From positions 99,762-163,761 of the forward strand of contig DAOQAL010000002.1 in assembly GCA_035353995.1 (NCBI GenBank): a stretch of DNA of 64,000 bases, read 5' to 3'. Each line of letters opens with the position of its first letter. Position 1 is the stretch's first letter. The DNA is from Minisyncoccota bacterium. GTDB lineage: Bacteria; Patescibacteriota; Minisyncoccia; Phycocordibacterales; UBA9973. Both the position numbers and the translations under genes were made by a program. The notes under the pieces were generated by a model that saw nothing but the letters and a program-made list of their open reading frames with translations, did no database searches and was not told the origin of the DNA. Below are positions 1 to 64,000 of the stretch, piece after piece.

Positions 1-189
1 TAAAATCATGGAAATTTCCAAATACAGAAACTAGTTCAGTTTATTTAGGTGGAATTGTAAATAACATTTTTTCTTTATTAGTAATAAAAAATTGGTCTTT
101 TCCTATTTATTCTTTTAGCATATATTTAATTGTAATAAATATTGTTATAATTTTTTCCATTTATCATAAAAAAATGGTATATTTAAAAA

Positions 190-1053
190 ATGAAAAATAA
201 ATTTGTAACAGTAGCTGGGGTACAAAGTGTTGTATCCGATGATTTAAAAGAAAACTTAATAAATACTTTTCAAATGGTAGAAGATGCTGCAAGAAATGGG
301 GCACAAATTATTTGCTTGCAAGAACTTTATAAAACTCCTTATTTTCCGCAATATAAAAATGTAAAAAAGGAAAAGTTTTATGAAACAATACCAGGTGAAT
401 CAACAGATGTATTTTCTAGAATTGCAAGAAAATATAAAGTTGTAATAATAGTGCCTATTTTTGAAAAAGATAAAAATGGTAGATATCATAATTCAGCAGC
501 TGTTATAAATATAGATGGAAAACTTTTGCCAACCTATAGAAAAATTCATATTCCTCAAGATCCATTATTTTATGAAAAAGATTATTTTACTGAAAGCAAA
601 GAAGGGTATAAAATTTACAAAACAAAATATGCAACATTTGCAGTTTTGATTTGTTACGACCAGTGGTTTCCAGAGGCAGCTAGATCTGTTAAAATTGCAG
701 GAGCTGATATTATTTTTTATCCAACAGCTATAGGAACTATTAAGGGTGTAAAAGAAAAAGAGGGTGACTGGCATGATGCATGGGAAACTATTATGCGTGG
801 TCATGCTATTGCAAATAGTCTTCATATTGTTGCAGTAAATCGTATTGGTATAGAAAATAAATTAAAATTTTGGGGGCAATCATTTATTTGTGATTCTTTT
901 GGAAAAATAATAAAAAAAGCTGGAGACAACAATGATGAAACAATTATTGCTAAAATTGATTTAGCAAGTAATAAAATTATTGGGTCAGAATGGGGTTTTA
1001 TGAAGAATCGTAGAACAGATACATATAGTTCTATTACAAAAAAAAATAAATGA
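190..1053 (+). CDS. aguB: N-carbamoylputrescine amidase (carbon-nitrogen hydrolase family)
   Basis: Translation carries the CN-hydrolase signatures QELYKTPYF, ICYDQWFPE and YPTAIG and is collinear with known AguB. It overlaps the downstream agmatine deiminase gene by 4 nt. Confidence 0.8.
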   Translation: MKNKFVTVAGVQSVVSDDLKENLINTFQMVEDAARNGAQIICLQELYKTPYFPQYKNVKKEKFYETIPGESTDVFSRIARKYKVVIIVPIFEKDKNGRYHNSAAVINIDGKLLPTYRKIHIPQDPLFYEKDYFTESKEGYKIYKTKYATFAVLICYDQWFPEAARSVKIAGADIIFYPTAIGTIKGVKEKEGDWHDAWETIMRGHAIANSLHIVAVNRIGIENKLKFWGQSFICDSFGKIIKKAGDNNDETIIAKIDLASNKIIGSEWGFMKNRRTDTYSSITKKNK

Positions 1054-2099
1054 ATACTGCAATTACAAAAGAAAATTGTTTAATGCCTGGGGAATGGGAG
1101 AAACATTCTGCTACTTGGCTTGCTTGGCCAAATGATGATGATTATTTTGGAGATAAAATAAAAAATATTGAAAAAATATATTTGCAAATAATTTTTCATT
1201 TGCACAAAGATGAGCCAGTAAAACTTTTGGTTTTAAATAAAGAAAAAGAAGAAAAAGTTAAAGTAATGATGCAAGAGTTTGGAATTGATTTATCAAAAAT
1301 TATTTTTTTTCATGTAGAATATTTTGATGTTTGGATGCGCGACTATGGTCCTACTTTTGTAAAAAAAGAAAATAAAAAAGCTTGGGTAAAATGGAATTAT
1401 GATGGATATGGAATGAAATTTCCAGAACTTTTGCCTGATAATAAAGTATTTTTAACCTTAAAAGATCCCATTAATTTAGAAATGATTGAAGCTGGCATTG
1501 CTCTTGAGGGTGGTGCAATAGAATCAAATGGAAATGGCGTATTAATGACTACTGAAGAATGTTTGCTATTAAATAGAAATATTGGAAAAAATAAAGAAGA
1601 AAATGAACTAATTTTCAAAAAATTACTTGGTATAGAAAAAGTAATTTGGTTGAAACGTGGACTTGTAAATGATCATACTGATGGTCATATTGATGAAATT
1701 GCAAGATTTGTTAGTCCTTTAAAAATTCTTTGTGGATATGAAGAAAATAAAGAAGATGAAAACTACGAAAGATTAAATGAAAATTATAAAATTTTAGAAA
1801 ATTCTACAGATCAAAATGGGAATAAATTTGAAATAATAAAATTACCAATGCCACATATGGAATATAAAAAATGTGAAAAAGAATTTTGTGGTAAAAAAGC
1901 TCCAGTGTCTTATGCCAATTTTTATATTGGAAATAGTACTGTTTTAGTTTCAATTTTTGATGATGAAAATGATAAAAAAGCTATAGAAATAATAAAGTCT
2001 TGTTTTCCAAATAGGGAAGTTATTGGCATAGATTGTCGAGATTTAATATATGGTGGTGGTGCGATACATTGTATTACACAACAAGAACCTGAATTATAA
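1050..2099 (+). CDS. aguA: agmatine deiminase
   Basis: C-terminal GGGAIHCITQQEP is the catalytic Cys motif of the agmatine deiminase/PAD family. Length is 349 aa and it is adjacent to aguB. Confidence 0.8.
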   Translation: MNTAITKENCLMPGEWEKHSATWLAWPNDDDYFGDKIKNIEKIYLQIIFHLHKDEPVKLLVLNKEKEEKVKVMMQEFGIDLSKIIFFHVEYFDVWMRDYGPTFVKKENKKAWVKWNYDGYGMKFPELLPDNKVFLTLKDPINLEMIEAGIALEGGAIESNGNGVLMTTEECLLLNRNIGKNKEENELIFKKLLGIEKVIWLKRGLVNDHTDGHIDEIARFVSPLKILCGYEENKEDENYERLNENYKILENSTDQNGNKFEIIKLPMPHMEYKKCEKEFCGKKAPVSYANFYIGNSTVLVSIFDDENDKKAIEIIKSCFPNREVIGIDCRDLIYGGGAIHCITQQEPEL

Positions 2100-2113
2100 T
2101 TTATAAAATATTT

Positions 2114-3058
2114 ATGAGTATAAAAACAGCAGAGTTTGTAAGCCCAGGACATCCAGATAAAATTTGTGATTTTATTGCTGATTCTATTTTGGACGCATAT
2201 TTAGAAAAAGATAAAGAAAGTCGTGTAGCAATTGAAGTTATGGGAGGACATAATTTAATTGTAATAAATGGAGAAGTTACAAGTAATGCAAGTCCAGATT
2301 TAGAATCTTTGGTAAAAAATATTATTGGCATGGATTTTAAAGTTATAATAAATTTGTCAAAACAGAGTTCAGATATAGCTCGTGGTGTTGATATTGGTGG
2401 AGCTGGAGATCAAGGAATAATGAAAGGATATGCAACTACTGAAACAGTATCTATGATGCCACGTGAGTATGAACTTGCTAGAAATTTATGTCAGAAAGTT
2501 TATGAAAAGTATCCACATGATGGCAAAGTGCAGGTAACCTTAAATGGAGATGTTGTTGAAACGGTAATTGTAAGTTTTCAAAATTCAAAAAATGAAGATC
2601 TTCTACCACTTGTACAAAATATTATAAAAGCAAATGAATATTTAATTAATCCAGCTGGTGAATGGACAATAGGAAGCTTTGATTCAGATACTGGTTTGTC
2701 AGGTAGGAAACTTGTTATAGATAATTATGGTCCAGAATTGCCAATCGGTGGTGGATCATTCTCTGGGAAAGATTATACAAAAGTAGACAGAAGTGGAGCT
2801 TACATGGCAAGAAAAATTGCAGTTGATTTTATAAAAAAAGGAATTGCTAAAGAAGTATTTGTTAAACTTGCATATGCAATAGGAAAACCAGAGCCAGTTA
2901 TGGCTGTTGCTGTATTAGATGGTAAAGAAATAAAAATTGAAGGATATGACTTAACGCCAAAAGGAATAAAAGAAACTTTAAATTTAGAAAATACAAAATT
3001 TGCTGATACTGCTCGTTGGGGCCATTTTGGACGATCTGATTTTTCTTGGGAAAAATAA
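2114..3058 (+). CDS. metK: S-adenosylmethionine synthetase (short form, 314 aa)
   Basis: N-terminal SPGHPDKICDFIADSILDA and C-terminal GGGSFSGKDYTKVDRSGAYMAR match MetK signature regions. It is about 70 aa shorter than E. coli MetK. Confidence 0.75.
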   Translation: MSIKTAEFVSPGHPDKICDFIADSILDAYLEKDKESRVAIEVMGGHNLIVINGEVTSNASPDLESLVKNIIGMDFKVIINLSKQSSDIARGVDIGGAGDQGIMKGYATTETVSMMPREYELARNLCQKVYEKYPHDGKVQVTLNGDVVETVIVSFQNSKNEDLLPLVQNIIKANEYLINPAGEWTIGSFDSDTGLSGRKLVIDNYGPELPIGGGSFSGKDYTKVDRSGAYMARKIAVDFIKKGIAKEVFVKLAYAIGKPEPVMAVAVLDGKEIKIEGYDLTPKGIKETLNLENTKFADTARWGHFGRSDFSWEK

Positions 3059-3062
3059 AATA

Positions 3063-4427
3063 CTATATATTTTTTATTTTATAACCTTCAGGCAAGTCTT
3101 TTATTTCATAACCTAAAGAATTTATTTTTGCTCGCAATTCGTCTGATTTTTTATAGTCTTTCTCTTTTCGTGCTTTTTCTCTTTCTTCTGCAATTTTTTT
3201 AATTTCTTCAGGAATTTCGGTAGCAATTTCTTCTTTTAAATTTTCAAAACCTAAACCCAAAATTTTATCAAAGTCCAAAATAGTTGCTTTCTTGTCTTGA
3301 TTAGAAATTTTTTCGTCTTTTATTAAATCCCATAGAAGTGGTATTGCTCGTGGTGTATCCAAATCATCTTCAATATATTCTTTAAATTTTTTCTTATAAT
3401 TTTCATCTACTATACCAATTTGTTCTCCAAGATCTAAATAAAGTCTGTAAAGTCTTTTTAGAGCAACTTCTGATGCTTTTAATGCTTCCCAAATGAAATT
3501 TACTCTTGTTCTGTAATTTGCCATTAAAAGCCAAAACCTATAAGCTATTGGGTTTATTCCTTTTTCTGTAATATCTTTTAAGATGAAAAAATTCTTTTCA
3601 GACTTTGACATCTTTTTTTGATCAACTAATACCCATTCATTGTGCATCCAGTATTTTACAAATTGTTTTCCTGTACTTGCTTCAGATTGAGCTTTTTCAT
3701 TTTCATGATGTGGAAAAATATTATCAACTCCGCCAGTGTGAATATCTATTTCTTCTCCAAGATTTTTCATTGACATAGCTGAACATTCTATATGCCAACC
3801 CGGTCGTCCTTTTCCAATACTTGTATCCCAAAAAATATTTCCATCTTTTTCATCATAAGCTTTCCATAATGCAAAATCCTGCACATTTTCCTTTTCATAT
3901 TCATCAGAAGCAACTCTGCCAGATGCATTTTCTTTTAAATCTGATAAATTCATATGTGATAACTCTCCATACTTTCCATATTTTTTTATATCAAAATAAA
4001 TACTACCGTCTGAACTTTTGTAAGCAATTCCTTTTTCTAATAGCTTTTCTATTATCTCTACCATGTCTTTTATATAATCGGTAGCTTTTGTGAATTTAGT
4101 CGGGCTGATTATGTTTAAAGACTTTATATCTTTTAAAAATTCTTCAGTAAAAAATTCTGTAAATTCTTTTAAAGATTTTTTTTCTTTCTGAGAATCACGA
4201 ATGGTTTTATCGTCAACATCTGTGATATTCATTATATGTTTTACATTAAAACCCTCATACAAAAGAGTTCTTTTTAAAACATCAGCAAAAATATATGCTC
4301 TATAGTTTCCAATGTGTGGGTAATTATATACTGTTGGTCCACAACTATACATTTTTACCTCGTCTTTATTTATTGGATAAAAATTTTCTTTTTCTCTAGT
4401 TATTGTATTGTAGAATTTTAATGCCAT
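3063..4427 (-). CDS. cysS: cysteinyl-tRNA synthetase
   Basis: Class I aaRS HIGN (PHIGNYRAY) and KMSKS motifs with the CysRS-like N-terminus (YSCGPTVYNYPHIGN). Length 454 aa. Confidence 0.85.
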   Translation of the reverse strand: MALKFYNTITREKENFYPINKDEVKMYSCGPTVYNYPHIGNYRAYIFADVLKRTLLYEGFNVKHIMNITDVDDKTIRDSQKEKKSLKEFTEFFTEEFLKDIKSLNIISPTKFTKATDYIKDMVEIIEKLLEKGIAYKSSDGSIYFDIKKYGKYGELSHMNLSDLKENASGRVASDEYEKENVQDFALWKAYDEKDGNIFWDTSIGKGRPGWHIECSAMSMKNLGEEIDIHTGGVDNIFPHHENEKAQSEASTGKQFVKYWMHNEWVLVDQKKMSKSEKNFFILKDITEKGINPIAYRFWLLMANYRTRVNFIWEALKASEVALKRLYRLYLDLGEQIGIVDENYKKKFKEYIEDDLDTPRAIPLLWDLIKDEKISNQDKKATILDFDKILGLGFENLKEEIATEIPEEIKKIAEEREKARKEKDYKKSDELRAKINSLGYEIKDLPEGYKIKNI

Positions 4428-4432
4428 TTTAT

Positions 4433-5461
4433 CTAAAATGTATTATCTTTAAAATCGTCTTGATATATTGAAATTAAAGTATAAAGCAAACTTACTACTA
4501 AAGGTCCAATTAAAATACCAACAGGACCGAGAAGTGCAATTCCACCCAATACTGAAAATAGAATAATAAATTCTGGAATTTTTATATTTTTTCCTATAAC
4601 AAAAGGACTTAATAAATTATCAATTAATCCAACAAGCACAACAGCCCATACAAGCATTCCAATTGCTTCTATTGTATGTCCTGTAGCATAAAGAAAAATT
4701 ACTGCTGGTACTGACACTAATGCTGTACCCACAGTAGGTATAAAAGAAGCAATAGCTGCAATTACTCCCCAAAGTGCAGGATTTGGTACTCCAAAGAAAG
4801 CCAATCCTATGCCCATTAAAAGTCCTTGGCATAGAGCGATAAAAAGATATCCTTTAATAACACCATTTACTGTTTTTTTTAATCTTGTAATTATTTTTTG
4901 ATCATTTCTATCAGACATTGGACTTAATGCAATCAAAGAATCTTTCCATTTATGTCCATCTTTTAAGAAATAGAAAATAGACAAAAGTAAAAGCAAAAAA
5001 GAAAATGCTGTTGAAAGCGTGGTGCTGAATATTTTTGCTACATTACTTGATATTAAAGAAATAAAATTAGAAATTTTTTCATTTAGATTAAAAGAAATTC
5101 CATTTGGTAGATAGTTGTTTATAGTGTCGTTTATATTTTCAAGAAATGGACCAATTTTTTCTCCATTTCCAACAATCTGATAAACATTCTGAGATTGATT
5201 AAAAACAATTACACCAATACCAAAGAGGGGACCACAAATTAATACTATAAATATAATTACAGAAAGAAGTGATGAAAGCCAGTTTGAAAAATGTTGTTTT
5301 TTAAACCAGTTATTAATTGGCAATAAAACAATAGCAAAAGAAGCTCCTAGTGCAAGAACAATCCAGAAAGGGCGGAATATAAAAAAGGCAAAAATTAATG
5401 TTAAAAATAATAAACCAAAAAAGAAATACTTTTGAGTTGTGTTTATTGGCATATTGGTCAT
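4433..5461 (-). CDS. AI-2E family (PerM/YhhT-like) membrane transporter
   Basis: 342 aa with about 8 predicted TM helices. Length and topology are typical of the family. There is no diagnostic motif, so this is a fold-level call only. Confidence 0.45.
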   Translation of the reverse strand: MTNMPINTTQKYFFFGLLFLTLIFAFFIFRPFWIVLALGASFAIVLLPINNWFKKQHFSNWLSSLLSVIIFIVLICGPLFGIGVIVFNQSQNVYQIVGNGEKIGPFLENINDTINNYLPNGISFNLNEKISNFISLISSNVAKIFSTTLSTAFSFLLLLLSIFYFLKDGHKWKDSLIALSPMSDRNDQKIITRLKKTVNGVIKGYLFIALCQGLLMGIGLAFFGVPNPALWGVIAAIASFIPTVGTALVSVPAVIFLYATGHTIEAIGMLVWAVVLVGLIDNLLSPFVIGKNIKIPEFIILFSVLGGIALLGPVGILIGPLVVSLLYTLISIYQDDFKDNTF

Positions 5462-5543
5462 TATAACAAAAAGAAAGCCCAGTACAAAGCTTTTTTTATA
5501 GCCAGAGTTGCTTTTTTAAGAATTATCGTGTAATATAGGTTTC

Positions 5544-5861
5544 ATGGAATTTGCAGTAATAAAAACAGGCGGAAAACAATACAAGGTCTCAAAGGACAGT
5601 GTTCTCTCTATTGAAAAAATAAAAGGGGAATACAAGAAAGGAGATAAAATATCTTTTGATAATGTTCTTTTAGTTGATGATGGAAAAGATACAACAATTG
5701 GTACACCTTATATAGCAGGAGCAAAAGTAGATGCTGAAATTCTTGAAATTGGAAGAAGTAGGAAAGTTCTAGTTGTAAAATATAAACAAAAGTCTCGTTA
5801 TCTAAAACGCAATGGACACCGCCAGCCATTCTTTAAAATAAAAATAATTTCTATAAAATAA
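5544..5861 (+). CDS. rplU: 50S ribosomal protein L21
   Basis: MEFAVIKTGGKQYKV... matches the L21 N-terminus (YAV..GGKQ). Length 105 aa. Confidence 0.8.
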   Translation: MEFAVIKTGGKQYKVSKDSVLSIEKIKGEYKKGDKISFDNVLLVDDGKDTTIGTPYIAGAKVDAEILEIGRSRKVLVVKYKQKSRYLKRNGHRQPFFKIKIISIK

Positions 5862-5884
5862 AAAATCCGCTTTAAGTGGATTTT

Positions 5885-6499
5885 TTATTGTCTATTTTTA
5901 AGAGCATTTTTTATTGTGTCATTGTCCGAATATTCAAGTTCTGTACCAGTAGAAAGGCCACGCCCTAAGGATGATATTTTAATTCCAAATAATTCTGTGA
6001 TATTTTTAATTTCACTTCTAATATAAAGATCAGTGTGGTCTCCTTGTGGACTTAAAGAAAATGCCAATATAATTTCTTTTAATTCTTTTCCATCTTTTTT
6101 TATTTTTTGTATAAGTTCATTTACGCGTATTCTACTTTTAGTATTCTTTTCTACTATTGGTACTAATCCTCCTAAAATAAAATATTTTCCGTGATAACTT
6201 CTACTTTTTTTTATACTTTCAAAATCTGAATCTTTTTCAACTATCATCAAGATGGAATTATCGGTATGTGGACTGGAACAAATATCACAAATTTTATTTT
6301 CATTATTTTTTACAATAAAAAATCTAAAACATTCCTTGCATTGTGTTATCTCTTTCTTTAAATCTTTTATTAAAAGAAGAAAATTTTCAACGTAACTTTG
6401 ATTTTTAGACATTAAAAAATAAACAAAACGTTTTGCTTGTCTTTCTCCAATTCCTGGAAATTCTTTAAATATTTCTGTTAGTTTTTCTATCGTGTCCAT
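5885..6499 (-). CDS. recR: recombination protein RecR
   Basis: C4 zinc finger (CKECFRFF...CDICS) followed by a Toprim-like region. Length 204 aa. Confidence 0.85.
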   Translation of the reverse strand: MDTIEKLTEIFKEFPGIGERQAKRFVYFLMSKNQSYVENFLLLIKDLKKEITQCKECFRFFIVKNNENKICDICSSPHTDNSILMIVEKDSDFESIKKSRSYHGKYFILGGLVPIVEKNTKSRIRVNELIQKIKKDGKELKEIILAFSLSPQGDHTDLYIRSEIKNITELFGIKISSLGRGLSTGTELEYSDNDTIKNALKNRQ

Positions 6500-6545
6500 A
6501 AGATGATTATATCAGATTGTATAGATAAGGATTAGTCCACATTTT

Positions 6546-7937
6546 TTAGAATTCATCTAACGAGTCAGAAATTTTTGCAGCTGAGAATTCGCTTATGCTA
6601 CTTTTTTCCAAACTTAAGAACGTAGTAGTCTTTTCGTCGAAATATAATTCAATTTTACCAGTCGGTCCATTTCTATGTTTTTCAATCATAATCTCTGCTA
6701 TATTTGTTTTTTCTGATTCATCTTTTCCTTTATCTTCTCTATGAATAAACATTACAACATCTGCGTCCTGTTCGATTGATCCAGAGTCTCGAAGATCAGA
6801 AAGTCTAGGTCTTCCTCCACGAGATTCCACTGCTCTGGAAAGTTGGGAAAGAGCAAGCACTGGAACATCTAATTCTTTTGCTAAACTCTTTAATGATCTA
6901 GAGATTTCAGTAACTTGATTTACCATAGAATCGTAATTTTTAGATGTAGTCATAAGTTGCAAATAGTCAACGATAATCATATCAAGTCCTTTTTCGGCTT
7001 TTAATCTGCGTGCAGTAGCTTTCATTCTAACAATAGAATTACCTGGTTGGTCATCAATATAAATTTTTGCTTTAGATAATTTATCAAGAGAATCTCTAAG
7101 TTTAGAAAAATCATTATCACCTGATAGGCGACCTGTTCGCAAATTCCACGCATTAACTCTTGATTCAGCAGCAAGCATTCTGTCTACTAATTGTTGAGAA
7201 GACATTTCAAGAGAGAAAATTCCAATAGACTTATCGTGTTGTATTGCTGACATTCTGGCTATATCAAGAGCAAGTGTAGTTTTTCCCATAGATGGTCTTG
7301 CAGCAAGAATAATCAAATCTGACTTTTGAAAACCAGAAAGAATATTATCCAAATCATGGAATCCCGTAGGAACACCACGCAATGAATCTTTGTGCTCGTG
7401 TAATTTTTCTAAACGTTCAAATGCTTCTGGTAAAGCGTCTTTTAGACTCGTAAACTTTTGATTTTTTGGAGAAGATACAACACTAAAAACTTTTTTTTCT
7501 GCTTTGTCTAAAATATCATCCATGTGTTCATCATTTTCTTCAAATGCAAGTTCTGAAACATAATCAGCTGCATCTATCAAACTTCGCAATATAAATTTTT
7601 TCTGAACAATATTTGCGTAATGTTTTATATTTGTTGATGATGGAACACCATTTGCTACTTCAGCGAGATATTGATTACCACCAATAGAATCAAGTAATTT
7701 TTTTTCACCAAGTTTAGTAGAAAGAGAAAGCATGTCTATTGGTTCATTTTTCAAATATAAATCAAGCATTGCTTGAAAAATAATTTTATGTTTTTCAGCA
7801 TAAAAAGAATCCGGAGTAATTATGTCTTCAATTTCATGTATTGCATCCTTACGAAGCATTATTGAACCCAATACTGCTTTCTCTGAATCAATACTTTGAG
7901 GAGGAATTCGAACACCACTTTTTGTTATCTTTGGCAT
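6546..7937 (-). CDS. dnaB: replicative DNA helicase DnaB
   Basis: 463 aa. N-terminal DnaB domain, Walker A (ARPSMGKT), IIVDYLQLM and the RecA-like C-terminal domain are all present. Confidence 0.9.
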   Translation of the reverse strand: MPKITKSGVRIPPQSIDSEKAVLGSIMLRKDAIHEIEDIITPDSFYAEKHKIIFQAMLDLYLKNEPIDMLSLSTKLGEKKLLDSIGGNQYLAEVANGVPSSTNIKHYANIVQKKFILRSLIDAADYVSELAFEENDEHMDDILDKAEKKVFSVVSSPKNQKFTSLKDALPEAFERLEKLHEHKDSLRGVPTGFHDLDNILSGFQKSDLIILAARPSMGKTTLALDIARMSAIQHDKSIGIFSLEMSSQQLVDRMLAAESRVNAWNLRTGRLSGDNDFSKLRDSLDKLSKAKIYIDDQPGNSIVRMKATARRLKAEKGLDMIIVDYLQLMTTSKNYDSMVNQVTEISRSLKSLAKELDVPVLALSQLSRAVESRGGRPRLSDLRDSGSIEQDADVVMFIHREDKGKDESEKTNIAEIMIEKHRNGPTGKIELYFDEKTTTFLSLEKSSISEFSAAKISDSLDEF

Positions 7938-8028
7938 AAAAGCATTCTAGCATGACACAAAAATACTCCAAGCTCAAAAAGTGTGCAAACTGTTATTAAA
8001 ATGGGGACAAGTATGATATTATTAAAAT

Positions 8029-8979
8029 ATGGTAAAAAAGATATTATTATCTGGTGTTAAACCTACTGGAATATGTCATATAGGTAATTATTTTGGTGCG
8101 ATGAAACAGTTTGTGGATTTATCAAAGGATTATGAAAGCTATGTCTTTATCGCTGATTATCATGCTCTAAATCTTATTCAAGATAGAAAAGAAATGCAGA
8201 AGATTATAGTTGATATTTTACTTGATTATTTGGCAATCGGTTTAGATCCAGAAAAAGTTATAATTTTTAAACAATCAGATATTAGTGAACACACAGAACT
8301 TACTTGGATTTTTGATGCGATTACTACTATGCCATATTTGCAAAGATCGCATGCTTACAAAGATGCATTAGCAAAAGATAAAGAGATAAATGTTGGAACA
8401 TTTAATTATCCTATGTTAATGGCAGCAGATATTTTGCTCTATAGTGCTGATATTGTTCCAGTAGGACAAGATCAAAAACAGCATGTTGAATATGCACGAG
8501 ACACTGCTCTAAAATTTAATCGAGTTTTTGGAGAGACTTTTAAATTGCCAGAACCAATGATTATTAAAAGTGTTTCTGTAGTACCAGGATTAGATGGTAG
8601 AAAAATGTCAAAAAGCTATGGAAACGTTATTCCACTTTTTGCCGAATATGATGAAATAAAAAAATGTGTAATGAAAATTGTTACTGATTCAGGAAACAGT
8701 ATTCCGGAAAATGTTTTTGCAATACATAAACTTTTACGACCCGAAGAAGAACTTAAAAAAGTATATAAAGAAATGAATGGAAGTTACAAAAAAATGAAAG
8801 AACTTTTGATAGAAGATCTTGAAAAATTTATTTCTCCAATGCGAGAAAGAAGAAAAGAATTATCGAAAGATATTCCAAAAGTTATAGAAATTTTAAAAGA
8901 GGGAAGCGAACGAGCAAAAAAAATCGCATCGACAAAAATGGACGAAGTGCGAGATAAAATCGGAGTAAAAATATACTAA
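8029..8979 (+). CDS. trpS: tryptophanyl-tRNA synthetase
   Basis: SGVKPTGICHIGNYFGA (HIGH-type motif) and KMSKS. Length of 316 aa is typical of TrpRS. Confidence 0.85.
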   Translation: MVKKILLSGVKPTGICHIGNYFGAMKQFVDLSKDYESYVFIADYHALNLIQDRKEMQKIIVDILLDYLAIGLDPEKVIIFKQSDISEHTELTWIFDAITTMPYLQRSHAYKDALAKDKEINVGTFNYPMLMAADILLYSADIVPVGQDQKQHVEYARDTALKFNRVFGETFKLPEPMIIKSVSVVPGLDGRKMSKSYGNVIPLFAEYDEIKKCVMKIVTDSGNSIPENVFAIHKLLRPEEELKKVYKEMNGSYKKMKELLIEDLEKFISPMRERRKELSKDIPKVIEILKEGSERAKKIASTKMDEVRDKIGVKIY

Positions 8980-9092
8980 AAACGCTATTTTCAGTCTTTT
9001 TTATTGGGAATTGCATCTTTATATAAAATCGTTTATAATGCATTCAAAGCTCGTTGAGCTTTTCTTTTCTTGTTATTTAGATTGCTAATAAT

Positions 9093-9395
9093 ATGGAAGA
9101 AAAAGATAAAGATTTAAGTAAAAAAGATACTATTAAACACCAAAATGGATTTGGCTTCTGGAAGCCTATGATAGTTTTTTATGCTAAAACCACTTCTTGG
9201 ATAGTTTTACCTTTAATACTAGCTGTCTTTGGAGGAAAATTTGTTACAAAAACATTCCAAAGTCAGTCAATTTTCTTTTTATTTATTATTGTTGGTTTTT
9301 TAATAACTTGTTTTGGAATTTATCGTGAAATTAAGAAATACAAAAAAGGATTAGAAGTATCAGAAAAAAAAGAGCAGGATATTGATAGTATTTAA
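9093..9395 (+). CDS. small membrane protein at the head of the atp operon (AtpI/AtpZ-like position)
   Basis: 100 aa with two hydrophobic helices, immediately upstream of atpB. Called by position and topology only. Confidence 0.3.
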   Translation: MEEKDKDLSKKDTIKHQNGFGFWKPMIVFYAKTTSWIVLPLILAVFGGKFVTKTFQSQSIFFLFIIVGFLITCFGIYREIKKYKKGLEVSEKKEQDIDSI

Positions 9396-9406
9396 AATTT
9401 AAAATA

Positions 9407-10291
9407 ATGGAAGAAAATACAACACAACAAAACACTACAACAGAAATAAGTCACGATGTAACAATTTATGCCGAACCGATTTTTAGTATAGGAAATTTTG
9501 AAGTTACGAATTCATTGATTACTTCATGGCTTACAGTTTTAATAATAATAATTTTTTCCGTAATAATTAGATTAAAATTAAAAAAGATTCCCGGTAAATT
9601 CCAACATGTTTGTGAAGTAGTTTTAGAAGGAGCTTTATCTTTAGTAGATCAAGTTACAAATGATAGAAAAATTTCAAAAAAAGTTTTTCCATTAGCATTC
9701 TCTCTTTTTATTTTCGTTTTAATAAGTAACTGGCTTGGATTGTTTCCAATATTAGGTTCTATGGGTTTATTGGTTAAAGAAGGAGCATCTTCAACATTTG
9801 TTCCTTTTTTGCGTTCAGGAACTGCAGATATAAATACTACATTGATTCTTAGTTTCATGGTTGTAATAGGATCAAATATTTTTGGAATGTGCATTGTTGG
9901 AATTTGGAAACTTTTCAATAAATATGTTAATCTTGAAGCATTAGGATCAATATTTACAAAAGTTTGGAAAGATCCTTCTGTATTAATCGTTGCACCAATT
10001 AGTTTTTTTGTTGGTATTCTTGAACTTATTGGCGAAATAGCGAAAGTTGCCTCACTTTCTTTTCGATTGTTTGGTAATGTATTTGCTGGAGAAGTCCTTT
10101 TGGCTTCAATGTCAGCGATATGTGCTTTTATAGTTCCAGGGCCGTTTCTTTTCTTGGAAGTATTTATTGGACTTATACAGGCTTTGATTTTTGCTTTGCT
10201 TACAACAGTATACTTTACAATAGCGTCACAGGATCACGGAGAAGATGAAAGTCATGAGGAAAATAAAAATAAGGGATTAGCGAGTGTTTAA
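9407..10291 (+). CDS. atpB: F0F1 ATP synthase subunit a
   Basis: Polytopic protein with the conserved FRLFGNVFAGE segment containing the essential Arg. Confidence 0.85.
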   Translation: MEENTTQQNTTTEISHDVTIYAEPIFSIGNFEVTNSLITSWLTVLIIIIFSVIIRLKLKKIPGKFQHVCEVVLEGALSLVDQVTNDRKISKKVFPLAFSLFIFVLISNWLGLFPILGSMGLLVKEGASSTFVPFLRSGTADINTTLILSFMVVIGSNIFGMCIVGIWKLFNKYVNLEALGSIFTKVWKDPSVLIVAPISFFVGILELIGEIAKVASLSFRLFGNVFAGEVLLASMSAICAFIVPGPFLFLEVFIGLIQALIFALLTTVYFTIASQDHGEDESHEENKNKGLASV

Positions 10292-10320
10292 ATTATTATT
10301 AAAAGGTCAATTATTATTAG

Positions 10321-10599
<279 letters not shown>

Positions 10600-10613
10600 T
10601 TTATTCAAAAAGA

Positions 10614-11105
10614 ATGGAAGAATTAATTAGTACATTTCACATAGATTGGAAATTAATGATTGCTCAGTTGATAAACTTCGGCTTGGTTTTTCTAGCTCTT
10701 TATTTTATTGCTGCAAAACCACTTAGTAAGCTTATTTCAGATAGAACAAAAGAAATTACAACAGGGCTTGATAATGCAAAAAAAGCTGAATCTGATGTTG
10801 CGAATGCAAATATAAAGAAAGAAGAAATAGTTAAAGAAGCTAAAGAAAATGCAAAAAGCATTTTAGCTACTTCACAAGCTGATGGTAAAGAAATTATCAA
10901 AGAAGCAAAAGAAAAAGCTAGCATCGAAAAAGAAGAAATAATTAAGCAAGCAAAACTTGATGCAGGAAAAGAAAAAAAGAATGCTGAGGAGGAAGTAAGA
11001 AAAGAAGCAGGCGAACTTATTAAAGATGGTGTTAGAAAAATAATGGAAGGTTATGTTTCCGAAGGAAAAGGGGAAGATATTATTAAGGCAATGATTCGTA
11101 AATAA
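10614..11105 (+). CDS. atpF: F0F1 ATP synthase subunit b
   Basis: N-terminal TM helix followed by a long charged coiled coil. Position is between atpE and atpH. Confidence 0.7.
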   Translation: MEELISTFHIDWKLMIAQLINFGLVFLALYFIAAKPLSKLISDRTKEITTGLDNAKKAESDVANANIKKEEIVKEAKENAKSILATSQADGKEIIKEAKEKASIEKEEIIKQAKLDAGKEKKNAEEEVRKEAGELIKDGVRKIMEGYVSEGKGEDIIKAMIRK

Positions 11106-11109
11106 TATT

Positions 11110-11484
11110 ATGATTAAATCAAAACAACTAGCTCGTGCATTATTCGAGTTGTCTGAAAAGAAAATAGAAAATCTAGATGCTAAGTTTTTTGATTTTATAG
11201 AAAAAAGAAATTTGCAAGCACAGTTGCCTTCTGTTCTATATCATTTTGAAAAAATTATAGAGCAAGATCGTGAGAAAAAGGGTATTCAAATAGAAGTTGC
11301 ACACGAAATTAAAAATGATACGGTAAATGGAATAAAAAAATATTTGAAAGCCGAAAATCTACCAGAAGTTGTAAAAATAAAAAAAGAACTTATTGGCGGA
11401 TTCAGAGCAAAATGGAATGGAGTTATATATGATTCATCCATATTAACAGGATTAAAAAAGTTGGAAAAAAATATTACAAATTAA
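11110..11484 (+). CDS. atpH: F0F1 ATP synthase subunit delta (short, 124 aa)
   Basis: Position between b and alpha subunits and helical OSCP-like composition. It is markedly shorter than the canonical ~180 aa delta. Confidence 0.5.
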   Translation: MIKSKQLARALFELSEKKIENLDAKFFDFIEKRNLQAQLPSVLYHFEKIIEQDREKKGIQIEVAHEIKNDTVNGIKKYLKAENLPEVVKIKKELIGGFRAKWNGVIYDSSILTGLKKLEKNITN

Positions 11485-11496
11485 AAAATTCCGCTA

Positions 11497-13002
11497 TTGC
11501 GGATAAGAAAAATTATGAGCGCGAATACAACAATAGAAAATTTAAAAAAGAGAATTGCAGGTTTCCAAGGAGGAGCTGATAGTTATGAATATGGAACCGT
11601 TATGAGTATTGCAGACGGAATTGCAAAAATTTCTGGTCTTGCAAAATGTCAGTCTTCTGAAATGGTTTCATTTGAATCAGGTGCGGTTGGACTTGCGCTT
11701 AACCTTGAAGAAGATTCTATTGGTGCTATTGTGCTCGGAGATTTTTCAAAAATCAAAGAAGGTGAAACAGTAAAAAGAACTAACAAAATTCTTTCCATTC
11801 CTGTAGGTGAAAATTTTATTGGAAGAGTTGTAAATCCATTAGGTGCTCCAATAGATGAAGCTGGTGCTATAAAAGAAAATACTTTTTATCCTGTTGAAAA
11901 AATTGCTCCTGGTGTTATGACACGTGAACCAGTTAAGACTCCTGTTCAGACAGGTATTAAATCAATAGACGCTATGATACCTATTGGTCGTGGACAGCGT
12001 GAACTTATCATTGGTGACAGACAGACAGGAAAAACTGCTATTGCTATTGATACAATAATAAATCAAAAAGGACAAAATTTAATTTGTATCTATGTTGCTA
12101 TTTCACAAAAGCAATCAAAAGTTGCTCGTATCGTTTCAAAATTGCGTGAATCTGGAGCAATGGATTACACAATTGTTGTTTCTGCTGGTGCTGCAGATGG
12201 TCCAGCATTTTCTTATCTTGCTCCTTATTCTGGATGTGCATTAGCTGAATATTTTTCTGATAAAGGAAAAGATGTTTTAATAATTTATGATGATCTTTCT
12301 AAACATTCTGTAGCATACAGAGAGATTTCTCTTCTCTTGCGTCGTCCACCAGGTCGTGAAGCATATCCTGGAGATGTTTTTTATCTACATTCACGTTTGC
12401 TAGAGAGAGCTTGTCGTTTAAATAAAAATTATGGAGGAGGTTCAATAACAGCTTTGCCTATTATTGAAACTCAAGCTGGAGACTTGTCAGCATATATTCC
12501 TACAAATGTTATTTCTATTACAGATGGACAAATTTTCTTGGAGACAGGTCTTTTTTATAAAGGAATTCGTCCTGCAATTAATGCTGGTCTTTCTGTATCT
12601 CGTGTAGGTTCTTCTGCTCAAATTAAGTCAATGAAAAAAGTTGCAGGTAAAATGAAATTGGCTATGGCACAGTTTCGTGAGATGGAATCTTTTGCTCAAT
12701 TTGATTCCGACCTTGATCAAGAAACCAAAAAAGCAATTGGTAGAGGTAGGAGAGTTACAGAACTTATGAAACAAGATCAATATTCTCCAATACCTGTTGC
12801 TAAACAAATTTGTTCTATTTATGCTGTTAACGAAGGTTACTTAGATGAATTAGAAGTTACAGAAATTAAAGCATGGGAAGAAAACTTTTATGCTTTCTTA
12901 GAAAGATCAAAAAAGAATTTTCTTGTTGAATTAGTTAAAGATTGGAATGAGAAAATTGAAAAAGAATTGAAAGATACAATAAAAGAATTTATGGGAAATT
13001 AA
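11497..13002 (+). CDS. atpA: F0F1 ATP synthase subunit alpha
   Basis: Walker A GDRQTGKT and conserved alpha-subunit blocks. Length 501 aa. Confidence 0.9.
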
Positions 13003-13010
13003 TTTATTTT

Positions 13011-13952
13011 ATGCCATTAGCAACTAAAGCAATAAAACAGAAGATAAAGTCAGTTGGAAGCATTGGAAAAATCACCAAAACAATGGAGATGGTTTCTGTT
13101 TCTAAAATGCGTCGTGCTGTTGATCAGGCGCTTTCTTCACGTTCTTATTCCCATTATGCTTTAGAGCTTTTGGTTAATTTATCAAAAGATAAAAATGTTT
13201 CTAATCTTTTAATGTTAGTTTCAAAAAAGGCAGAGGTATCAAATAAAGAATTGATTATAGTTGTTGCAAGTAATAAAGGACTTTGTGGTGGTTATCATAC
13301 AAATTTATTTAAAGCCCTCTCTTCTTATGTAAATAGAAAAGAAACAAATAATAAAGAAATACAATCAGTAACTATAGGTAAACATGCCGAAAAAATTTGT
13401 AAAAAATTAGGAATACAAAATTTTGCCAGTTTCATTACTTTTTCTGAAGCTTCTTCAATTGAACAAACTAGAGAATTATCTGCTTTGCTTGCTCACGAAT
13501 TTACAGAAGGTAATTTTTCTAGTATAAAAATTTTATATACTGAATTTTTAAAATCCACAATATACAAACCAGTTTTGAGAGAAATTTTTCCAATAAGTGT
13601 TGAAACTATAAAAAATATTTTGGAAGTATCTTCAACTGAAGTACTTTCTGGAGAAGAAACAGCTGGAAAAATATCAAATTTTGATTTTACTGATTATAAA
13701 TTTGAACCAGATTTAAATACAATTTTAGGAAATATTTTACCAGGATTAGTTGATGTAGTTATTTATCAAACTCTTGCTGAAGCTTTTGCGTCAGAACACT
13801 CTGCTCGTATGTTTGCAATGAAGAATGCTGAAGACAGCGCAACTGCAATATTACATTCTTTAACATTACAATACAATCATGCAAGACAAGATGGTATAAC
13901 GAGAGAACTTTCAGAAATTGTTGGTGGAGCAGAAGCATTAGCAAATAATTAA
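13011..13952 (+). CDS. atpG: F0F1 ATP synthase subunit gamma
   Basis: 313 aa. N-terminal IKSVGSIGKITKTMEMVS and C-terminal ITRELSEIVGGAEAL helices typical of gamma. Confidence 0.85.
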   Translation: MPLATKAIKQKIKSVGSIGKITKTMEMVSVSKMRRAVDQALSSRSYSHYALELLVNLSKDKNVSNLLMLVSKKAEVSNKELIIVVASNKGLCGGYHTNLFKALSSYVNRKETNNKEIQSVTIGKHAEKICKKLGIQNFASFITFSEASSIEQTRELSALLAHEFTEGNFSSIKILYTEFLKSTIYKPVLREIFPISVETIKNILEVSSTEVLSGEETAGKISNFDFTDYKFEPDLNTILGNILPGLVDVVIYQTLAEAFASEHSARMFAMKNAEDSATAILHSLTLQYNHARQDGITRELSEIVGGAEALANN

Positions 13953-13974
13953 TTAAAAAAATAACAAGTCGTAA

Positions 13975-15387
<1,413 letters not shown>

Positions 15388-15414
15388 ATTCTTTAAATTT
15401 AATTTCCAAAAACA

Positions 15415-15675
15415 ATGCATACTTTAAAAGTAACAGTTATATCAAAAGAAAAAATAGTTTACGAGGGAGATGCTGAAGCAGTATTTGCCTCTACTCAAAC
15501 TGGAATAATAGAAATTTTGCCTGGACATATTCAGTTGGTTTCTGCATTGGCAAAAGGACAAATTATTGTAAAAACAAAAGATGGTGAACAAAATAAAATA
15601 TTTAAAGTATTAAGTGGTGTTGTTGAGGTAAGAAAAGGAAGCAGTGTCATAATTTTAGCTGATATAGAAGAATAA
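15415..15675 (+). CDS. atpC: F0F1 ATP synthase subunit epsilon
   Basis: 86 aa beta-sandwich-type sequence immediately after atpD. Confidence 0.7.
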   Translation: MHTLKVTVISKEKIVYEGDAEAVFASTQTGIIEILPGHIQLVSALAKGQIIVKTKDGEQNKIFKVLSGVVEVRKGSSVIILADIEE

Positions 15676-15823
15676 TATAATAATAGTTATCTCTTAAACT
15701 ATAACAATAAATTCATAATTAAAAGGCTTTTATAACAGCTTTATTTTAATGTTCGCAAATGTGATTATTTTGCTTGCACAAAATGAATACATTTTTTATA
15801 ATTTCAGTATGGAGCATGTAACC

Positions 15824-16264
15824 ATGAAAATAGAAAGTTTTGCTTTCTCGAATGGAAACAGTATTCCAAGTCGTTTTACTTGTGATGGAGAAAATATAAA
15901 TCCACAACTTTTGTTTAAAAATGTTCCACAGAAAGCAAAAAGTTTAGCATTGATTATGGAAGACCCTGACGCTCCAATTAGAACATGGGTTCATTGGCTA
16001 TTGTGGAATATTTCTCCTGAAATAACTGAAATAAGTCAAGATAGTACTCCAGAAGGTGCTGTTGTTGGATTAAATAGTTCTGATAAAAATGAATATGAAG
16101 GACCATGTCCACCTTCAGGTTCACATCGTTACTTCTTTAAATTATATGCTCTTGATACAATACTTTCTCTTAAAGAAAACACAATGAAGGAAGAATTATT
16201 GAGCGCAATGAAGGGTCATATTGTAGAAAAATCAGAATTTTTTGGAAGATATCAAAGAAAATAA
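15824..16264 (+). CDS. YbhB/YbcL (PEBP, Raf-kinase-inhibitor-like) family protein
   Basis: DPDAP, HW and GxHRY PEBP motifs (EDPDAPIRTWVHW ... GSHRYFFKLYALD). Start is moved to ATG 15824 (MKIESF), preceded by a GGAG. The upstream part of the tracked ORF looks like leader sequence. Confidence 0.7.
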   Translation: MKIESFAFSNGNSIPSRFTCDGENINPQLLFKNVPQKAKSLALIMEDPDAPIRTWVHWLLWNISPEITEISQDSTPEGAVVGLNSSDKNEYEGPCPPSGSHRYFFKLYALDTILSLKENTMKEELLSAMKGHIVEKSEFFGRYQRK

Positions 16265-16276
16265 TCATTTAAAATA

Positions 16277-16318
16277 AAAAACGCCTAGTCGAATTTGATA
16301 TTTGACATGGCGTTTTTT
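16277..16318. terminator. bidirectional intrinsic terminator-like hairpin
   Basis: AAAAACGCC ... GGCGTTTTT inverted repeat between the convergent PEBP gene and the 16356..16823(-) ORF. Confidence 0.45.
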
Positions 16319-16355
16319 CATTAAGACTCTACTACTGTTTTGATATATCAGTCTG

Positions 16356-16823
16356 TCAGTCTCTCCATATGACTCTGCCACATAGATAAAATTTTTCTGG
16401 TCCGGGAAGAAACTTATTTTCATTAAAAAATTTCTCGAGCAGTTCTTTGAATTTTTTTTCTTTCTCTGCATTTATCGGGTTAAAAAAATTATAGATAAAG
16501 TATTCGACAGAGCCGTCCGTGCTGAAACATATTTTAGTCCAGCAGTTTGATAGTCCTCCCCAGCGGAAACCATTTTGTTGTAGGTAGTAGCCAATTTGAT
16601 TAAGGAAATCATTCCTTTTAGGGAATACAACGGAATCGAAATAATTTTTCTGGAATACTGATTTTTTGATGTCAGAATCAGGTATTCCGTTTCGGTAGAC
16701 TTCATCAATTTTTGCAATTGAAAGATTTTTTTCTTCAAGCTCATAGATGCTCAAAGCTTTTCCTTGTGCGAAAAGGGCAATGGAAAAGAGAAAAATCGGA
16801 AAAAACAGAATAATCTTTTTCAT
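16356..16823 (-). CDS. secreted hypothetical protein
   Basis: 155 aa with a clear N-terminal signal peptide (MKKIILFFPIFLFSIALFAQG). No recognisable domain. Confidence 0.4.
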   Translation of the reverse strand: MKKIILFFPIFLFSIALFAQGKALSIYELEEKNLSIAKIDEVYRNGIPDSDIKKSVFQKNYFDSVVFPKRNDFLNQIGYYLQQNGFRWGGLSNCWTKICFSTDGSVEYFIYNFFNPINAEKEKKFKELLEKFFNENKFLPGPEKFYLCGRVIWRD

Positions 16824-16940
16824 AGGCTTCTTTTTATGTTATGGAACAATTTTTTACTTGTTTCAATTTAATCAGATTTATACCAAGTTGTCAAGAATAA
16901 AATTTTTCGTATACAGAGAAATTTTTGTTATACTCAAAAT

Positions 16941-17612
16941 ATGAGTAAATTTTATGTTGTTGCAACTCCAATTGGAAATATGGAAGATATCACACTACGT
17001 GCTATTAGGGTCTTGAAAGAGGTTGATTTAATTTTATGTGAAGACACTAGAACAACAAAAAATCTTTTAGATAAATATGAAATAAAAAATAAAACTATGA
17101 GCTATCACGCTCAAAGTAAATTATCCAAGATGGATAAAATTTTTGAATTATTGAAAGAGGGGAAAAATTTAGCTCTTGTGTCAGATGCAGGCACACCAAC
17201 AATATCTGATCCTGGTGCAATGCTTATTTCTAAAATAAAAGAAAAATTTGATGATGTACAAATAATTCCAATCCCTGGTGCATCTGCTGTTATATCTGCA
17301 TTGTCAGCGTCCGGACTTCCAACTCATGAATTTACATTTATTGGCTTTCTTCCACATAAAAAGGGGAGAGAAACTATATTTAAAGAAATAGCTGAAGCAA
17401 AAAGAACAATTGTTTTTTACGAGTCTACGCATAGAATTTTAAAAACCTTAGAATCTCTAAATAATTTTTGTCCAAATAAAAAAGTTTGTATGGCTAGAGA
17501 AATTACAAAAATTTATGAAGAATTTAAAAATGGAAGTCCAGCTGAACTTTTAGAATATCTAATTAAAAACCCAATCAAACAAAAAGGTGAATTTACTGTT
17601 TTAGTATTTTAA
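16941..17612 (+). CDS. rsmI: 16S rRNA (cytidine1402-2'-O)-methyltransferase
   Basis: N-terminus FYVVATPIGNMEDITLRAIRVLKEVDLILCEDTR is the RsmI/tetrapyrrole-methylase-like signature. Confidence 0.85.
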   Translation: MSKFYVVATPIGNMEDITLRAIRVLKEVDLILCEDTRTTKNLLDKYEIKNKTMSYHAQSKLSKMDKIFELLKEGKNLALVSDAGTPTISDPGAMLISKIKEKFDDVQIIPIPGASAVISALSASGLPTHEFTFIGFLPHKKGRETIFKEIAEAKRTIVFYESTHRILKTLESLNNFCPNKKVCMAREITKIYEEFKNGSPAELLEYLIKNPIKQKGEFTVLVF

Positions 17613-17699
17613 ATTTTGTTATTTATTTATTTTAAGAAGAAAATTGACGATTCTGTCTGCTAGTGGTAAGATATAAGAAAATAGTAATGGTAACATTTT

Positions 17700-17742
17700 G
17701 TTGACTGTCCCAAGAACCTTCTAGATTTTTGGGATAGTCAAC
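17700..17742. promoter_or_regulatory. 14-bp inverted repeat (GTTGACTGTCCCAA / TTGGGATAGTCAAC) upstream of the 17779 ORF
   Basis: Seen directly. One mismatch, 15-nt spacer, and a T-rich tract follows. Candidate operator or terminator. Confidence 0.3.
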
Positions 17743-17778
17743 GAATTTTTGTTTAACCAATTGAAAACTAAATAAAAA

Positions 17779-18168
17779 ATGGCAATTTTAGAAAAAAGAG
17801 AATTTTCATTAGAAGAGAACAAAGAAATCAAGTCAGCATTATTAGGAATTAAATCTCTCGTGATTTTTACGTTGTCTGCTATTGGAAATAATTTTGGTTT
17901 GTCCGATATAGAAAAAGCTAAAACTATTTTTAGTGGATTGAAAAAAATAGAATCAGTTGACACTGAAATGTTGGACAATTTTGATTGGGAAAAAGTTTTT
18001 TTTGGAGAGGATTGGTCTTCTATAATTTTAGTCGCAATAAATTTAAGGTTTGGTTATTATAATCAGAGCAATTTTTGCGAAAAACAATTTAGAACTCTAA
18101 AAAAATATTTTCCTAATTTACAGATTCTGAAAGCTGTGCGAATTAATGAATACGCTGAGTCTAATTAG
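17779..18168 (+). CDS. hypothetical protein
   Basis: 129 aa ORF with no recognisable motif, bounded by the upstream inverted repeat and a downstream terminator. Confidence 0.35.
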   Translation: MAILEKREFSLEENKEIKSALLGIKSLVIFTLSAIGNNFGLSDIEKAKTIFSGLKKIESVDTEMLDNFDWEKVFFGEDWSSIILVAINLRFGYYNQSNFCEKQFRTLKKYFPNLQILKAVRINEYAESN

Positions 18169-18182
18169 ACTCAGCTTTTTTT
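18154..18182. terminator. intrinsic terminator (bidirectional)
   Basis: GCTGAGTCTAATTAGACTCAGC perfect hairpin followed by a T7 run. It lies between convergent genes. Confidence 0.65.
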
Positions 18183-20115
18183 ATAATAAATCTTCAGGAT
18201 CAATATTTATATAAAATGATGGTGGTAGGGAAATTAGTTTATTTAAAAGATTCTGATCTATTGATGTTTTTGAAGAGATTTCTGGTAATGACCATTTATT
18301 TGTATCAACTTTTATTAATATATTAGTGATATATTTGTTTTTTTGTTTTGATATAAAGCCACTAAAAATTTCTGGGTTGTAATCTTTAAAAAATTCACTT
18401 AATGTTTTTTTTGTATTTATTGTATTTTCTTTATCGCCAAAATAAGTTATTTTAATAAAACGCTTATATGGAGGATATCCTAATTTTTTTCTATCTTCCA
18501 ATTCATCTCTTACGAAAGAAAGTAAATTTTCATTTATAATAGATTTTACTGCTAAATCTTTTTCATTTTTTGTTTCTATAATAAATCTTTTTTCAGTTTT
18601 AGAAATTATGGAAGTTAAAATTTGAATAATTTTTTCACTAATTTTAAAATTTGGTATACTCCAAAGCGAATCGAAAGAAGCAATTATTGAAAGTGGTATT
18701 TTATTTTTTAAATAAAATAATGCCATTTCTGTTCCTATAAGTATTGCTCCAGAAGATTCTTCAAAATCATCAACTATTTTTTCTGCTTGTTTTTTTGTTT
18801 TAGCAGATTCTTTATCTAATTTAAATATTTTATTTTCTGGGAAAAAAGTTTTTATTTCTTCGAAAACTGTTTGTGTGCCAATTCCTAAAGGCATTAAATT
18901 CCATCCTCCACAATTTGTACACCTTGTCCTTGGATCCATTTCTTCTCCACATTTATTGCAAACGAACATTCTTTTATTTCCATCTCGTGATAAGTAAAGC
19001 ACTATTGGAGCCATACATTTAGTACAATTTACAGTTTCATTGCAATCTTTGCATATTGTTGTTGTAGCTAAACCTTTTCTTAGGGTAAAAATAAATACAT
19101 TTTCCTTTTTTGCTATAGAGTTTTGTATTTCTTTTAAGGTTTCATTTGTCAAAATTTTAAATTTGCTGTCTGTTTTTGGAGGAAATTCTATTTCTCCATT
19201 AAAATTTAGCCTAAAAGACAAAGGATGTATTTCACTAAAATTATCTATTTCTCTTCTTGCTGTTGTTTCAAAACGTAATAATGAATCTGCTAGTATAAAT
19301 TTTGCATTTATTTTAGAAGCAAAAATTTCTGCAAAAATTCTAAAATCCAAATGGTTTTTACCTATAGTTTTATAAGCACTAGAATTTTCGTTTTCAATTA
19401 TTATTGTTTCTAAATCATAACGTGGAATAGATAAGTAAGGAACTGTACCGAGTATTAGCATTGGATGCTCTGATGTCAATATCTTTTCCATATTCTCAAT
19501 TTGTTTTTTGTGAGTTAGTCCTCCATGTATTGATATTGCAAAATTTTCAATACCTTTGAATAATGATTCAGAAAAAATATCTATATCATGCTCTGTAGGT
19601 AATACTATAAAAATTGATTTTTTCTTTGCAAAAGATTCACGAATTAATGTTTTATAAAAAGATATTCTTTCAGAAAAGGGTGCTTGAAAAAGTAATTTTT
19701 CTGGTTTCATTTTTAATATTTCTTTTTTTTCAAATGCATTTTCTTTTTGTGTTCCATTTATTATTTTAGATATTTTATCGTATCCCTCTTTAAAGGCTGA
19801 TGGTATTACAAAAGAAATCAAATTGCTTTTATTTGATGCAAAATATTTACTAGCTAAAATTGCTGAGTCTAGAAATTCTTTTCTAAAAATAGATATACCT
19901 TTTACGTCTATTATTTTTTTTAAATCAAAATCAAGTTCCTTTATTTTTGATTTTATATTTACAACTTCTTCTGAAGATATAGTAAGACCCAATATTTTTT
20001 TATTGCGTATTGATATGCTTACGATGCTACCATCAGGTATATCTTTTGCTGAAAAATACGTTAAATTATCATTTAAGACTCCTTTTTTAAACGGAATTAC
20101 CGATACAGCTTTCAT
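18181..20115 (-). CDS. priA: primosomal protein N' (PriA)-like, ATPase motifs degenerate
   Basis: C-terminal 4xCxxC zinc-binding region (CKDCNETVNCTKC ... CNKCGEEMDPRTRCTNCGG) and PriA C-terminal domain blocks (ILIGTEMA, LGYPPYKRF). The positions aligning to Walker A and DEEH read PFSERISF and ENEN. Confidence 0.75.
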   Translation of the reverse strand: MKAVSVIPFKKGVLNDNLTYFSAKDIPDGSIVSISIRNKKILGLTISSEEVVNIKSKIKELDFDLKKIIDVKGISIFRKEFLDSAILASKYFASNKSNLISFVIPSAFKEGYDKISKIINGTQKENAFEKKEILKMKPEKLLFQAPFSERISFYKTLIRESFAKKKSIFIVLPTEHDIDIFSESLFKGIENFAISIHGGLTHKKQIENMEKILTSEHPMLILGTVPYLSIPRYDLETIIIENENSSAYKTIGKNHLDFRIFAEIFASKINAKFILADSLLRFETTARREIDNFSEIHPLSFRLNFNGEIEFPPKTDSKFKILTNETLKEIQNSIAKKENVFIFTLRKGLATTTICKDCNETVNCTKCMAPIVLYLSRDGNKRMFVCNKCGEEMDPRTRCTNCGGWNLMPLGIGTQTVFEEIKTFFPENKIFKLDKESAKTKKQAEKIVDDFEESSGAILIGTEMALFYLKNKIPLSIIASFDSLWSIPNFKISEKIIQILTSIISKTEKRFIIETKNEKDLAVKSIINENLLSFVRDELEDRKKLGYPPYKRFIKITYFGDKENTINTKKTLSEFFKDYNPEIFSGFISKQKNKYITNILIKVDTNKWSLPEISSKTSIDQNLLNKLISLPPSFYINIDPEDLL

Positions 20116-20152
20116 GTTTTTATTCTATCATAAATTGTGATATATTTACTTT

Positions 20153-21166
20153 ATGGGAATTTTTTCAAAAAAATTAGGTATAGATTTAGGTACTGCAAAT
20201 ACTCTAGTATTTTTGCCTGGAAAAGGAGTAGTTTTAAATGAACCTTCTGTTGTGGCTGTTTCTGAACAAGATAATAAAATTTTAGCTATTGGTTTTGAGG
20301 CAAAAGATATGGTTGGAAAAACACCTGATTCTATTATCACATATCGTCCAATGAAAGATGGTGTAATAGCAGATTACAGAGTTACAGAAGCGATGTTAAG
20401 GTATTTTATAAATAAAGCATTGGGTAAATTTAATCTTTTTAAACCAGATGTTATGGTTTCTGTTCCCGCAGGAGTTACATCTACTGAAAGAAGAGCTGTT
20501 GTTGAAGCGGCAATTAGAGCGGGGGCAAAAAATGCTTATGTTGTTAAAGAACCAATTTTAGCTGCAATAGGCGCTGGTATTCCTATTCATGAATCAAAAG
20601 GTCATATGATCGTAGATATAGGTGGTGGAACAACAGATGTTGCAGTTATATCGCTTGGTGGAATTGTTGCATCTACTTCTGTTAAATGTGCTGGAAATAA
20701 AATAGATCAAGCAATTGCGGATTATATTAAAAAAACATTCAACTTAGCTATAGGTGATAGAACGGCCGAGGAAGTAAAAATAAAAATTGGTGCAGCAGTT
20801 ATTCTTGAAGAAGAATTAAGAGTAACAATTAAAGGACGTGATTTTATTCAAGGGTTACCACGTTCTGTACAAGTTGGTACAAATGAAATTGTGAAATCTA
20901 TTGATACTGAATTAAAACAAATAATAAAAGCTATAAAAACTGTCCTTCAAGAAACTCCGCCAGAGATTGCATCTGATATAATTGATAATGGTATAACTAT
21001 GACAGGAGGTTCTTCAATGTTAAGAAATCTACCTGATTTGGTTTATAGAAAAACAGGAGTAAAAGCTACATTAGCAGAAGATGCTATATTTTGTGTTGCA
21101 AAAGGAACTGGAATTGCATTGGAACATCTAGATGTTTACAAGAAAACTATTTTAAGTAAAAAATAA
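20153..21166 (+). CDS. mreB: rod shape-determining protein MreB
   Basis: GIDLGTANTLVF and actin-fold phosphate/adenosine motifs. Length 337 aa. Confidence 0.9.
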   Translation: MGIFSKKLGIDLGTANTLVFLPGKGVVLNEPSVVAVSEQDNKILAIGFEAKDMVGKTPDSIITYRPMKDGVIADYRVTEAMLRYFINKALGKFNLFKPDVMVSVPAGVTSTERRAVVEAAIRAGAKNAYVVKEPILAAIGAGIPIHESKGHMIVDIGGGTTDVAVISLGGIVASTSVKCAGNKIDQAIADYIKKTFNLAIGDRTAEEVKIKIGAAVILEEELRVTIKGRDFIQGLPRSVQVGTNEIVKSIDTELKQIIKAIKTVLQETPPEIASDIIDNGITMTGGSSMLRNLPDLVYRKTGVKATLAEDAIFCVAKGTGIALEHLDVYKKTILSKK

Positions 21167-21171
21167 TTTCT

Positions 21172-21897
21172 ATGGAAATAATAGAATATTTTGACAAGGA
21201 TAATTTGCATCATGCTTATTTAATAGAAGGAACAAAGGAGAAAATATTACCTAATATTTTATTTTTTGTTAATAGTCTAGGAATAAAAACTTCTGGAAAC
21301 CCTGATTTTTGTAATTTAGAATTAGATTCTTTTACCATTGAAGATGCAAGAAATTTGAAATCAATGGGATCACAAAATGGTTTTTCTAATAATAAAAAAA
21401 TTTTTATTATATCGGCAAATAATTTTTTAATTGAAGCGCAGAATACATTACTTAAAATTTTTGAAGAACCAATAGAAAATACTCATTTTTTCTTAATCGT
21501 ACCAGATGCAAATATTTTTTTACCTACTTTGTTTTCTAGATTTTATTTTATAAAAACAAAACCAGATCTAAATGAAGAAATTAAAATAGCTGAAGAATTT
21601 ATATCACTTTCAAAAAAAGACAGAATTGCATTTCTTAAGGATAATTTAAAAGAAGAAGAATATGATGACGATTTCGAGAAATTATCAAAAGATTCAGTGA
21701 GGTCAAAAGCAATAAGATTTTTAAATGCCCTTGAAGTTGTTTTGCACAATAAATATTTTTTAAATAAAAATTTTAAAGAAGATGCAGATATCAATTTTTT
21801 TGATCAAATTTTAAAAGTACGGGCATATTTAAATCAACCAGGTTCTTCAATGAAAAACCTTATGGATTCAATTGCATTAAATATCCCCAGTTTCTAG
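21172..21897 (+). CDS. holB: DNA polymerase III delta' subunit-like
   Basis: HAYLIEG, KKIFIISANNFLIEAQNTLLKIFEEP and TLFSRF blocks align with HolB/DnaX clamp-loader regions. There is no Walker A, as expected for delta'. Confidence 0.6.
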   Translation: MEIIEYFDKDNLHHAYLIEGTKEKILPNILFFVNSLGIKTSGNPDFCNLELDSFTIEDARNLKSMGSQNGFSNNKKIFIISANNFLIEAQNTLLKIFEEPIENTHFFLIVPDANIFLPTLFSRFYFIKTKPDLNEEIKIAEEFISLSKKDRIAFLKDNLKEEEYDDDFEKLSKDSVRSKAIRFLNALEVVLHNKYFLNKNFKEDADINFFDQILKVRAYLNQPGSSMKNLMDSIALNIPSF

Positions 21898-21925
21898 ATT
21901 TATAATTAAATGCTACAATACAAAT

Positions 21926-22477
21926 ATGCAATATAATTTTTCAAATTTAAAAAATGATTTAAAAAAAGTGGAAGAATTTTTATCAAAAGAGTACAGTCAA
22001 TTAAGTACAGGTAGGGCTTCTATAATGGTATTAGATTCTGTATCTGTAGAATCATATGGCTCTTTTCAACCTATAAAAAATGTTGCATCAATTTCAGTTG
22101 AAGATCCAAAAACATTACGTATTGCACCTTGGGATAAATCTCAAATAAAAGCAATTGAAAAAGCAATAACAGTAGCTGATTTAGGATTATCTCTCGCTAC
22201 TGATGAAATTGGTATAAGAGTAATATTTCCTCAACTAACTACAGAAACAAGACAAAGAACAGTAAAAGTTCTAAAAGATAAATTAGAAGAATCTAGAATA
22301 TCAGTTAGGAGAGAAAGGGGAGTTGTTTGGGATTCTATTCAAACAGATGAGAAAAATGGGAAAATGACAGAAGATGAAAAAATGAGAGCAAAAGATGAAT
22401 TACAGAAAATAATAGACGAGACAAATAAAAATTTAGAAACAATTTTTGAGAAAAAAGAAAAAGAAGTAATGGGTTAA
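21926..22477 (+). CDS. frr: ribosome recycling factor
   Basis: 183 aa. N-terminal and C-terminal helical regions match RRF (LSTGRASIMVLDSV ... ). Confidence 0.85.
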   Translation: MQYNFSNLKNDLKKVEEFLSKEYSQLSTGRASIMVLDSVSVESYGSFQPIKNVASISVEDPKTLRIAPWDKSQIKAIEKAITVADLGLSLATDEIGIRVIFPQLTTETRQRTVKVLKDKLEESRISVRRERGVVWDSIQTDEKNGKMTEDEKMRAKDELQKIIDETNKNLETIFEKKEKEVMG

Positions 22478-22484
22478 ATAATAA

Positions 22485-23621
22485 ATGAACATATTTATAT
22501 TTATAATAATTTTATTGGTTTTAGTTTTAGTCCATGAATTTGGGCATTTTTTTACTGCAAAAAGTTTTGGAATAAGAGTTGATGAATTTGGTTTTGGTTT
22601 TCCTCCAAAATTATTTAGTTTTAAAAAAGGGGAGACAGAATATTCTATTAATGCTTTGCCGTTTGGAGGTTTTGTAAAAATTTTTGGTGAAAATGTAGAT
22701 GATGCTGATTTAGCAGAAGTTAATGCTTTAGATAAAAAAGATACTTTAGAAAAAAAAGAAATCTCTAGAAGTTTAATAAGTAAACCAAGATATCAACAAG
22801 CATTAGTTATGTTTGCTGGTATTTTTGCAAATTTTGTTCTTGCATGGATTTTATTTTCTTTTGGTTTTATAACTGGTCTTCCAACATCCGTTAGTTCAGA
22901 ATCAAAAGGTTACGCTTTAGAAGATATAAATCTTGTTGTTGTTTCTGTGCAAGAAGGATCGCCTGCTGAAATTTCTGGTTTAATATCTGGAGATAAAATA
23001 ATTTCTGTAAATTCTGGCGAAGATGTTTTGTCTGATATAAATACAGAAAGTTTTAAATCTTTCATTCTAAATCACCCAAATCAAGAAATAGATATTGGCT
23101 ATCTTCGTGGAAAGGATAAAAATATAAACACTACTTCAGTTATACCTAAGACGGAAAATGCTGGTGAAAAGCCCATGATAGGTATTTCTATGGATCAAAT
23201 TGGAAAGGCTAAATTGCCTTTTTTAAAGGCTTTTGGGGAAGGATTAAGACTTGATTGGACTGTCACAAAAGGTACCGTTGTAGGGCTTTATACGCTTATT
23301 GCGGACGGTGTAAGGGGAAAAGGAGACATGTCTAGCGTATCTGGACCAGTTGGTATGGTTGGAATAGTTGGCGATGCCTATAAATTTGGTTTTGCTTACC
23401 TTTTGTCTTTTGCTGCTTTAATATCTGTAAATTTGGCAGTAGTAAACTTTATACCGTTTCCAGCATTAGATGGTGGAAGACTATTGTTTTTGTTAATTGA
23501 AAAAATTAAAGGTTCTCCGATGAATCCCAAAATTGCAAATACTATGAATGCAATTGGTTTTGCAATATTGATAATTCTTATGCTTTTGGTCACTTTTAGT
23601 GACATAACTAAACTATTTTAG
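22485..23621 (+). CDS. rseP: RIP metalloprotease RseP (site-2 protease)
   Basis: HEFGHFF zinc motif in TM1, a central PDZ domain and a C-terminal LDGG motif. Confidence 0.8.
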   Translation: MNIFIFIIILLVLVLVHEFGHFFTAKSFGIRVDEFGFGFPPKLFSFKKGETEYSINALPFGGFVKIFGENVDDADLAEVNALDKKDTLEKKEISRSLISKPRYQQALVMFAGIFANFVLAWILFSFGFITGLPTSVSSESKGYALEDINLVVVSVQEGSPAEISGLISGDKIISVNSGEDVLSDINTESFKSFILNHPNQEIDIGYLRGKDKNINTTSVIPKTENAGEKPMIGISMDQIGKAKLPFLKAFGEGLRLDWTVTKGTVVGLYTLIADGVRGKGDMSSVSGPVGMVGIVGDAYKFGFAYLLSFAALISVNLAVVNFIPFPALDGGRLLFLLIEKIKGSPMNPKIANTMNAIGFAILIILMLLVTFSDITKLF

Positions 23622-23662
23622 GTGAATTTCTAAGTTTTTTTAATTTCTGTTATACTCTAAAT

Positions 23663-24628
23663 ATGATTAAGAAAAAATTAAAAATCGGGATACTTTTGGG
23701 TGGCCGATCCGCAGAGCATGAAGTATCTATTATTTCTGCTAAGAACGTTATTAAAGCACTCGATAAAGATAAATATAAAATATTTCCTATAAAAATAAAT
23801 AAAGACGGAAAATTTAATTTTGAAAAATTAAAAGGTTTAGACGTTATCTTTCCAGTTCTTCATGGGCCATTTGGCGAAGATGGAAGCATGCAAGGATTTT
23901 TAAAAATTTTGAATTTGCCTTTTGTTGGTCCTAGTGTATTAGGTTCTGCAGTTGGTATGGATAAAGATGTTATGAAGAGACTTTTTAGAGATGCTGGAAT
24001 CCCTATTGGAAAATTTGTTACGGCTAGAATTCAAGATCAAATTTCTTTTAAAGATGTTTCAAAAAAATTAGGATTGCCTATGTTTATAAAGCCGGCTAAT
24101 CTTGGTTCTTCTGTTGGAATACATAAAATAAAAAATGAAAAAGAATTTATTGCAGGATTAAAAGACGCATTTTGTTATGATACAAAAATTGTTATTGAAG
24201 AAAATATTGATGGTAGGGAAATAGAATGTTCTGTTCTTGGTAATGAAAATCCTATAGCATCAACGCCAGGAGAAATAATTTCCAATGCAGATTTTTATTC
24301 TTATGATTCAAAATATATAGACAATAAATCTATTTGTAAAATTCCAGCAGATTTACCCAAAGACGTTATTAAAAGAGTTAAGGATTTAGCTATAGAAGTT
24401 TTTAAAGTTTTAAATTGTGAGGGCATGGGACGTGTTGATGTTTTTGTTAAGAAAAATGGCGAAGTTATTGTAAATGAAATAAATACTCTTCCCGGTTTTA
24501 CATCTATAAGCATGTATCCAAAAATGTGGGAGTCTGACGGGTTACCCATTACAAAACTTTTAGACAAATTGATCGATCTTGGTATGGAAAGATTTGAAAG
24601 AGAAAAAAAATTAAAATCAGTAAAATAA
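23663..24628 (+). CDS. ddl: D-alanine--D-alanine ligase
   Basis: KIGILLGGRSAEHEVS N-terminus and an ATP-grasp C-terminal half. Length 321 aa. Confidence 0.85.
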   Translation: MIKKKLKIGILLGGRSAEHEVSIISAKNVIKALDKDKYKIFPIKINKDGKFNFEKLKGLDVIFPVLHGPFGEDGSMQGFLKILNLPFVGPSVLGSAVGMDKDVMKRLFRDAGIPIGKFVTARIQDQISFKDVSKKLGLPMFIKPANLGSSVGIHKIKNEKEFIAGLKDAFCYDTKIVIEENIDGREIECSVLGNENPIASTPGEIISNADFYSYDSKYIDNKSICKIPADLPKDVIKRVKDLAIEVFKVLNCEGMGRVDVFVKKNGEVIVNEINTLPGFTSISMYPKMWESDGLPITKLLDKLIDLGMERFEREKKLKSVK

Positions 24629-24636
24629 TAAAAATT

Positions 24637-25776
24637 ATGACTAAAAAAAATGAACCTATTTCTTATATAGAGCTATCAAAAAGTAATTTAATTCATAATT
24701 TTAAAGAATTAAAAAAAATTACAAAAAAGGGTGTAGAAATTGCAGCAGTTATAAAAGGTAATGCTTATGGTCATGGGCAAAATGAAATTGCAAAAATTCT
24801 TGATCCATTTGTTGATTATTTTCAAGTAAATAGCCTATTAGAACTTGAACTTTTGCGAAAAGTTACGAAAAAGAAAATATTTTTATTGGGTTATGTTCAA
24901 AAAGAAGATTTAAAAAAAGCCATAAAACTTGGTTGTATTTTGTCTATTTTTTCTTTAGAACAATTAAAAGATGTTGAAAAAGTTTCAGGTTTATTAAAAG
25001 TTAAACAAGAAATTCATATTCCTATAGATGCTTATCTTGGAAGAGAAGGTTTTTTGGAAAGTGAATGGAAAAATTCTTTTGAAGAAGTAAAAAAATGTAA
25101 AAATGTAAAGCTTGGTGGAATTTATGCTCATTTTGCAAACATTGAAGATACCAATAATTTTACTCATGCAAGAAAACAAATAAATAAATATAAACATGCA
25201 TTAGATATTGCTGGCAATCTTGGTTTTGAAAAAATTAAAACACATATATCAGCAACTTCAGGTCTTTTGGTTTATGAAAAAGATAAAGGTCCAAATTCCG
25301 TAATTCGTTTAGGTATAGGAATTTATGGTATGTGGCCTTCAGAACATATAAAATATTTATATAAAAATAAATTTGAGCTTAAACCAGTAATGGAGTGGAA
25401 AACAAAAATAGCACAAATTAAAACTTTGCCTGCCGGACATACAGTTGGTTATGGGCTTACTTACATGACATATAATCCTACAAAAATAGCTGTCATACCT
25501 ATTGGATATTCTGATGGCTTTGATAGAGGACTTTCAAATAAAGGAGAAGTTTTAATTCATGGAACTAGATGCAAAATTCTCGGCAGAGTAGCAATGAATA
25601 TGTTTGTTGTTGATGTCACACATTTAGTAGATGTTAAAGCGGAAGATGAAGTCATTCTTATTGGAAAGCAAGGAAAAGAACAAATAACAGCAGAAGAAAT
25701 TGCTGATAAATTGGAAACTATAAATTACGAAGTAACTACACGTATTAATTCATTACTTCCAAGAGTAATCATTTAA
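24637..25776 (+). CDS. alr: alanine racemase
   Basis: PLP-binding AVIKGNAYGHG motif. Length 379 aa. Confidence 0.85.
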   Translation: MTKKNEPISYIELSKSNLIHNFKELKKITKKGVEIAAVIKGNAYGHGQNEIAKILDPFVDYFQVNSLLELELLRKVTKKKIFLLGYVQKEDLKKAIKLGCILSIFSLEQLKDVEKVSGLLKVKQEIHIPIDAYLGREGFLESEWKNSFEEVKKCKNVKLGGIYAHFANIEDTNNFTHARKQINKYKHALDIAGNLGFEKIKTHISATSGLLVYEKDKGPNSVIRLGIGIYGMWPSEHIKYLYKNKFELKPVMEWKTKIAQIKTLPAGHTVGYGLTYMTYNPTKIAVIPIGYSDGFDRGLSNKGEVLIHGTRCKILGRVAMNMFVVDVTHLVDVKAEDEVILIGKQGKEQITAEEIADKLETINYEVTTRINSLLPRVII

Positions 25777-25814
25777 AGGTTGCTTTTTAAGGTTTTTTGT
25801 ATTAATATATAAAT

Positions 25815-25973
25815 ATGTCACAAGATAGACTTATAAAACTTGCTTGCGGGACTTGTAAAAGAATTAATTATTGGTCAAGTAAAAATAAAAAGCTTGTAAC
25901 CAAGAAAATTGAACTTAAAAAGTATTGCAAATGGTGCAAAAAGCAAACTAAGCACAAGGAAATCAAAAAATAG
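25815..25973 (+). CDS. rpmG: 50S ribosomal protein L33 (52 aa; below the ORF-track length cutoff)
   Basis: Hand-translated as MSQDRLIKLACGTCKRINYWSSKNKKLVTKKIELKKYCKWCKKQTKHKEIKK. Two CxxC pairs and the overall pattern match L33. Confidence 0.8.
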   Translation: MSQDRLIKLACGTCKRINYWSSKNKKLVTKKIELKKYCKWCKKQTKHKEIKK

Positions 25974-26144
25974 TTTTTATTATTTTTTTTGATATGTTAC
26001 AATAGCTCTTGCAGTAAATGTTTACTGCTTGTTCTTTATACTTTAGGAGTTCGTCCTTAAGAACGAATTCCAAGAGATATGGAACTTTTTTAATTTTCCT
26101 TATCTCTATCCAGCTCTATCTTTTTACTAAGATAGGGTTTGGAT

Positions 26145-26215
26145 GGGCGATTAGTTAAGTGGTATAACTACGGTCTCCAAAACCGTTGTCGGGAGTTCGA
26201 TTCTCTCATCGCCCG
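26145..26215 (+). tRNA. tRNA-Trp (anticodon CCA)
   Basis: Cloverleaf folded by hand. Acceptor GGGCGAT/ATCGCCC, anticodon stem ACGGT/ACCGT with loop CTCCAAA, and T-arm GGGAG-TTCGATT-CTCTC. The 3' CCA is not encoded. Confidence 0.85.
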
Positions 26216-26251
26216 CTACAACAAGCACAGGACAGCTTAATGCTGTCCGAA
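26211..26251. repeat. direct repeat copy 1 (tRNA-Trp 3' end plus downstream GGACAG-loop-CTGTCC hairpin)
   Basis: GCCCGCTACAACAAGCACAGGACAGCTTAATGCTGTCCGA recurs at 27291-27335 with 2 mismatches. Att-like. Confidence 0.55.
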
Positions 26252-26263
26252 AGCGTACTCGCG

Positions 26264-26358
26264 TTTCTCTCATCGCCCGCCTTCGCTCGCAGTAGCGAGC
26301 TACGGCGGGTAAAACCCGTTAGTAGTTCCGCGAAGGCGAGAAGGTATCATGTATTAAC
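26264..26358. other. partial duplicate of tRNA-Trp T-arm/acceptor (TCTCTCATCGCCCGCC) followed by GC-rich nested hairpins
   Basis: Sixteen nt identical to tRNA positions 26203-26218, then CCCGCC...GGCGGG enclosing GCTCGC-AGTA-GCGAGC, then CCTTCGC...GCGAAGG. G+C is far above the local background. Confidence 0.5.
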
Positions 26359-26430
26359 GACCCCATAGGTCTTGCCTCTGGGGTACTCTGGGGTAACTCT
26401 CGACCCCATAGGTCTTGCCTCTGGGGTACA
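26359..26430. repeat. island palindrome family, copies 1-2 (tandem)
   Basis: (C)GACCCCATAGGTCTTGCCTCTGGGGTA repeated twice back to back. Copy 1 carries an internal CTCTGGGGTA duplication. Confidence 0.7.
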
Positions 26431-26566
26431 GAAGGCCCGCTACACCTTGATTTATTTTCTAACTATGTTATTATGCAGATAATGATAGTTTTTTGACATT
26501 CGGTTTTATTGGTTTCCAAACGAGATAAATAATTGTCTTTTGTGGAAACCTTTAAAACCATAAAAA

Positions 26567-27160
26567 ATGAAAAGAATATTTTCAACATTAAGTCCAAAAT
26601 ATGTTTTGGTCTCTTTCTCCAAAGACGGAAAAAGAAAAAGAATAATTCTAAAAGAATTTGGAGTCTGTAGTATTGGCACATATGAAAACATAAAAGCCAT
26701 AGAAAGTGCCCTTACGGATTCCGGTGTTTATCTGACTGACTTGGTCAAGAAAACTATTTCTAGCACAGCTTTTAAATTTACAAGACAAAAAAAAGTTCAA
26801 CTATTCATTCAGATTTCAGCCTCTGATCTTGGCTTCAAAAATGGTGGTAGGTATAAGGATATTATTAACAGCATATTAGGTGCTGTGGTGATATTACGAG
26901 GGAGAAAATACATAGTAGAGTTTTGTCTTCCCGAAGTTGCCTTGTATTTACGTCTACAGTATAAAAATCAACCAGTAGAACCAATTGAAGTTGAAGAGCG
27001 AGTTGATGTTGTTATGGAGCCGATAAAAGGAGAAAGGAATGATTATGTTTTACGCCTAGTGCACGATACAGAAGGAATAGCTTTAGCAGGACATCCTGCT
27101 CATGAAAATTGTCCAAGATATTCCGGTGATAAATTTATTTTTTCTCTGCGTGCCAAGTAA
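26567..27160 (+). CDS. hypothetical protein (sole gene in the direct-repeat-bounded 1.08 kb unit)
   Basis: 197 aa ORF with no recognised motif. G+C is higher than host genes. Confidence 0.4.
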   Translation: MKRIFSTLSPKYVLVSFSKDGKRKRIILKEFGVCSIGTYENIKAIESALTDSGVYLTDLVKKTISSTAFKFTRQKKVQLFIQISASDLGFKNGGRYKDIINSILGAVVILRGRKYIVEFCLPEVALYLRLQYKNQPVEPIEVEERVDVVMEPIKGERNDYVLRLVHDTEGIALAGHPAHENCPRYSGDKFIFSLRAK

Positions 27161-27174
27161 TGGCTAGGTTCTAA

Positions 27175-27210
27175 GGGGTTGTTATTTTTTTACGATGACA
27201 ACCCTTTTTT
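27175..27210 (+). terminator. intrinsic terminator
   Basis: GGGTTGT ... ACAACCC stem followed by a T6 run, directly after the 26567 ORF stop. Confidence 0.5.
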
Positions 27211-27290
27211 ATTTCCCCAAACCAATAAATTCCCCAATACTAACCATAACTAAAGGATAGTATTTCAAAAGTTCTGAAATTCCTATACTA

Positions 27291-27335
27291 AGCCCGCTAC
27301 AACAAGCACAGGACAGATTAATGCTGTCCGATAAG
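27291..27335. repeat. direct repeat copy 2 (att-like)
   Basis: AGCCCGCTACAACAAGCACAGGACAGATTAATGCTGTCCGATAAG. Compare with 26211-26251. Confidence 0.55.
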
Positions 27336-27364
27336 TAGTTTTTAATTATGATATAATTTAATTT

Positions 27365-27982
27365 ATGAAACTTATAATTTTTGATTGGTCTGGAGTAATA
27401 AAAGATGGATTGGAGAGCAACTTGTGGATTTGTAATAAAATATTTGAAAAATTCGGAGTACCAACTATTTCACTTGAGGAATTTAAAGAAAATTATGAAC
27501 TTCCTTACATGAATTTTTTTAAGAAATATATTCCTAGTCTAACTCTTGAAGAAGAACGAATTATATATAAAAAATATATATTTGATATAAATTGTCCAAA
27601 ATCTAAATCGTGCTTAGGTATTATTGAATTAATTAAGAAACTAAAAGAAAATAATTATCACTTAGCAGTGGTAAGCTCTGATTTTCCAGGAACAATTTTT
27701 GCAGAAATAAAAGAGTATGGGTTGGAAAATATTTTTGATGATGTAATTACAGGTATATATAATAAACTCGAAGGTGTTAATAATGTTATAAAAAAAAGAA
27801 ATTTTGATTTAAGTAATACTTTTTTTGTTGGTGATACTAATCATGAAATAGAAGTGGCAAGACAGGCAGGTATAAAAAGCATAGCAGTAACTTGGGGGTT
27901 TTGTTCTGAGCAAAAACTTAAATTAGAAAATCCAGATTATCTTGTGCATAATTCAAATGAATTAGAAAAGATTCTTTTGTAA
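27365..27982 (+). CDS. HAD-superfamily hydrolase-like protein
   Basis: N-terminal IIFDWSGVI (motif I with DWSG rather than DxDG) and GDTNHEIEVARQAG (motif IV-like). Length 205 aa. Confidence 0.45.
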   Translation: MKLIIFDWSGVIKDGLESNLWICNKIFEKFGVPTISLEEFKENYELPYMNFFKKYIPSLTLEEERIIYKKYIFDINCPKSKSCLGIIELIKKLKENNYHLAVVSSDFPGTIFAEIKEYGLENIFDDVITGIYNKLEGVNNVIKKRNFDLSNTFFVGDTNHEIEVARQAGIKSIAVTWGFCSEQKLKLENPDYLVHNSNELEKILL

Positions 27983-28053
27983 ATCTTGTGTACATTGTGC
28001 ACTTTATAGATAAATTAAATCTACAATACTTATCCCCAAAAAAACAAAAATAA

Positions 28054-28080
28054 GCCCCCGCAAAAAAATTTTGCGGAGGC
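28054..28080. terminator. bidirectional terminator hairpin
   Basis: GCCCCCGCAAAA-AAA-TTTTGCGGAGGC, a 12-bp stem with one mismatch, flanked by A/T runs. It lies between convergent genes. Confidence 0.5.
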
Positions 28081-28142
28081 TTAAGTGTTTAAGAGTTAAA
28101 ATAATCTGGGAGATTATTTTAAGGTCCTCAAGTAATCAAGTA

Positions 28143-28943
28143 TCACTTCCTAGCGACCGACAAACCGAGATCGCTACTGCGGTGACTATCCCAGTAGCCG
28201 CCGACGTTCAGACCCCCGCCGTCAAAGAAGCCGACGTTGACGTGATCGCCGCCCGAGTCGAGGCTTGATGTGCGGACATAAATTCCGCCAAACAAGTAAA
28301 CGTCTCTGACTGCTTTGTAGGTTGTGATTGCCCAGGTGAATTCAGCAGAATTCGGTACAGTTTCAACATCGGAAATCAGGGTTTGCTGTTCTTCCCAGTT
28401 TTTAGAAGTTGATTCGGGGACAGGGTTCTTGCGAATCATGTACCATTTTGTTTCAACTTTGTCTTTCTGTGAAAAATTCTGATCAGCATACCATCCACCA
28501 TCTTTTGAGTAGAAGTAACCATTTTTCATGGTACGAATCTCAAGAAGAGACATTGGACGGTTGGGACCAGCGACAAGCATGTAACTGTTGTCACGGCACC
28601 ATTCCAGAATTTCTTGTGCAGGAACTGTTTCGCCGAACTTGGCAAGCTGTTCTTCGGTGTAAGTAACTCCTTTACGTGATTTCATCACGTCTTCAGGAGA
28701 AATGAAATCCTTACCGAGAATTGTGCGAACCAGTTCATAATCTGGAGCTTTCATGGAGAAACGCTTGATACCTGTAAGCAGGTAAGCAGCGAATCCAGGA
28801 TTCTCATTCAGAACCTGTGCACTTTCTTCTGTCAGTCCAGCCTTATTGTATTGGGCACGAAACGATTCGGTAGCTCTCTGTCCTTTCGGACTGTCTGCGG
28901 TTACCAGTGCAGACGTGTTCAATGACTTTTTCATCGACATCAT
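28143..28943 (-). CDS. hypothetical protein, compositionally foreign (~50% G+C)
   Basis: 266 aa ORF. The DNA is conspicuously GC-rich (e.g. 28150-28280) against an AT-rich genome. It has a Gly-rich C-terminus and no recognised domain. Confidence 0.45.
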   Translation of the reverse strand: MMSMKKSLNTSALVTADSPKGQRATESFRAQYNKAGLTEESAQVLNENPGFAAYLLTGIKRFSMKAPDYELVRTILGKDFISPEDVMKSRKGVTYTEEQLAKFGETVPAQEILEWCRDNSYMLVAGPNRPMSLLEIRTMKNGYFYSKDGGWYADQNFSQKDKVETKWYMIRKNPVPESTSKNWEEQQTLISDVETVPNSAEFTWAITTYKAVRDVYLFGGIYVRTSSLDSGGDHVNVGFFDGGGLNVGGYWDSHRSSDLGLSVARK

Positions 28944-28990
28944 CCTTTATTGGTTTTACCGAAATCGCTCGGCAACGGCTTTTCTCGTTA

Positions 28991-29043
28991 ATGAGATGAG
29001 CTTTTTAAGTCCTATAATATAAGGCATAAAAAGCTCATCTCAT
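28991..29043. promoter_or_regulatory. perfect 17-bp inverted repeat (ATGAGATGAGCTTTTTA / TAAAAAGCTCATCTCAT) enclosing a TATAAT box
   Basis: Seen directly, immediately upstream of the 28143..28943(-) gene. Candidate operator or hairpin. Confidence 0.4.
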
Positions 29044-29116
29044 GGAAGTGATATTTTAAAAGAACTCTTTCTATTATATCATATATAATGCTTTTGTCAA
29101 TAAACTATTTTGCATT

Positions 29117-29159
29117 ACCCCATAGGTCACCCCATAGGTCTTGCCTCTGGGGTAACTCT
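29117..29159. repeat. island palindrome family, copy 3 (with a 12-nt partial duplicate in front)
   Basis: ACCCCATAGGTC + ACCCCATAGGTCTTGCCTCTGGGGTAACTCT. Confidence 0.7.
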
Positions 29160-29303
29160 TTACTTTTAATAACATTCGTGGTATTGTACCATTACAATGG
29201 TTCTTTGAAATTGAACATGATTATTACTTGTTTGGATTACCTTGCACTTCCTTTGGGAGTTTGAAGTAATCCAAATGAGTATAAACAATTAAAGACAATA
29301 GTT

Positions 29304-29633
29304 ATGGAAAAATTAAAAAAATACCGACTAGGTAATCAGCCTACTGAGTATGAACTTGTTACAGAATATTTAGGGTGGCTTCCTGAAGACGCATCAAGTT
29401 GGTGGGACGTGTTCCAAATAATGGTTTCTTCTTCTGAAATTACAGGTAAAGAAATAACCATTACTAATCCTGAAAAAAATAAAAAAATTACAATTATTAT
29501 TGACCATAGAATTGTAAAAGATGCATTTCCCATGTCTTTTTTCGTGGAGGAGAGAGCAAAAAATTGGTATGATTTTTGTATTGTATCAAGTAAGGATAAA
29601 CCATCTGAAAAATTTATTATTCCACTTCACTAA
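29304..29633 (+). CDS. hypothetical protein
   Basis: 109 aa ORF with no recognised motif. It is preceded by a 10-bp inverted repeat (TTTGGATTAC ... GTAATCCAAA, 29231-29274). Confidence 0.35.
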   Translation: MEKLKKYRLGNQPTEYELVTEYLGWLPEDASSWWDVFQIMVSSSEITGKEITITNPEKNKKITIIIDHRIVKDAFPMSFFVEERAKNWYDFCIVSSKDKPSEKFIIPLH

Positions 29634-29688
29634 GTAGGGGGTATCCGAGCTTGAAGAGCTGGCATTTTTGTGTCAGCTTTTTTTATTT

Positions 29689-29720
29689 CTACATAGGTCT
29701 TGCCTCTGGGGTAACGGAGT
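29689..29720. repeat. island palindrome family, copy 4 (5' arm degenerate)
   Basis: CTACATAGGTCTTGCCTCTGGGGTAACGGAG. Confidence 0.6.
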
Positions 29721-29808
29721 ATTTTTCCATACTTGACTTTATCAATTTAAAGATGTATTATTAAACTGATATTTTATATAGTTCTTAACATTTAAAAAGG
29801 AGGTTTAA

Positions 29809-30408
29809 GTGAAAGATTTATTTGTCTGGCTTACCGTGATCACAATGACCACGTTTATTATTATTTATGTATACCAGATTTATAAGCATAAAATTTTTCC
29901 AGCTCTGTCTACTTGGATTATATTTCTTTGTGGAGTTGGCCTAAGTTTTGTTACTTATATTATTTCAGAAAAAAATGATTTAAGTTCTGGCGTATTAAAT
30001 ACCATAGATCTCCTGAACGTAGTAGTTGTAACTATCGCAATAATTCTTTGGGGTAAAAGAAGTCTACATCTTAAGCCTTTTGAAAAATGGTATTTAGTTG
30101 CTGTTGGTTTAATTATTTTTTATGGAATAATAACTGGTGATGCATGGAGTTCAAATATCTTAACTCAAGTATTAATTAGTGTTGGATATTTTCCAACCAT
30201 ACACGGTTTATTAAAAAGTAGGGTAAACACAGAATCATTCATTGGGTGGGGAATTAACTTGCTTGTTAGCTTTTTTGCCTTATACCCAGCATCGGTTAAT
30301 GGTAACCTGCTTGCAATAATTTATGCAACCAGAGCAGCCGTCCTTATCTCTGTATTATTAATAATAATGGTTTATTGTGAATTGACTAAAAAGAAAAAAC
30401 TAGCCTAG
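29809..30408 (+). CDS. polytopic membrane protein with GTG start and strong SD
   Basis: 199 aa with about 6 TM helices. AAGGAGGT lies 7 nt upstream of GTG, which is atypical for this genome. It is homologous to the 61313..61912(-) ORF (shared YQI.K, W, and Y..T/RKK tail). Confidence 0.5.
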   Translation: MKDLFVWLTVITMTTFIIIYVYQIYKHKIFPALSTWIIFLCGVGLSFVTYIISEKNDLSSGVLNTIDLLNVVVVTIAIILWGKRSLHLKPFEKWYLVAVGLIIFYGIITGDAWSSNILTQVLISVGYFPTIHGLLKSRVNTESFIGWGINLLVSFFALYPASVNGNLLAIIYATRAAVLISVLLIIMVYCELTKKKKLA

Positions 30409-30457
30409 TACCGAAAGGGAAAGGCTTTTTTTATTTTATTCTTATGTCTTTGATACT

Positions 30458-30494
30458 GAGTTACCCCATAGGTCTTGCCTCTGGGGTAACTAGG
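30458..30494. repeat. island palindrome family, copy 5 (longest: 14-bp arms)
   Basis: GAGTTACCCCATAGGTCTTGCCTCTGGGGTAACTAGG. Confidence 0.7.
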
Positions 30495-30538
30495 TTTTAC
30501 TTGAACAATCTTTTTTCTTCCTTTTCAAAAGTTGTCAG

Positions 30539-30575
30539 AGCCAACCCCATAGGTCTTGCCTATGGGGTTCTTACC
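30539..30575. repeat. island palindrome family, copy 6 (perfect variant)
   Basis: GCCAACCCCATAGG-TCTTG-CCTATGGGGTTCTTACC. Eleven-bp perfect arms with CTCTGGGG changed to CTATGGGG. Confidence 0.7.
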
Positions 30576-30708
30576 TCCGTATAAAATACTATTGATTTTT
30601 TTGTATAGTATGTTATACTTTTAGTAATAAAAGTTTTTTTAAAAAAGTGGTTTTTGGTTTTCATAGGAGATAAATTTTGTCTTTTACGAAAACCAAAAAC
30701 CTCTAAAG

Positions 30709-31422
30709 ATGAAAAAAATCGTTTTTATTTTTGCAATGATGATGACATTCTCATCTTTGCAATTTGTGTACGCACAGGAAAATGTCGTACAGAACTGGAA
30801 TTTCCAAGAAGATTCGGACAATGACGGACAAGGAGATTATTGGACTTCACTTTGCTCTCCGTCTGTTTTTTCATGGAGCATCGTATACGGTGTTCAGTAT
30901 GTAAAGTGCGATTCAGTGTATTGTTACTCCGGGTCATTGGTGCAATATTTTCCGGATTCAATAATGCCTGGAACGTATATGCTTGAATTTGATACGTATT
31001 GTAGCAGAATTCTATGGCCATTTGTTGTACTACATGATTACAAACTGTCTTTCATCGGCACGGTTGTGCCGTCGACATGGCAACACTACGAAATTACATT
31101 TACTTCGTTAGCTTGGATAAGCGGTGTCGGTTTTTTAGCTGAGAGTGCAATTTCTCAAATAAAAATGGACAATGTAAAGTTGTATTTGCTATATGGAGTA
31201 GGATGTGAAAAACAAAAAGTAAAGCAATTAAAATTCTACCCGAATCCGGTCACTGATTACGTAAATATTTATTCATACGAAAATAAAAGAATCAGTATCT
31301 ACGATGTCTCCGGAACAAATTTTGGTCATTTTGATTTATTAAATGGTCAAAACAAGATCAATATGAGTTTTCTACCGTCTGGAATTTACATATTAGACGG
31401 ACAGAAAGTTCTGAAGAAATAG
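30709..31422 (+). CDS. secreted Cys-rich protein with Bacteroidetes-type T9SS (Por) C-terminal sorting domain
   Basis: Signal peptide ending ...VYAQ. The C-terminus KFYPNPVTDYVNIYSYENKRISIYDVSGTNF ... LPSGIYILDGQKVLKK matches the T9SS CTD consensus. G+C is elevated and there is no SD. Confidence 0.6.
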   Translation: MKKIVFIFAMMMTFSSLQFVYAQENVVQNWNFQEDSDNDGQGDYWTSLCSPSVFSWSIVYGVQYVKCDSVYCYSGSLVQYFPDSIMPGTYMLEFDTYCSRILWPFVVLHDYKLSFIGTVVPSTWQHYEITFTSLAWISGVGFLAESAISQIKMDNVKLYLLYGVGCEKQKVKQLKFYPNPVTDYVNIYSYENKRISIYDVSGTNFGHFDLLNGQNKINMSFLPSGIYILDGQKVLKK

Positions 31423-31439
31423 GGGGAAGTGGGAAAAAG

Positions 31440-31472
31440 GGAGGTCTCAATCAAAATGAACCTCCTTTTTTT
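31440..31472. terminator. intrinsic terminator (bidirectional)
   Basis: GGAGGT ... ACCTCC hairpin plus T7 run, between convergent genes. Confidence 0.6.
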
Positions 31473-32592
31473 AATTTGTACTATCTACTAAATATTTTTG
31501 TATATTTTTTTGATGCTCTTCATAAGTTGCCGAGCAGTGTGTTACACGATTTTTATCATGCAAATAGTATAAGCAATCTGTTTCTGTTGGATTTAATACT
31601 GCTTCAATTGCTGGTATACCTGGATTTGATATAGGATGTGGTGGTAATCCTTTATATTTATATGTATTAAAAGGGGAGTCACTTTCTTTTTCAGAAATAG
31701 TAATTGGAGCCCACCAACCATTTCCGATATCTCCTCGTGCGTATTGTAACGTTGCGTCTACACCTAAAAACATATTTTGGTTTAGTCTGTTCCATAAAAT
31801 TCCAGCAATTAATGGTATATCAGCATTATTTGATGCTTCTCTTTGAACTATTGATGCTAAAGTCAATGCTCTTGCCCATTTTATATTTTTTTCTGTAAAT
31901 TTAGGTAAATAAGAAACAAATTTTTCATTAAATTTTGATATTAAACGTTTTGCCATTAAAGATGGCTCTTCTGTAACAGGTATTAAATATGTATCAGGAT
32001 AATAAACACCTTCTATATATTCTTTACTTACGGCTGTGTCTTTTGTTATCCAATCATTTTTTTGTTTTGAAGACCAATTAAAAGTATCTGCAAGAATTGT
32101 TGCTATTTCTTCTTTTCTCAATCCTTCTTTTATTACTACCCATTTCATATAAGGATTCCCATGTAATACTTTATTAATTTGAGATTCTGTCATTTCTTTT
32201 GATAATTTATATGCTCCACTGGAAACTTGATTTTTTTCTTTATTTAATATTTCTGTAAAACTTTTTGAATCTTTTATAAAACCAGCTTGTAATAAACTAT
32301 CTGCAATTTCTTCATTTGTTATATTTTTTTGTACTATAAAACGATCTGTGCCTTCAGGTAATACTTCTTCAGGTATTGTTTCAGTTTTTGTTGTAGGAGT
32401 AAGTACAACAGGTTCCTCTATTGTTTTTTCATTTTTTGATTGTGAGTTTTCTACATTTATATCTACATTGTTTTCATTTTCAGATTTATTTTTTTTAAAA
32501 AATACAAAATAGACAGCAATTAAAATAATTATTGCTATTAAAAGTATTAATAAAATTTTTTTCGTTTTAGTCATTTTTTTGGTGTAATCCAT
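31471..32592 (-). CDS. mltG: endolytic murein transglycosylase MltG (YceG family)
   Basis: N-terminal TM anchor. The C-terminal block NTYKYKGLPPHPISNPGIPAIEAV matches the YceG/MltG signature (NTY...GLPP.PI.NPG). Confidence 0.7.
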   Translation of the reverse strand: MDYTKKMTKTKKILLILLIAIIILIAVYFVFFKKNKSENENNVDINVENSQSKNEKTIEEPVVLTPTTKTETIPEEVLPEGTDRFIVQKNITNEEIADSLLQAGFIKDSKSFTEILNKEKNQVSSGAYKLSKEMTESQINKVLHGNPYMKWVVIKEGLRKEEIATILADTFNWSSKQKNDWITKDTAVSKEYIEGVYYPDTYLIPVTEEPSLMAKRLISKFNEKFVSYLPKFTEKNIKWARALTLASIVQREASNNADIPLIAGILWNRLNQNMFLGVDATLQYARGDIGNGWWAPITISEKESDSPFNTYKYKGLPPHPISNPGIPAIEAVLNPTETDCLYYLHDKNRVTHCSATYEEHQKNIQKYLVDSTN

Positions 32593-33431
32593 ATTACATC
32601 TTTATCTTTTTTAAACCAAGTCATTTGTCTTTTTGCGTATTTATATATTTCAGAATTTAGTTTTTCTATCATTTCTTTTTTTGTAATTTTACCTTGTAAA
32701 TAAAGGGATAAATAACGATATTCTAGACCAAGTTCGTTCATTCTTTTAAAGGATAAACCATTTTTATGTAAATTTTCTCCTTCTTTTATCATGCCGGATG
32801 ATATTCTCTTTGAAAGTCTTTTATTTATTCTTTCTTTTAAAATATCATAAGGTATAGATATTCCAATTTTTACAAACTCATATTCTTGTTTTTTACTAGA
32901 TTTAGAAAGTTTGGGGACTTTTCCTAAAGTTTTTGCTATCTCAATAGCTCTGATTAATCTAACTTTGTTATTTTTATCAATATTTTTTGCACGACTATTG
33001 TCTAATTTTTTTAGCATTTGAAAAAGTTCTGTAATATTTTTCTTTTCCAAAACTTTTCTAAGTTTTTTATTTGGTGGAACTTCTGGAAAATTTATATTTT
33101 TTACAACTGCATCAATATAGAAACCAGTTCCTCCACAGATTATTGGAGTTTTGCCATGCGAAATTATCTTTTTTATATTTTCATCAGCAAGTTTTTTATA
33201 TTGTGCAACTGTAAAAACTTTTTTAGGATTAGCTACATCAAGTAAATAGTGTGGTATGCCACACATTTCTTTTTTTGTAATTTTGCCAGTTCCCAAATTG
33301 AGTCCTTTATAAACTTGCCTAGAATCCGCAGAAATAATTTCTCCATTTATTTTTTTTGCAATTTCTACAGCTAAATCGCTTTTGCCTGTAGATGTTTGTC
33401 CCAAGATTATAATTACCGTTGGCTTTTCCAT
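32571..33431 (-). CDS. miaA: tRNA dimethylallyltransferase
   Basis: P-loop GQTSTGKSDLAVEIAK and ISADSRQVYKGLNLGT. Length 286 aa. Confidence 0.85.
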   Translation of the reverse strand: MEKPTVIIILGQTSTGKSDLAVEIAKKINGEIISADSRQVYKGLNLGTGKITKKEMCGIPHYLLDVANPKKVFTVAQYKKLADENIKKIISHGKTPIICGGTGFYIDAVVKNINFPEVPPNKKLRKVLEKKNITELFQMLKKLDNSRAKNIDKNNKVRLIRAIEIAKTLGKVPKLSKSSKKQEYEFVKIGISIPYDILKERINKRLSKRISSGMIKEGENLHKNGLSFKRMNELGLEYRYLSLYLQGKITKKEMIEKLNSEIYKYAKRQMTWFKKDKDVIWITPKK

Positions 33432-34753
33432 TACTTCAAAGTTTTAATATCAGCACCAATAGAGTTTAGACGTTTTACTATTTCTTCATAACCGCGATTA
33501 ATCATATACACATTGCGAAGAATTGATGTTCCAGGTGCCGCTAGCATTGTGATTAAAATTATCATAGATGGACGAAGTGCAGGTGGACAAACAACTTGAG
33601 CTGATTTTAAACATGTTCCTCCTTTTATATATACACGGTGTGGATCAGCTAACGTAATATTTGCACCAAGTCTATTTAATTCAACAAAATATATTGCTCT
33701 ATTTTCAAAAATCCAATCATGAATCATTGTTTCTCCTTTAGCTTTTAAAGCGATAGGAACAAAGAATGGTAAATTATCAGCATTAATTCCAGGATATGGA
33801 TTTGCGTGAATTTTATCATCCAGAGCTTTTAGTTTACTTGGAAAAATATGAATATCAACCAATCGTGTACGTTCATTATAAGAATAATATGGTTTAGAAA
33901 GTGTATATTTTAAACCCATTCTTTTTAATTTTTCTATTTCTAGTGCAAGAAAATCTATCGGACAGCGCGTTATTGTAAGTTCTGAATCAGTTACAATTGC
34001 TGCAGAAATAAAAGTCATAGATTCAATTGGATCTTCACTATTCCAGTATTCTACTTTTTGATTTATTTCTTTCACACCATGAATTACGAAAGTGGAAGCA
34101 GAAATTCCTTCTATTTTTACTCCCAATTTTTCTAAGAAAAATCCTACTTCTTGTACCATGTAATTTGCGCTAGCAAAACGAACAGTAGTTTCGCCTGGAA
34201 TAAGTGCAGCAGCCATTAAAATATTTTCACAAGCTGTATTTCCGGCTTCATACATTACTATATCTGCTGGCTTTAATTTTTTTACAGAAATTTCATAATT
34301 TTCTGATGTAGTTTTGATTTTTACTCCTAAGTCTTCAAGAGCATAAGTATGAGCGGATACAGTTCTTTTCCCTAATTTACATCCTTGAGCATGGGGAATA
34401 GAAAATTTAGGCAGAAAGTGAATTAATGGACCCAAGAGCATTATTATAGATCTTGTTTTAATTGCTGACTCTTGATTTATTTTTTCTAGATTAAATTTTT
34501 TAGGAGGATTTATGACTATTGTATTTTTTCCTTTCCACTCTACTTTTACTCCTATACTTTCAATAATTTCTATTACTCTATAAACTTCCTCAATTCGTGC
34601 AATTCCATGCAATGTTGTTGTTCCTTTATTTAAAAGGGAAGCACATAAAAGACCAACAGAACCATTTTTTGAAAAATTTGTTTTTATTGTTCCACTTAGT
34701 TTTTTTCCACCATTAACTTGAAAATCTATAGTATTGTATTCTTTTTTTGTCAT
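33431..34753 (-). CDS. murA: UDP-N-acetylglucosamine 1-carboxyvinyltransferase
   Basis: 440 aa with an EPSP-synthase-like fold. The N-terminal ...VNGGKKLSGTI... KNGSVGLL region is typical of MurA. Confidence 0.85.
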   Translation of the reverse strand: MTKKEYNTIDFQVNGGKKLSGTIKTNFSKNGSVGLLCASLLNKGTTTLHGIARIEEVYRVIEIIESIGVKVEWKGKNTIVINPPKKFNLEKINQESAIKTRSIIMLLGPLIHFLPKFSIPHAQGCKLGKRTVSAHTYALEDLGVKIKTTSENYEISVKKLKPADIVMYEAGNTACENILMAAALIPGETTVRFASANYMVQEVGFFLEKLGVKIEGISASTFVIHGVKEINQKVEYWNSEDPIESMTFISAAIVTDSELTITRCPIDFLALEIEKLKRMGLKYTLSKPYYSYNERTRLVDIHIFPSKLKALDDKIHANPYPGINADNLPFFVPIALKAKGETMIHDWIFENRAIYFVELNRLGANITLADPHRVYIKGGTCLKSAQVVCPPALRPSMIILITMLAAPGTSILRNVYMINRGYEEIVKRLNSIGADIKTLK

Positions 34754-34760
34754 AATTTTG

Positions 34761-34844
34761 TGCCGCGGGAGAGAATTGAACTCTCATGAGGTTGCCCTCG
34801 AACGATTTTGAGTCGTTTGCGTCTACCAATTCCGCCACCGCGGC
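34761..34844 (-). tRNA. tRNA-Leu (anticodon CAA), long variable arm
   Basis: Hand-folded from the reverse complement: GCCGCGG-T-GGCGGAATTGGTAGACGC-A-AACGA-CTCAAAA-TCGTT-[variable arm]-GAGAG-TTCAATT-CTCTC-CCGCGGC-A. Confidence 0.8.
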
Positions 34845-34928
34845 AATCTACTGCAATAAACATATTCTACACAAAATTATTCCCAAAATCAATTTTTAAA
34901 AAATATTCTAATATGTTAGAATAGCTTA

Positions 34929-35966
34929 ATGTCAAACTTATATTCCAATTCAATTTTCTGGATAGATACAGATAAAATCAAACCAAACCCTTATCAACCA
35001 AGGCGAGATTTTGATGAAACACGATTAAAAAATTTAGCTGATTCAATAAAGCAATATGGAGTTTTACAACCTTTAACTGTTTCAAGAACAGAAATTGAAA
35101 AAGAAGAAGGTGGTCTTTTTACAGAATACGAACTTATTGCAGGAGAACGAAGACTTCGTGCAGCAAAGATGGCTGGAGTTTCTCAAGTGCCAGTTATTAT
35201 CAGAGAAGGAGATACTTCTATGATGAAATTGGAACTTGCTATTATTGAGAATTTACAAAGAGAAGATTTAAATGCTGTTGATAGAGCAAGAGCATTTTTG
35301 CAATTATCAAATGAATTTAAATTTACTCATGCAGAAATTGCAAAAAAAATGGGCAGAAGTAGGGAATATGTTTCAAACACTTTGCGTATCCTTACATTGC
35401 CTGAAGAAATTTTAAATGCATTAGCAGAGGGTAGAATATCAGAAGGACATACAAGACCACTTTTAATGCTTATTGATCATCCTCAAGAGCAGATGGTTTT
35501 ATTTAAAGAAATAATATATAAAAAAATAACAGTTAGAGAAGCTGAAGCTTTGGCTCGCAAAATAGCTTATGACAGAGTTAGGAAAAAAGAATTTATGCCT
35601 GATCCTGAAATCGTAGAATTAGAAGAAGAATTTCAGGAAAAATTAGGTACAAGAGTTCATATAGAGAGAAAAGAAAATGGTGGACAAATTAAAATAGATT
35701 TTTTCTCAAATGAAGATCTACGAACGATTCTTGATTTAATGAAAAAAACAAATATTTCTAAAAATCCAGAAGAAATGTTGAATAACTATATAGATAAAAA
35801 AGATACTAAAAATGAATCAACTGAAGTATCTTTAGGAAAGACAGAAAACATAGAAAATATTCCAAGTCCAGTTTCTGATGAAGGATCACCAATTGATGAT
35901 AGAGCTCCTGAAGAAATAAAAGAAGACGATTCAAATCTTTACGATATTTCTAATTTTAGTCTCTAG
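34929..35966 (+). CDS. parB: chromosome partitioning protein ParB/Spo0J
   Basis: ParB box I/II (KPNPYQPRRDF, GVLQPLTV, LIAGERRLRAA) plus a helix-turn-helix. It has an acidic C-terminal extension. Confidence 0.8.
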   Translation: MSNLYSNSIFWIDTDKIKPNPYQPRRDFDETRLKNLADSIKQYGVLQPLTVSRTEIEKEEGGLFTEYELIAGERRLRAAKMAGVSQVPVIIREGDTSMMKLELAIIENLQREDLNAVDRARAFLQLSNEFKFTHAEIAKKMGRSREYVSNTLRILTLPEEILNALAEGRISEGHTRPLLMLIDHPQEQMVLFKEIIYKKITVREAEALARKIAYDRVRKKEFMPDPEIVELEEEFQEKLGTRVHIERKENGGQIKIDFFSNEDLRTILDLMKKTNISKNPEEMLNNYIDKKDTKNESTEVSLGKTENIENIPSPVSDEGSPIDDRAPEEIKEDDSNLYDISNFSL

Positions 35967-37435
35967 CGTTTACCAAAAGATTTTAGTTTTGCAAGTAAAC
36001 TATTTTTTTCCAAATAGACTTTTATTTGTTTTTTTGCACTTGAAGTCTTTACATAATCAAGCCATTTTCCAGATGGGTTAGATTCTTTTCTCGTAATGAC
36101 TTCAACAATATCTCCATTTTTAAGTTTTGTGCTTATTGGAGCTATTTTTGAATTAACTTTTATTTGGGAAACGTGTTTTCCTATATCTGAATGAATTGCA
36201 TATGCAAAATCTATAGGACTTGAATCTTTTGGCAAATCTATAACGTCTCCTTTAGGAGTAAAAATAAAAATTCTATCACTAAAAAAATCTGTTTTTAAAT
36301 GTTCAATAAATTTTTCTGGTTTTTTAGGATTATTTTTTAAATTTTTTAATTCTTCAATCCAATCAAACTTTGTTTTTTGTGTTGTAGTATTATTTTTCTT
36401 TTCATTCTCTTTATATATAAAATGAGCAGCTACACCAAATTCAGCTTCATTATGCATTTCTTGTGTTCTAATTTGTATTTCAGCAATTCCACCTGATCCA
36501 GTAAAAATAGTAGTATGTAATGATCTATATCCATTTGTTTTTGGTAAGGCAATATAATCTTTAATTCTATTTGGTAAAGGATGCCATATTGAATGAACAA
36601 TTCCTAGAACTCTATAACATTCTTCAACTGTATTTACAATTACACGAAGAGCAACTATGTCATATATCTTATCTAAATCCATATTATAATGTAACAATTT
36701 TTTATATAAACTATATTTATGTTTTATTCTATAATCTATATTTATATATTTTATTTTATTTTTCTTTAATTCTTTTTCTAATGTATCTTTAATTTCATCT
36801 AAATATTTTTTATATAAAAATTTCTTTTCTTCTAATATTTTTTCTATTTCTGAATATTCTTTAGGATATGCGAAGGGGAATGCTGCATCTTCAATTTCAC
36901 CTTTAAGTTTTCCCATTCCTAACCTATTTGCAAGTGGTGCGTAAACTTCTATTGATTCTAATGCAATTCTTTTTCTTTTATCTTCACGAATAAATTCTAA
37001 AGTTTTTAAGTTGTGTAATCTATCAGCAAATTTAATTGCAACAACACGCAAATCATTTGCCATTGCAATAAAAAATTTACGTAAACTTTCTACGTGTCTT
37101 GCTTGTCCGTGATATTTTAATGTTCCTAGTTTTGTAACTCCTTTAACTAGAAATAATACATCGCTACCAAATTCTTTTTCTAAATCTTCTTCTTTTATTT
37201 TTGTATCTTCAAGAACATCATGAAGTAAACCAGCAACAACTGTTTTAATATCTAATCCAAATTTTGCTATTGTTTTTGCTGTTTCAAATACGTGAACAAA
37301 GTAAGGATCTCCATTTTCTCTTTTTTGTCCCTCGTGCGCTTTTTGTGAAAAAGCATAAGCTTTTCTAATTAGTTCTTCATCTTTTTTATTTATTTCTCCC
37401 GAAATTAAATTTAGAAGTTCTTCTACTTCAGTCAT
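35963..37435 (-). CDS. rel: (p)ppGpp synthetase/hydrolase Rel (RelA/SpoT family), short form
   Basis: HD domain (HDVLEDT), synthetase domain (RSLHTT, YRS) and TGS-like region. At 490 aa it lacks the C-terminal regulatory ACT/RRM region. Confidence 0.8.
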   Translation of the reverse strand: MTEVEELLNLISGEINKKDEELIRKAYAFSQKAHEGQKRENGDPYFVHVFETAKTIAKFGLDIKTVVAGLLHDVLEDTKIKEEDLEKEFGSDVLFLVKGVTKLGTLKYHGQARHVESLRKFFIAMANDLRVVAIKFADRLHNLKTLEFIREDKRKRIALESIEVYAPLANRLGMGKLKGEIEDAAFPFAYPKEYSEIEKILEEKKFLYKKYLDEIKDTLEKELKKNKIKYINIDYRIKHKYSLYKKLLHYNMDLDKIYDIVALRVIVNTVEECYRVLGIVHSIWHPLPNRIKDYIALPKTNGYRSLHTTIFTGSGGIAEIQIRTQEMHNEAEFGVAAHFIYKENEKKNNTTTQKTKFDWIEELKNLKNNPKKPEKFIEHLKTDFFSDRIFIFTPKGDVIDLPKDSSPIDFAYAIHSDIGKHVSQIKVNSKIAPISTKLKNGDIVEVITRKESNPSGKWLDYVKTSSAKKQIKVYLEKNSLLAKLKSFGKR

Positions 37436-37444
37436 AATTAATGA

Positions 37445-39676
37445 TTATAACTTAATTTTAGAAATTTTGTGTGGATTGTGATTGATGCAAGCTTTATTCG
37501 AGCATCTTTCTGGTATTGTTTTTGTTCCTTCCATCATTAAGCTACCGCATTTTTTACAAATTTTTCCAGTTGGTTTTGCTTTCATTGCAAATTTACAATC
37601 AGGATAATTTAAACAAGAATAAAAAACTCCAAATCTGCCACGCCTTTCACTTATTTCTCCATTTTTACATTCTGGACACATAACACCAGTTTTTTTCTTT
37701 GCTTCTTCTGCTTCATCTTTTTTTATAAATTTACATTTTGGGTATCTTGAACATGAAATAAAAGATCCAAATCTTCCTTGGCGTATTACTAATTTTCCGC
37801 CACCTTTAGGTGGTTTTTTATCTCCACATAAAGGACAAATTTCTCCAGTTTCTTTTGGTCCTTCCATTTTTTCACCATTAATCATCAATGCACCATCGCA
37901 GTCTGGATATTTAGAACACGAATAAAATTTTCCACTTCTTGAAAGTTTTATTATCATTGAGCTACCACATTTAGGACATTTTATTTCTTTTGGAGCTTCT
38001 CCTAAATTTGTTGCTTTCTCTAATTTTTCTTTTGATTTTACTTCTTTTGTAAACGGACCATAAAAATCTTTTAATGTTTTTTCGTATTCTCTTTCTCCTC
38101 TAGAGATTTCATCCAATTCATCTTCCATTTCAGCAGTAAATGTATCAGAAATATATTTTGAAAAATTATTTTCTAAGAAATCTGATACAACTTCGCCAAC
38201 ATCAGTAGGGAACAATGTTCTACCTTCTTTTCTTACATAACCTCTATCTTCTAATGTTTTCATTATTGAAGCGTATGTTGAAGGTCGTCCTATGTCTCTT
38301 GATTCAAGTTCTTTAACTAATCCAGCTTCAGAATATCTATTTGGTGGTTCTGTAAATTTTTCTTCATTTGTTAGTTTTATTAATTTTAAATTATCTCCTT
38401 CTTTCATTTTTGGAAGTTCTACATCTTCTCCTTTTCCATCACGATCTACTTCTAACCATCCTGCGAAAAGAGTACGTGAACCATTAGCTACAAATTCTGG
38501 TAATCCTGTTCCATCTTTTTCTTTATCTTTATTTTCTTCAATTTTTACTGAAATTTTTGTTTTTAATAATTTTGCATCTGTCATCTGTGAAGAAACTGTC
38601 CTTTCCCAAATTAGTTTATATAATTTTTCTTGTTCTTCATTTCCAGCATTTATATTTTCTATATGTGTTGGTCTTATTGCTTCATGAGCTTCTTGAGCGT
38701 TTTTTGATTTTGTTTTATAAATTCTTATTTGTGCATATTCTTTTCCATATTTTTTTTCAACAAGTGAGACGATTTGCATTTGCGCAACTTTAGATAAATT
38801 TGTGCTATCTGTTCTCATATATGTAATATGTCCAGCTTCGTAAAGTTTTTGTGCAATTTGCATTGTACGAGAAGGGGAATATCCTAAACGTGAACTTGCT
38901 GTTTGTTGCAAAGTAGAAGTCGTAAAAGGAGCACGAGGTGATCTTTTTTGTTCTGTTTCCTTAACTTCAGAAACAATCCATTTACCTTTTTCTCCTATTG
39001 AAATAATTTTTTCTACAAGTTTTTCATCGCGTGGTTCTTCTTTACACTCTAAAATTATTTTTTCTTTTTTTTCTGTTTCAAATAAACCAAAAACTCTCCA
39101 ATATTTTTCTGGTACGAATGCTCTAATTTCTCTTTCTCTTTCCATTATTATACGAAGAGCTGGAGATTGAACACGTCCAGCAGAAAGCCCATAGCGAACC
39201 TTTTTCCAAATTAATCCAGAAAGATCATATCCTACTAGTCTATCTAAAACACGTCTTGCTTCTTGAGCTTTAACTAATTTCATATCAATTTCCCCAGGAT
39301 TTTTTATTGCTTCTTCTACGGCTTCTTTAGTTATTTCAAAAAACGATACTCTTTTTATTGGAGCTTTTACTTTTTTATCTTTATTTAATAATTCTTCTAT
39401 ATGCCAAGCTATTGCTTCACCTTCGCGGTCTGGGTCTGTTGCTAGCATAATTTCATTTGCTTTTTCTGCTAGAGTTTGTAATTCATGCACTACTTTTTCT
39501 TTTCCTTTTGAAATTTCATAATTAGGAATAAAACCATTTTCTATATCAATTGCTTTTTTATTTGATTTAGGCAAATCTCTAATATGTCCTACTGAAGCAC
39601 GCACAGTAAAAGCCCCCTCTAAATATTTCTCAATAGTCTTCGCTTTTGATGGTGATTCTACAATTAAAAGCCTCAT
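37445..39676 (-). CDS. topA: DNA topoisomerase I
   Basis: Toprim N-terminus (LLIVESPSKAKTIEKYLG), an active-site Tyr region and multiple C-terminal C4 zinc ribbons. Confidence 0.9.
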   Translation of the reverse strand: MRLLIVESPSKAKTIEKYLEGAFTVRASVGHIRDLPKSNKKAIDIENGFIPNYEISKGKEKVVHELQTLAEKANEIMLATDPDREGEAIAWHIEELLNKDKKVKAPIKRVSFFEITKEAVEEAIKNPGEIDMKLVKAQEARRVLDRLVGYDLSGLIWKKVRYGLSAGRVQSPALRIIMEREREIRAFVPEKYWRVFGLFETEKKEKIILECKEEPRDEKLVEKIISIGEKGKWIVSEVKETEQKRSPRAPFTTSTLQQTASSRLGYSPSRTMQIAQKLYEAGHITYMRTDSTNLSKVAQMQIVSLVEKKYGKEYAQIRIYKTKSKNAQEAHEAIRPTHIENINAGNEEQEKLYKLIWERTVSSQMTDAKLLKTKISVKIEENKDKEKDGTGLPEFVANGSRTLFAGWLEVDRDGKGEDVELPKMKEGDNLKLIKLTNEEKFTEPPNRYSEAGLVKELESRDIGRPSTYASIMKTLEDRGYVRKEGRTLFPTDVGEVVSDFLENNFSKYISDTFTAEMEDELDEISRGEREYEKTLKDFYGPFTKEVKSKEKLEKATNLGEAPKEIKCPKCGSSMIIKLSRSGKFYSCSKYPDCDGALMINGEKMEGPKETGEICPLCGDKKPPKGGGKLVIRQGRFGSFISCSRYPKCKFIKKDEAEEAKKKTGVMCPECKNGEISERRGRFGVFYSCLNYPDCKFAMKAKPTGKICKKCGSLMMEGTKTIPERCSNKACINHNPHKISKIKL

Positions 39677-39715
39677 TAAACTTAAGTATTACACGAAATA
39701 TAATTTTTTAGCAAA

Positions 39716-40591
39716 TCATATCAATTTTATTTCTCCTAATTCTTCTTTTATTATCTCTTTTATTTCCATTATAGAAAGTAAAGAATTTGCTGTTGCTATA
39801 GGCATTTTCATTGCTCTTATAAGTTCATCTCTTGGCATAGGTTCACGTAAAATTTTTACAACCATTTTTTCTTCAGGAGAAATATCTTCAAAAAGTTTTG
39901 CTTGTCTATCTTCGTCTTTTTCTTTTTCAAAACCAAGAGCTTCTAGAACATCTTCTGCAGAAGTTACTGGTGTTGCACCTTGTTTGATTAATTTATTAGT
40001 TCCTTTTGAATTTAAACAAAAAATTGATCCTGGAACTGCAAGTAAATCTCTATTATATTCAGTTGCTAATCTCGCTGTAATTAAAGTTCCAGATTTTTCT
40101 TCTGCTTCAATTACAAGTATTGCTTTTGAAATGCCTGCCATTAATCTATTACGCATTGGGAAAGACCATTGAGTTGCTTTAAAATCTGGTTCAAATTCTG
40201 AAATTAAACATCCACCACTTTCTACAATATCTTTTACTAAACGAACATTTGTTTTTGGATACATAGCTTCGTCTGAAAGTCCTGAGCCTGGAAAAACTAT
40301 AGTTTTTAAACCTACCTGCATTGCTTTTTTATGTGCTATCGTGTCTATGCCCATAGCAAAGCCAGAGACTATAACTATTGGATAACCCTTAAGACCATTT
40401 ATTATTTTTTCACAAGCTTCTTTTCCGTAAGATGTAAATTTTCTTGAACCAACAACACATAAATAAATTAAATCTTTATTTTGTTTTGGCAGATCGCCAA
40501 TAATCCAAAGATTTTCTGGTGGTTGTGGTATTTCCATTAAAGCATTGGGAAATTGTTTTTTTGGTAATTTTTGAATTTTCATATATTGCAA
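39716..40591 (-). CDS. dprA: DNA processing protein DprA (Smf)
   Basis: Rossmann-like region with GSRKFTSYG and IVSGFAMGIDTIAH. Length 291 aa. Confidence 0.8.
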   Translation of the reverse strand: MQYMKIQKLPKKQFPNALMEIPQPPENLWIIGDLPKQNKDLIYLCVVGSRKFTSYGKEACEKIINGLKGYPIVIVSGFAMGIDTIAHKKAMQVGLKTIVFPGSGLSDEAMYPKTNVRLVKDIVESGGCLISEFEPDFKATQWSFPMRNRLMAGISKAILVIEAEEKSGTLITARLATEYNRDLLAVPGSIFCLNSKGTNKLIKQGATPVTSAEDVLEALGFEKEKDEDRQAKLFEDISPEEKMVVKILREPMPRDELIRAMKMPIATANSLLSIMEIKEIIKEELGEIKLI

Positions 40592-40636
40592 TATTTACCT
40601 TTTGTAATTATACCAATTTTCGTATATAATGAATAC

Positions 40637-41902
40637 ATGCTAGATATTAAATTTATTCGCGAAAACAAAGAGATTGTAAAAAATGGCGCGAAAAAGAAAA
40701 AAATTGATATTGATATAGACAAACTCGTAACTCTTGACGATGAAAGGTTAAAAGTTCTTAAAGAGGTTGAAGATCTAAGAAGCGAAGTAAACAGAGTATC
40801 AAATGAAATAGTTCGTAATCAAAATGAAGCGCATAAGGTTCAGCTAATTGAAGAGATGCGTACAGTAAAAGAAGAAATAAAAAATAAAGAAGAAAAATTA
40901 AAAAGTATAGTAGAAGAATGGCAAAAATTAATGGTACAAGTTCCTAATGTTCCAGATGTGTCTGTACCAGAAGGAGATAGTGACGAACAAAATCAAGAAT
41001 TAAGAGTTTGGGGTGAAAAAATTAGATTTGATTTTGTTCCTAAAGATCATGTTGCTATTTTAGAAAATTTAGATTTGGCTGATTTTGGACGAGGCACAAA
41101 AGTTTCAGGCTTTAGAGGTTATTTTATGAAAAATGACGGAGCTCTTTTATTTTTTGCTCTATGGCAATATTTTTTAGATTACTTTGTAAGTCAAGGATAT
41201 ACTCCTATAATAGCTCCTTCTCTTGTAAGAAAAGAAACATTATTCGGAACAGGATATTTACCACAAGGAGAAGACGATCTTTATAAGACACAAGACGGGG
41301 ATTATCTTGCTGGTACTGCTGAAGTTTCTGTTATGTCATATTATTCAGGAGAAGTTTTACAAAAAGAATCATTACCAAAAAAGTTTATTGCTTTTTCACC
41401 TTGTTTTAGAAGAGAAGCTGGAGCTCATGGAAAAGATGTAAAAGGCATAATCAGAGTTCATGAATTTTTCAAATTAGAACAAATTTTATTATGTGAAGCT
41501 GATCATGAAATTTCTGTTAAGCTCCATGAGGAAATAACAAGACATGTTGAACATTTGATGCAAGAATTAAAATTACCATATAGACTTGTTGTTAATTGTG
41601 GTGGAGATCTTGGTCTAGGACAGGTCAAAAAATATGACATAGAAGCTTGGATGCCATCTCAAAATAAATACAGAGAAACGCATTCATCATCTTATTTCCA
41701 TGATTTTCAAAGTAGAAGATTAAATATTAAATATAAAGATGAAAATGGTAAATTAAAATATGTTCATTCTTTAAATAATACAGCTTGTGCTACATCAAGA
41801 TTACCAGCAGCTATTCTTGAAAATTACCAGCAAGCAGATGGTTCTGTAAGAATTCCAGAAGTTTTAAAAAAATATATGGGAGGAAAAGACTATATTAAAT
41901 AA
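40637..41902 (+). CDS. serS: seryl-tRNA synthetase
   Basis: N-terminal MLDIKFIREN coiled-coil arm and class II motifs. Start is moved to ATG 40637 (MLDIK), directly after a TATAAT; the tracked upstream extension looks spurious. Confidence 0.85.
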   Translation: MLDIKFIRENKEIVKNGAKKKKIDIDIDKLVTLDDERLKVLKEVEDLRSEVNRVSNEIVRNQNEAHKVQLIEEMRTVKEEIKNKEEKLKSIVEEWQKLMVQVPNVPDVSVPEGDSDEQNQELRVWGEKIRFDFVPKDHVAILENLDLADFGRGTKVSGFRGYFMKNDGALLFFALWQYFLDYFVSQGYTPIIAPSLVRKETLFGTGYLPQGEDDLYKTQDGDYLAGTAEVSVMSYYSGEVLQKESLPKKFIAFSPCFRREAGAHGKDVKGIIRVHEFFKLEQILLCEADHEISVKLHEEITRHVEHLMQELKLPYRLVVNCGGDLGLGQVKKYDIEAWMPSQNKYRETHSSSYFHDFQSRRLNIKYKDENGKLKYVHSLNNTACATSRLPAAILENYQQADGSVRIPEVLKKYMGGKDYIK

Positions 41903-41919
41903 GTTTATTTGGAACTTGA

Positions 41920-42777
41920 ATGAAAAATAGAAGTGTTTTAAATTCTCCGCGTCTTGTTGAATTAAGACGTAAAAAACGTAAAGCTGAAAAGAGAAAATTT
42001 TTTCTTTGTTTTATTTTGTTTCTAGTTTTATTTTTTGGTCTTGCTTTTCTTTCTAGAATTCCTGCTATTAATATAAAAGAAGTAAATATTTATGGGAATA
42101 AGATTATAGAAAGTGACGATATAAAAAATTTAGTAATGGAAGAAATCTCGTCAAAATATATTGGACTTTTTTCAAAATCAAATTTTTTAATTTTTCCTAG
42201 ATATCAAATAAAAAAAGATTTAGCTGAAAAATTTAAAAGATTAAAAACTATTTCTCTCGAATTAAAAAATATTAATACTTTAGAAATTTCAGTTTCTGAA
42301 TATGAAGAGAAATATCTTTATTGCGGTGAAAATTCTTTTCCAGCAGAAGGTGTAGAGGAAAAATGCTATTTTCTAGATGATAATGGTTATATTTTTGATG
42401 AAGCACCATTTTTTTCTGGTGAAGTTTATTTCAAATTTTTTGGCAAAACAAATGATGGTGGAATTTTAGGTTCTTCTTTTTCACCTGATAATTTTAAAAA
42501 CTTAATTTTATTAAAAGAAAATTTAGAACAAATGAATTTTAAGCCAGTAGCTTTTTATGTAGATGAAAATGGTGATGGAAATATTTCTTTATCATCTGGA
42601 ACAGAACATAATCCAAAAGTTATTTTTGAATTAGATTCTGATTATCAAAAAATTTCAGAAAATTTGAAATCAGCACTAGATACTGATCCATTAGTTTATA
42701 AAATTAAAGAAAAGTTTTCTTCATTGCTTTATATTGATTTGAGATTTACAAATAAGGTGTATTATAAATTCCAATGA
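41920..42777 (+). CDS. FtsQ/DivIB-like cell division protein (TM anchor plus POTRA-like region)
   Basis: N-terminal basic segment plus a single TM helix, then a POTRA-like VNIYGNKIIESDDIKNLV pattern. Confidence 0.4.
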   Translation: MKNRSVLNSPRLVELRRKKRKAEKRKFFLCFILFLVLFFGLAFLSRIPAINIKEVNIYGNKIIESDDIKNLVMEEISSKYIGLFSKSNFLIFPRYQIKKDLAEKFKRLKTISLELKNINTLEISVSEYEEKYLYCGENSFPAEGVEEKCYFLDDNGYIFDEAPFFSGEVYFKFFGKTNDGGILGSSFSPDNFKNLILLKENLEQMNFKPVAFYVDENGDGNISLSSGTEHNPKVIFELDSDYQKISENLKSALDTDPLVYKIKEKFSSLLYIDLRFTNKVYYKFQ

Positions 42778-43733
42778 TATTAGGATTTTGGAAAAAACTT
42801 AAAAAGCCCTTTTTCTGCTTGGCCCCTATGGCAGATGTTACTGATTCAGCATTTAGAGAAATAATTTCAAAATGTGGTAAACCTGATGTTTTTTGGACGG
42901 AATTTGTTTCTGCCGATGGCCTGTCACATGAAAAAGGACAAAAAAAACTTTTAAAAAATTTAAAATTTTCATCACGAGAACATCCTATTGTAGTACAGAT
43001 TTTTGGTTCTAATATAGAAAATATTAAAAAAGCTTCTCGATTGTGTGCAAAACTTGGTTTTGATGGTATCGATATAAATATGGGTTGTCCAGATAGAACC
43101 ATTGAAAAACAAAATAGTGGATCTGCTATGATAAAAAATAAAGAATTAGCAAAAGAAATAATACAGTCTGCGAAAGAAGGAGCTCCTAAATTGCCTGTAT
43201 CTGTAAAAACTCGTATTGGATATAATAAAGTTGATGAAAGTTGGATTAAATTTCTTTTAGAGCAAAATTTATCAACTTTAACAGTTCATTTACGAACTCG
43301 TAAAGAAATGTCTAAAGTTGGAGCACATTGGGAATATGCAAAAGATATAGTTGAATTACGTAATGAAATAAATAAAGAAACAAAAATAATTTTTAATGGA
43401 GATGTTATAAATCTTGAAGATGCGAAAAAGAAAGCAAAAGAAACTAATTGCGATGGTGTAATGATTGGCAGAGGAATTTTTGGAAATCCATGGCTATTCT
43501 CAAAAAAAACAAATAATAAATTAGAAGAAAAATTAAAAATTTTGATAAAGCATACGAAACTCTTTGAAAAGCATTTTGGTAAAGAAAAAAATTTTTCCAT
43601 AATGAAAAAACATTTCAAAGCGTATGTAAATGGTTTTCTTGGTGCGAAAGAATTGCGAACAGCATTAATGGAAGCAAAAAGTGCTAAAGAAGTAGAAAAA
43701 ATAGTTAATAAATTTCTAAAAAATAAATTTTGA
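42774..43733 (+). CDS. dus: tRNA-dihydrouridine synthase
   Basis: FCLAPMADVTD N-terminus, VQIFG and DINMGCP motifs of the Dus TIM-barrel family. Confidence 0.8.
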   Translation: MILGFWKKLKKPFFCLAPMADVTDSAFREIISKCGKPDVFWTEFVSADGLSHEKGQKKLLKNLKFSSREHPIVVQIFGSNIENIKKASRLCAKLGFDGIDINMGCPDRTIEKQNSGSAMIKNKELAKEIIQSAKEGAPKLPVSVKTRIGYNKVDESWIKFLLEQNLSTLTVHLRTRKEMSKVGAHWEYAKDIVELRNEINKETKIIFNGDVINLEDAKKKAKETNCDGVMIGRGIFGNPWLFSKKTNNKLEEKLKILIKHTKLFEKHFGKEKNFSIMKKHFKAYVNGFLGAKELRTALMEAKSAKEVEKIVNKFLKNKF

Positions 43734-43766
43734 TAAAAAATTTTTATAGAGTATAATTTTCAAATA

Positions 43767-44849
43767 ATGAGTAAAACAAAAAACGAAAATTTAGCCTTAT
43801 ATCGTAAGTATCGCCCACAAACCTTTAACGAAGTCCTTGGCCAAGATCAGGTAGTAAAAGTGCTAGAAAGCTCTATAAAAGGCGATAAAGTGTCTCATGC
43901 GTACCTTTTTATTGGTTCTAGAGGCACTGGTAAGACTTCTGTTGCAAGAATTTTTGCGAAAGAAATAGGTGTTTCTCAGAATGATATTTATGAAATAGAT
44001 GCAGCCTCAAATCGTAAAATTGATGATATAAAAGAATTGCGTGATGGAGTTAATGTTTTACCATTTGATTCCAAATATAAAATATACATTATTGATGAAG
44101 TTCATATGCTTTCGCATGATGCATGGGGAGCATTACTAAAAACTTTAGAAGAGCCACCAAGGCATGTAATTTTTATTTTAGCTACTACTGAGCTTCATAA
44201 AGTTCCAGATACAATAGTTTCTCGATGCCAAGTTTTTACTTTTAGAAAAGCTTCTGATATTGTTTCAAAAAATATGATTTTGGATATTGTACAAAAAGAA
44301 GGTTATGAAATGGAAGTTGGTGCAGCTGAACTTTTAGCAATATTAGGAGATGGTTCTTATCGAGATGCAATTGGCTATTTGCAAAAAGTTTTGAACTTTA
44401 CTAAAGGTAAAAAAATAAAATTAGAAGAAGTTGAAAAAATTGTTGGCGCACCAAGTACAGTTTTAGTGAATGATTTTATTTCTGCTATTGCTTCTGATTG
44501 TTTAGAAAAGGGGATTGAAGCAGTGAGAAAAGCTTCTATTGAAAATTTAGATATGAAATTATATTTAAAGCGTATTATTCAAAAAATGCGTATGGCAATT
44601 ATTTTGCGTTATGCTCCTAAGCTTGAAAAACAAATGCAAAATGATTTGAGAGAATCAGATTTGGACTTTTTGAAAAATATTTTGCAAGGAGATTCTGTTA
44701 AAAACAGAGTATTTAATTCTGAAACATTATCAATATTACTTGAAGCATATGAAAATATTGATCGATCTTTCGTTTCTGAATTGCCACTGGAAATGGCTTT
44801 AGTAAAGATTTTAAAATCTGAAAAAAATCCAAAGACTAGTAAAGCTTAA
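43767..44849 (+). CDS. dnaX: DNA polymerase III subunit gamma/tau, short (gamma-like, 360 aa)
   Basis: YRPQTFNEVLGQ, HAYLFIGSRGTGKTS (Walker A) and SRCQ motifs. The tau-specific C-terminal domains are absent. Confidence 0.8.
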   Translation: MSKTKNENLALYRKYRPQTFNEVLGQDQVVKVLESSIKGDKVSHAYLFIGSRGTGKTSVARIFAKEIGVSQNDIYEIDAASNRKIDDIKELRDGVNVLPFDSKYKIYIIDEVHMLSHDAWGALLKTLEEPPRHVIFILATTELHKVPDTIVSRCQVFTFRKASDIVSKNMILDIVQKEGYEMEVGAAELLAILGDGSYRDAIGYLQKVLNFTKGKKIKLEEVEKIVGAPSTVLVNDFISAIASDCLEKGIEAVRKASIENLDMKLYLKRIIQKMRMAIILRYAPKLEKQMQNDLRESDLDFLKNILQGDSVKNRVFNSETLSILLEAYENIDRSFVSELPLEMALVKILKSEKNPKTSKA

Positions 44850-45729
44850 AACTTTTAACCATATTTTCTAACAAAGAAGTAATTTTTGTTTTATCAAATT
44901 CTTGTATACCTTGATCAGGTGAGTAGTTGTTTATATTAGTTGAATGAATTGTATATTCTACAGCGTAACATTGATCATTTAAAATTGTTCTATAACTTGT
45001 TGTATCATAATAATTTCCTGCTCCAACATTTTCAAAAGTTATTTTTGTGAATTTTCTATTATTAATTGTGTTTTCTTCCTTGCTACCAATTATCACATTT
45101 TGTGGAGATAAACAATTTTTAATTACTTCTGGATCACTACTTGCTCCAATAGAGAATTTTGCTTCACCAAAATTTGTTTTTGTGAAAAAAGATTGTGGTA
45201 TAGAAACTACAGCAAAAACCATTCCAGAGCCTACATATTCAGCACTCCATTCAGGTGTAAATCCTATATCACCACCATAAAAATTAAATTGTTTTGGAAA
45301 AGAAAAAGAAAAAGTTTTAGAAGAGTCTGTATATGTGTTAAGATCTTTTTCTGCAGTCATAGTTCCTGTAACACATTTGGAATAAATTTGATTATCATTT
45401 TTCATTAAAAAGGCATTTTCTCCTTTGCTCCAAAAAACCAAATTATCCAATTCATATCTAGTTCCATCTGCTGAAATAGAATGTGGTAATATTTTTGTTT
45501 CATTATTAAAGGTTATTGTTACATTTTCTGTTCCATAGATTGCTTCTATTTTTCCTTCTTGGCAATAATATGTAATAGAGTTTGGATTTGAATTAGTTAT
45601 TTCTGGCTGATTACTACTTTCTTGTTTATTTTTAAAGCTCAAAAAATATACTACAGCTAGCAATAAGATTATAAAAAGAGAAGCTATTAAAATAATTTTT
45701 TTCTTTTTCATAGTAGTCAATTGTAACAT
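44836..45729 (-). CDS. membrane-anchored or secreted hypothetical protein
   Basis: N-terminal hydrophobic anchor (KKKKIILIASLFIILLLAVVYF). No recognisable domain. Confidence 0.35.
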   Translation of the reverse strand: MLQLTTMKKKKIILIASLFIILLLAVVYFLSFKNKQESSNQPEITNSNPNSITYYCQEGKIEAIYGTENVTITFNNETKILPHSISADGTRYELDNLVFWSKGENAFLMKNDNQIYSKCVTGTMTAEKDLNTYTDSSKTFSFSFPKQFNFYGGDIGFTPEWSAEYVGSGMVFAVVSIPQSFFTKTNFGEAKFSIGASSDPEVIKNCLSPQNVIIGSKEENTINNRKFTKITFENVGAGNYYDTTSYRTILNDQCYAVEYTIHSTNINNYSPDQGIQEFDKTKITSLLENMVKSFKLY

Positions 45730-45747
45730 GTTTTTAATGACATATTA

Positions 45748-46197
45748 TTATTTTTTCTCAAGAATTTTTTTAAGCTCTACGATAACTGCTTTTTCCCAGT
45801 ATTTCATTGAATACCAACGTATTAGTGGAACAGCGATTATGCGTAACCATTTTTTATGAATGGTGACTTGGTACGTGTAGTCAATTAAAGTCCCTTCTGG
45901 GTGTTCGGAAAGTAATAATTCTTCGTGTCCAGAGGTTCCAAATTGATAACTGTCATTATCTGAAATGTAGCCTTTTCCGGGAAGAATTTGAGTTTTCATC
46001 TTCACTTTAAATTTCTTACCAAATGATCGCACTGTTGCTTCCATCTCTAAAAAATTTCCTTCCCATTTATTAATTTGTATTGATTCGGCGACTTTTGGAA
46101 AATACTCCGGAAGTTTTTCGAAGTCTGTCATTATTCTAGATACATCTTCTATGGGAGCTTTAATGACCCATTGTTTGTGAAGTGTTATTTCGTTCAT
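45748..46197 (-). CDS. SRPBCC (START/Bet v1-like, polyketide cyclase/dehydrase-type) domain protein
   Basis: 149 aa. Composition and the N-terminal WVIKAPIEDV...F.KLPEYFP pattern are typical of the family. Confidence 0.5.
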   Translation of the reverse strand: MNEITLHKQWVIKAPIEDVSRIMTDFEKLPEYFPKVAESIQINKWEGNFLEMEATVRSFGKKFKVKMKTQILPGKGYISDNDSYQFGTSGHEELLLSEHPEGTLIDYTYQVTIHKKWLRIIAVPLIRWYSMKYWEKAVIVELKKILEKK

Positions 46198-46199
46198 AT

Positions 46200-46649
46200 T
46201 TAGGTTTGTTTTTTAGAGAATAAATTTAAATAACTATTAGTAATAAATAAAAAGATTATAGCGACAGGAATATATATTATTAATTTTATAGAAACAAGAG
46301 TTATAGCTTCGTAAATAAAAGTGAAAAGATTCTCAGGGACACTTTCAACTGTCGTTATAAAAATAATAGGTAAAAAAGAAATTATTTCAATCAATAATGA
46401 CCAATTAATAATTTTAAAAATTAGTTCATTAATTTTAGAATTATACATTTTTATAACCTCTAAAATAACATAAATAATAACAAACAATCCAAAAACCAAA
46501 CCCCAATTTAATCCAACTTTATAAAAATCCAATGTCTTTCCAGTATAAGAAAATAGGTATTCTAAAAATGTAGGGAAGAACAATACTACTATAATAGTAA
46601 ACTGTAATCTGTTTTGTAGTTCTTTAGCTTTTTCTTTAATAGATTCCAT
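46200..46649 (-). CDS. hypothetical membrane protein
   Basis: 149 aa with about 4 TM helices. Confidence 0.35.
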   Translation of the reverse strand: MESIKEKAKELQNRLQFTIIVVLFFPTFLEYLFSYTGKTLDFYKVGLNWGLVFGLFVIIYVILEVIKMYNSKINELIFKIINWSLLIEIISFLPIIFITTVESVPENLFTFIYEAITLVSIKLIIYIPVAIIFLFITNSYLNLFSKKQT

Positions 46650-46775
46650 AGTTTTTATTATACCAAAACTATGAGTCTTATTCGAATTAAATAATATTAT
46701 TTTTTCTAATATAATTTTCTACTGCTAGTATATCAATCATTTGATATTGGTGATTTTCATCAGCTAATTCTTTTT

Positions 46776-46803
46776 TAGCTAGCAAGGACGGTCCTTGCTA
46801 GTC
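46776..46803. repeat. second palindrome family, copy A (AGCTAGCAAGGAC-G-GTCCTTGCTAG)
   Basis: Seen directly. Eleven-bp perfect arms. It overlaps the stop codon of the 46798 ORF. Confidence 0.7.
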
Positions 46804-47334
46804 AAAATATTCAGGATTCTCTAAATGTATAAGAGCCATAGCAACAGCAGTTTTATTAAAATCTGTTCTATTCATTCTTCCTTTTGTTAATATTTCAATT
46901 ATACCTCCATGTTCTCCTAATTTTTCATGTTCAGTAAGACCAGCTAATTTCGTGGCCTGGCTACCATCTAATCCTTTATTCAATATTCCATCAATAACTT
47001 TTTTTGGCCATTCACATGCAGAAGAAAGTCCTATGTGAATCTTTTTACCATCAAAAATAGCACAAGCAGCAACTTCCATATAGCCTGATTTTGTATATGG
47101 AACTTCCATCAATCCACCTTCAATACCGAAGCCAAAATCATTATCTTTATAAGATTGTTTAGCTCTATCAACAGCCCCCGAAACTGTTTCTTTTATATTT
47201 TTAGGGTGACCAAATTCTTCAATATTTACAGTTACACCAAAAACTTCTGCATCCTTAAACATTGGATAATTTTTTAATAAATCAGAAACAGCATTTATTT
47301 TAGTTTTATTTTTTGAGCCAACACCAATTTTCAT
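46798..47334 (-). CDS. inosine/xanthosine triphosphatase-like (YjjX/DUF84 family) protein
   Basis: 178 aa. Pattern V.IEEFGHP ... GAVDRA ... IEGGL ... GGIIEILTKG ... TAVAMAL is collinear with YjjX-family non-canonical purine NTP phosphatases. Confidence 0.55.
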   Translation of the reverse strand: MKIGVGSKNKTKINAVSDLLKNYPMFKDAEVFGVTVNIEEFGHPKNIKETVSGAVDRAKQSYKDNDFGFGIEGGLMEVPYTKSGYMEVAACAIFDGKKIHIGLSSACEWPKKVIDGILNKGLDGSQATKLAGLTEHEKLGEHGGIIEILTKGRMNRTDFNKTAVAMALIHLENPEYFD

Positions 47335-47450
47335 AAAGTAAGTATATCAGAAATATAAATTAAACTTAATATTCTACAAAAAGATGTATCTAGGATACTA
47401 TATAACTAGAGCTAGAACTTTTTGATTCCTTACCCTGCAATATTATTTTT

Positions 47451-47496
47451 AGCTAGCAAGGACGGTCCTTAGCTAGCAAGGACGGTCCTTGCTAGT
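47451..47496. repeat. second palindrome family, tandem copies (20-nt unit AGCTAGCAAGGACGGTCCTT x2.3) in the divergent promoter region
   Basis: Seen directly, between 46798(-) and 47545(+). Confidence 0.7.
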
Positions 47497-47544
47497 TGCA
47501 TCGTAAGTCTATTATTTTATATTGCTTAGCGATATAATATAAAT

Positions 47545-48606
47545 ATGAAAGAAAATTATGGTGAAAATAAAGATGTTTCGATTGAAAAATTTAAAGACCT
47601 AAGAAAATTGGACTTATCTAATAAGGACTTAAAAAATATCCCTGTTGTTGTTCTAATGACCACAGATTTTGATACTGAAACGAAATGGCCAAGTAAAGAA
47701 AAATTACCATTAAATTTTAATCCTGAAGTTGTTTTAGAAAATGGTAAAAACTCAGGATTAGGCATTAAAGAATTACACGAACAAGGTATCACTGGAAAAG
47801 GGATAAATGTTGCGATTATAGACCAAAAATTAGATTTAAATCATAAAGAATATTCTGACAATGTAATTAACTATAAAGAATTTGGTAAATCAGGAAAAGA
47901 AGATATAAGTATGCACGGTCCAGCAGTAGCGAGTTTGTTTATCGGTAAAAATTGTGGAATAGCCCCAGAAGCAAAACTTTATTACGAAGCCAATCCATCT
48001 GCTGGTAATTCCAATTGGGATTGTTCCTCTGAGGGTTTGAATAAAATTATTGATTTCAATAATACAGTAGAAGAAAAAGATAAAATAAAAGTGGTTAGTT
48101 TTAGTAATGGACATCCAAATCCAGCTTTTAAGGGTAATTTAAAAAACTGGAAAGAAACAGTTAAAAAAGCAAAAAATAGTGGAATAATTTTTATTGATGC
48201 AAATACTTTTTTTGATTCAAATTTTATTGCTGGTGGCAGTAGTGGTGATAAAGAAAATATAGATGAATATAAAATTTGGTTAGCTATAGATAATAAAATT
48301 CCTATGTTTGATAAGATTAATTCGTCTTGGAATAAAAAAGATAGAATAGTTGTGCCTGCTGATTACAGAACAGTAGCTTCTTCTATAAATAAAAGTGGCG
48401 AGTATTGTTTTTACGGAAGAGGTGGAATTAGTTGGGCAATTCCATATTTAGCTGGAGTATGTTCTTTAATGTTGCAAATTAATGCTAACTTAAAAATGGA
48501 AGAAATAGTTAAAATTATTCAAACTACAGCTCTTGTAAATAAAGATGGTTTAAAGATTATTAACCCTAAAGGAGCGATAGAATCAGTAAGAACTCTAGCG
48601 GTCTAA
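47545..48606 (+). CDS. subtilisin-like (S8) peptidase-like protein with non-canonical motifs, no signal peptide
   Basis: GKGINVAIIDQ (Asp block), SMHGPAVAS (His block), GGISWAIPYLAGV (Ser block). These are D-H-S arranged as in subtilases but diverged from DTG/HGT/GTSMA. Confidence 0.45.
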   Translation: MKENYGENKDVSIEKFKDLRKLDLSNKDLKNIPVVVLMTTDFDTETKWPSKEKLPLNFNPEVVLENGKNSGLGIKELHEQGITGKGINVAIIDQKLDLNHKEYSDNVINYKEFGKSGKEDISMHGPAVASLFIGKNCGIAPEAKLYYEANPSAGNSNWDCSSEGLNKIIDFNNTVEEKDKIKVVSFSNGHPNPAFKGNLKNWKETVKKAKNSGIIFIDANTFFDSNFIAGGSSGDKENIDEYKIWLAIDNKIPMFDKINSSWNKKDRIVVPADYRTVASSINKSGEYCFYGRGGISWAIPYLAGVCSLMLQINANLKMEEIVKIIQTTALVNKDGLKIINPKGAIESVRTLAV

Positions 48607-48705
48607 ATTATATAAATGGGTTCTAACGTAGACCCAGACACCCAGCACTTCTTCACCTTCGCCGGACTCAGGCTCATCAGTGCCTACGGCCGGCAATACA
48701 ATATG

Positions 48706-48733
48706 TAGCTAGCAAGGACCGTCCTTGCTAGTC
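48706..48733. repeat. second palindrome family, copy C (TAGCTAGCAAGGAC-C-GTCCTTGCTAG)
   Basis: Seen directly, downstream of the S8-like gene after a short GC-rich patch (48607-48700). Confidence 0.7.
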
Positions 48734-48744
48734 GATAAATAATT

Positions 48745-48778
48745 AAAAAAAACCGTAGATCGCCTCTACGGTTTTTTA
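48745..48778. terminator. bidirectional intrinsic terminator
   Basis: A-run, ACCGTAG-ATCGCCT-CTACGGT hairpin, then a T6 run. Confidence 0.6.
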
Positions 48779-48796
48779 AGATACATAGCGTGCACA

Positions 48797-49027
48797 TTAC
48801 GTATTACTTACGTAACTCAATTTCAGTGGCCATTCATTTAAGCGTGAATTTCCTGGAAGACTAAACAGCTTCCTGGTAGCCCACCATGCATACTTTGGCC
48901 ATTTATCTGTAATTAGTGCTTGACACAGTGCAGGTATTAATTCTGCCAATTCGGCTACAGCAACAATTACTACGAATGCAATGTAAAATGCGTGCGCGAT
49001 ACAATTCAAAAATTTTTTTCTAAACAT
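48797..49027 (-). CDS. small membrane protein (hypothetical)
   Basis: 76 aa with one TM helix. Higher G+C than background. Weak call. Confidence 0.25.
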   Translation of the reverse strand: MFRKKFLNCIAHAFYIAFVVIVAVAELAELIPALCQALITDKWPKYAWWATRKLFSLPGNSRLNEWPLKLSYVSNT

Positions 49028-49226
49028 TTTTTATCCTCCAAGTTTAGTTAAACAATTATTTTTGTACCCTAAAATTCAAAAATCTATTACTGCTGTTGAT
49101 AATAGCATATTATAAATCATATGTCAATTGAGGTAGAACCTTTTAGTTCTTTGCTCAGTAATGTCATTTTACTACTTTTATAATATCAAAACGACGTATC
49201 AAGAGCGACTATTTTTTCTAAATTAA

Positions 49227-49925
49227 TTATTTAAATGAAATTTTAGAGCCAAGAAAATTTTTGTATATATCATTTAAAATAATCTCTGTAGAAGTTTGAC
49301 ATGATACACAAAATGAAAAAACTTCTTCTCCATTTTCTTTTAATTCATAAGCAGTAGCTTTTACTAAAGCTTTAATATTGCCTTCAATAATTTGTTCATT
49401 TATTGTAAAACCATTTTGCATTACAGGTATTACAACTTGCATTTCTTCTAAATCTGCGACAATTTGTTCTTGTCCTTGATTGTTGATTTCTAAAATATCA
49501 GAATGTTTTTTATTATTAACCAATATTCTGATCTCTCTGGGTAAAGAAGAGGATATACAAGTATTTGCTATATTTATATTATTATCTGCATTAAAAGCAA
49601 GTTTTGCTAAATAATCATATAGTAATTTATTAGTTGAAACTAGTTGATTAAAAGGCAATAAGTTTAATTGATTAATAAAAAAAGGAAATCCTTTTTCTCT
49701 TTCTTTTTTATTTAATTTTTGGGAAGTTGGTAAAATTAATAATTCAATTATATCTTGAGCACAATAGTCAAAACATTCTGTAGAAGTTTGTAATATATCT
49801 GCAACTAAGTGTGAAATATCATCACGCTTATTATTTTTTATCATGCTATCAAAAAGTATATTTCCAAGCTCTTGTTTTTTTGTAGATATATATTCTAATT
49901 TACTTTTTATGCTTAAATCTCTCAT
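49227..49925 (-). CDS. hypothetical protein (downstream partner of the HEPN-like ORF)
   Basis: 232 aa ORF with no recognised motif, 129 bp downstream of 50055..50675 on the same strand. Confidence 0.35.
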   Translation of the reverse strand: MRDLSIKSKLEYISTKKQELGNILFDSMIKNNKRDDISHLVADILQTSTECFDYCAQDIIELLILPTSQKLNKKEREKGFPFFINQLNLLPFNQLVSTNKLLYDYLAKLAFNADNNINIANTCISSSLPREIRILVNNKKHSDILEINNQGQEQIVADLEEMQVVIPVMQNGFTINEQIIEGNIKALVKATAYELKENGEEVFSFCVSCQTSTEIILNDIYKNFLGSKISFK

Positions 49926-50054
49926 ATTTATTGATTTAAATATCTATATTTTTTAATTATATTGCTAAACAATATAATTTAATAGATTTAGATTTATTTT
50001 GAACATGCGAACATTGCTCTAATTAACTATATTAATCTAATCAATTATTATATA

Positions 50055-50675
50055 TTATTTAATATAATTATTATTAAAAATAAGAAATTCTTTAATTTGT
50101 TCTGGTTTTAATTTTTTATCTATATCCCATTTAAAATGGGGCTGTTCTATTGTACGACCAATGTAAAAATCATATATAACATTTCTATACTGTAAATGTT
50201 CTATCTTTTTTATCATTGAAGAAACAAACTCATCTAAAAAAATTAATAATTGTGATGGAGAAAAAGATCTTGATTGAAATTTATTCTGAGGATATCTTGA
50301 TATTTCTTCTAAATGAGATAATAATGGCAATTTTTCAATTAAATTTTTTTCTTCAAAAAATTTATCTTTTCTTGCACATATATTAGCCCAGTATTCTAAT
50401 TTGTGTCCATTTTTTAAAAAGTCATCACATTTATTTTTTTTACCCGGATTAATCTCAATATTATTATCTAAGACAAAAGCTTTCATATATTTTTCCATGC
50501 ATTGTTGCAGGTGATAAAGACCCTGATCTGTTAAGTCCATGTTGAGCAATATACGGCAAGAAATATAATCTTCTTCAGCCTTTTGCAAGAAAATACCTCT
50601 AAAATAATCAATAGCCCATTCTTTATTGTCGTCTTCCTTAAATTTTTCTAATGATAAGCTAGCTTTGTTCTCCAC
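50055..50675 (-). CDS. HEPN-like domain protein
   Basis: YHLQQCMEKYMKAFVL ... NGHKLEYW resembles the HEPN helix pair (YH.QQ..EK.LKA.L ... H.L). Confidence 0.45.
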   Translation of the reverse strand: MENKASLSLEKFKEDDNKEWAIDYFRGIFLQKAEEDYISCRILLNMDLTDQGLYHLQQCMEKYMKAFVLDNNIEINPGKKNKCDDFLKNGHKLEYWANICARKDKFFEEKNLIEKLPLLSHLEEISRYPQNKFQSRSFSPSQLLIFLDEFVSSMIKKIEHLQYRNVIYDFYIGRTIEQPHFKWDIDKKLKPEQIKEFLIFNNNYIK

Positions 50676-50777
50676 TGCTATAATTGTATCACTATTAAAA
50701 TAAAATGCTTAAAATAACATATCTCGAGCGAAATAACCTCGCTCTTGCTGATTAGGAGACTAGGACCGCGGGTACGC

Positions 50778-51047
50778 TTATCTCCCTCGACTAAATTTTA
50801 AATAATTTGCCAATTGTTTTTTAAGAAACTTATACCCAGAACCGCTTTTCAAAAATTTTTCTCTGCCTATAGCATCTCTTTTGTCTACATAAGCTTCATA
50901 GTAGATTAATCTCCAATCTGTTTTTCTGCTCGTTGTTTGACCTCCATTTCCAGATAAATGGTTTTGCAATCTTTTCTTTAGGTTGCTTGAATATCCTATA
51001 TACCAACTCTTATCATTTTTTGATTCTAAAAGATATATATAATACAT
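50778..51047 (-). CDS. GIY-YIG nuclease family protein
   Basis: YIYLLESKNDKSWYIGYSSNLKKRLQNH is the GIY-(x10)-YIG motif plus a conserved R and N. Start is moved to the internal Met (MYYIY), because the tracked N-terminus is a translation of the tandem repeat. Confidence 0.65.
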   Translation of the reverse strand: MYYIYLLESKNDKSWYIGYSSNLKKRLQNHLSGNGGQTTSRKTDWRLIYYEAYVDKRDAIGREKFLKSGSGYKFLKKQLANYLKFSRGR

Positions 51048-51053
51048 AAATCT

Positions 51054-51134
51054 GGTCGCGTAAAAGCTAAAGCTCACGCGACTCACGATACATTAATATT
51101 GGTCGCGTAAAAGCTAAAGCTCACGCGACTCACG
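51054..51134. repeat. two identical 34-nt direct repeats (GGTCGCGTAAAAGCTAAAGCTCACGCGACTCACG), each a hairpin
   Basis: Copies at 51054-51087 and 51101-51134, upstream of the GIY-YIG gene. Confidence 0.75.
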
Positions 51135-51210
51135 TAAAATGCTTCGCATCCACCTGGCATTCCCTTACAGGGCCTGACACGTGGAAAATTGTAAAGCAAT
51201 TTTCTTTACG

Positions 51211-51284
51211 TGGCTGGGAGACTAGGAATCGAACCTAGATTAAAGGCTTCAAAGGCCTCTGTCCTACCGTTAGACGATCTCCCA
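51211..51284 (-). tRNA. tRNA-Gln (anticodon TTG), CCA encoded
   Basis: Hand-folded from the reverse complement: TGGGAGA-TC-GTCT-AACGGTA-GGAC-A-GAGGC-CTTTGAA-GCCTT-TAAT-CTAGG-TTCGATT-CCTAG-TCTCCCA-G-CCA. Confidence 0.8.
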
Positions 51285-51420
51285 ATATTAATATTTTTAT
51301 AGAAGATATACTGAATTATATACAAAAGACGATCTCCCAATAAATACTAAATAAATATAACATATTTGACTTTAAATCGGAATATTAAATTTTAGAGTGA
51401 ATTTTTTTTAAAAAAATAAG

Positions 51421-51450
51421 AAAAAAGTAAAACCCTGCGGGTGCAGGGTT
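51421..51450 (-). terminator. intrinsic terminator for the 51471..51884(-) gene
   Basis: AACCCTGC-GGGT-GCAGGGTT perfect hairpin, with a T-run on the minus strand. Confidence 0.6.
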
Positions 51451-51470
51451 TCGGGGAAGAGAAATTCTTT

Positions 51471-51884
51471 TTACGGAAAAGCCAAAGGAGGAATGGCTCG
51501 AAGTTCTTTTTGCATCTCTTCGTATTTTTCAAAGAGTGCTCTTGCTAGGCAAGTAACGGCGGTAAAATCTTTCAACTTATATTTTGGATATGTATCACCC
51601 TTGCGCCATTCCACAATATAGAAAAAAGCTTTAGAGCAGAATTCCCACGGATTTTTTATGCCAAGTAATCCGTAGATGGTCTGCGAAGTACTGTCTTCGC
51701 ACTTATGCAAATGATCTTCCTTGACCTCTAAGGTCATGTCGCCAATCTTAATATGATCATTAATTCTCAATGTGTGACCATTGAGCTCCTCTAAGTTTTG
51801 ATACAATGCCATAGCTGTTGGGGTTTTAAATGGTTTGTACTTTATTTTTCGTTTAAATCTTAACATGTTTTTGCTCTCGGTCAA
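51471..51884 (-). CDS. hypothetical protein
   Basis: 137 aa ORF. G+C is moderately elevated. No recognised motif. Confidence 0.35.
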   Translation of the reverse strand: MTESKNMLRFKRKIKYKPFKTPTAMALYQNLEELNGHTLRINDHIKIGDMTLEVKEDHLHKCEDSTSQTIYGLLGIKNPWEFCSKAFFYIVEWRKGDTYPKYKLKDFTAVTCLARALFEKYEEMQKELRAIPPLAFP

Positions 51885-51895
51885 AATAAATCTAT

Positions 51896-51934
51896 AAATA
51901 AAAAAGCTTGGTCGTAATTAGCCAAGCTTTTTTG
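51896..51934. terminator. terminator hairpin, copy A of a 40-nt direct repeat (AAATAAAAAAGCTTGGTCGTAATT[A/G]GCCAAGCTTTTTT)
   Basis: Hairpin AAAGCTTGG-loop-CCAAGCTTT flanked by A and T runs, downstream of the purB stop. Confidence 0.65.
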
Positions 51935-51953
51935 TTAGTATACTCCACAATTC

Positions 51954-53444
51954 TTACTGCTCGATAATTTCTTTGAACAGAATCGCTTCGTTTTTGAGAA
52001 GAAAAGACGGCTTGAAAATTTCATGCCATTTCTTTTCTATTTCCGGATCTTGGAAAAGATCCTTGAGAATCTTGTTGTACTCATCCACATTATTTTGATT
52101 TGCTTGTTGCAGTTGAGAATTTGGTCTCAATTTACCGGTCAAAATAATTTCCTCAATCGAAATGGGCGACTTTGGAGGATTCTTTCTTTTTTCGCACAGA
52201 AGAGACTCAGCTTCCTGGAAACTTTTTGGTGCCTCATCTTCAGGATCGAAAGTATTCACTTCGTCAAAAGCATTAAAGCAGGCGAGCTGTACCAGACGAT
52301 AACACCCTTCATAATCCAGATTGGCTTTTTCAGAAAGATGTTTCTTCAGGAATTCTTTTACTTCACTTGAAGCATAAACTCCACGCGAATCAATAATTTC
52401 CTGAAGCATGTTTCCTCGGTAAACCGTCAAATTGGTGAAGACTTTATTGATCACGTCGAGAGCTCTTGCTACAACATGAAATAAGTCCGGCCAAGCCACT
52501 CTTTCTACCGAAGATTGTTCAATGGAACGCTCTTCCCAGGTTTTAATATTCTCCGTAATGGCAAGGGTGTATCCTTTTGCCAAGCGGGCAAGGCCTTCAA
52601 TCTGTTCGAGTTGGATCGGGTTTTTCTTGTGTGGCATAGCGGAAGATCCTGTTTGCTTTTTCTTGAATGGCTCCTGCAAAAGGGGACGACCACTTCGTGC
52701 ATTCAATCGCACATCGTTGGCGATTTTGTCTAACACCAAGATCATGTTCAGCAGTGCCTGTGCCACAGGTGCGTGCAGTACTCTCGGCAGTATCTGGGTT
52801 GAACCATAAAATGGATTAAACCCAAGGATTTCCAGAGCTCTTTTTTCTACCTCCGGAGAAATACTGCCATAATTACCTACAGCACCGGATACTTTTGACA
52901 AGAATAGTTTTCCGACGACAGCATCAGAAAATGACTTGCGTGCTACTCTTAAATCAGCTTGCCAGGAGAGGGCTCGAGCGCCAAGACTTTTCAACTCGGC
53001 TTCTTGCCCGTGCGTTCTTCCTATCATTACAGTGTAACGATTTTTTCTGGCAAAATTGATGAGGGTTTTCTGGTAAATAGTTAATTTTCCATCAATGATT
53101 TCACAAGCTTGATAAAGCATCTGCAAGAAAGGTGTTTCCTCCGTGTCATAGGAGGTAATCTTGTTGTGTACGTACTTCTGCAGTTTCAAAGGCAAGTGTC
53201 TTACTCGCTCAAGGATAAAGGCGTTGAGATCATGATGAATCTCTTCATCTTTATTTTTCCACCACTCGAGATCAGTGGTTTTTTCGTGCCAGACTCTCGA
53301 AATTTTCTCGTGGGTTCCGGCGGGGATGTACCCGAGCTCCTCTTCTGCCTTTATCACAGCAAGCTCCATTTCTTGCCAGAAAAATGTCTTGTTTGTGTCG
53401 GCAAAAATTTGCTTAATTTCTTTATTAGCATAACGTTCAATCAT
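51954..53444 (-). CDS. purB: adenylosuccinate lyase
   Basis: MIERYANKEI N-terminus and the fumarate-lyase signature GSSAMPHKKNP. Length 496 aa. G+C is visibly higher than in neighbouring host genes. Confidence 0.8.
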   Translation of the reverse strand: MIERYANKEIKQIFADTNKTFFWQEMELAVIKAEEELGYIPAGTHEKISRVWHEKTTDLEWWKNKDEEIHHDLNAFILERVRHLPLKLQKYVHNKITSYDTEETPFLQMLYQACEIIDGKLTIYQKTLINFARKNRYTVMIGRTHGQEAELKSLGARALSWQADLRVARKSFSDAVVGKLFLSKVSGAVGNYGSISPEVEKRALEILGFNPFYGSTQILPRVLHAPVAQALLNMILVLDKIANDVRLNARSGRPLLQEPFKKKQTGSSAMPHKKNPIQLEQIEGLARLAKGYTLAITENIKTWEERSIEQSSVERVAWPDLFHVVARALDVINKVFTNLTVYRGNMLQEIIDSRGVYASSEVKEFLKKHLSEKANLDYEGCYRLVQLACFNAFDEVNTFDPEDEAPKSFQEAESLLCEKRKNPPKSPISIEEIILTGKLRPNSQLQQANQNNVDEYNKILKDLFQDPEIEKKWHEIFKPSFLLKNEAILFKEIIEQ

Positions 53445-53547
53445 GTTTTTGGTTTTTAGGTGAATGAATGATTTTATGGGAATATATATGGTTGTTTAAG
53501 AACTAAATGTGATTTTACATTAACATTTAATTAAGTAGGTTGTCAAA

Positions 53548-53585
53548 TAAAAAAGCTTGGTCGTAATTGGCCAAGCTTTTTTAGT
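53548..53585. terminator. terminator hairpin, copy B of the 40-nt direct repeat
   Basis: AAATAAAAAAGCTTGGTCGTAATTGGCCAAGCTTTTTT, upstream of the purB promoter region. Confidence 0.6.
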
Positions 53586-53944
53586 AAATTTTTTTTAAAA
53601 AAAAGGAGAGGATTTGATCCCTCTCCAATAAGAATGCCATGTCTCATAAATTATGTAACGACAATTCTTGGTTTTACGATCAGCACTACTAGTCTAGCTG
53701 GGTCGTACAATAACACTTCAGTAGCCTGAGACCACATTTCGTATGCGCAATCTGAAAGCTCGCGCTTCCAGCCTGTTTTTACAAGCTGAATTCTTGAAAT
53801 TCTTTGTTGTGCCATATATCTAGCTTTTTTAAAAAATTGAAATATGTACTAATTTAACTATATACATTATACCAGATAATATAAAAAAAGCAAGTATTTC
53901 TTATAAATTGGAAAAAATAATTATATAAATGTTATAATCAAAAA

Positions 53945-55036
53945 ATGTCTTTTTTAGAAAAAACTCGTAATTGGTATGGCAGGTTTGAACATCCAATATC
54001 ATCTTTCTCTCTTGTAGCTGGATTCGTATTTGATGCATTGACACTAAAACGAGTAGATATGTTTTGGGAAAATATTTGGATTCTTGTTCATTTAGTTATA
54101 GTTGGTTTATTTATATTACTTATTAATTTACAAGATAGTGAAAAAGGGGATGAATATAATCCCGAGAAAAAACATTTTTGGTACGTTAATATTTTACAGT
54201 TTTTCTTTGGAGGGCTTCTTTCTACTTATCTTGTGTTTTATTTTCGAAGTGCAGATATTTTTGTAACATGGCATTTCATTCTTGTTCTTTTGCTTGCATT
54301 TATTCTTAATCAATTTTTTAAAAGTCAGTATGTGCGATTCAATTTTCAAATAAGTTTATTCTTTCTTTCAATTTATTCATTTGCTATTTTTCTTATTCCT
54401 GTAATCTTACACAAAATCGGTACAAAAATATTTCTTCTATCTGGATTGATTAGTATAATTTTTATTGCAATATTTCTTTTAATTTTATTTTTTACAAAAA
54501 AGAAGAATTTTATTAAAAATAAAAAAACAATTTTGATTTCAATAGTTGGAATTTCATTTTTAATTAATTTTTTGTATTTTACAAACTTAATTCCTCCAAT
54601 TCCACTTTCTCTAAAAGACGGTGGCATATATAATTTTGTTCAAAAAAATCATGAAGGGAATTATGATGTTTATGGTGAAGATTATAGTTGGAAAGAGTAT
54701 TTTAAATTATATAAAGATTTTAAAAGGGTGCCAGGGTCTCCAATATATGCTTATAGTGCAATCTTTTCTCCAAGGAATCTTAATTTAAAGATTGTTCACG
54801 AATGGCAATATTATGATGATGGAAAAAAAGAATGGTTAACAAAATCAGTTGTAAATTTGCCAGTAGTTGGTGGTAGAGACGGAGGTTTTAGAACATATTC
54901 TATGCGTTCAAATTTAGAGTATGGCAAATGGAGAGTTGATGTTAAAACTGAACTTGGACAAACAATAGGACGTTTACGATTTAATATTGTTTATGCTGAT
55001 GCTGAACCAACAATAATAAAAGAAATAAAAAAATAA
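53945..55036 (+). CDS. membrane protein: N-terminal polytopic domain plus C-terminal soluble beta-rich domain (possibly DUF2914-like)
   Basis: 363 aa. Multiple TM helices in the first ~230 aa, then a W/Y/G-rich C-terminal domain. The DUF assignment is tentative. Confidence 0.4.
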   Translation: MSFLEKTRNWYGRFEHPISSFSLVAGFVFDALTLKRVDMFWENIWILVHLVIVGLFILLINLQDSEKGDEYNPEKKHFWYVNILQFFFGGLLSTYLVFYFRSADIFVTWHFILVLLLAFILNQFFKSQYVRFNFQISLFFLSIYSFAIFLIPVILHKIGTKIFLLSGLISIIFIAIFLLILFFTKKKNFIKNKKTILISIVGISFLINFLYFTNLIPPIPLSLKDGGIYNFVQKNHEGNYDVYGEDYSWKEYFKLYKDFKRVPGSPIYAYSAIFSPRNLNLKIVHEWQYYDDGKKEWLTKSVVNLPVVGGRDGGFRTYSMRSNLEYGKWRVDVKTELGQTIGRLRFNIVYADAEPTIIKEIKK

Positions 55037-55080
55037 ATTTCAAAACAATTTAATTTTTATGATATAATCATTAAAATTTT

Positions 55081-55890
55081 ATGGAAAAAGAAAATAGAAA
55101 AAAAATAGGTTTAGCACTTGGATCTGGTGGAGTAAGGGGTTTAGCTCACATAGGAGTAATTAAAGTTTTACAAAAAAATAAAATCCCAATTGATTTTATT
55201 TCAGGATCTTCAGTCGGATCTTTAATAGGATCTTATTTATCTGTTTTTGGAGAAGTGGAATCATTAGAAAAATCTATTTTAGAAAATAGTAAAGAACTTT
55301 TACCACTTTTATTTGATTTCAGTTTAAAAGGTGGACTTGTAAAGGGAAGAAAAATTGACGATTCATTTAAAAGAATTTTTAAAGATGCGGATTTTTCAAA
55401 AACAAAAATTCCTTTCTTTGTTATTGCAACCGATTTAATAAGTGGACAGCCTGTTGTTTATTCTTCTGGAAAATTATCTCCAGCAGTTCATGGTAGTATG
55501 GCTGTTCCTCTTGTTTTTAAACCTTTTCATTATAAAGAAAAACTTTTAGTTGATGGTGGTCTTAGTGATCCTGTGCCAGTTGAAACACTTAAAAAAGCAG
55601 GAGCAGATAGTGTAATTGCTGTTAACTTATATCATAAAAATGAATTTAGAAATAAAAAATTTACTTTTTCAGGTGTTGCATTGCGTAGCGTAAGAATCGC
55701 TTTGCATAATCTTTCAAAAATATCTGTTCGTAATGCAGATATAATATTAAATCCTGATACTTCAAATTTTTTAAATAAACTCAAAATGAAAGATTATCTT
55801 AATAAGGAAAAAATAAAAGAAATCATTTCTATTGGAGAAGAAGAAGCTCGCCGAAATTTGCCTGAAATAAAAAAGATAACCATGGTATAA
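55081..55890 (+). CDS. patatin-like phospholipase
   Basis: Oxyanion GSGGVRG, nucleophile GSSVGS (GxSxG) and the DGG catalytic Asp motif. Confidence 0.75.
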   Translation: MEKENRKKIGLALGSGGVRGLAHIGVIKVLQKNKIPIDFISGSSVGSLIGSYLSVFGEVESLEKSILENSKELLPLLFDFSLKGGLVKGRKIDDSFKRIFKDADFSKTKIPFFVIATDLISGQPVVYSSGKLSPAVHGSMAVPLVFKPFHYKEKLLVDGGLSDPVPVETLKKAGADSVIAVNLYHKNEFRNKKFTFSGVALRSVRIALHNLSKISVRNADIILNPDTSNFLNKLKMKDYLNKEKIKEIISIGEEEARRNLPEIKKITMV

Positions 55891-55897
55891 TAAAAAC

Positions 55898-56737
55898 ATG
55901 TCTTTTAAAAAAATTATTGTTTTTTTATTCTTAATATTCTCTTTATTTCCTTTACAAAAAGTATTTGCAGAAACAGAAAATATTGGAATTATTCCTGCAA
56001 ATATTTGGTATTCGGAAGATCCATTTGAAGAAGGTCAAAAAGTTAAAATTTATACTGTAGTATATAATCCAAGCGATAAGCAGTTATCTGGTACTGTTGT
56101 ATTTTTTGATGATGATGTTTTTCTTGGAAAGAAAGATTTTTCAGTAGCCTCAAAATCTATAAAAGACGTTTCAATAGACTGGACTGTTACAGTTGGTGAT
56201 CATATTATTTTTGCGAAAATAGAAAATGCAAAATTTTTAATTTCAGAAGGGAAATATGAAGAAGTTTATATAGCAGAAAACAAAACAGAAGAAAGCAAGA
56301 GGACTGTTTCAAAAAAAATAGATGTTAAAAAATCAACTAGCGATACTTCAGATTCAAGTATTGTTTCAACAGTAAAAAACACAATTGAAGAAAATACTCC
56401 AGCCGTTGTTACAGAAACGGCTAACAATGTTATTGAAAAATTAGAAGACACAAGAGAAAAAGCTGCAACTTATTCTGATGAAAAAAAACAGGAAGTAAAA
56501 AAAGAAATAGAAGTTTTGAAAGAAAAAGAAGCTAATAGTCAAAATGTTTCAACTGATACAAAAAAAGATAGCGAAAAAGTAGACAGTTCTAATAAGTTAT
56601 TAAAACCATTAAAATACCTAGAACTTTTCTTTTTAAATCTATTTTCGTTGATTTTCAATACTAAAATATTATTTTATATTGTTCTTATAGCAGTAGTATT
56701 TCTAATTCTTCGCTTTATTTGGAACTTATTTTTTTAG
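55898..56737 (+). CDS. hypothetical protein with signal peptide and C-terminal TM anchor
   Basis: 279 aa. N-terminal signal peptide (...VFAETEN), a Ser/Thr/Lys-rich middle and a C-terminal hydrophobic helix. Confidence 0.3.
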   Translation: MSFKKIIVFLFLIFSLFPLQKVFAETENIGIIPANIWYSEDPFEEGQKVKIYTVVYNPSDKQLSGTVVFFDDDVFLGKKDFSVASKSIKDVSIDWTVTVGDHIIFAKIENAKFLISEGKYEEVYIAENKTEESKRTVSKKIDVKKSTSDTSDSSIVSTVKNTIEENTPAVVTETANNVIEKLEDTREKAATYSDEKKQEVKKEIEVLKEKEANSQNVSTDTKKDSEKVDSSNKLLKPLKYLELFFLNLFSLIFNTKILFYIVLIAVVFLILRFIWNLFF

Positions 56738-56773
56738 ATTGAAATTTTGCTTTATTTCAGCTAATATAAAGCA

Positions 56774-57043
56774 ATGATAAAGAGAATTTGCTTTTCTTCG
56801 CTTTTATTAATTTCATTGTTCTTTTTTCCGATTTATATATCGGTAATTTTAGCTCTATTAGGAGCATTTCTTTTTTCATTTTATTGGGAAATGGTTGTTT
56901 TATTTTTTATATCAGATTTACTTTTGGGTGTAAAAGAAACAAGATTTTTAAATCTTTTATTGGTATCAACGGTAGTTTCATTTGCAGTTTTGCTTTTGAT
57001 TGAATTTACAAAAAAGAAACTTAAGTTTTACAATAAGGAATAA
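56774..57043 (+). CDS. small membrane protein (in the MreD position upstream of mrdA)
   Basis: 89 aa with 2-3 TM helices, ending 3 nt before the PBP2 gene. Confidence 0.3.
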   Translation: MIKRICFSSLLLISLFFFPIYISVILALLGAFLFSFYWEMVVLFFISDLLLGVKETRFLNLLLVSTVVSFAVLLLIEFTKKKLKFYNKE

Positions 57044-57045
57044 TT

Positions 57046-58773
57046 ATGAATTGGAAATTTTTTAGAAAAAATAGATTAAAAAGTAGAAATACTTTTGTTG
57101 AGCCAGATGAAATATTTTTAGATTCTGAAAATCTTGAAAATTTTGACTCTCAACAGTTTGAAGGCCGAATAGAAAAACAAATTTCAAAAAAAACGATAAT
57201 GTTTTTGGGTATTTTTTTTGTTATTGCTGTAGGAATATTTTGTTTTCGTTTGGGATTTTTACAAATACAAAAAGGGGAAGCTTACTTAACGAGAAGTCAA
57301 AACAATACTCTAGAGAAACAAGTTCTTTTTGCAGATAGGGGAATTATTTATGATAGAAATAAAGAAGAATTAGCTTGGAACAAAAAAGATGGCATTACAA
57401 ATAATACCGATAATCAATTAATAGATGAATTGAATTTTGCAATTAGAACTTATAAAAGTCCTGGTTTTTCCCATTTACTTGGTTATGTAAATTATCCTGC
57501 AAAAGATAGTTCTGGAAATTTTTGGCAAACTGAATTTATTGGTAAAGATGGTTTAGAAAAAATGTATAGCGATACAATAAAAGGAGAAAATGGTTCAAAA
57601 ATAGTAGAAACAGATGTAAATAAGAAAATTTATTCTGAAAATATTATAAATGCACCAAAACATGGGGCAGATTTAATAACAACAATTGATTCTCGGATAC
57701 AAAGCCAAATGTTTTCTTATATAAAAAATTTAGCTGAAAGTAATTCTTTTTCTGGTGGAGCTGGAATTTTAATAAATGTAGAAAATGGAGAAATTTTAGT
57801 TTCTACAAGTTTCCCTGAATATAATTCAGAAATACTTTCACAAGGAAAAGACGCTATGACAATAAAAAATTATTTTTCTGATAAGAGAAAAGTTTTTATG
57901 GATAGAGCAATATCTGGTTTGTATACACCTGGATCAATAGTAAAACCCTTTTTTGCGCTAGGAGCATTAAATGAAGGTATCATTAATCCTGAAAAAAAAA
58001 TATTATCTACGGGGTCAATATCAATTCCCAATCCTTATTTTCCTGATCAAAAAACAGTGTTTAAGGACTGGAAAGCTCACGGTTGGACTAATATGAAAGA
58101 AGCAATTGCTGTTTCTTCAGACGTTTATTTTTACACTATAGGTGGTGGATTTGATGGACAAAAAGGTTTAGGTATAGCAAATTTGGAAAAATATTCAAAA
58201 CTTTTTGGCATAGGAGAAAAAACAGGAGTAGATTTGCCTGATGAAAAAGGTGGGACGATACCAAGCATTGAATGGAAAGCAAAAAATTTCAAAGGAGATC
58301 CTTGGCGTATTGGAGATACATATCACACAGCTATAGGTCAATATGGATTTCAGGTTACACCAATAGAAATGGCTCGTGCTGTTTCTGCAATTGCAAATAA
58401 TGGAAAACTAATTTCTCCACATTTTATTTTAGGTGACATTGAAAAAGAAAATCAAAAAACAGATCTTGGAATAAAAAAAGAATATTTCCAAACAGTACAA
58501 GAAGGAATGAGAATGGCAGTCAATTCAGGAACAGCATCAGCATTGAATGTACCTTATGTTAAAGTAGCTGCAAAAACTGGTACTGCTCAATTGGGTGTTT
58601 ATAAGAATAAAGTGAATTCTTGGGTAATAGGCTTTTTCCCTTATGAAAATCCTAAATATGCTTTTGTCGTTATGATGGAAGCTGGTCCTTCTACAAATAG
58701 TACTGGTGCATCTTATATAATACGCCAAACATTAGATTGGATGTCTATAAATACTCCTGAGTATTTTCAATAA
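57046..58773 (+). CDS. mrdA: penicillin-binding protein 2 (peptidoglycan D,D-transpeptidase)
   Basis: N-terminal TM plus dimerisation domain. Transpeptidase motifs SIVK (SxxK), SSD (SxN) and KTGTAQ (KTG). Confidence 0.8.
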   Translation: MNWKFFRKNRLKSRNTFVEPDEIFLDSENLENFDSQQFEGRIEKQISKKTIMFLGIFFVIAVGIFCFRLGFLQIQKGEAYLTRSQNNTLEKQVLFADRGIIYDRNKEELAWNKKDGITNNTDNQLIDELNFAIRTYKSPGFSHLLGYVNYPAKDSSGNFWQTEFIGKDGLEKMYSDTIKGENGSKIVETDVNKKIYSENIINAPKHGADLITTIDSRIQSQMFSYIKNLAESNSFSGGAGILINVENGEILVSTSFPEYNSEILSQGKDAMTIKNYFSDKRKVFMDRAISGLYTPGSIVKPFFALGALNEGIINPEKKILSTGSISIPNPYFPDQKTVFKDWKAHGWTNMKEAIAVSSDVYFYTIGGGFDGQKGLGIANLEKYSKLFGIGEKTGVDLPDEKGGTIPSIEWKAKNFKGDPWRIGDTYHTAIGQYGFQVTPIEMARAVSAIANNGKLISPHFILGDIEKENQKTDLGIKKEYFQTVQEGMRMAVNSGTASALNVPYVKVAAKTGTAQLGVYKNKVNSWVIGFFPYENPKYAFVVMMEAGPSTNSTGASYIIRQTLDWMSINTPEYFQ

Positions 58774-58795
58774 AAAAATACTTATTAAAAACTTT

Positions 58796-59098
58796 TTGTC
58801 AAATATTTTTTGTTTGCTTTTTAATTTAGGTAAGAGTTATAATACAGACATGAGTAAAGCAAAAATACTTTTAACAATTGGAGTATGGGTGGCAGTATTG
58901 CCATATTTAGGTTTTCCTTTTGGACTTAGAAATTTATTATTTACTTTGACAGGTTTTTTGATAATGATGTTTAGTTATGGCTTATATAAAAACAGTAAAA
59001 AGGTAGAAAAAAAGAAAACATCAAACTTTGATAATTTTTCAGAAAATCATAATTTTATAAAGTCTGAACAAGAGGAAGAAATAAAACAAGAACTTTAA
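58796..59098 (+). CDS. small membrane protein (hypothetical)
   Basis: 100 aa with two TM helices and a charged tail. Confidence 0.3.
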   Translation: MSNIFCLLFNLGKSYNTDMSKAKILLTIGVWVAVLPYLGFPFGLRNLLFTLTGFLIMMFSYGLYKNSKKVEKKKTSNFDNFSENHNFIKSEQEEEIKQEL

Positions 59099-59107
59099 TT
59101 TCAAATA

Positions 59108-60328
59108 ATGTTTAAAAATTTTAAAACAAAGACAACAGCTTCTAATATTTTAATTATTTCGGCTTTTTTCCTTTTAGGAATTCTAATTGGATTTCATAAC
59201 CAGCCAGCAATAGGAAAAATAATAGGAGTTTCCAATAAAGAAAATCCTATAAATGTAGAAACAGATTTTTCTCCATTTTGGAAAGCATGGAATCTTATAG
59301 ATGAAAAATACCCTGGTGCAAGTAAGATAACTAATGAAGAAAGGCTCTATGGGGCAATTTCAGGGCTTGTAGGTTCTTTAAAAGACCCTTACAGCGTATT
59401 CTTTAATCCAGAAGATGCTAAGTCTTTTCAGGATGATATTGCAGGATCTTTTAGTGGAATTGGAGCTGAAGTAGGCATGAAAGATGGTATATTAACGGTA
59501 ATTGCTCCTCTTAAAGATTCTCCTGCATATAAAGCTGGATTAAAAGCTGGAGATAGAATTTTGAATATTGATAAAACTTCAACATCAGATCTTTCTACAG
59601 AAGAAGCTGTGCGATTGATGAGAGGAGAAAAAGGCACAACAGTAACATTAACAGTATTTCGTGAAGGAGATGAAGAAGCAAGAGAAGTAAAAATTGTTCG
59701 CGACATTATTGATGTTCCTGTTATTAATACAGAGTTAAGAAAAGATGGAGTTTTTGTAATTTCTTTATATAGTTTTTCTGAAAATTCTGCTAAACTTTTC
59801 CGCAATGCAATAAAAGAATTTTCTGAATCAAATACTGATAAATTAGTTCTTGACTTAAGAGGTAATCCTGGAGGATATTTAGATGCAGCAGTTGATATGG
59901 CTAGTTGGTTTTTACCTGCAGGAAAAACTGTTGTGATTGAAGATTATAGTAGTGACAAAAAACAAAGAATATATAGAAGTGAAGGCTACAATATTTTTAA
60001 TAAAGATTTGAAGTTTGCAATATTAATAGATGAAGGATCAGCTTCAGCTTCTGAAATACTAGCTGGTGCAATGCAAGATTACGGAATTGCAAAACTTGTT
60101 GGTGCACAAAGTTTCGGTAAAGGTTCTGTACAAGAAGTTGTAGGTGTTACAGATGATACAATTATGAAAATAACTATTGCAAAATGGCTTACACCAAACG
60201 GACAATCTATTTCAGAAAAAGGATTAACTCCAGATTACAAAGTTAAAATAACAAAGAAAGATGCAGAGAAAAAAATAGATTCTCAATTAGAAAAAGCAGT
60301 TGAAGTATTAAATAATTGGTCTAAATAA
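59108..60328 (+). CDS. ctpA: C-terminal processing peptidase (S41 family)
   Basis: PDZ domain followed by the S41 catalytic region (RGNPGGYLDAAVDMAS ... DEGSASASEILAGAMQD). Length 406 aa. Confidence 0.8.
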   Translation: MFKNFKTKTTASNILIISAFFLLGILIGFHNQPAIGKIIGVSNKENPINVETDFSPFWKAWNLIDEKYPGASKITNEERLYGAISGLVGSLKDPYSVFFNPEDAKSFQDDIAGSFSGIGAEVGMKDGILTVIAPLKDSPAYKAGLKAGDRILNIDKTSTSDLSTEEAVRLMRGEKGTTVTLTVFREGDEEAREVKIVRDIIDVPVINTELRKDGVFVISLYSFSENSAKLFRNAIKEFSESNTDKLVLDLRGNPGGYLDAAVDMASWFLPAGKTVVIEDYSSDKKQRIYRSEGYNIFNKDLKFAILIDEGSASASEILAGAMQDYGIAKLVGAQSFGKGSVQEVVGVTDDTIMKITIAKWLTPNGQSISEKGLTPDYKVKITKKDAEKKIDSQLEKAVEVLNNWSK

Positions 60329-60331
60329 TAA

Positions 60332-60775
60332 ATGAAAGTTATATTCTTAAAAGATGTTCCAAGGGTAGGGAAGAGGAATGAGGTGAAAGAAGTAAATGAT
60401 GGTTATGCTGTAAATTTCCTATTTCCAAGAAAGCTTGCGGAGTCAGCAACGCCAAGTGCTATTTCTGAGTTAGAAAAAAGAAAAAAAGAAATTATAATTG
60501 AAAAAGAAGTTCAAGAAACTTTGCTAGAAAAACATTTGTCTGAAATTAAGGGAAAAGTTATTACATTGAAAGCAAAAGCTGACGAAAAAGGACATTTATT
60601 CTCTGCTATTCACAAAAAAGAAATTTCTGAAGAGCTAAAAAAAGAACACAAAGCTGAAATAGGTGAAGAATTTATGATTCTTGAAAAGCCAGTAAAAGAA
60701 TTAGGTGAATTTGAAATTCCAATAATTATTAAATCCAAAAAATCTTCTTTTAAATTAAAAGTAGAAAGAAAATAA
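60332..60775 (+). CDS. rplI: 50S ribosomal protein L9
   Basis: [32 protein letters not shown] matches the L9 N-domain. Length 147 aa. Confidence 0.8.
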
Positions 60776-60793
60776 AACTCAAATCAATAATAA

Positions 60794-60823
60794 AACCAAC
60801 ATAATTAGTTGGTTGAATTTTTT
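60794..60823 (+). terminator. intrinsic terminator after rplI
   Basis: AACCAAC-ATAATTA-GTTGGTT hairpin plus a T-run. Confidence 0.55.
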
Positions 60824-60871
60824 GATTAAAAATGATTTAATATAATAAACAGAAACTTAAAAACCTACATT

Positions 60872-61282
60872 ATGGCTAGAGAAAAGACTGCTGTTGCTGT
60901 TATGACCGAGGAACACCATCGCAGGCCTCGTTCTCTTGGAGGAAAATCTTCTCCCTCCAATGTATCCTATGTGCCCAAAAAAGAACATCGGGCATATCAC
61001 ATTATCTGGGGAAATAAAAATATTTACCAAATTAGAGACGACATTAATTTGTCGCCTTTAAATTTAATTGGCCGACCAGATGATGAAATGGTTATATGTC
61101 GTTTTATAAATGGAGAAAGGGTAGAAAATAAAGGAGAAAACAATTCCAAAAAACAAAAGCGAGTTAATCGTGCTTATGAAATTTTGTTTAAAGGAATGAC
61201 TTTTCAGGAAAAGATTAGCTACCTTAACAATGTTTTTCTCGATCCAAGTTATCACTTTTACATCAGAAAAAAGAAAAAGTGA
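60872..61282 (+). CDS. HNH endonuclease family protein
   Basis: EEHHRRPRSLGGKSSPSNVSYVPKKEHRAYHIIWGN matches the HNH core (HH..P.S.GG...PSN ... K.H..H). The 5' part of the gene is GC-richer than its surroundings. Confidence 0.55.
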   Translation: MAREKTAVAVMTEEHHRRPRSLGGKSSPSNVSYVPKKEHRAYHIIWGNKNIYQIRDDINLSPLNLIGRPDDEMVICRFINGERVENKGENNSKKQKRVNRAYEILFKGMTFQEKISYLNNVFLDPSYHFYIRKKKK

Positions 61283-61298
61283 TCTCGGAGAACTAAAG

Positions 61299-61335
61299 TA
61301 AAAAGCCGGATGTCATAGATATTCGGCTTTTTTTG
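61299..61335. terminator. bidirectional terminator hairpin
   Basis: AAGCCG-loop-CGGCTT plus a T8 run, between convergent genes. Confidence 0.5.
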
Positions 61336-61912
61336 TTCTGTACGAGTATATCAGTATTACAATTAAACCATTCCCTATAATATTAACGATAGGGTAGACA
61401 AGAGATATTTTTTCTCCGGTATAATTGCATATTACTGTTAACGTAGCAAATACTCCACTTATAATTCCAAGAATCCAGGCAGCCTGATGTTCCTTTTCAC
61501 CATGTAAAATTTGATAAGCTATAGGTAAAAAAGAAATAAAATAAACAATTTGCAATAAAGCATTTGAAACTTGATCGTTTCCGTCAATTACCCAAAATAT
61601 TCCGATAAAAACCACTAAGAATATACAAATAACTTCAGTGACTTTTATCTTTGAAAATTTCTTACAAAGAAGTGCGATGAAAAAAATTCCAACAACTAAA
61701 CACAAATTAGTGATTGTAATTAGTGTTTGCCAAAAATCTTTCACTGCTTCAAAGTAGGTAATAACATTAATGATTGCTTCAAATACCCATAAAGCTACTG
61801 TAACAGGATTAGGACTAGATAATGTTTTATGTATTTGATACGAGTAACGTGTGTACTCGGCAACAGCAAACAATGATGCCAAAATGGCAAAGAACTGACT
61901 TAAAAAAAGCAT
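61313..61912 (-). CDS. polytopic membrane protein, paralogue of the island ORF 29809..30408
   Basis: 199 aa, the same length and TM layout as 29809..30408. Shared blocks are YQIHK..S.P vs YQIYKHKIFP, a central W, and a ..YRTKK tail vs ..ELTKKKK. Confidence 0.45.
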   Translation of the reverse strand: MLFLSQFFAILASLFAVAEYTRYSYQIHKTLSSPNPVTVALWVFEAIINVITYFEAVKDFWQTLITITNLCLVVGIFFIALLCKKFSKIKVTEVICIFLVVFIGIFWVIDGNDQVSNALLQIVYFISFLPIAYQILHGEKEHQAAWILGIISGVFATLTVICNYTGEKISLVYPIVNIIGNGLIVILIYSYRTKKAEYL

Positions 61913-61975
61913 AAAGCCTCCTTTTTATTCATTTTTAATTTAGAACGGAAAGCTCAAAAAGTCAATTCAAAAAAC

Positions 61976-62242
61976 TTATTTTTTGATGATATTTACCAAA
62001 CCCTTAAGTATGTATCCTAAGATGTAACCTAATACAAAAGTTACAACTATAAGAACTATAGCGTTTGCTAGAACAAATGGTGTAGCTATAACAAAGAATG
62101 GAACGCTAATATGGTGAATTTGCAATATCCAATTCATAAAATTTTCAACAACTACTGGTGCAATAGCTACAGCAATTGACCATACTAAATGTATGAGAGC
62201 AAAGAAAGAACCAACAACTAGACCCGTTTTATTTTTAGACAT
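61976..62242 (-). CDS. small membrane protein (hypothetical)
   Basis: 88 aa with two TM helices. Confidence 0.3.
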   Translation of the reverse strand: MSKNKTGLVVGSFFALIHLVWSIAVAIAPVVVENFMNWILQIHHISVPFFVIATPFVLANAIVLIVVTFVLGYILGYILKGLVNIIKK

Positions 62243-62352
62243 AAAATTATTTTTATTTAAATAATAACAAAAGTCGACTAATGAATTATAACAAACAAAG
62301 TCAATAAAATATATACCATAGCAAGTAGAATTTTATTTGGTATAATACTTTT

Positions 62353-63285
62353 ATGATTGAAGGAACAAAAGTAGGACACAAAGAAAAAGAAAAAAGTATT
62401 TTTGATGATACAGAAAGTTTAATAAAACTTTCTAAGAAACTTAGTGCCGTTTATGAAAATAGGCCAGAAATTATGTCTTTTGAAGGTTGTATGAAGGGTA
62501 CTAAATTCGAATCAGAATATAATATTGAAGAACTTAAAAGGGATGAAAATTATATAAAAGAAACGAGAGGAAGAATTGAAAAAGATGAACAAAATTCATT
62601 TGATGGAGAAGATTTAGAATGGAAAGAAAAAGGTTTTCAATTGTCAGAAATTATGCAAGTTATGGTAATTGATTTGATGAACAAAAACTGGTTTAAAAAT
62701 ACTAAAACAATAATGACCTCAGATTATGATGATTTAAAGGTTGGTATTGATGCTGTTTTAAAAGACAAGAGAGGCGGATTTATTGGAACATCTTTTGATT
62801 TTACTATTTCTAACCAAGAAAAAATAATAAATAAAAAATTAAATAAAAATTGGGATGAAAATATTAAAGATGGAAGAATTCCAAGAGTAAAATACTTTCA
62901 AGACCCAGACACAAAAGAAAAAGGGAAGTTGCTTGTTCCAAAATTTATCATTGGAGCTTTAAAAAAAGATGTTGAAGAATTTGTTAATGCTTATTTAAGT
63001 GGAAATGAAAAAGATTTAGAACAGCACCCATTTAAATATTTATTATTGCTACAAATAGAAGAGCAATTACAGACTGTTCTTGATTTATATGAAACAAGCG
63101 ATGATCCAAAATTAAACTTTGCTAAAAACAAATATAGAGAAATTCAAACAATGCTTCGTTTTATGAAAAAAGAAATTCACCTTGATGAAAAAGCACGTGA
63201 TCTTGATTTATATGAATACTCAAAAGGCAGTATAGCATTAAACACAATGAGACAGTTTAGAATGAAAAGAGGAAGAGAAATGTAA
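62353..63285 (+). CDS. hypothetical protein
   Basis: 310 aa ORF, charged and helical, with no recognised motif. Confidence 0.35.
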   Translation: MIEGTKVGHKEKEKSIFDDTESLIKLSKKLSAVYENRPEIMSFEGCMKGTKFESEYNIEELKRDENYIKETRGRIEKDEQNSFDGEDLEWKEKGFQLSEIMQVMVIDLMNKNWFKNTKTIMTSDYDDLKVGIDAVLKDKRGGFIGTSFDFTISNQEKIINKKLNKNWDENIKDGRIPRVKYFQDPDTKEKGKLLVPKFIIGALKKDVEEFVNAYLSGNEKDLEQHPFKYLLLLQIEEQLQTVLDLYETSDDPKLNFAKNKYREIQTMLRFMKKEIHLDEKARDLDLYEYSKGSIALNTMRQFRMKRGREM

Positions 63286-63315
63286 CAAAAAAATCCCCAT
63301 TAGGGGATTTTTTAT
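63286..63315. terminator. bidirectional intrinsic terminator
   Basis: A-run, AAATCCCC-ATTA-GGGGATTT perfect hairpin, T-run. Lies between convergent genes. Confidence 0.65.
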
Positions 63316-63316
63316 T

Positions 63317-63589
63317 TTAGACTACGCTAACTGTTTTTTTTACAGATGTTTTTCCATTAAAAGAAGTTTTGCGTTTAGTTCCAAATTTTACAGTACCAGG
63401 TTTCAAAGCGAATAGGGTATGATCTTTTCCAACAGAAACATTAACCCCTGCCATAATTTTAGTACCTCGTTGGCGAACAATAATTGAACCAGATTGTGCT
63501 TTCTGTCCATTTGCAAGTTTTGTACCAAGATATTTTGGATTTGAGTCTCTTAAGTTTTTGGCTGTTCCGCCGGCTTTTCTATGTGCCAT
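63317..63589 (-). CDS. rpmA: 50S ribosomal protein L27
   Basis: [29 protein letters not shown] matches the L27 N-terminus (MAHKKGGGS..N.RDS..K.LG.K). Length 90 aa. Confidence 0.85.
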
Positions 63590-63661
63590 ATTGTTTTAAT
63601 ATACTAATTAATGTTAAAATTTCTTTATAAATAAAGTAACTTTTTGAGTATAAACAATTTT

Positions 63662-64000
63662 ATGCAAAAAATCAAGCATTTTATAGAAAGTGACAAGGGG
63701 AAAGATATTTTAGTTGTTATTATAGTCATTTTAGTGGGTGTAATATCATTTTTTCTGGGTAGATTATCATACACAAACCCTCAAAAAGGCCTTAAAATCG
63801 AATATACGGACCAAGAAGCAAGCGTTGTCAGCTCTTTCGAGAATCCTGAGTCTAATCTGAAATTAACCCCTAGTATCGAAAATAGGGCTAATAATGAAGG
63901 TTCGGGGAAGTATTTTGCATCAAAAATGGGTCATAAGTATTATCCTACTGGCTGTTCTGCTGGAAAAACTATTAAGCAAGAAAATAGAATTTATTTTTCT
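63662..64000 (+). CDS. hypothetical protein with N-terminal TM anchor (3' end runs off the window)
   Basis: ORF open to the window end with an N-terminal hydrophobic helix. Partial. Confidence 0.3.
   Translation, partial: MQKIKHFIESDKGKDILVVIIVILVGVISFFLGRLSYTNPQKGLKIEYTDQEASVVSSFENPESNLKLTPSIENRANNEGSGKYFASKMGHKYYPTGCSAGKTIKQENRIYFS

Follow-up and report, generated by a model that had tools for sequence, protein, structure and literature searches.

Short palindromes bracketing two Patescibacterial genes as probable REP-type elements of a RAYT-like Y1/HUH protein family

No case of a transposase settling permanently in bacterial genomes has been studied better than that of REP/RAYT systems, nearly all characterised examples of which come from Proteobacteria, Cyanobacteria and Bacteroidetes. 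In the REPtrons of E. coli, Pseudomonas and Stenotrophomonas, short extragenic hairpins lie among unrelated genes (PMC3116915, PMC5581495, PMC6006769). Class 2 transposases, TnpA_REP, carry a HuH motif and a "Y---NP" motif spaced by approximately 58-67 aa, the IS200 counterpart of the latter being "Y---Q" (PMC6006769), and PDB entry 4er8 shows the E. coli RAYT in complex with a REP hairpin. RAYT-like genes with atypical flanking structures devoid of GT[AG]G are found in subclass 2.6 and class 3 of TnpA_Y1 (Quentin et al. 2018, PMC6006769), of which the former is mainly known from Bacteroidetes and the latter from Planctomycetes, Acidobacteria and Proteobacteria (PMC6006769). A literature search produced no paper that connects RAYT or REPIN with Patescibacteria; they were mentioned together only once, for an archaeal locus, and CPR/Patescibacteria are unmentioned in the two large REP/RAYT surveys searched.

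Here we analysed a window of 64 kb in which one palindrome occurs in three successive intergenic gaps. These palindromes are probably REP-type elements, cognate to a RAYT-like class 2 Y1/HUH family that is widespread in Patescibacteria (Paceibacteria/Parcubacteria); the system is regarded as REPtron-like because the recurrent neighbour of the palindrome is a Y1/HUH gene which is itself flanked by a co-varying palindrome. Selfish or domesticated DNA of this kind is already known and was found here in CPR/Patescibacteria. As in REP/RAYT systems, short extragenic hairpins are distributed among unrelated genes, a Y1/HUH gene encoding HuH and "Y---NP" has its cognate palindrome on both sides, the palindrome co-varies with the protein clade, and the best fold match of the protein is the solved RAYT-REP complex 4er8. 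Clusters and partial or tandem copies resemble BIMEs, and some relatives have REPIN-like inverted doublets. Unlike classical REPs, the elements lack the 5' GT[AG]G tag, form a perfect palindromic stem of 10-14 bp with a loop of only ~1-3 nt, appear to be low in copy number here, and have one core in common across at least 63 species-level assemblies; most classical REPs are confined to a genus or species. A further difference from classical REP/RAYT loci is that the upstream copy systematically covers the -35 or -10 region of the transposase gene.

Palindrome copies in the window and the genes between them

The palindrome CTAGCAAGGAC-N-GTCCTTGCTAG was found three times in the 64-kb window (46779-46801, 47473-47495 and 48709-48731), compared to 0 copies expected. 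Scanning the 64 kb with the pattern CTAGCAAGGACNGTCCTTGCTAG returned exactly these three matches, all perfect even when three mismatches were permitted, and the pattern was not recovered from any of 100 dinucleotide-preserving shuffles of the window. The octamer GCAAGGAC occurred seven times versus 0.64 expected, each time within a palindrome site. The three palindrome sites proposed in the initial annotation, including a tandem of "2.3 units" in the middle one, were thus borne out (46779-46801, 47450-47495, 48709-48731). The features of the region are as follows.

46779..46801, unstranded: REP-like palindrome copy 1, CTAGCAAGGACGGTCCTTGCTAG, from the pattern scan; ssDNA hairpin with dG -10.4 kcal/mol, z -5.5
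46798..47334, minus strand: inosine/xanthosine triphosphatase-like NTPase (PF01931, NTPase_I-T / DUF84), 178 aa, full length, E 3.6e-34
47450..47469, unstranded: truncated tandem ("stutter") copy TAGCTAGCAAGGACGGTCCT, right arm incomplete, read from the sequence
47473..47495, unstranded: REP-like palindrome copy 2, complete, located between the divergent NTPase and S8 genes
47533..47538, plus strand: TATAAT box with the S8 ATG 6 nt downstream, in leaderless-type geometry, read from the sequence
47545..48606, plus strand: S8 (subtilase) peptidase (PF00082, Peptidase_S8), 353 aa, E 5.5e-12
48619..48646, plus strand: non-palindromic motif GGTTCTAACGTAGACCCAGACACCCAGC, related to a promoter-associated repeat in locus L123 and outside the REP family
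48647..48700, unstranded: GC-rich stretch ("remnant", 51% GC) between the GGTTCTAACGTAGACCCAGACACCCAGC motif and copy 3
48709..48731, unstranded: REP-like palindrome copy 3, CTAGCAAGGACCGTCCTTGCTAG, located downstream of the S8 gene in a convergent gap
48747..48777, unstranded: bidirectional intrinsic terminator-like hairpin of 13 bp between an A-run and a T-run, shared by the convergent genes

Copy 1 overlaps the NTPase stop codon: CTA at 46798-46800, in the right arm of the palindrome, is TAG on the minus strand. An empty site was recognised in locus L213, whose NTPase is 90% identical. There the gene end reads ...GAC TAA AGAG, versus ...GAC TAGCAAGGACCGTCCTTGCTAGC TAAAAAAG in the window, which is longer by a net 23 nt precisely at the NTPase stop codon. 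In the divergent gap, the 20-nt unit TAGCTAGCAAGGACGGTCCT at 47450-47469 is repeated at 47470-47489 and then followed by TGCTAG. The right arm of copy 2 includes a -35-like TTGCTA (47489-47494) with TATTTT 18 nt downstream, and this copy lies outside the approximately 100 nt of promoter-proximal sequence conserved with relatives. As ssDNA, the window sites are predicted to fold into hairpins of 10-11 bp (dG -9.8 to -18.1 kcal/mol, z -5.5 to -7.5), copy 2 and the truncated copy folding jointly at -18.1 kcal/mol; a perfect palindrome of 23 nt is in line with the size and stem-loop form of REPs (~20-40 nt). Copy 3 is predicted to form an 11-bp hairpin at the RNA level, 14 nt upstream of the terminator hairpin.

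The sequence upstream of copy 3 (48607-48700) has a GC content of ~50%. For its GC-rich stretch at 48647-48700 neither a homologue among the fetched loci nor a significant Rfam match was detected, and a relic of the gene that follows S8 in L123 was rejected as its source, blastn and tblastx revealing only a shared motif of 13-27 nt. Rfam at the gathering threshold detected three tRNAs only in the whole window. At E up to 1, the interval 48500-49150 produced only sub-threshold matches that reflect the hairpins, with no structured RNA family evident.

Copy number in the source genome looks low: the 76.5 kb examined, comprising the window and contig extensions of 3.2 kb and 9.3 kb, contain three copies, all within 2 kb, and the two extensions hold no further copy. 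This counts against the REP/RAYT reading, since classical REPs number tens to hundreds per genome. So does the absence of a 5' GT[AG]G (or CGTC) REP tag; the base before the core is variable and the flanks are genome-specific.

The Pfam match of the leftward gene agrees with its previous assignment as a YjjX-like NTPase, and 692 homologues have the same C-terminus and a length of ~177-178 aa. The supposition that the rightward ORF aligns to subtilases beyond chance was likewise confirmed by PF00082 and by PDB matches to Tk-SP (3afg/9ues, ~2e-8) and also to intracellular subtilisins. The D, H and S residues of 3afg/9ues have counterparts at the same alignment positions of this protein, and D93, H124 and S296 follow the D/H/S order noted before and do not vary in any of 30 family members. 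Conservation of the oxyanion-hole Asn was not confirmed. Judged from these alignments, the protein is a genuine member of the subtilase family with a D/H/S triad. An N-terminal hydrophobic signal is missing, as had been stated. The motifs IIDQ, SMHGPAV and GGISW, previously described as unusual, turned out to be typical of the Patescibacterial S8 subfamily, and the 611 homologues derive mainly from Patescibacteria. S8 relatives with 84, 71 and 59% identity had different neighbours and no palindrome, and NTPase relatives with 90, 85 and 81% identity had neither an S8 gene nearby nor a palindrome. Hence, the co-occurrence of both genes that was suggested as a check failed in these three S8 and three NTPase relatives. 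The two genes, ordinary housekeeping or accessory genes, are bystanders outside the repeat system.

The core across other genomes

The 21-nt core TAGCAAGGAC-N-GTCCTTGCTA was present in at least 119 stretches from at least 63 other assemblies, nearly all of them Patescibacteria MAGs, compared to a chance expectation of ~0.5 matches (20 specified bases, 596 Gb; our estimate). A phage origin was rejected, as the core gave 0 matches in viral contigs and the sole viral relative of the associated protein family is distant (21% identity). The genome loci were picked by exact core match, so that ascertainment explains part of why the core looks invariant. Phylum-wide invariance was rejected after protein-first sampling, which revealed close relatives with GCAAGAAC-N-GTTCTTGC and other variants; the exact core was found in 1 of 78 upstream regions of the protein-selected loci.

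Among the matches listed, the central base of the core is free (G40/T38/A34/C30). The flanks vary by genome yet extend the pairing, with 69, 49, 47 and 40% complementarity versus a background of ~27-31%, and all four Watson-Crick pairs were seen at the first flank position. Variable flanks that pair, combined with a free central base, favour a nucleic-acid hairpin over a duplex read by a protein. Also among the matches listed, 130 of 144 cores are intergenic, gaps are of the tandem (81), divergent (16) and convergent (15) type, and, with ORF calls that are crude (at least 70 aa, greedy selection), the 232 flanking ORFs fall into 194 protein clusters, 127 gene ends facing the core being 3' ends and 126 being 5' ends.

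These figures bear on the proposal that the palindromes are operators of one dimeric regulator co-controlling a self-contained module of the NTPase and S8 genes. Dimeric repressor sites typically have perfect dyad symmetry, one window copy is situated in the divergent promoter region, and elsewhere the palindrome overlaps the promoter of the RAYT-like genes, so that some binding of a protein at promoters is plausible. However, the two genes do not co-occur in relatives, whose loci are free of the palindrome, two of the three window copies are placed at gene 3' ends, and the pairing-extending flanks with their free central base speak for a hairpin instead. Moreover, among the matches listed the core adjoins 194 unrelated gene clusters, 15 convergent gaps are occupied, and 3' and 5' gene ends face it about equally often. 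Frequent elsewhere and unlinked to both genes, the palindrome behaves in the way that the initial annotation itself had named as refuting its module. We therefore consider the operator and module reading largely refuted and, as an explanation of the window copies, highly improbable. A pure operator was rejected on account of the 15 convergent gaps and the equal facing of gene ends, and a pure terminator on account of the 16 divergent gaps and the few T-runs that follow copies; copies in divergent, convergent and tandem gaps alike suit neither.

Same-orientation partial copies were found beside 51 of 140 cores in other genomes, and half-site hexamers next to cores were in the same orientation in 72 cases versus 8 in the opposite one. 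Up to five copies per 8 kb were present in other loci. In one of these, L045, five copies bracket four single genes, an arrangement of repeat-gene-repeat-gene-repeat at gene-sized spacing that would agree with recombination sites of the integron attC or Xer/dif-module type and with the NTPase and S8 genes as two mobile cassettes, the more so as palindrome-bracketed genes are of accessory type (Fic, DUF2726, histidine phosphatases). Against this, the arms are only one base apart, leaving no crossover region of 6-8 bp for a tyrosine recombinase, no integrase or Xer-like gene was found beside the arrays, and the recurrent partner is a Y1/HUH enzyme. In addition, no bracketed gene family recurs at different sites together with its repeats, and orthologues of both window genes exist without them. 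In view of the 1-nt arm spacing and the lack of an associated recombinase, cassette-delimiting sites of the integron attC or Xer/dif type are very unlikely. The earlier suggestion of terminal repeats nevertheless pointed in the right direction insofar as something mobile is concerned.

The RAYT-like protein and its flanking palindromes

Among the matches listed, the largest of the 194 clusters of flanking ORFs is a Y1_Tnp protein with 15 members. These RAYT-like proteins of 223-263 aa with a conserved C-terminal domain pass Pfam PF01797 (25-38 bits, cutoff 23), whereas their sole NCBIfam match, NF047646 REP_Tyr_transpos, remained far below the cutoff of 80 with 23.5-30.6 bits, a point against the REP/RAYT reading. 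The A1 alignment showed H85-F86-H87, Y146 and N150 ("Y---NP") to be invariant; in the A4 alignment N84, F86, H87, Y145 and N149 are invariant, with H85 conserved to at least 90%. The spacing from HuH to Y is ~59 aa. As HFH and "Y---NP" are invariant, the protein bears the class 2 TnpA_REP signature. A YSSY motif with conserved serines follows C-terminal to the core.

Searching the PDB with a single RAYT-like sequence retrieved nothing, and a profile of the family retrieved only a weak IS200-family match, ISDra2 TnpA (E ~0.06), which likewise tells against the reading. With sequence-only searches near-empty, a fold search was needed. The AlphaFold model (pLDDT 83, pTM 0.83) had 4er8_A as its top Foldseek PDB match (E 4.2e-5, probability 1.00, TM 0.59 normalised to the target), followed by IS608 and ISDra2 TnpA structures. 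JGI automatic annotation names some family members "REP element-mobilizing transposase RayT".

In seven loci (L008, L029, L037, L066, L077, L079 and L080) the core is placed on both sides of the RAYT-like gene, resulting in a REPtron-like unit of ~0.75 kb that consists of hairpin, Y1 transposase gene and hairpin. The upstream palindrome overlaps the promoter, with TTGCTA at -35, 16-18 nt to the -10 box and ~6 nt from there to the ATG, the window S8 gene having the same geometry between TATAAT box and ATG; the downstream palindrome is located at or on the stop codon. As a reciprocal test, 80 metagenomic loci were found via the protein alone, with 71 genes from independent loci being evaluable. 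A 9-mer or longer was shared between upstream and downstream flanks in 65 of the 71 RAYT-like genes, compared to 7 of 47 in the control. The flanking palindrome varies with the protein (GCAAGAAC-N-GTTCTTGC, TGTCAAGGTTGAACCTTGACA, GAGCAAGGACTCCCCTTGCTC), as expected of cognate REP/RAYT pairs. REPIN-like inverted doublets were detected in the relatives L130, L142, L174, L184, L193, L205 and L207. In the window, tblastn with the 15 RAYT-like proteins did not identify a cognate gene (best E 0.05), nor was a RAYT-like gene present in the 76.5 kb examined, an absence that counts against the REP/RAYT reading.

The ~0.75-kb unit resembles IS200, Pfam places the protein in an IS200-like family, and insertion takes place without long target duplication, all of which would suit an active insertion sequence of the IS200/IS605 type, with the palindromes as its left- and right-end hairpins and solo copies as decayed or abortive ends. 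Indeed, protein superfamily and fold, flanking hairpins and the lack of a long target duplication are common to the family and to IS608 and ISDra2. In contrast to IS200/IS605, however, the Y-motif is "Y---NP" of class 2 TnpA_REP instead of "Y---Q", the protein with its C-terminal domain is longer than the ~150 aa of IS200 TnpA, and the best fold match is the RAYT structure. There is no tnpB, and both flanking hairpins are the same palindrome and not distinct left and right ends. Solo palindromes far outnumber gene-linked ones, by ~9:1 among the matches listed, and bracketed units devoid of the RAYT-like gene hold unrelated cargo. Furthermore, the 15 genes occupy 15 loci, those with a listed assembly all being from different assemblies, and differ by a median of 34% in sequence, approximately as much as a housekeeping gene. 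An insertion sequence of this type is accordingly unlikely. Also comparable are subclass 2.6 and class 3, which share with the present family the class 2-type protein, the extra conserved C-terminal sequence with serines (here YSSY), and atypical flanking hairpins without GTAG foot that have copies elsewhere in the genome (PMC6006769). It is set beside both by description, its hairpins being strong and perfect in contrast to the "weaker secondary structures" reported there (PMC6006769).

Proposed origin and effects of the window copies

By analogy with E. coli TnpA_REP and IS200/IS605, the RAYT-like protein would recognise the folded ssDNA hairpin, probably at the replication fork, and would cleave and rejoin beside it (PMC6006769, PDB 4er8). 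Such cleavage and rejoining could disperse copies without long target duplications, and the same activity may leave truncated tandem "stutter" copies. The three window copies would then have inserted into consecutive intergenic gaps, three in number, within a variable region, bracketing the NTPase and S8 genes by chance, and copy 1 would have swapped the native TAA stop of the NTPase for its own TAG. Cleavage and mobilisation of the hairpin by the protein are inferred from these analogies.

Alternatively, the copies could be host-function elements, RNA 3' hairpins and/or portable -35 elements kept for the expression of the two genes. In favour of this, a canonical terminator follows closely on the 11-bp RNA hairpin predicted for copy 3, TTGCTA precedes the RAYT-like genes at -35 and 16-18 nt from the -10 box, and the TAG of the element is the stop codon of 11 neighbouring ORFs, that of the window NTPase included. 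Classical REPs, moreover, have known effects on mRNA stability and termination (PMC3479197, PMC3733652). Few copies are followed by a T-run, however, a terminator would be pointless in divergent gaps and a promoter in convergent ones, the same genes are expressed in close relatives devoid of the element, and ~38 nt separate the arm from the best -10 box of the S8 gene (47533-47538), a distance that does not match a -35 element. As the primary explanation this is doubtful; it is compatible with, and secondary to, a REP/RAYT origin. At present, possible effects of the window copies are those of an mRNA 3' hairpin before the terminator or of a -35-like hexamer facing S8.

Since the arms carry outward-facing TTGCTA on both strands and TAG at each end, an insertion could deliver promoter, stop and 3' hairpin at once. 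It is conceivable, if rather unlikely, that within 23 nt the hairpin serves as portable promoter element, stop codon and RNA 3' hairpin, with the transposase repressing its own promoter through binding to the overlapping copy, and/or that bracketing pairs let the Y1 enzyme move accessory genes as single-stranded cassettes, in a long-lived domesticated RAYT/REP system. If true, either feature would equip extremely streamlined genomes with a device for gene expression and gene shuffling.

A REPtron-like system in tiny, streamlined and mostly uncultured genomes accounts for a class of striking palindromes between genes, which might else be taken for operators, terminators or cassette boundaries, as was the case here at first. 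For the NTPase and S8 genes the outcome is deflationary, as they are bracketed by happenstance. The core TAGCAAGGAC-N-GTCCTTGCTA and its co-varying relatives provide a sequence tag for recent insertions and strain variation in Patescibacteria MAGs, and the many natural protein/hairpin pairs in which both arms have changed are a resource for studying how Y1/HUH enzymes read DNA hairpins. Bracketing pairs around single accessory genes were observed both in the window and in L045.

The palindromes and the genes they bracket

The window is AT-rich (local GC of about 25-35%) and carries three perfect copies of the palindrome CTAGCAAGGAC-N-GTCCTTGCTAG. These were the only matches in 64 kb, even when three mismatches were allowed, and 100 shuffles of the window yielded none. 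Pattern search and Pfam bore out the repeat architecture and the gene pair described in the initial annotation.

Features of the palindrome cluster (window positions)
46779-46801: REP-like palindrome copy 1, 23 nt, perfect; overlaps the 3' end of the NTPase ORF
46798-47334 (-): NTPase ORF; PF01931 NTPase_I-T, E 3.6e-34
47450-47469: truncated palindrome copy, the 20-nt unit TAGCTAGCAAGGACGGTCCT; it repeats at 47470-47489, and TGCTAG then completes it
47473-47495: REP-like palindrome copy 2, 23 nt, perfect; between the NTPase and S8 genes
47545-48606 (+): S8 ORF; Peptidase_S8, E 5.5e-12
48607-48700: stretch of about 50% GC, directly 3' of the S8 stop
48709-48731: REP-like palindrome copy 3, 23 nt, perfect; 3' of the S8 gene, after the GC-rich stretch
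48747-48777: bidirectional terminator-like hairpin, 3' of copy 3

The TAG stop of the NTPase ORF is part of copy 1. Each of the three copies is immediately bordered by TAG on one side and by T(C/T) on the other, which fits a single genome-specific variant that spread locally. By our estimate, three copies in three consecutive gaps would arise about once in 1,000 random placements over some 80 gaps. Palindrome clusters also occur at other loci (five copies in L045, four in L027), where they bracket unrelated genes encoding VTT/DedA proteins, histidine phosphatases, Fic, DUF2726 and hypothetical proteins; spreading locally is thus characteristic of the element, and nothing in the bracketing of the NTPase and S8 genes points to a functional gene set.

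Residues 75-336 of the S8 protein align with solved subtilases, with Tk-SP (3afg/9ues, about 2e-8) and intracellular subtilisins, 7xr8 among them, as the best matches. The alignment with PDB entries places Asp, His and Ser at the catalytic positions, and D93, H124 and S296 are invariant in 30 family members, which confirms the proposed S8 family assignment and triad; a conserved oxyanion-hole Asn was not confirmed in the comparison of the S8 family. The motifs IIDQ, SMHGPAV and GGISW, which had been singled out as unusual, are indeed present but not odd: they are nearly invariant in the same 30 members and therefore characteristic of a Patescibacterial S8 subfamily with 611 homologues. The reported lack of a signal peptide held, as no N-terminal hydrophobic segment could be read from the sequence, in agreement with the similarity to intracellular subtilisins. 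The suggestion that the protein is possibly not a conventional protease found no backing, as nothing points away from a protease.

The source population belongs to Candidatus Paceibacterota, with contig DAONEG010000003.1 of GCA_035402945.1 and several Logan/ENA contigs 100% identical over 5-14 kb. In relatives, the S8 gene adjoins HicA and rpl20 (84% identity), DnaJ (71%) or a 2'-5' RNA ligase (59%), and the NTPase gene adjoins a NUDIX-acetyltransferase gene (81%), a HIT-family gene (85%) or an unannotated ORF (90%). The palindrome was found at none of the three S8 loci and at none of the three NTPase loci. With differing neighbours and no palindrome in these relatives, the proposed two-gene unit does not stand.

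The NTPase relatives also provide an empty site, so that presence and absence of the palindrome can be compared between close relatives. The gene ends with ...TAT TTT GAC TAA AGAG in the 90% relative and with ...TAT TTT GAC TAG CAAGGACCGTCCTTGCTAGC TAAAAAAG in the window, which is thus 23 nt longer (net) right at the stop codon, where TAA is replaced by the TAG of the element; the NTPase protein in the window is full length. CTA is found at either junction, so that up to 3 nt of target sequence may have been duplicated. About 100 nt 5' of the NTPase ATG are conserved with the relatives, and the central palindrome lies beyond this conserved part. Some 70-80 nt 5' of the ATG, the window (47335-47440, -) and two relatives (L213, the locus of the 90%-identical NTPase, 1150-1260; L214, 4900-5000 and 5560-5640) share a conserved AAAAGTTCGAGTC-like motif that recalls a tRNA T-arm and that recurs 3' of the NTPase gene in L214.

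A present-day influence of the copies on the NTPase or S8 genes is possible. With copy 3, the 3' UTR of the S8 gene would gain a stable hairpin in the predicted RNA fold, and copy 2 provides a combination of TTGCTA, 18 nt and TATTTT 5' of this gene. The best -10 box of the S8 gene (47533-47538) is not at -35 spacing from the arm of copy 2.

A repeat family and its RAYT-like neighbour

A pattern scan for TAGCAAGGACNGTCCTTGCTA across bacterial and archaeal genomes, one per species (596 Gb), matched at least 119 stretches, compared to about 0.5 expected by chance for 20 specified bases (our estimate). Among the matches listed, 80 core loci came from 63 different assemblies, so that at least 63 carry the core. 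Nearly all were MAGs labelled Paceibacterota, Nomurabacteria, Taylorbacteria, Staskawiczbacteria, Colwellbacteria, Minisyncoccia or 'Patescibacteria group', and some catalogue MAGs were labelled 'Saccharibacteria'; some labels may reflect mis-binned contigs, and the core was also present in one contig labelled 'Chitinophagales' and in one labelled 'Pacearchaeota'. Viral contigs contained no core.

Genome loci selected by exact core match provided 144 cores, 142 with full flanks, around which ORFs were called simply (at least 70 aa, longest first). The central base is unconstrained (G40/T38/A34/C30). Bases beyond the 10+10 core vary by genome and tend to prolong the pairing, with complementarity of 69, 49, 47 and 40% at the first four positions (background 27-31%); at the first of these, each of the four Watson-Crick pairs is represented. 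Most cores are intergenic (130/144; 81 tandem, 16 divergent and 15 convergent gaps, the remainder at contig edges), and they face 3' and 5' gene ends alike (127 vs 126). The palindrome is thus a repeat family with hairpin-type constraints and extragenic scatter. Extra half-site hexamers lie within 45 nt of 51 of 140 cores, oriented as the adjacent arm (72 hexamers in the same orientation vs 8 in the opposite one, with about 6 expected), and this general 'stutter' of the element includes the partial tandem copy of the window. At 11 of the 144 cores, the outer TAG serves as the stop codon of the adjoining ORF, a RAYT-like gene in four cases and another gene in seven. Since the element carries its own stop codon, insertions at the very end of genes seem to be tolerated. 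Stop-donating cores were noted in L008, L029, L046, L060, L066, L067, L080, L084, L087, L106 and the window (46798-46800).

The 232 ORFs adjoining cores fell into 194 clusters. Together with the spread over at least 63 assemblies, this diversity excludes that the palindrome is private to the NTPase/S8 pair. The largest cluster (15 members) is a RAYT-like protein of 223-263 aa, a Y1/HUH tyrosine transposase, which passes Pfam PF01797 (Y1_Tnp, IS200-like) and whose sole NCBIfam match is 'REP-associated tyrosine transposase', well under the model cutoff. Alignments of 14 and of 40 members show an invariant or nearly invariant HuH motif (H-F-H) and Tyr of Y-I-H-L-N-P, about 59 residues apart. This spacing is typically 58-67 residues in the superfamily, in which 'Y---NP' marks class 2 (TnpA_REP) and 'Y---Q' the IS200 transposases (PMC6006769). 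The solved structure closest to an AlphaFold model of the protein (pLDDT 83, pTM 0.83) is 4er8, the E. coli REP-associated tyrosine transposase with a REP hairpin (E 4.2e-5), followed by the IS608 and ISDra2 transposases. Matches of the model to Thg1 reflect a common core fold and are regarded as incidental. Public databases hold 643 relatives of the protein, named 'transposase', 'hypothetical protein' or, by the JGI pipeline, 'REP element-mobilizing transposase RayT'.

Pairing of protein and palindrome, and comparison with REP/RAYT

Seven genome loci (L008, L029, L037, L066, L077, L079, L080) have the palindrome on both sides of the RAYT-like gene, with 707-781 bp between the two copies, a REPtron-like geometry. 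In the 5' copy, 16-18 nt separate the right arm TTGCTA from a TATAAT-like hexamer, which is followed after about 6 nt by the ATG. This puts the arm at -35 of a promoter that would yield a nearly leaderless mRNA. The 3' copy lies within about 10 nt of the RAYT-like stop, and in four of these seven loci the stop codon TAG is formed by its first three bases. A TATAAT-like box only about 6 nt 5' of the ATG is seen in most RAYT-like genes (L024-L080, L129-L208) and in the S8 gene of the window (47533-47547), suggesting that leaderless or near-leaderless transcripts may be common in these Paceibacteria.

In the reciprocal direction, 80 metagenomic loci (40-69% identity, from 562 found) were selected by alignment of the RAYT-like protein alone. 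Of the 71 loci that could be evaluated, 65 have a stretch of at least 9 nt, on either strand, in common between the 150 nt preceding the gene and the sequence at or past its stop; with a control region 500 bp further on, this held for 7 of 47. This common sequence is a palindrome that varies by protein clade: among the closest relatives it is the TAGCAAGGAC core or GCAAGAAC-N-GTTCTTGC, in which both arms are changed, and among more distant ones, for example, TGTCAAGGTTGAACCTTGACA, GAGCAAGGACTCCCCTTGCTC, CATAGGCGAGGCCTATG or GGGAGGACTGTCCTCCC, many variants having the inner AAGG...CCTT in common. An invariant exact core across the group was dropped as a possibility; it is common, but loci selected by protein carry variant palindromes. 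Here, too, the palindrome overlaps the promoter, at -35 in 16 of 43 loci, among them the five closest, or else directly beside the -10 box. A protein flanked by its own hairpin, both changing together, is the defining picture of the REPtron and of RAYT/REP co-evolution (PMC6006769, PMC5581495), and the palindrome pairs in this cognate manner with a class 2 Y1/HUH protein. Some RAYT-like loci contain REPIN-like inverted doublets with 17-28 bp arms. Long inverted doublets or a second palindrome family were noted in L130, L142, L174, L184, L192, L193, L205 and L207, and L038 (5565-6400) has a second family, CAGCAAGGACTACCCTTGCTG, alongside the TAGCAAGGAC core.

The system works like REP/RAYT and shows most of its defining features. 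By analogy with the biochemistry of E. coli TnpA_REP and IS608/ISDra2 (summarised in PMC6006769) and with the 4er8 structure, the RAYT-like protein would recognise the folded single strand and cut and rejoin it beside the stem. Such activity could disperse copies and generate truncated tandem copies, and the gene would be self-limiting through binding of its product to the promoter-overlapping copy.

However, the Patescibacterial element lacks the GT[AG]G foot of REP, the protein does not reach the curated NCBIfam score, and the copy number may be low: the 76.5 kb of the source genome that were readable contain the three window copies, no further one and no RAYT-like gene. Atypical REPs without the GT[AG]G tag are already known (subclass 2.6 and class 3; PMC6006769). 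Also unusual for REP/RAYT are the perfect short-loop palindrome, one core common to at least 63 assemblies, the systematic promoter overlap and the frequent donation of stop codons (11/144 cores). Two broad surveys (PMC6006769, PMC5581495) make no mention of CPR lineages, and no paper that connects Patescibacteria with RAYTs or REPINs was found; some of the proteins already carry the label RayT from automated annotation.

Other sequences near the cluster

A non-palindromic motif, GGTTCCAAT-N7-CCAGACACCCAGC, lies at 48619-48646. Copies in locus L123 (461, 1394, 2148, 2641, 3086, 3698, 5957, 7104 and 7636) are 17-20 nt 5' of a TATAAT box before about ten consecutive co-directional genes (NUDIX, His_Phos, GIY-YIG, RNA ligase, S8 and others). 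The motif is directly 3' of the S8 stop in both L123 and the window, where no gene follows it. It resembles a promoter or upstream element common to several genes, or a site for an alternative sigma factor or activator. Between the motif and palindrome copy 3, 48647-48700 is GC-rich (about 50% vs about 28% for the genome), and a 76-aa ORF of about 43% GC without Pfam match lies beyond the terminator (48797-49027, -). Neither had a homologue among the fetched loci, and Rfam gave sub-threshold hairpin matches only.

A variable-looking patch (49227-51284) adjoins the cluster and contains an unannotated 232-aa ORF, a HEPN-domain protein (50055-50675), a small GIY-YIG protein (50778-51086) and tRNA-Gln (51211-51284); a contig of GCA_035402945.1, from the same population, ends at this patch. 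Another, terminator-like hairpin, (T/A)AAAAAAGCTTGG-N10-CCAAGCTTTTTT, has two copies (51897-51936 and 53548-53583) and probably represents the first palindrome family to which the title of the initial annotation alludes. About 2-10 kb past the right end of the window, locus L211 (12935-20933) contains a prophage-like block encoding AAA_24, Phage_rep_O, a ParB_N-N6/N4 methylase fusion, a C5 DNA methylase and portal/Mu_F.
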